NCBI RefSeq assembly: GCF_056712565.1 | Contig: NZ_CM160072.1 | Strand: one strand, 5' to 3' | DNA: 64,000 bases | Shown here: positions 1 through 64,000 of the stretch, one piece after another | Numbering within the stretch: the first letter of the stretch is position 1 | Layout of the letters: each line of letters begins with the position of its first letter | Notes under the pieces: generated by a model | Seen by the model: the letters and a program-made list of their open reading frames with translations, nothing else | What the model was told of the DNA's origin: nothing | Databases searched by the model: none | Program-made: the position numbers and the translations under genes

Positions 1-978
1 AACCGGGGCTTTGAAGCGGACCAGCTTGATCTGGAGCTGGACGACGCTGACGGAAAAATCGTGCTGCCGCGCCGTGGTGCGGTCATTACGCTGGCGCTGG
101 GCTGGAAGGGGCAGCCGCTTTTCCCGAAAGGGGCATTCACGGTGGACGAGATTGAACACACTGGCGCACCGGACCGCCTGACTATCCGGGCGCGAAGTGC
201 TGATTTTCGGGAAACCCTGAATACCCGCCGTGAAAAATCGTGGCATAACACCACCATCGGGGAAGTGGTTAAGGAAATAGCCGCGCGTCACAAGCTGAAG
301 ATGGCACTGGGTAAAGACCTGTCGGATAAGCCCGTGGAGCATATAGACCAGACTAATGAGAGTGACGGCAGTTTTCTGATGCGGCTGGCGCGACAGTACG
401 GTGCCATCGCGTCGGTGAAAAATGGCAATCTGTTATTCATCCGGCAGGGGCAGGGCAAAAGCGCCACTGGTAAACCACTGCCAGTGATCACTATCACACG
501 CAAGGACGGCGACAGTCACCGCTTTACCCTGGCAGATCGCGGAGCCTACACGGGCGTCATTGCCAGCTGGTTGCATACCCGCGAACCTGCGAAGAAAGAA
601 AGCACCACGGTGAAGCGTAAGCGCAGAACTAAGAAGCAGAAGAAAGAGCCGGAAGTGAAGCAGGGTGATTACCTGGTGGGTACGGATGAAAACGTGCTGG
701 TACTCAATCGCACCTATGCCAATCGGAGTAACGCCGAACGGGCAGCGAAAATGCAGTGGGAACGCCTGCAACGTGGCGTTGCGTCATTCTCGCTACAACT
801 GGCGGAAGGGCGGGCAGATCTCTACACGGAAATGCCTGTGAAGGTCAGTGGTTTTAAACAGCCGATAGATGATGCGGAATGGACCATTACGACTCTGACA
901 CATACCGTCAGCCCGGATAACGGTTTTACGACCAGTCTGGAGCTTGAAGTGAGGATTGATGATTTCGAAATGGAATGA
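1..978 (+). CDS. Phage late control/tail protein D (gpD family), 5'-partial
   Basis: Reading frame is open from base 1 with no upstream stop; the 305 aa shown end ...LELEVRIDDFEME and resemble the P2 D protein family. Confidence 0.8.
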   Translation, partial: NRGFEADQLDLELDDADGKIVLPRRGAVITLALGWKGQPLFPKGAFTVDEIEHTGAPDRLTIRARSADFRETLNTRREKSWHNTTIGEVVKEIAARHKLKMALGKDLSDKPVEHIDQTNESDGSFLMRLARQYGAIASVKNGNLLFIRQGQGKSATGKPLPVITITRKDGDSHRFTLADRGAYTGVIASWLHTREPAKKESTTVKRKRRTKKQKKEPEVKQGDYLVGTDENVLVLNRTYANRSNAERAAKMQWERLQRGVASFSLQLAEGRADLYTEMPVKVSGFKQPIDDAEWTITTLTHTVSPDNGFTTSLELEVRIDDFEME

Positions 979-1068
979 TTCTTCGCAATGGAGAACTTTT
1001 AAGTTTGCAAAATGGAATAATACGGTATCATTGTTGTGAATTTAGCAAAAATGGGGAGAACTCGAAAA

Positions 1069-1287
1069 ATGATGATTTGCCCACTGTGTGGAAGTGCCGC
1101 CCATACTCGCAGCAGTTTTCAGGTATCTTCATTGACCAAAGAGCGTTATAACCAGTGCCAGAACATTAACTGCAGCCATACTTTTGTTACCCATGAAACT
1201 TTTGTTCGTTCGATTGCAACACCAAAAGAGTCTAATCCAGTTCAGCCGCATCCAATGAAATCAGGACAGGTGGCGCTCTCTCTTTGA
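1069..1287 (+). CDS. ogr: Ogr-like phage late-gene transcription activator (zinc finger)
   Basis: MMICPLCGSAAHTRSS...CQNINCSH carries the C-X2-C...C-X4-C motif and resembles P2 Ogr; start chosen at the internal ATG by homology rather than the upstream GTG at 1036. Confidence 0.8.
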   Translation: MMICPLCGSAAHTRSSFQVSSLTKERYNQCQNINCSHTFVTHETFVRSIATPKESNPVQPHPMKSGQVALSL

Positions 1288-1367
1288 CGCTGCCGCCATT
1301 TTGTCGCCATCGTTAAAAAACAGTGCTTCTAACATCATGATTTTAAACATCTTAAATTTCAGGCAAC

Positions 1368-1446
1368 AAAAAACCCATCAACCTTGAACCGAAATGGCGG
1401 GGTTGATGGGCTCCACAAAATGGGGACATCAAAGAAAAGCAGTGGC
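1368..1446 (-). ncRNA. rybB: RybB small RNA (sigma-E dependent)
   Basis: Reverse complement reads GCCACTGCTTTTCTTTGATGTCCCCATTTTGTGGAGCCCATCAACCCCGCCATTTCGGTTCAAGGTTGATGGGTTTTTT, matching RybB as recalled, with a terminal hairpin and U-run. Confidence 0.85.
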
Positions 1447-1452
1447 ACTAAT

Positions 1453-1489
1453 TAAGACTGATGCCCTGCGGAAAAGTTCTGCGGTTGTG
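1453..1489 (-). promoter_or_regulatory. Putative sigma-E promoter of rybB
   Basis: On the minus strand GAACTT (-35 like) and GTCTTA (-10 like) lie just upstream of the RybB 5' end. Confidence 0.5.
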
Positions 1490-1522
1490 CAAAAAAATTT
1501 CATTTTCAGGGCAACTTCAGTT

Positions 1523-3208
1523 TTATCCTAATCCTGGCCATACCATGACGATGATTGTCCCTGCCAGCGTCAGCAGGACGTTGGCGATTGCATAGGTGCC
1601 CGCATAGCCCAGCGCCGGGATGTTACTGCGAGCTGTATCACTGATGATCTCCATTGCCGGCGCGCAGGTGCGTGCGCCCATCATTGCGCCGAACAACAGT
1701 GCGCGGTTCATTCGCAATACATAAGCACCGAACAAGAAACAGATAACCACTGGCACAAGACTGACAATCAATCCGGCAATCAACATCTGACCGCCAATCG
1801 CGCCTAGGCCGTTATTAATACCGCTACCGGCGCTCAGACCAACGCCTGCCATAAACACCATTAAGCCGAACTCTTTCACCATGCTTAATGCACCCTGCGG
1901 AATGTAACCGAAGGTCGGGTGGTTAGCGCGCATAAATCCCAGCATAATTCCGGCGAATAACAACCCGGCAGCGTTCCCCATGCCGAAACTGAATGTGCTG
2001 AACTGGAAGGTGATCATCCCGATCATCAGCCCAATAACAAAGAAGGCGCAGAATGCCAGCAAGTCAGTGACCTGGCTGTGAATCGAGATAAAGCCGATGC
2101 GATCGGCGATGGTTTTTACGCGACGGGCATCGCCGCTGACTTGTAAAACGTCACCTTTGTTAAGCACGACGTTGTCATCTATCGGCATCTCAATCTGGCT
2201 ACGAATGACGCGGTTAAGGAAGCAACCGTGATCGGTCAACTTCAGTTGTGCGAGACGTTTGCCCACGGCGTTATGGTTTTTAACGACCACTTCTTCAGTG
2301 ACGATACGCATGTCGAGAAGGTCACGATCGAAAACTTCTTTGCCGTTACGGAAGCTGGGATCGAGTCGTGCGTGGGCGTCGGGATAGCCTACCAACGCTA
2401 TTTCATCGCCCATTTGTAGCACAGCATCACCGTCTGGATTCGCCAGAATCCCGTTACGTCGAATACGTTCAATGTAGCAGCCAGTTTGTCGATAAATACC
2501 CAGTTCACGCAGATTTTTGCCGTCGGTCCAGGCCACCAGCTCCGGGCCGACGCGGTAGGCGCGGATCACCGGTAAATAAACCTTACGGTTGGCATCAGTG
2601 TCCAGGCCACGTTCGCGGGCGATTTGCTGGGCGCTGGTCTGTAAGTCCTGATGCTGCAATTTCGGCAAGTAACGCGCACCAACAATCAAACTCACCAGAC
2701 CGATTAAATAGGTTAAGGCATACCCGAGGCTCAGATTATCCAGTGCCAGTGAGAGCTGCCTGCTTTCCATGCCGGAATGACGCAGTGTATCGCCAGCACC
2801 GACCAGAACCGGTGTCGACGTCATAGAGCCAGCTAACATACCGGCCGTCAGGCCAATATCCCAGCCAAACAGCTTACCTAACCCTAAGGCGATCACCAGC
2901 GCACTGCCAACCATCACCAGTGCTAACATTAGGTAATTTTTCCCATCGCGAAAAAAAATGGAAAAAAAGTTCGGTCCGGCTTCGACCCCGACGCAGAAAA
3001 TAAACAGCATAAAGCCAAGATTAAGCGCGTCGGTGTTAATGCTGAAATGTTGTTGGCCTAATAACAGCGATACGACTAAAACGCCAATGGAATTACCCAG
3101 TTGGATCGAACCAAGTCGTAATTTCCCGAGACATAGCCCAAGCGCGAGGACCACAAATAATAACAGAATGTAATTCCCATTTAACAATTCGGCGACGTTT
3201 ATATTCAC
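1523..3208 (-). CDS. ybjL: Putative AAE-family transporter YbjL
   Basis: 561 aa ORF with TM-rich ends and central TrkA-C-like domains; matches YbjL. Confidence 0.95.
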
Positions 3209-3477
3209 GGAGGCTAACTTCTTGTTTACTAGTAAGCTGTTGAAAGAAATGGTAATTTACGATAATGTTTTTTACCAGAATTCAGGGCGCAGATTCATTC
3301 AGCGCACCTAAAAGATAGTAAAGTAACAATATATTTTACTAGTGTAATCACATTAGGTATCAACGGCTATATGAATTGCGTTGGCCTATATTAGCATGGA
3401 ATGCGAAGCGGCTTTATCTTACTGAACGCCACACTGGCGAAAAATGTGTTCGATAGACGCAGTGTCAGGAGGAACGA

Positions 3478-3855
3478 GTGAAACATAAACAACGTTGGGC
3501 GGGGGCAATCTGCTGTTTTGTCCTCTTCATTGTGGTGTGTCTTTTTCTGGCGACGCACATGAAAGGCGCTTTTCGGGCTGCCGGGCATCCTGAAATCGGT
3601 TTGCTATTTTTCATTCTTCCTGGTGCAGTTGCCAGCTTCTTTTCACATCGTAGAGAAGTCCTGAAACCTCTGTTTGGCGCAATGCTGGCGGCACCCTGTT
3701 CGATGCTCATTATGCGGCTGTTTTTTTCACCGACGCGCTCATTCTGGCAAGAGCTGGCATGGTTATTAAGTGCGGTGTTCTGGTGTGCGCTGGGGGCATT
3801 GTGTTTCTTATTTATCAGTAGTTTGTTTAAACCACAGCACAGAAAAAATCAATAA
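3478..3855 (+). CDS. ybjM: Inner membrane protein YbjM
   Basis: 125 aa hydrophobic ORF in the conserved position between ybjL and grxA. Confidence 0.85.
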   Translation: MKHKQRWAGAICCFVLFIVVCLFLATHMKGAFRAAGHPEIGLLFFILPGAVASFFSHRREVLKPLFGAMLAAPCSMLIMRLFFSPTRSFWQELAWLLSAVFWCALGALCFLFISSLFKPQHRKNQ

Positions 3856-3884
3856 AGCCCTCAACGCGAGGGCTTGTCAGACGA

Positions 3885-4142
3885 TCAGGCGTCCAGATTC
3901 TCTTTCGCCCATGCAGCAAAATCGGTATAGCCGCCGATATGTTGCTGATCGACAAAAATCTGCGGCACGGTTTCTACGGGTTTACCTGCCTTTTGTTGTA
4001 GATCTTCTTTAGTGATCCCTTCCGCACGAATATCTACATACTGATACTGGAAATCATCGCGTTCATTGCTCAATTTCTCAGCCAGATCTTTTGCACGCAC
4101 ACAGTAAGGGCAACCCGGACGACCAAAAATAACGGTTTGCAT
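3885..4142 (-). CDS. grxA: Glutaredoxin 1
   Basis: MQTVIFGRPGCPYCVRAK... with the CPYC active site; GAGGAG ribosome-binding site upstream of the internal ATG. Confidence 0.95.
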   Translation of the reverse strand: MQTVIFGRPGCPYCVRAKDLAEKLSNERDDFQYQYVDIRAEGITKEDLQQKAGKPVETVPQIFVDQQHIGGYTDFAAWAKENLDA

Positions 4143-4301
4143 TATTTCTCTCCTCATAGATTTATGCCTGTAATGATCACGCTAAAATGTATTCGCTGAA
4201 AGTAGGTTTAACCTGTTGCATTAATTGATAAAAGCTATAACTGTTAAACACAATACAGTGAAAAGTTTTAGACTGAAGGCTCACTTTGCAGAGGGAAGCG
4301 T

Positions 4302-4589
4302 ATGCGCGCGATCGGTAAATTGCCTAAAAGCGTGTTGATACTGGAATTTATCGGAATGATGTTGCTGGCGGTGGCGCTGCTGTCGGTAAGCGACTCCCTG
4401 TCGCTACCTGAGCCATTTTCTCGGCCAGAAGTGCAGATTCTGATGATTTTTCTCGGTGTTTTGCTCATGCTTCCCGCTGCGGTGGTGGTTATTCTTCAGG
4501 TGGCAAAACGTCTTGCCCCACAGCTGATGAACCATCCACCGCAATATTCACGTTCAGAAAGAGAAAAAGATAATGACGCCAACCATTGA
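4302..4589 (+). CDS. ybjC: Small membrane protein YbjC
   Basis: 95 aa ORF directly upstream of and overlapping nfsA. Confidence 0.8.
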   Translation: MRAIGKLPKSVLILEFIGMMLLAVALLSVSDSLSLPEPFSRPEVQILMIFLGVLLMLPAAVVVILQVAKRLAPQLMNHPPQYSRSEREKDNDANH

Positions 4590-5295
4590 ACTTATTTGTG
4601 GCCATCGCTCCATTCGCCATTTCACTGATGAACCCATTTCCGAAGCGCAGCGTGAGGCGATTATTAACAGCGCCCGTGCGACGTCCAGTTCCAGTTTTTT
4701 GCAGTGCAGTAGCATTATTCGCATTACCGACAAAGCGTTACGTGAAGAACTGGTGACGCTGACCGGCGGGCAAAAACACGTAGCGCAAGCGGCGGAGTTT
4801 TGGGTGTTCTGTGCCGACTTTAACCGCCATTTACAGATCTGTCCGGATGCTCAGCTCGGCCTGGCGGAACAACTGTTGCTCGGTGTCGTTGATACGGCAA
4901 TGATGGCACAGAATGCATTAACCGCAGCGGAATCGCTGGGATTGGGCGGGGTATATATCGGCGGCCTGCGCAATAATATTGAAGCGGTGACGGAACTGCT
5001 GAAATTACCGCAGCATGTTCTGCCGCTGTTTGGGCTGTGCCTTGGCTGGCCTGCGGATAATCCGGATCTTAAGCCGCGTTTACCGGCCTCCATTTTGGTG
5101 CATGAAAACAGCTATCAACCGCTGGATAAAGACGCACTGGCGCAGTATGACGAGCAACTGGCGGAATATTACCTCACCCGTGGCAGCAATAATCGCCGGG
5201 ATACCTGGAGCGATCATATCCGCCGAACAATCATTAAAGAAAGCCGCCCATTTATTCTGGATTATTTGCACAAACAGGGTTGGGCGACGCGCTAA
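4573..5295 (+). CDS. nfsA: Oxygen-insensitive NADPH nitroreductase NfsA
   Basis: 240 aa, MTPTIELICGHRSIRHFTDEPISEAQREAII... Confidence 0.95.
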   Translation: MTPTIELICGHRSIRHFTDEPISEAQREAIINSARATSSSSFLQCSSIIRITDKALREELVTLTGGQKHVAQAAEFWVFCADFNRHLQICPDAQLGLAEQLLLGVVDTAMMAQNALTAAESLGLGGVYIGGLRNNIEAVTELLKLPQHVLPLFGLCLGWPADNPDLKPRLPASILVHENSYQPLDKDALAQYDEQLAEYYLTRGSNNRRDTWSDHIRRTIIKESRPFILDYLHKQGWATR

Positions 5296-5355
5296 AACTG
5301 CCACGTCGATGTATGATACGCGGGCTTTTGACCAGGTCTGACAGAGAGGTGCAGA

Positions 5356-6258
5356 GTGAAAATTGCCATATTGTCCCGGGATGGAACGCTCTATTCGTGT
5401 AAGCGGCTGCGTGAAGCCGCTATACAGCGCGGTCACCTGGTTGAAATTCTTGATCCGCTTTCTTGCTACATGAACATAAATCCTGCGGCGTCTTCTATTC
5501 ACTACAAAGGCCGCAAGTTACCCCATTTTGACGCAGTGATCCCGCGTATTGGCACCGCCATTACCTTTTATGGGACGGCGGCACTGCGCCAGTTCGAGAT
5601 GCTGGGGAGCTATCCGCTCAATGAGTCGGTCGCCATTGCCCGGGCGCGTGACAAATTGCGTTCCATGCAACTGCTGGCGCGTCAGGGCATCGACCTGCCT
5701 GTCACGGGCATTGCGCATTCGCCGGATGATACCAGCGATTTAATCGACATGGTCGGTGGTGCGCCGCTGGTGGTCAAGCTGGTTGAAGGCACGCAGGGAA
5801 TTGGTGTCGTGCTGGCGGAGACGCGTCAGGCGGCCGAAAGCGTGATTGACGCTTTCCGCGGTCTGAACGCGCATATTCTGGTGCAGGAATATATCAAAGA
5901 GGCGCAAGGGTGCGATATCCGCTGTCTGGTTGTTGGCGATGAAGTAGTCGCTGCGATTGAACGGCGAGCGAAAGAGGGCGATTTTCGTTCCAATTTGCAT
6001 CGTGGCGGCGCGGCAAGCGTCGCCAGTATCACACCACAGGAGCGTGAAATCGCGATAAAAGCCGCGCGAACGATGGCGCTGGACGTTGCTGGTGTGGATA
6101 TTCTGCGTGCTAATCGCGGGCCGTTGGTGATGGAAGTGAATGCGTCGCCAGGGCTGGAAGGAATAGAAAAAACCACCGGTATCGACATCGCGGGTAAAAT
6201 GATCCGCTGGATCGAACGCCACGCTACGACAGAATATTGCCTGAAAACGGGTGGTTAG
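5356..6258 (+). CDS. rimK: Ribosomal protein S6 glutamate ligase RimK
   Basis: 300 aa ATP-grasp protein, GTG start. Confidence 0.95.
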
Positions 6259-6345
6259 TCGCAATCACATTACTGATCATGGTTTTGCCTGCGCTTTTTG
6301 CGTAAGCTGTGCCGGTCTTTTTATCGGAAGAGGTTGTACAAAATT

Positions 6346-6822
6346 ATGACATCGCTGGTCGTTCCTGGTCTGGATACGTTGCGTCAATGGCTCGATGACC
6401 TGGGGATGAGTTTTTTTGAATGTGATAACTGTCAGGCTCTGCATCTGCCCCATATGCAGAATTTCGACGGTGTCTTTGATGCTAAAATCGATCTGATCGA
6501 TAACACGATCCTGTTTTCTGCCATGGCGGAAGTCCGACCTTCAGCCGTATTGCCGCTGGCGGCGGATTTATCAGCCATCAATGCCAGTTCGCTGACCGTG
6601 AAAGCATTTCTTGATATGCAGGATGATAATCTGCCAAAGCTGGTGGTTTGCCAGTCTTTATCCGTTATGCAGGGCGTAACCTATGAGCAGTTTGCATGGT
6701 TCGTGCGTCAGAGCGAAGAGCAGATTTCGATGGTCATTCTTGAAGCTAATGCCCATCAACTGCTGTTACCGACTGACGATGAAGGGCAAAATAACGTTAC
6801 CGAAAACTATTTCCTCCACTGA
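6346..6822 (+). CDS. ybjN: YbjN family protein
   Basis: Start trimmed to MTSLVVPGLDTLRQW...; 158 aa. Confidence 0.9.
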   Translation: MTSLVVPGLDTLRQWLDDLGMSFFECDNCQALHLPHMQNFDGVFDAKIDLIDNTILFSAMAEVRPSAVLPLAADLSAINASSLTVKAFLDMQDDNLPKLVVCQSLSVMQGVTYEQFAWFVRQSEEQISMVILEANAHQLLLPTDDEGQNNVTENYFLH

Positions 6823-7171
6823 TAACTCCTTTCGAGCACGCAGTCGCTGCCGCAGTGACTGCGTGCCGCAAAATTATCCGCTGTTTTTAACCTTTTATTA
6901 AAGATTAATTCACTTCTCTTGTGCCGATTTGGCTTTATCACATAGAGCAAATACGCATAAAAATTTGTTAAATACCGTTTTTTAATCCGAGCTATAGTCT
7001 CAAACCCTGGCTAAAGTTATTCTTGCGATGCTTTTATATAGTGAGCAGTGCAGGCCGGGAGAGAGTTCTCTTTTCTTACACCGCGCCGATAAAAATATGC
7101 ACGTTTATTGCATATCTTTCAGTGTGACAACTTTTGTTCGTTTGTTAACGAATTTTCAGAAGGAAAGAGAT

Positions 7172-8284
7172 ATGACCGCCTTAAATAAAAAATGGCTATC
7201 GGGTCTGGTTGCGGGGGCTCTGATGGCCGTCTCTGTCAGCACGCTCGCGGCTGAACAAAAAACACTCCACATTTATAACTGGTCTGATTATATCGCCCCG
7301 GACACGGTGGCCAACTTTGAAAAAGAAACCGGTATTAAAGTCGTCTACGATGTTTTCGATTCTAACGAAGTACTGGAAGGCAAATTAATGGCGGGGAGCA
7401 CCGGCTTTGATCTGGTGGTGCCGTCAGCAAGCTTTCTTGAGCGCCAGCTGACAGCGGGAGTTTTCCAGCCGCTGGATAAAAGCAAATTGCCGGAGTGGAA
7501 GAATCTCGATCCGGAGCTGCTGAAGTTGGTCGCCAAACACGATCCCGACAATAAATTTGCTATGCCCTATATGTGGGCGACGACCGGGATTGGCTATAAC
7601 GTCGATAAAGTTAAAGCGGTGCTGGGCGAAAACGCGCCCGTCGATAGCTGGGACTTGATCCTCAAACCTGAAAATCTGGAAAAACTGAAAAGCTGCGGTG
7701 TCTCTTTCCTCGATGCGCCAGAAGAAGTGTTTGCTACCGTGCTGAATTATCTCGGCAAAGATCCTAACAGCACTAAAGCGGATGATTACACCGGACCGGC
7801 TACCGATCTGCTGTTAAAGCTGCGCCCGAACATTCGTTATTTCCATTCATCCCAATACATCAATGATCTGGCGAATGGTGACATCTGTGTCGCTATTGGC
7901 TGGGCGGGCGATGTCTGGCAGGCGTCAAACCGCGCGAAGGAAGCGAAGAATGGCGTGAATGTCTCGTTCTCGATTCCAAAAGAAGGGGCGATGGCGTTCT
8001 TTGATGTATTCGCCATGCCTGCGGATGCCAAAAACAAAGACGAAGCCTATCAGTTCCTGAATTACCTGCTGCGTCCTGATGTGGTGGCACATATCTCTGA
8101 CCATGTGTTCTATGCTAACGCCAATAAAGCAGCCACGCCGCTGGTGAGTGCGGAAGTCCGTGATAACCCGGGTATTTATCCGCCTGCGGATGTTCGTGCG
8201 AAGCTGTTCACTCTGAAAGTGCAGGACCCGAAAATCGACCGTGTGCGCACCCGCGCGTGGACCAAAGTGAAGAGCGGAAAATAA
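7172..8284 (+). CDS. potF: Putrescine ABC transporter periplasmic binding protein
   Basis: MTALNKKWLSGLVAGALMAVSVSTLAAEQ... signal peptide; 370 aa; AGGAAAGAG ribosome-binding site. Confidence 0.95.
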   Translation: MTALNKKWLSGLVAGALMAVSVSTLAAEQKTLHIYNWSDYIAPDTVANFEKETGIKVVYDVFDSNEVLEGKLMAGSTGFDLVVPSASFLERQLTAGVFQPLDKSKLPEWKNLDPELLKLVAKHDPDNKFAMPYMWATTGIGYNVDKVKAVLGENAPVDSWDLILKPENLEKLKSCGVSFLDAPEEVFATVLNYLGKDPNSTKADDYTGPATDLLLKLRPNIRYFHSSQYINDLANGDICVAIGWAGDVWQASNRAKEAKNGVNVSFSIPKEGAMAFFDVFAMPADAKNKDEAYQFLNYLLRPDVVAHISDHVFYANANKAATPLVSAEVRDNPGIYPPADVRAKLFTLKVQDPKIDRVRTRAWTKVKSGK

Positions 8285-8378
8285 TCCGCAGCCGTAGATG
8301 CCGGACGGGCGCACCACACCCGCCGGCAATTCGCACCATCATGGTGCGCTTGCACACATTCAATGCCGGAGAGCAGCC

Positions 8379-9512
8379 GTGAATGACGCTATCCCTCGCC
8401 CGCAGGCGAAAACCCGTAAGGCGCTGACGCCGCTATTAGAAATCCGTAACCTGACCAAATCCTACGATGGTCAACATGCGGTGGATGATGTCAGCCTGAC
8501 CATCTACAAAGGTGAAATCTTCGCGCTGCTGGGCGCATCCGGCTGTGGCAAGTCCACGCTGCTGCGTATGCTGGCAGGTTTTGAACAACCTTCTGCCGGG
8601 CAGATTATGCTCGATGGCGTCGATTTGTCACAGGTGCCGCCTTACCTGCGCCCCATCAATATGATGTTTCAGTCTTACGCGCTGTTTCCGCATATGACCG
8701 TGGAACAGAACATCGCTTTTGGCCTGAAACAGGACAAACTACCGAAAGCGGAAATTGCCAGCCGGGTCAATGAGATGCTTGGGCTGGTGCATATGCAGGA
8801 GTTCGCCAAACGCAAACCGCATCAGCTTTCCGGTGGTCAGCGTCAGCGTGTGGCCCTGGCCAGAAGCCTTGCCAAGCGCCCGAAACTATTACTGCTCGAT
8901 GAGCCGATGGGCGCGCTGGATAAAAAGCTGCGTGACCGGATGCAGCTTGAAGTGGTGGATATTCTGGAGCGTGTCGGTGTGACTTGTGTGATGGTCACCC
9001 ACGATCAGGAAGAGGCGATGACCATGGCGGGGCGTATCGCCATTATGAATCGTGGGAAATTTGTCCAGATTGGCGAACCGGAAGAGATCTACGAGCATCC
9101 GACCACCCGCTATAGCGCTGAATTTATCGGTTCGGTTAATGTCTTTGAAGGTGTACTCAAAGAGCGTCAGGAAGATGGTCTGGTGCTTTATTCGCCGGGA
9201 CTGGTGCACCCACTGAAAGTCGATGCAGATGCTTCAGTGGTTGATAACGTGCCGGTACACGTAGCGCTGCGTCCGGAAAAAATCATGCTTTGCGAAGAGC
9301 CGCCCGCCAATGGTTGTAACTTCGCGGTGGGGGAGGTGATACACATTGCCTATCTCGGCGATCTTTCGGTGTATCACGTTCGTCTGAAAAGTGGGCAGAT
9401 GATCAGCGCCCAGCTACAAAACGCCCATCGTCATCGTAAAGGGTTACCGACCTGGGGCGACGAAGTACGTTTGTGCTGGGAAGTGGACAGCTGTGTGGTG
9501 CTGACGGTTTAA
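8379..9512 (+). CDS. potG: Putrescine ABC transporter ATPase
   Basis: GTG start giving 377 aa; Walker A GASGCGKST, ABC signature LSGGQRQR. Confidence 0.9.
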   Translation: MNDAIPRPQAKTRKALTPLLEIRNLTKSYDGQHAVDDVSLTIYKGEIFALLGASGCGKSTLLRMLAGFEQPSAGQIMLDGVDLSQVPPYLRPINMMFQSYALFPHMTVEQNIAFGLKQDKLPKAEIASRVNEMLGLVHMQEFAKRKPHQLSGGQRQRVALARSLAKRPKLLLLDEPMGALDKKLRDRMQLEVVDILERVGVTCVMVTHDQEEAMTMAGRIAIMNRGKFVQIGEPEEIYEHPTTRYSAEFIGSVNVFEGVLKERQEDGLVLYSPGLVHPLKVDADASVVDNVPVHVALRPEKIMLCEEPPANGCNFAVGEVIHIAYLGDLSVYHVRLKSGQMISAQLQNAHRHRKGLPTWGDEVRLCWEVDSCVVLTV

Positions 9513-9521
9513 GGAGCAAAG

Positions 9522-10475
9522 ATGAGTACACTTGAACCTGCTGCCCAGTCGAAACCGCCGGGCGGATTTAAGCTGTGGTTGTCGCAGCTGCAAATGAAGC
9601 ATGGGCGCAAACTGGTCATTGCGTTGCCATATATCTGGTTGATCTTGCTGTTTCTGCTGCCATTTCTGATCGTCTTTAAAATAAGCCTGGCGGAGATGGC
9701 GCGCGCTATTCCACCTTATACCGAATTGATGGAGTGGGCTGACGGGCAACTTTCTATCACTCTTAATCTCGGTAATTTTCTGCAACTGACCGACGATCCG
9801 CTCTATTTTGATGCTTATCTCCAGTCGTTACAGGTGGCGGCGATTTCGACTATTTGCTGTTTACTGATCGGCTATCCGCTGGCGTGGGCGGTGGCGCACA
9901 GTAAGCCTTCGACCCGTAATATCTTATTACTACTGGTGATCCTGCCGTCGTGGACCTCGTTTCTGATTCGTGTCTACGCCTGGATGGGAATATTAAAAAA
10001 CAACGGTGTGCTGAATAATTTTCTGCTGTGGCTGGGGGTTATCGATCAACCGCTGACCATTCTGCATACCAACTTTGCGGTTTATATTGGCATTGTTTAC
10101 GCCTACGTGCCGTTTATGGTGCTGCCGATTTACACCGCGTTGATTCGTATTGATTATTCGCTGGTAGAAGCGGCACTGGATCTCGGTGCACGACCGCTGA
10201 AAACGTTCTTTACCGTGATCATGCCACTCACCAAAGGGGGGATTATTGCCGGATCGATGCTGGTGTTTATCCCTGCTGTGGGCGAGTTTGTGATCCCGGA
10301 ACTGCTCGGTGGCCCGGACAGCATCATGATCGGGCGCGTGCTGTGGCAGGAGTTCTTTAACAACCGCGACTGGCCGGTAGCCTCGGCGGTAGCGATCATC
10401 ATGTTGCTGCTGCTAATTGTGCCGATAATGTGGTTTCACAAACACCAGCAAAAAAGCGTGGGAGAACACGGATGA
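9522..10475 (+). CDS. potH: Putrescine ABC transporter permease
   Basis: 317 aa polytopic permease. Confidence 0.95.
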   Translation: MSTLEPAAQSKPPGGFKLWLSQLQMKHGRKLVIALPYIWLILLFLLPFLIVFKISLAEMARAIPPYTELMEWADGQLSITLNLGNFLQLTDDPLYFDAYLQSLQVAAISTICCLLIGYPLAWAVAHSKPSTRNILLLLVILPSWTSFLIRVYAWMGILKNNGVLNNFLLWLGVIDQPLTILHTNFAVYIGIVYAYVPFMVLPIYTALIRIDYSLVEAALDLGARPLKTFFTVIMPLTKGGIIAGSMLVFIPAVGEFVIPELLGGPDSIMIGRVLWQEFFNNRDWPVASAVAIIMLLLLIVPIMWFHKHQQKSVGEHG

Positions 10476-22482: not shown

Positions 22483-24201
22483 TTACCTTAGCCAGTTCGT
22501 TTTCGCCAGTTCGATCACTTCATCACCGCGTCCGCTGATGATTGCGCGCAGCATATACAGGCTGAAACCTTTGGCCTGTTCGAGTTTGATCTGCGGTGGA
22601 ATGGCTAATTCTTCTTTGGCGACAACCACATCCACCAACACCGGACCGTCGATGGAGAAGGCGCGTTGCAGAGCTTCATCGATTTCAGACGCTTTTTCTA
22701 CACGAATACCCGTAATGCCGCAGGCTTCGGCAATTCGGGCAAAGTTGGTGTCGTGTAGTTCGGTGCCATCAGTCAAATAGCCACCAGCTTTCATCTCCAT
22801 CGCCACAAAGCCCAGCACGCTGTTATTAAAGACGATAATTTTCACTGGCAGTTTCATCTGCACTACCGAGAGGAAATCGCCCATCAACATGCTAAAACCG
22901 CCATCGCCGCACATGGCGACCACCTGGCGTTCCGGCTCGGTTGCCTGCGCGCCCAGCGCCTGCGGCATGGCGTTAGCCATCGAACCATGGTTAAACGAAC
23001 CTAACAGGCGACGCTTGCCGTTCATTTTTAGATAACGTGCCGCCCACACCGTTGGCGTACCAACGTCACAGGTGAAAATAGCGTCATCGGCGGCAAAATG
23101 ACTAATTTGCTGCGCCAGATATTGCGGGTGAATGGCTTTCTCACTCGGTTTAGCTAAATCGTCCAGCCCTTTGCGGGCGTCGCGGTAATCTTCCAGCGCC
23201 TTATCCAGAAACTTGCGTTCGGTTTTTTCTTCCACCAGTGGCAGCAATGCGCGCAGGGTTGATTTGATATCGCCGACCAGCGCCATATCTACCTTGCTAT
23301 GCGCGCCGATGCTGGCTGGGTTGATATCAATCTGAATAATTTTGGCATCGGTCGGGTAGAACACACGGTAGGGAAACTGAGTACCGAGCAGCACTAACGT
23401 ATCGGCGTTCATCATGGTATGGAAACCTGACGAAAAGCCGATTAATCCCGTCATTCCAACATCATATGGATTATCGTATTCGACATGTTCTTTACCGCGC
23501 AGGGCATGGACTATAGGCGCTTTAATTTTCCCGGCAAACTCAACTAACTCTTTATGCGCCCCCGCACAGCCGCTGCCACACATCAGGGCGATATTGCTGG
23601 AATAACGCAGCAGTTGCGCCAGTTTGCGTAACTCTTCTTCTTCCGGTGTTACTACCGGCTGTGGCGCATGATACCAGTGGGTAGTTGCCCCTTCTGGCGC
23701 AGGTTTTAACGCCACGTCGCCCGGTAACACAACAACGGAAACGCCACGGTTAAGCACCGCTTTGCGCATAGCAATTGCCAGCACTTGTGGGATCTGCTCT
23801 GGGCTGGAAACCAGCTCGCAATAGTGACTACATTCGCGGAATAACTCTTGTGGGTGGGTTTCCTGGAAATAGCCGCTGCCAATTTCGCTGGAGGGAATAT
23901 GAGCGGCAATCGCCAGTACCGGAACGTGATTGCGGTGGCAATCGAACAGGCCGTTGATTAAGTGCAGGTTGCCGGGACCGCACGATCCGGCACAGACCGC
24001 CAGTTCTCCGCTAAGTTGTGCTTCAGCGCCAGCGGCAAACGCCGCCACTTCTTCATGCCGGGTGGACATCCACTCGATGGTGCCCATGCGATTAAGACTG
24101 TCACTAAGACCGTTCAGAGAGTCGCCCGTGACTCCCCAGATGCGTTTCACGCCTGCCGATTCGAGTGTTTTGGCGATATAAGCTGCAACCGTTTGTTTCA
24201 T
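22483..24201 (-). CDS. poxB: Pyruvate oxidase (ubiquinone)
   Basis: 572 aa TPP/FAD enzyme, [28 protein letters not shown]... Confidence 0.95.
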
Positions 24202-24333
24202 GGTTCTCCATCTCCTGAATGTGATAACGGTAACAAGTTTAGTTCATCTGACGGAGGGGGAAGGGATGGGAGAAAAAGGAGGCACTAACGGTTAAATAGC
24301 CCGATGAAAGGAATATCATCGGGCATCAGGCGA

Positions 24334-25302
24334 TTATGCGAGAACCAAATCCCCCTGCGGATGGCAGGAGCAGGCCAGTACGTAACCTTCAGCGATTTCG
24401 GCGTCGGTCAGCGTCATTGTGCTGCTCACCGTATATTCACCGGAAATCACTTTCGTCTTACAGCAGCCGCAAACACCCGCACGGCAGGCGGCGACAACCG
24501 GAACGTTATTGCTTTCCAGCGCCTCCAGTAGCGTGGTGCCAACCGGAGCGTAAAATTCTCGTGCCGGTTGCAGTTTGGTGAATTTCAGACCACTGGTCGC
24601 CGCTTCCGCTACTGGGGTGAAGAATTTCTCTTTAAAGAAACGCGTCACGCCGAGCGCTTTCACTTCCTGCTCTACCCAATCCATATATGGAGCAGGGCCA
24701 CAGGTCATCACGGTACGTGAGGCTAAATCAGGAACGCGAGTCAGCAGTTCGCGAGTGAGACGACCAGCGATAAAGCCTTCGGTAACGTTATTTTCCGCCA
24801 CCAGCGTTACCGGATAGTTACGCCACTCATCGGCGAAAATCACATCCTGCGGCGTACGCACGTTGTAGATCACCTGCACATCGGCCTGTGGACGGTTCTT
24901 CGCCAGCCAGCGACGCATCGACATAATCGGCGTGACGCCGCAGCCTGCCGCCAGCAACAGGAATTTATCTTCTGCTTTATCGTCGCAGGTAAATTCCCCC
25001 ATCGCGTCCGAAAGCCAGAGATAATCACCGCGTTTTACATCGCGCGTCAGCCACCGGGAGCCGACACCGTCATCAATCCGCCGCACGGTCAGGGTGATGT
25101 ATTCACTCACGCCTGGCGTGGAGGAAATGGTGTAAGCACGCAGCGTTTCTGCTGAGTTTCGCACGCTGACCAGCGCATATTGCCCGGCGCGATATGGGTA
25201 GTAATCGTGGCAAATCAGGGAAATCGTCCACACATCCGGCGTTTCTTGCGTAATGTGATGAACCTGCATCCGCCACGGGCATTGATTCGTTGGCATCGTC
25301 AT
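24334..25302 (-). CDS. hcr: NADH oxidoreductase for hybrid-cluster protein
   Basis: 322 aa; C-terminal 2Fe-2S cysteine cluster CRAGVCGCC. Confidence 0.95.
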   Translation of the reverse strand: MTMPTNQCPWRMQVHHITQETPDVWTISLICHDYYPYRAGQYALVSVRNSAETLRAYTISSTPGVSEYITLTVRRIDDGVGSRWLTRDVKRGDYLWLSDAMGEFTCDDKAEDKFLLLAAGCGVTPIMSMRRWLAKNRPQADVQVIYNVRTPQDVIFADEWRNYPVTLVAENNVTEGFIAGRLTRELLTRVPDLASRTVMTCGPAPYMDWVEQEVKALGVTRFFKEKFFTPVAEAATSGLKFTKLQPAREFYAPVGTTLLEALESNNVPVVAACRAGVCGCCKTKVISGEYTVSSTMTLTDAEIAEGYVLACSCHPQGDLVLA

Positions 25303-25313
25303 CGACAAACTCC

Positions 25314-26966
25314 TTACGCGCTCAACAGTTGCTTCATGTCTTCTTCAACAGTGGTGATAGAACGCAGGCCGAATTTCTCGTTCAGCACCGCCAGCAGGTC
25401 TGGTGTCAGGAAACCAGGTGCAGTCGGGCCGGTGACGATATTTTTCACACCCAGAGAAAGCAGCGTCAGCAGAATGACAATCGCTTTCTGTTCAAACCAG
25501 GAGAGCACCAGCGACAGCGGCAGATCGTTCACCCCACAGCCCAGTTTCTCTGCCAGCGTTACCGCCAGAATAATTGCTGAGTAAGCATCGTTACACTGAC
25601 CAGCATCTACCAGACGCGGCAGACCTTCGATATCGCCAAACTCAAGTTTATTAAAGCGATATTTACCGCAAGCGAGGGTCAGGATCAGGCAGTCATCCGG
25701 CACGCTGGTGGCGAAATCGGTGAAGTAGTGACGCTCGCCGCGTGCGCCGTCACAGCCGCCAAGCAGGAAGATATGACGCAGTTTTTCACGGCTCACCAGA
25801 TCAATCAGCGTATCGGCTGCGCCAAGCAGTGTCTGGCGACCAAAGCCCACGGTGATCAGGTGCGGAATTTCGCTGTACGGGAAGCCCGCCATCTGTTGCG
25901 CCTGGGCAATGACTGCAGAGAAATCTTCGCCATCCAGATGACGCACACCCGGCCAGCCAACGATGCTGCGGGTCCAGATACGATCGTCATAAGCGCCTAC
26001 GGTTGGGTCGATGATGCAGTTCGAGGTCATCACGATGGGGCCTGGGAAACGAGCGAACTCCACTTGCTGATTCTGCCAGCCGCTGCCGTAGTTACCGACC
26101 AGATGCTTGAATTTACGCAACTCCGGGTAACCATGCGCAGGCAGCATTTCGCCGTGGGTGTAGACATTAACGCCCGTGCCTTCGGTCTGTTCCAGCAGGT
26201 TGTAGAGATCTTTGAGATCGTGACCGGAAATCAGAATGCATTTACCCGCCGTCGCTTTGACATTGACCTGGGTTGGGGTCGGGTGACCGTATTTACCGGT
26301 TTCGCCTGCATCCAGAATGCTCATCACTTTGAAATTCATCTGGCCGATTTCCATTGAACACTCAAGAAGCGCGTTCATATCGGCAGGCCAGGTCCCCAGC
26401 CACGCCATGATTTTATGGTACTGGGCATAAATATCGTTGTCGTATTGACCGAGAACATGCGCGTGTTCCATATAGGCCGCCGCACCTTTCAGGCCATACA
26501 GGCACAGCAGACGCAGGCCGAGAATGTTTTCGCCAATCGCCGCTTTATCTTTGTTAGGGGTAAATTCTGCTGCCTGACGTTGCAGCTCGCCGAGATCGTC
26601 GCTCACCAGTTGCAGGTCAGCCATCGGGTTATCGACGCGGGCGTTGGCATCTACAGCCAGGCATTGTGCTTTCAGCGCCTCGCGCAGGGCAATCGCTTCA
26701 CGAGCGTAGCCGACAATACGCGGAGAATCGAAGTTAACGTTGGTCAGGGTTGAGAAAAAGGCACGTGGCGCAAAGCTGTCTACATCGTGGTTGATGATGC
26801 CGTATTCACGTGCTTTCACTGCCCAGGCCGAAAGCCCTTGCAGCGCCGCGATGAGTAAATCCTGAAGGTCAGAGGTTTCCGCCGTTTTACCACACATCCC
26901 CTGCGCGTATGAGCAGCCGTTTCCTGCCGGAGTACGGATAGTTTGTTCACATTGCACACAAAACAT
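25314..26966 (-). CDS. hcp: Hybrid-cluster protein / hydroxylamine reductase
   Basis: MFCVQCEQT... N-terminal Cys motif; 550 aa. Confidence 0.95.
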
Positions 26967-27109
26967 GATCACACCTTTTAAAGTTATATTTAATATACAT
27001 GTTTAAGGTTAAGACGCTTAACGCGGGGATAAAAGAGATTTTTAATGCAACTTTAAGGGAGATTGATTTAGCGCAATTTTGGCGGCAGAGATCTACCGCC
27101 AGAGAGGTA

Positions 27110-28009
27110 TTATGCAGAGAAAAAGGCGATGAGAATCGGCACTAACAGACTAAGAATAAAACCGTGAACAATCGCCGCCGGGACCATATCCAGCCCGCCT
27201 GTACGTTGAAGAACGGGCAGGGTGAAATCCATCGACGTCGCACCGCATAAGCCCAGTGCAGTAGAGCGGCTACGGCGAATCAGCCCAGGGATTAACATAA
27301 TAGCAATCAGCTCACGGGCCAGATCATTAAAAAACGCCGCGCTCCCGATTACCGGACCAAAAGATTCGGTCAATAAAATACCGGAAAGAGAATACCAGCC
27401 GAAACCGGAGGCCATTGCCAGCGCGGTATTGATGGGAAGATCAAGAATAAAGGCGTTAATTAAACCACCAATTAATGAACTGGCAACCACCACCACGGCG
27501 ACAATCATTCCCCGGCGATTAAGGACAATCTGCTTTAAGGTCATGCCATTATTGCGCAACTGAATACCGACGAGGAAAAGTAGCAGAATTAAGGTGTATT
27601 CACTGGCTTCGGTCGCGTGTTGTAAGAAAGCCAGTCCACTCAGACCAATGGCAAAACCAATCACTACTACGCCGCACAGTTTTAGCGACTCCAGCGCCAT
27701 CGCAATACGCGACGGGAGTTTTTCTTGATGATGGTGGTTGCGCCATGGCAGGCCGCGCTCCAGCCACATCAGGGCGGCAATATTACACAGTAAAATAACG
27801 GTAATACTGACGGCAGAATAATGCAGAATTGCCAACAAGTTACTGGCGAGGTTATCGAGAAACGCCAGACTGATACCCATAAAAAAGAGAATAAGGTAAA
27901 CCATCCAACTTAATAGCTGATTAATAACTCTTAATGCAGCTTTTTGGCGAAGCGGAATGAGGTAACCCACAATCAGGGGAACCAGAATGATTAACAGCCC
28001 AGAAAACAT
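27110..28009 (-). CDS. lysO: Lysine exporter LysO (YbjE)
   Basis: Polytopic membrane protein; start ambiguous (alternative upstream ATG at 28054). Confidence 0.85.
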   Translation of the reverse strand: MFSGLLIILVPLIVGYLIPLRQKAALRVINQLLSWMVYLILFFMGISLAFLDNLASNLLAILHYSAVSITVILLCNIAALMWLERGLPWRNHHHQEKLPSRIAMALESLKLCGVVVIGFAIGLSGLAFLQHATEASEYTLILLLFLVGIQLRNNGMTLKQIVLNRRGMIVAVVVVASSLIGGLINAFILDLPINTALAMASGFGWYSLSGILLTESFGPVIGSAAFFNDLARELIAIMLIPGLIRRSRSTALGLCGATSMDFTLPVLQRTGGLDMVPAAIVHGFILSLLVPILIAFFSA

Positions 28010-28329
28010 GAAAACCCAGTCCTTGCAAAGAAGATTCGAAATGCGCGATGACACACTACTGAAAGCAGAAGGACGAGTAAAGTTGCAATTAAAAGGAAAT
28101 GTTATGCATCAGAGGGGGATTTTTAATTCTATATGAGTGTTTAGCGTTGTTGCGCTCCTTTCATGTGCAATGCCATATAAAGCCACTGGCGCAGGGAGCG
28201 GCCAGTCGCCGCCGCCCCCTGCACCCCCGGCCTTCGGGGAACGCCTCGGCGATTTTAACGCCACCAACACCCGTGCGGTTTGTAACGTCGAAGATAAAAC
28301 CACCAGGGCAGACAACATGCCAATGCTAA

Positions 28330-29025
28330 TTAATCGCGTTTTTCCAGTAGAGTCCGGTAAATCAGACCACCGATAATACCGCCGACAATTGGCACCACCC
28401 AGAAGAACCACAGTTGTTCTAATGCCCAGCCGCCCTGGAAGATAGCAACCGCAGTACTGCGCGCCGGGTTAACGGAAGTGTTAGTCACCGGAATACTGAT
28501 TAAGTGAATCAGGGTTAAGGCCAGACCAATGGCAATTGGCGCAAAACCAGCAGGAGCGAATTTGTCAGTTGCGCCGTGGATCACCAGCAGGAAACCTGCA
28601 CTCAATACCAGTTCAACTACCAGCGCGGAAAGCATGGAATAACCGCCTGGTGAATGCTCGCCATAACCGTTAGAAGCAAAACCGCTGGCTGCCGCGTCAA
28701 AACCCGTTTTACCACTGGCAATTAAATACAGCAGCGCCGCCGCAACAATACCGCCGACAACCTGGGCAATTACGTAGCCAACGACTTCTTTTGCCGGGAA
28801 ACGTCCGCCAGCCCATAAACCAATAGTGACCGCCGGGTTAAAATGACCACCAGAAATATGACCAACAGCAAAGGCCATTGTCAGAACGGTCAGACCGAAC
28901 GCCAACGCCACGCCGGCAAAACCAATGCCTAATTCCGGGAAGCCTGCGGCCAGTACGGCACTACCACAGCCGCCAAAAACAAGCCAGAAAGTACCAAAAC
29001 ATTCAGCTGCTAATTTTCTGAACAT
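28330..29025 (-). CDS. aqpZ: Aquaporin Z
   Basis: [19 protein letters not shown]...; two NPA motifs; 231 aa. Confidence 0.95.
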
Positions 29026-29450
29026 ATCCACCTCAATTAAAAATTGACCCTGTGAAAAATATGGTCGTTTTATAGGGTCGTCGTAAAAAAGTGACGACGG
29101 AAATAATGCGCGGCTATTTTAAAAACGAAGGCAAGTCATTCACCAGATAAATAAATCCAGTAAATTTGATTTAAGGCAACAGCGGGTTGCCCCATATAGT
29201 CATTTGTCTGATTGACAGTGTAGTGCAAGCGAAAGATTTAATCCTTTAGGCGTAATAAAAAATAATTTATCATGCTAATTATTTGATTTTGTTGTTTTTG
29301 CAGGCTTATCAGCAAGAGGGAGTATAACGCGATTATTCGCTCATTTTTCAGACATTTGCCATGCTTAAATGTGATGTCATCACGTATTAGCATGGCCTTT
29401 CCCGTTATACTGCCAGCGTAAAGGATAAGTCACATATTTCTGGAGGGGAT

Positions 29451-31109
29451 ATGATTCTTGAGCGCGTTGAAATTGTGGGTTTTCGCGGTATCAACCGTTT
29501 GTCGTTGATGCTGGAACAAAACAACGTCCTGATTGGGGAGAACGCGTGGGGTAAATCCAGCTTGCTGGACGCCTTAACCCTGCTGCTATCGCCAGAATCA
29601 GATCTCTACCATTTTGAGCGCGATGATTTCTGGTTCCCGCCGGGAGATATCAACGGGCGAGAACATCATCTGCATATTATTTTGACCTTCCGCGAATCGC
29701 TGCCAGGCCGACATCGGGTTCGCCGCTATCGGCCGCTGGTAGCGTGCTGGACGCCATGCACCGATGGTTATCACCGTATTTTTTATCGTCTGGAAGGGGA
29801 GAGTGCGGAAGACGGCAGCGTGATGACACTGCGCAGTTTTCTCGATAAAGACGGACATCCGATTGATGTTGAGGATATTAACGATCAGGCTCGTCATCTG
29901 GTGCGTTTAATGCCGGTGCTGCGCTTGCGTGATGCCCGTTTTATGCGCCGTATTCGTAACGGCACGGTGCCAAATGTCCCCAATGTGGAAGTCACCGCGC
30001 GCCAGCTCGATTTCCTCGCCCGTGAATTATCCTCACATCCGCAAAATCTCTCTGATGGGCAGATTCGTCAGGGACTTTCCGCAATGGTGCAACTTCTTGA
30101 GCATTATTTTTCTGAGCAGGGAGCTGGACAGGCGCGATATCGTTTAATGCGGCGGCGAGCCAGCAATGAGCAACGAAGCTGGCGCTATCTGGATATCATC
30201 AACCGGATGATTGACCGACCTGGAGGGCGCTCGTATCGGGTTATTTTGCTCGGCCTGTTTGCTACTTTATTGCAGGCAAAAGGCACATTGCGACTGGATA
30301 AAGACGCCCGTCCATTGTTGCTGATCGAAGATCCAGAAACCCGTTTACACCCCATTATGCTTTCAGTTGCCTGGCATCTGTTGAATCTTCTGCCATTGCA
30401 GCGCATTGCCACCACCAACTCTGGCGAGCTGCTTTCGTTAACGCCGGTAGAGCATGTTTGCCGACTGGTACGTGAGTCCTCGCGCGTTGCCGCCTGGCGT
30501 CTGGGACCGAGTGGCTTGAGTACCGAAGATAGCCGACGCATCTCCTTTCACATTCGTTTTAACCGTCCGTCATCGCTGTTTGCCCGCTGTTGGCTGCTGG
30601 TGGAAGGGGAAACGGAAACCTGGGTTATCAATGAACTGGCGCGTCAGTGCGGACATCATTTTGATGCCGAAGGGATCAAGGTCATTGAGTTTGCCCAGTC
30701 CGGACTAAAGCCACTGGTTAAATTTGCCCGGCGAATGGGGATTGAATGGCATGTACTGGTCGATGGCGATGAAGCAGGGAAGAAATATGCCGCTACGGTA
30801 CGCAGCCTGTTGAATAACGATCGGGAAGCCGAACGAGAACATTTAACGGCGTTACCGGCGCTGGATATGGAACATTTTATGTATCGCCAGGGATTTTCCG
30901 ATGTGTTCCACCGCGTGGCTCAAATCCCGGAAAATATACCGATGAATCTGCGCAAAGTTATCTCGAAAGCGATCCATCGCTCTTCCAAACCCGATCTTGC
31001 CATTGAAGTGGCAATGGAGGCCGGACGTCGTGGTGTGGACTCCGTACCGACGCTGCTGAAAAAAATGTTCTCACGCGTGCTGTGGCTGGCGCGCGGTCGG
31101 GCCGACTAA
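29451..31109 (+). CDS. ybjD: OLD-family ATP-dependent endonuclease YbjD
   Basis: 552 aa; N-terminal ATPase (GENAWGKSSLLDAL) and C-terminal TOPRIM-like region; core-genome position. Confidence 0.9.
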   Translation: MILERVEIVGFRGINRLSLMLEQNNVLIGENAWGKSSLLDALTLLLSPESDLYHFERDDFWFPPGDINGREHHLHIILTFRESLPGRHRVRRYRPLVACWTPCTDGYHRIFYRLEGESAEDGSVMTLRSFLDKDGHPIDVEDINDQARHLVRLMPVLRLRDARFMRRIRNGTVPNVPNVEVTARQLDFLARELSSHPQNLSDGQIRQGLSAMVQLLEHYFSEQGAGQARYRLMRRRASNEQRSWRYLDIINRMIDRPGGRSYRVILLGLFATLLQAKGTLRLDKDARPLLLIEDPETRLHPIMLSVAWHLLNLLPLQRIATTNSGELLSLTPVEHVCRLVRESSRVAAWRLGPSGLSTEDSRRISFHIRFNRPSSLFARCWLLVEGETETWVINELARQCGHHFDAEGIKVIEFAQSGLKPLVKFARRMGIEWHVLVDGDEAGKKYAATVRSLLNNDREAEREHLTALPALDMEHFMYRQGFSDVFHRVAQIPENIPMNLRKVISKAIHRSSKPDLAIEVAMEAGRRGVDSVPTLLKKMFSRVLWLARGRAD

Positions 31110-32098
31110 CTACAAAACATCGTGGCCATTTGTGGCTGAATAGCGTCGAGCATCTCATAGCGCCGACGGTATTCAGCCCGTTTTTTACTGGCGATTTCGG
31201 CAATCTCTTTTCGTGCTATCTGTGCTGGAAGGCGGTAATGGCGTTCAGCATCACATACGCCGCCAACCGATTCCCAGAAAGCGTTGTAATCGGCATGGAT
31301 CTTGCCCTCTTTATCGCGATAACGCAGGCTGCGGTAAATATGCGTTTCATTGCTGACGGCAATAATCTGCTCTACCTGCAAACGTTGGGCAAACAGACAG
31401 GCCGCTTCCATCACGAGGCGTTTGGGAAATAGCCCGTGGCAGGCTTTCGTCGCATTCTGGATTTCCTGGTGTGGAATTTCCCATTTTGCGCCTTGCAGTC
31501 CGCCAATAAACATCGTCCTTTTCCCCTGATATTCACACAGGGTAAAAGTGAGCTCTGCCAGAGGAATACCTTCGCTGTTGCGGAACAGGATGGTGCTGTC
31601 ACCTTCTTTATCCATTGAGATCATCATGGTCAGCTCAAGCGTGAACTGCTCGCCGTTTTTGCCTTCCAGCTTCGCCAGTTGCAGCCCGGGGGTATTCAAA
31701 TATAAGCTGAATTCTTCCGCCGACATACACCCGCGGAGTAACGCATAATGGTAACGTAACGCCTCCAGCAATTGCTTACGGCTAAGATTCGCCGCAAGGT
31801 AAGGGCGATGTAGACGTACAGGCAGTCGCGGCTGGCGCGTTAACAACACATTGAGATTAGGCCAGTGGGAAAGTTCGTTCATCCACTCAACGCTTAAACG
31901 CGGCATAATCAACGAGCGCAGCAAAAATTTCTGGCGAAAACTACGGCGATGCCAGAATTTACCCGGCCGACACTGTCCTCGTGCCAGACTAAGAAAAAGT
32001 GACAGGCTGCTGAGAGATTCAGATGGCGTAAAGGTCCGTTCAGTTAACTGCGACATATTCATGAAATCAATGGTTATACATGACGTCGATTTAACCAT
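31106..32098 (-). CDS. ybjX: VirK/DUF535 family protein YbjX
   Basis: 330 aa ORF convergent with ybjD. Confidence 0.85.
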   Translation of the reverse strand: MVKSTSCITIDFMNMSQLTERTFTPSESLSSLSLFLSLARGQCRPGKFWHRRSFRQKFLLRSLIMPRLSVEWMNELSHWPNLNVLLTRQPRLPVRLHRPYLAANLSRKQLLEALRYHYALLRGCMSAEEFSLYLNTPGLQLAKLEGKNGEQFTLELTMMISMDKEGDSTILFRNSEGIPLAELTFTLCEYQGKRTMFIGGLQGAKWEIPHQEIQNATKACHGLFPKRLVMEAACLFAQRLQVEQIIAVSNETHIYRSLRYRDKEGKIHADYNAFWESVGGVCDAERHYRLPAQIARKEIAEIASKKRAEYRRRYEMLDAIQPQMATMFCS

Positions 32099-32212
32099 TG
32101 CGTATCTTAACCAAACATCAATAGTGTGATTATTAACGTAAATTTTAGGGTTTTGTTGATATTTCGTTGAAGTTAATGACCCGGATTGGCATATGGAGTA
32201 TTCAGAATATTT

Positions 32213-33328
32213 ATGAAAAAGCGGAAAACCGTGAAGAAGCGTTACGTTATTGCGATGGTGATAGTCATCGCCGGGCTGATTACGTTATGGAGAATTCTTA
32301 ACGCACCCGTGCCGACTTATCAGACGCTGATTGTGCGCCCCGGTGATTTACAGCAAAGCGTGCTGGCGACCGGAAAGCTGGACGCGCTGCGTAAGGTTGA
32401 CGTGGGCGCGCAGGTCAGCGGTCAGTTGAAAACGCTGTCGGTGGCGATTGGCGATAAAGTAAAAAAAGACCAGCTTTTAGGGGTTATTGATCCTGAACAG
32501 GCTGAAAACCAGATCAAGGAGGTGGAAGCAATGCTGATGGAGCTACGCGCGCAGCGGCAGCAGGCGGAAGCGGAGCTGAAACTGGCGCGGGTGACGTATT
32601 CCCGTCAGCAACGTCTTGCACAAACGCAAGCGGTTTCACAGCAGGATCTCGATAACGCCGCGACGGAGATGGCTGTGAAACAGGCGCAAATTGGCACCAT
32701 TGACGCGCAAATCAAGCGCAATCAGGCCTCTCTCGATACGGCTAAAACCAATCTCGATTACACCCGCATCGTTGCCCCGATGGCCGGGGAAGTCACGCAA
32801 ATCACCACTCTGCAAGGCCAGACGGTGATTGCCGCACAACAAGCACCGAACATTCTGACGCTGGCAGATATGAGCACCATGCTGGTAAAAGCGCAGGTTT
32901 CTGAAGCGGATGTAATCCACCTGAAGCCGGGGCAAAAAGCCTGGTTTACGGTGCTTGGCGATCCACTGACGCGCTACGAGGGGCAAATCAAGGATGTGCT
33001 ACCGACGCCGGAAAAGATTAACGACGCTATTTTCTATTACGCCCGTTTTGAAGTACCCAACCCCAATGGTTTACTGCGGCTGGATATGACCGCGCAAGTG
33101 CATATTCAGCTCACCGATGTGAAAAATGTGCTGACGATCCCTCTGTCGGCGTTAGGCGATCCGGTTGGCGATAATCGTTATAAAGTCAAATTGTTGCGTA
33201 ATGGTGAAACACGCGAGCGTGAAGTGACGATTGGCGCACGTAACGATACCGATGTTGAGATTGTCAAAGGGCTGGAAGCGGGCGATGAAGTGGTGATTGG
33301 TGAGGCCAAACCAGGAGCTGCGCAATGA
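32213..33328 (+). CDS. macA: Macrolide efflux membrane fusion protein MacA
   Basis: [18 protein letters not shown]...; 371 aa. Confidence 0.95.
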
Positions 33329-35271
33329 CACCCTTGCTCGAATTAAAGGATATTCGTCGCAGCTATCCTGCCGGTGATGAGCAGGTTGAGGTGCTGAAGG
33401 GCATCAGCCTCGATATTTATGCTGGTGAGATGGTGGCGATTGTCGGCGCTTCGGGTTCCGGTAAATCGACCCTGATGAATATTCTCGGCTGCCTGGATAA
33501 GGCCACCAGCGGCACCTATCGCGTAGCCGGTCAGGATGTTGCCACGCTGGACGCCGATGCGCTGGCGCAACTGCGCCGCGAGCATTTCGGCTTTATTTTC
33601 CAGCGTTACCATTTGCTTTCGCATTTAACCGCCGAGCAGAACGTTGAAGTACCCGCCGTCTATGCCGGTCTTGAGCGGAAACAGCGGCTGCTTCGCGCCC
33701 AGGAGTTACTGCAACGACTGGGGCTGGAAGACCGTACAGAGTATTACCCGGCACAGCTTTCGGGTGGCCAGCAACAGCGCGTCAGCATCGCGCGGGCATT
33801 GATGAACGGCGGTCAGGTAATTCTTGCCGATGAACCGACCGGCGCACTGGACAGCCATTCTGGCGAAGAGGTGATGGCGATCCTGCATCAGCTGCGCGAT
33901 CGCGGGCATACGGTGATTATCGTCACCCACGATCCGCAGGTTGCTGCTCAGGCCGAGCGGGTGATCGAAATTCGCGACGGCGAAATTGTGCGCAATCCTC
34001 CCGCCGTTGAAAAAGTGAATGCTACTGGCGGAACGGAACCTGTTGTCAACACGGCGTCTGGCTGGCGGCAGTTTGTCAGCGGTTTTAACGAGGCGCTGAC
34101 GATGGCATGGCGGGCGCTGGCAGCGAATAAAATGCGTACTTTACTGACCATGCTGGGGATTATTATCGGTATTGCGTCGGTGGTTTCCATTGTCGTGGTG
34201 GGCGACGCCGCTAAACAAATGGTGCTGGCGGATATTCGTTCTATTGGTACGAATACTATTGATGTCTATCCCGGGAAAGATTTTGGCGATGACGATCCGC
34301 AATATCAGCAGGCGCTGAAGTACGACGACTTAATCGCCATCCAAAAACAACCGTGGGTTGCCTCTGCCACGCCCGCCGTCTCGCAAAACCTGCGCCTGCG
34401 TTATAACAATGTTGATGTGGCTGCCAGTGCCAATGGCGTGAGCGGCGATTATTTTAATGTCTATGGCATGACCTTCAGTGAAGGGAACACCTTTAATCAG
34501 GAGCAGCTGAACGGTCGTGCGCAGGTCGTGGTTCTCGACAGTAATACTCGCCGCCAGCTTTTCCCCCATAAAGCAGATGTGGTTGGCGAGGTGATTCTGG
34601 TCGGCAATATGCCCGCCAGAGTCATTGGTGTGGCGGAAGAAAAACAGTCGATGTTTGGTAGCAGTAAAGTGCTGCGTGTCTGGCTGCCATACAGCACGAT
34701 GTCCGGGCGAGTTATGGGGCAGTCGTGGCTGAACTCCATTACTGTCAGGGTGAAAGAAGGCTTTGACAGCGCTGAGGCGGAACAGCAACTCACGCGTTTA
34801 CTTTCACTGCGCCACGGTAAGAAGGATTTCTTTACCTGGAACATGGATGGCGTCTTGAAAACCGTTGAAAAGACCACACGTACTTTACAACTGTTTCTGA
34901 CGCTGGTGGCGGTGATTTCGCTGGTGGTGGGCGGTATTGGTGTAATGAATATTATGCTGGTGTCAGTGACCGAGCGGACGCGGGAAATTGGCATTCGCAT
35001 GGCTGTAGGTGCGCGAGCAAGCGATGTTTTGCAACAGTTTTTGATCGAAGCCGTACTGGTTTGCCTGGTTGGTGGCGCGTTGGGAATAACACTGTCACTG
35101 TTAATTGCTTTCACCTTGCAGCTTTTCTTACCCGGCTGGGAGATTGGTTTTTCACCGTTAGCGCTGCTGCTGGCGTTTCTCTGCTCGACGGTCACCGGGA
35201 TTTTATTTGGCTGGTTACCCGCACGAAATGCGGCACGACTGGATCCAGTAGATGCTCTGGCACGAGAGTAA
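33325..35271 (+). CDS. macB: Macrolide export ABC transporter ATPase/permease MacB
   Basis: 648 aa; N-terminal ABC domain (GASGSGKST) fused to FtsX-like permease. Confidence 0.95.
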
Positions 35272-35343
35272 TTTTTGAGATAAAAATGCCAGCCGATCGG
35301 GCTGGCATTTTGCCTTTAGGATGTACACAATGAGACAGAAGAG

Positions 35344-35568
35344 CTATGCGACTGCCGCTTCTACTTCGACGGGCACAATAACACTGGCGTGATTGCCTTT
35401 TGGCCCCTGGTGGACATCAAACTGAACGGATTGTCCAGCTTTTAGCGTTCTGTAACCATCCATCTGAATGGTGGAATAATGAGCGAAAATATCTTCGCCG
35501 CCGCCTTCAGGGCAGATGAAACCAAACCCTTTGGCATTGTTGAACCACTTAACAGTACCCTTTTCCAT
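35344..35568 (-). CDS. cspD: Cold-shock-like protein CspD
   Basis: MEKGTVKWFNNAKGFGFI...; 74 aa. Confidence 0.95.
   Translation of the reverse strand: MEKGTVKWFNNAKGFGFICPEGGGEDIFAHYSTIQMDGYRTLKAGQSVQFDVHQGPKGNHASVIVPVEVEAAVA

Positions 35569-64000: not shown

Follow-up and report, generated by a model that had tools for sequence, protein, structure and literature searches.

The first 1,378 positions of the window are, with a probability of about 95%, the right end of a complete temperate phage of the Peduoviridae, about 34.5 kb in length, integrated at the 14-bp core that it shares with the small RNA gene rybB. The window is the whole stretch of DNA that was analysed and comprises 64,000 nucleotides of contig NZ_CM160072.1 (RefSeq assembly GCF_056712565.1). 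It stops inside the phage gene D, and the other end of the prophage, with attL and the integrase gene, is known from public genomes that match the window at 100% identity. The mapping of the crossover from natural lysogens is the most precise result of the analysis. The features of the junction are the following:

1 to 978, plus strand: gpD-like tail gene (late control D), C-terminal 325 codons, truncated by the start of the window (phrog_52)
1004 to 1031, plus strand: sigma-70-like promoter match TTTGCA-16-TATCAT, 5' of ogr, a weak consensus match only
1069 to 1287, plus strand: ogr/Delta-type zinc-finger activator of late genes, 72 aa, final gene of the right arm (phrog_603, NF007241, PGAP WP_000972391.1)
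1288 to 1352, no strand: P arm of attR, the phage DNA that separates ogr from the core; joined to int without a break in Klebsiella phage KP12
1353 to 1378, no strand: attR copy of the 26-bp direct repeat TAAATTTCAGGCAACAAAAAACCCAT common to attL and attR, the longest string shared by the prophage ends
1365 to 1378, no strand: 14-bp common core AACAAAAAACCCAT, the last 14 nt of RybB, assigned as the segment of strand exchange
1365 to 1443, minus strand: rybB, intact gene of a sigmaE-dependent, Hfq-binding sRNA (Rfam RF00110)
1444 to 1522, minus strand: promoter region of rybB and spacer to ybjL, unaltered chromosomal DNA (0 mismatches to K-12)
1523 to 3208, minus strand: ybjL, 561 aa, aspartate:alanine antiporter family, the neighbour that fixes the locus (ORF; PGAP and K-12 annotation)

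The phage part of the window has the two genes that lie beside att at the right end of P2-family phages, gpD and the Ogr/Delta zinc-finger activator. The D fragment (1-978) matched phrog_52, 'tail protein', with an E value of 6e-159; in the genomes identical to the window the full-length gene has 1101 bp and is labelled 'phage late control D family protein' by PGAP. The ogr product matched phrog_603 (E 1.5e-28) and NF007241 (98.5 bits, positions 1-70 of 72). The scan that gave the sigma-70-like match found 1 site where 1.4 were expected in shuffled sequences, which by itself is not significant. A preliminary description of this DNA had the right arm ending about 80 bp from the 3' end of rybB; the ogr stop (1287) and the RybB 3' end (1365) lie 77 bp apart, and the identities given there to D, ogr and RybB hold. 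This layout is not a matter of chance, because window 1-1700 (D-ogr-rybB-ybjL) is contiguous, at a coverage of at least 80%, in 926 of the 5426 complete E. coli genomes.

The chromosomal part begins with rybB, which was recovered against Rfam RF00110 over its full length (1-79 of 79) with 105.3 bits, the gathering score being 40. Its position relative to ybjL is conserved and its promoter region unchanged: from 1365 to 1669, that is rybB, promoter region, spacer and the end of ybjL, there are 0 mismatches to K-12. By identity to the K-12 gene, the RybB of the window should be expressed under sigmaE, bind Hfq and repress omp mRNAs. In the K-12 annotation rcdA, rybB and ybjL follow one another directly and phage genes are absent, as the preliminary description had stated. 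The gene is missing from the RefSeq tables of the lysogen genomes although it is intact in them.

The complete prophage is seen in public genomes. Window 1-1700 is 100% identical in at least 10 complete E. coli genomes, including SF-468, MS15052, APEC O1:K1:H7 strains, AH21G053 and AH19D088. The last two are also 100% identical over window 30001-55000, with colinear coordinates; MS15052 has a marginally lower bit score over that region and is identical to the window across all 3593 overlapping bases. Between rcdA and rybB both MS15052 and AH21G053 carry an intact P2-family prophage of about 34.5 kb. The left part follows rcdA with int and CI on the minus strand, a Cox-like gene, CII, Fil and more early genes. 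The middle part comprises a Dam methylase, the replication endonuclease (A), portal Q, terminase P, scaffold O, capsid N, M, L and lysis genes. The right part comprises baseplate V, W, J and I, an invertible fibre segment with a serine invertase, sheath, tube, E, tape measure T, U, D and ogr. The P2-type gene order is complete in the annotation of the two genomes, upstream of what corresponds to the window, and a tyrosine integrase lies beside rcdA at the far end, where the preliminary description had proposed to look for one.

In the window itself there is just the final 1.3 kb of phage DNA, and K-12 has a P2 remnant (ogr-D') at another sRNA locus, cyaR, the 'cyaR RNA' being listed as a further att site of the P2 family at an sRNA gene (PMC3032704, Table 2). 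D and ogr could from this be read as an isolated and decayed remnant, beside rybB by chance and devoid of integrase and attL. This reading has next to no probability: it is refuted in those public genomes that match the window exactly, where the whole 34.5-kb prophage is found with an essentially intact gene set and the 26-bp repeat lies exactly at both of its ends. Of the 5426 complete E. coli genomes, moreover, 959 have the attL junction (rcdA, core, int) and 926 (about 17%) an attR junction with D/ogr of the window type, so that a prophage of this type occupies rybB in roughly one complete E. coli genome out of six.

The two copies of the repeat TAAATTTCAGGCAACAAAAAACCCAT were found at both prophage ends in MS15052, 34,552 bp apart, and the same string is present at attL of AH21G053. 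The attL copy begins 5 bp past the rcdA stop and is followed by int after 75 bp. A direct repeat shared with region 1288-1400, anticipated in the preliminary description, is thus at hand as 26 bp at window positions 1353-1378. It covers the last 14 nt of rybB, which bears out the proposed integration into the 3' end of an sRNA gene with attR overlapping the RybB terminator. The core, read on the RNA strand as AUGGGUUUUUUGUU, corresponds to RybB nt 66-79 and takes in the U tract and, before it, the final 5 nt of the terminator stem on its descending arm.

The site is present and empty in K-12, where it reads TAAGTTTTAGATAACAAAAAACCCAT and has in common with the 26-bp repeat the right-hand 14 bp only. 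The exact 26-bp string was not found in the K-12 locus, because the host alleles vary in the 12 bp beyond rybB while the site itself is there. An attB was reconstructed from the left flank of attL, the 26 bp and the right flank of attR (226 bp), and it is uninterrupted in 4227 of the 5426 genomes. Some of these empty sites are 100% identical to the reconstruction, and the 26-bp version is therefore a native host allele. The repeat is single-copy in the empty sites (K-12, O157, B2 and other strains). The alleles identified in the 12 bp past rybB are the following:

K-12: TAAGTTTTAGAT
2013C-3252 empty site, retained at attL of the ATCC 8739 lysogen: TAAATTTTAGAT
APEC O78: TAAATTTTAGGC
O157 and B2, the same as the phage allele: TAAATTTCAGGC

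The crossover was located by aligning five empty sites, three attL, one attR and one attP. The core AACAAAAAACCCAT is the only stretch of the junction that is the same in attL, attR, attP and 4 of the 5 empty sites compared; the exception is APEC O78, with C for the final T of the core, which reduces the invariant part to AACAAAAAACCCA. In the ATCC 8739 lysogen the host allele stands left of the core at attL and the phage allele at attR; likewise, in the record of vB_EcoM-813R9 the host flank at attL still has the host allele on the left side of the core. With the host allele at attL and the phage allele at attR, strand exchange is placed between 1364 and 1379, inside AACAAAAAACCCAT. Judging from these junctions the crossover must lie within the 14-bp core at 1365-1378.

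The phage tyrosine integrase would recombine attP with the chromosome inside these 14 bp. The attP bears the same 14 bp as the rybB 3' end, with the identity extending to 26 bp in the host lineage of the window. Integration would swap the 3' end of rybB for an identical copy borne by the phage, leaving rybB intact at attR, and the displaced copy of the 3' end at attL would pair with adjacent phage DNA and give a hairpin and U tract after int. This is the classical route of integration into the 3' ends of genes for small structured RNAs, as at tRNA genes: a tyrosine recombinase adjoins the site, a direct repeat is present, the gene is rebuilt and a contiguous attP is found.

The predicted attP, with the right end joined to the left end, is contiguous from OGR to integrase over 726 of 726 bases in the record of Klebsiella phage KP12 (OM835953), a phage from sewage that is 97.7% identical in this stretch and is a relative of the E. 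coli prophage, not the prophage itself. GenBank annotates the attR of Klebsiella phage 4LV2017 as CAGGCAACAAAAAACCCAT, followed by the Klebsiella rybB. The integrase has the Pfam domains Int_N (PF24624, E 1e-31) and Phage_integrase (PF00589) and also belongs to phrog_1; the Cox-like excisionase/repressor of the switch region belongs to phrog_575. Against 50,697 phage records, the integrase gave 15 matches at 99% identity or more (E. coli and Klebsiella) and 4 at 80-90%, the rest being below 60%. So tight a group fits a dedicated rybB specificity common to both genera, a specificity that would cross genera because the RybB terminator is conserved.

A repeat search of the reconstructed attP identified GCTGCCGCCAyTTTGTCGCCA once per arm. 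The P-arm copy is the 21-bp motif GCTGCCGCCATTTTGTCGCCA at 1289-1309, and the copy in the P' arm, with one mismatch, lies inside the 3' end of int. A second repeat, AAAACAATAAGTTAG, has two copies in the P' arm. Both are candidate accessory or arm-type sites for protein binding. The search for arm-type Int sites gave repeats only, which do not allow a binding protein to be assigned. On the int strand of attP and attL, the core and the adjoining phage DNA are predicted to fold into a hairpin of 9 bp, after which comes UUUUUUGUU. This hairpin, just downstream of int, probably terminates int transcription, and it appears to resemble the 3' half of the RybB terminator; folding of all 96 nt of the stretch gives it a stability not significantly above that of shuffles (z -0.42).

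A prophage may be structurally complete and still be immobile, a domesticated or cryptic element fixed in its lineage and retained for its defence cargo. The identical prophage and junctions in many ST95-like isolates are compatible with such vertical inheritance, and candidate defence genes are aboard, a PDC-M35A/B pair and an AriA/OLD-like ATPase. Several observations nevertheless make this unlikely. The sole annotated pseudogene in the 34.5 kb is a fragment of 112 bp (33701-33812 of the MS15052 locus). The tail-fibre segment is inverted between the near-identical strains MS15052 and AH21G053, and because its orientation differs between them the phage invertase is active. The same int/att module occurs beside differing host alleles, in different phylogroups and in Klebsiella (99.4% Int identity), which requires recent mobility, and a close relative, KP12, was recovered with a contiguous attP. 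We infer that the prophage is still active. The window also has type I-F CRISPR spacers; the prophage as their target was rejected, the best match among them being 23 of 32, which is the chance level.

The preliminary description had also suggested that integration could affect the termination or the 3' end of RybB, and this part is not borne out by the sequence. Throughout 1365-1669, which takes in rybB with its terminator and promoter region, there is no base difference from K-12, and the gene is rebuilt exactly because attP carries the same bases. The 12 bp that follow it in the lineage of the window are the native allele of the O157 and B2 empty sites, and phage DNA takes the place of host sequence only beyond the first 12 bp past the RybB 3' end. 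A change in RybB biology might all the same be supposed, with the phage P arm or the convergent ogr altering termination, 3'-end length or Hfq binding, or creating antisense transcription: the DNA beyond those 12 bp is phage-derived, ogr converges with rybB, and no terminator-like site was found on the plus strand between them. The consensus scan for terminators gave no hit at all in 900-1700; even the genuine RybB terminator escaped it, having a loop larger than the scan allows, and terminators were for this reason judged by folding. The terminator hairpin of RybB is predicted to fold in the same way in the lysogen and in K-12, and its U tract is likewise unchanged. The ogr-type late activators of P2 and 186 phages are not known to be expressed in stable lysogens. 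An arrangement present in about one sixth of E. coli genomes also speaks against a cost. A changed RybB biology is on this evidence extremely improbable, and an effect of integration on read-through is unlikely.

The variation at attB allows a further reading, to which we give little credence. The alleles may set a lineage-specific efficiency of integration or be footprints of exchange between phage and host; separately, the phage context might subtly alter RybB read-through. As to the alleles, the reading takes its basis from their number (four), from the identity of the B2/O157 allele to that of attP and from the T-to-C change in the core of APEC O78.

The prophage is P2-like in the broad sense of the Peduoviridae and not a P2 sensu stricto (Peduovirus). 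The term 'P2-like' of the preliminary description is sound for the family, although the element is more precisely of the 186/Fels-2 type than of the P2 type. As in P2, the gene order ends with D and ogr beside attP, and P2 has likewise a tyrosine integrase with arm and core sites. P2 differs in its att sites (locI/locH) and in its C-type repressor, where the prophage encodes CI, CII, Fil and a Cox/Apl-like protein of the 186/Fels-2 type, and the integrases of the two are 39% identical. The closest sequenced relatives are the Klebsiella phages of the 4LV2017 type (genus Elveevirus), to which the D/ogr end is about 97% identical. Hochhauser et al. place the prophages of the rybB site in Felsduovirus (PMC10121019).

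The prophages Rybb*W, Rybb*B and Rybb*Cr, of E. coli W, B and Crooks/ATCC 8739 (PMC3032704), share with the prophage of the window the locus (rcdA-prophage-rybB-ybjL), the int/att module and the phage type. The D-ogr-rybB junction of the ATCC 8739 prophage (Rybb*Cr) matches the window at 98.1% identity, with the 14-bp core unchanged, whereas the host attB allele differs, so that the identity of attL and attR, 26 bp in the lineage of the window, is broken there at three positions left of the core. Cargo also differs: Rybb*B has retron Ec86 (PMC3032704), whereas the prophage of the window has the PDC-M35 pair and the AriA/OLD-like ATPase. In the Klebsiella group, formed by 4LV2017 (KY271398), the Kp48xx phages, KP12 and Kpn38RybB, the integrase is 99.4% identical, the core is the same and the target is again the 3' end of rybB. 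Differences are the host genus, a slightly changed allele beside the core (AGAC or GGC) and one loop substitution in the Klebsiella rybB.

Integration into the 3' ends of RNA genes is known from other elements: 186 in tRNA-Ile, the ssrA elements, and those at Salmonella ryeB and E. coli ryeE (Williams 2002, as cited in PMC3603311). In these tRNA-, tmRNA- and sRNA-site elements an attP copy of the RNA 3' end likewise rebuilds the gene, and the target includes one arm of a hairpin. The prophage of the window is unlike the tRNA-site elements in that it targets not a tRNA stem but the Rho-independent terminator of an sRNA that binds Hfq, and in that int is placed at the other junction, away from the intact RNA gene.

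The 3' end of rybB is already known as an integration hotspot of the P2 family in E. coli and Klebsiella. Archer et al. (2011), in the genome of E. coli W, give the 'rybB ncRNA' as the insertion site of the P2-like Rybb*W, Rybb*B and Rybb*Cr (PMC3032704), and Nilsson et al. (2011) included the ATCC 8739 prophage in a survey of P2-like att sites (PMC3448106). Hudson et al. (2014) describe the Klebsiella island Kpn38RybB as lying 'precisely within the gene for RybB' (PMC4048246). Hochhauser et al. (2023) list a hotspot within rybB, #29, which corresponds to the site of the Rybb* prophages and is filled in 109 genomes (PMC10121019); the main text of Bobay et al. (2013), which they cite for rybB, does not name the gene.

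With the site published and the mechanism a textbook one, the finding has little weight as a discovery. Its value is for annotation: the 14-bp core fixes the exact boundaries of the prophage and shows that rybB is intact in lysogens. The conservation of the RybB terminator in both E. coli and Klebsiella explains how one int/att module circulates between the two. Finally, the prophages of the rybB site carry variable anti-phage cargo, and the site is therefore a useful landmark for surveys of defence islands.

The ~34.5-kb P2-family prophages between rcdA and rybB in MS15052 (locus L001) and AH21G053 (locus L006) are near-identical apart from the orientation of the segment comprising the tail-fibre and fibre-assembly genes, which is inverted between them (L001 30932-34406; L006 26720-30194) and adjoined by a serine invertase gene. 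Because the orientation of this segment is opposite in two prophages otherwise so alike, the comparison indicates that a Gin/Cin-type host-range switch is active in the rybB prophage.

Candidate anti-phage cargo was identified at two variable spots of this prophage, in the part outside the window, where the related prophage of ATCC 8739 carries other genes at both positions:

L001 16387-17477, candidate anti-phage PDC-M35A/B pair (S1 peptidase-like protein, E 4.5e-94; partner, E 4.3e-58)
L001 26381-28339, candidate anti-phage AriA/OLD-like AAA ATPase, 652 aa (E 1e-21)

In the window itself, a region annotated with clpA, macB and cydCD includes a CRISPR-Cas locus of type I-F that has two arrays, and a match to the enterobacterial sRNA STnc130 lies further on:

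38731-38998 and 48119-48507, CRISPR arrays of 5 and 7 repeats, respectively (repeat GTTCACTGCCGTACAGGCAGCTTAGAAA)
39225-47013, cas genes of the type I-F locus
47689-47776, minus strand, tRNA-Ser GGA
63182-63316, minus strand, STnc130 (Rfam RF02084, 142.5 bits, full-length match)

Few complete E. coli genomes (134 of 5426) contain >=80% of positions 30001-55000. No type I-F spacer of the window matched the rybB prophage, the best reaching 23/32.

The 12 bp directly downstream of rybB (window 1353-1364) comprise four alleles among five empty sites and two attL junctions of E. coli, equivalent positions being compared in loci L002, L004 (ATCC 8739) and L008-L011. The O157/B2 host allele is identical to that of the phage. 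One of the five empty sites, APEC O78, presents a T-to-C change in the last base of the 14-bp core, so that a G-U pair takes the place of an A-U pair in the RybB terminator.

Although rybB is intact (window 1365-1443), the RefSeq/PGAP feature tables of lysogens L001 and L006 have no entry for it in the interval from ogr to ybjL; the K-12 annotation includes it. Annotation-based surveys would therefore miss the location of the prophage inside an sRNA gene.
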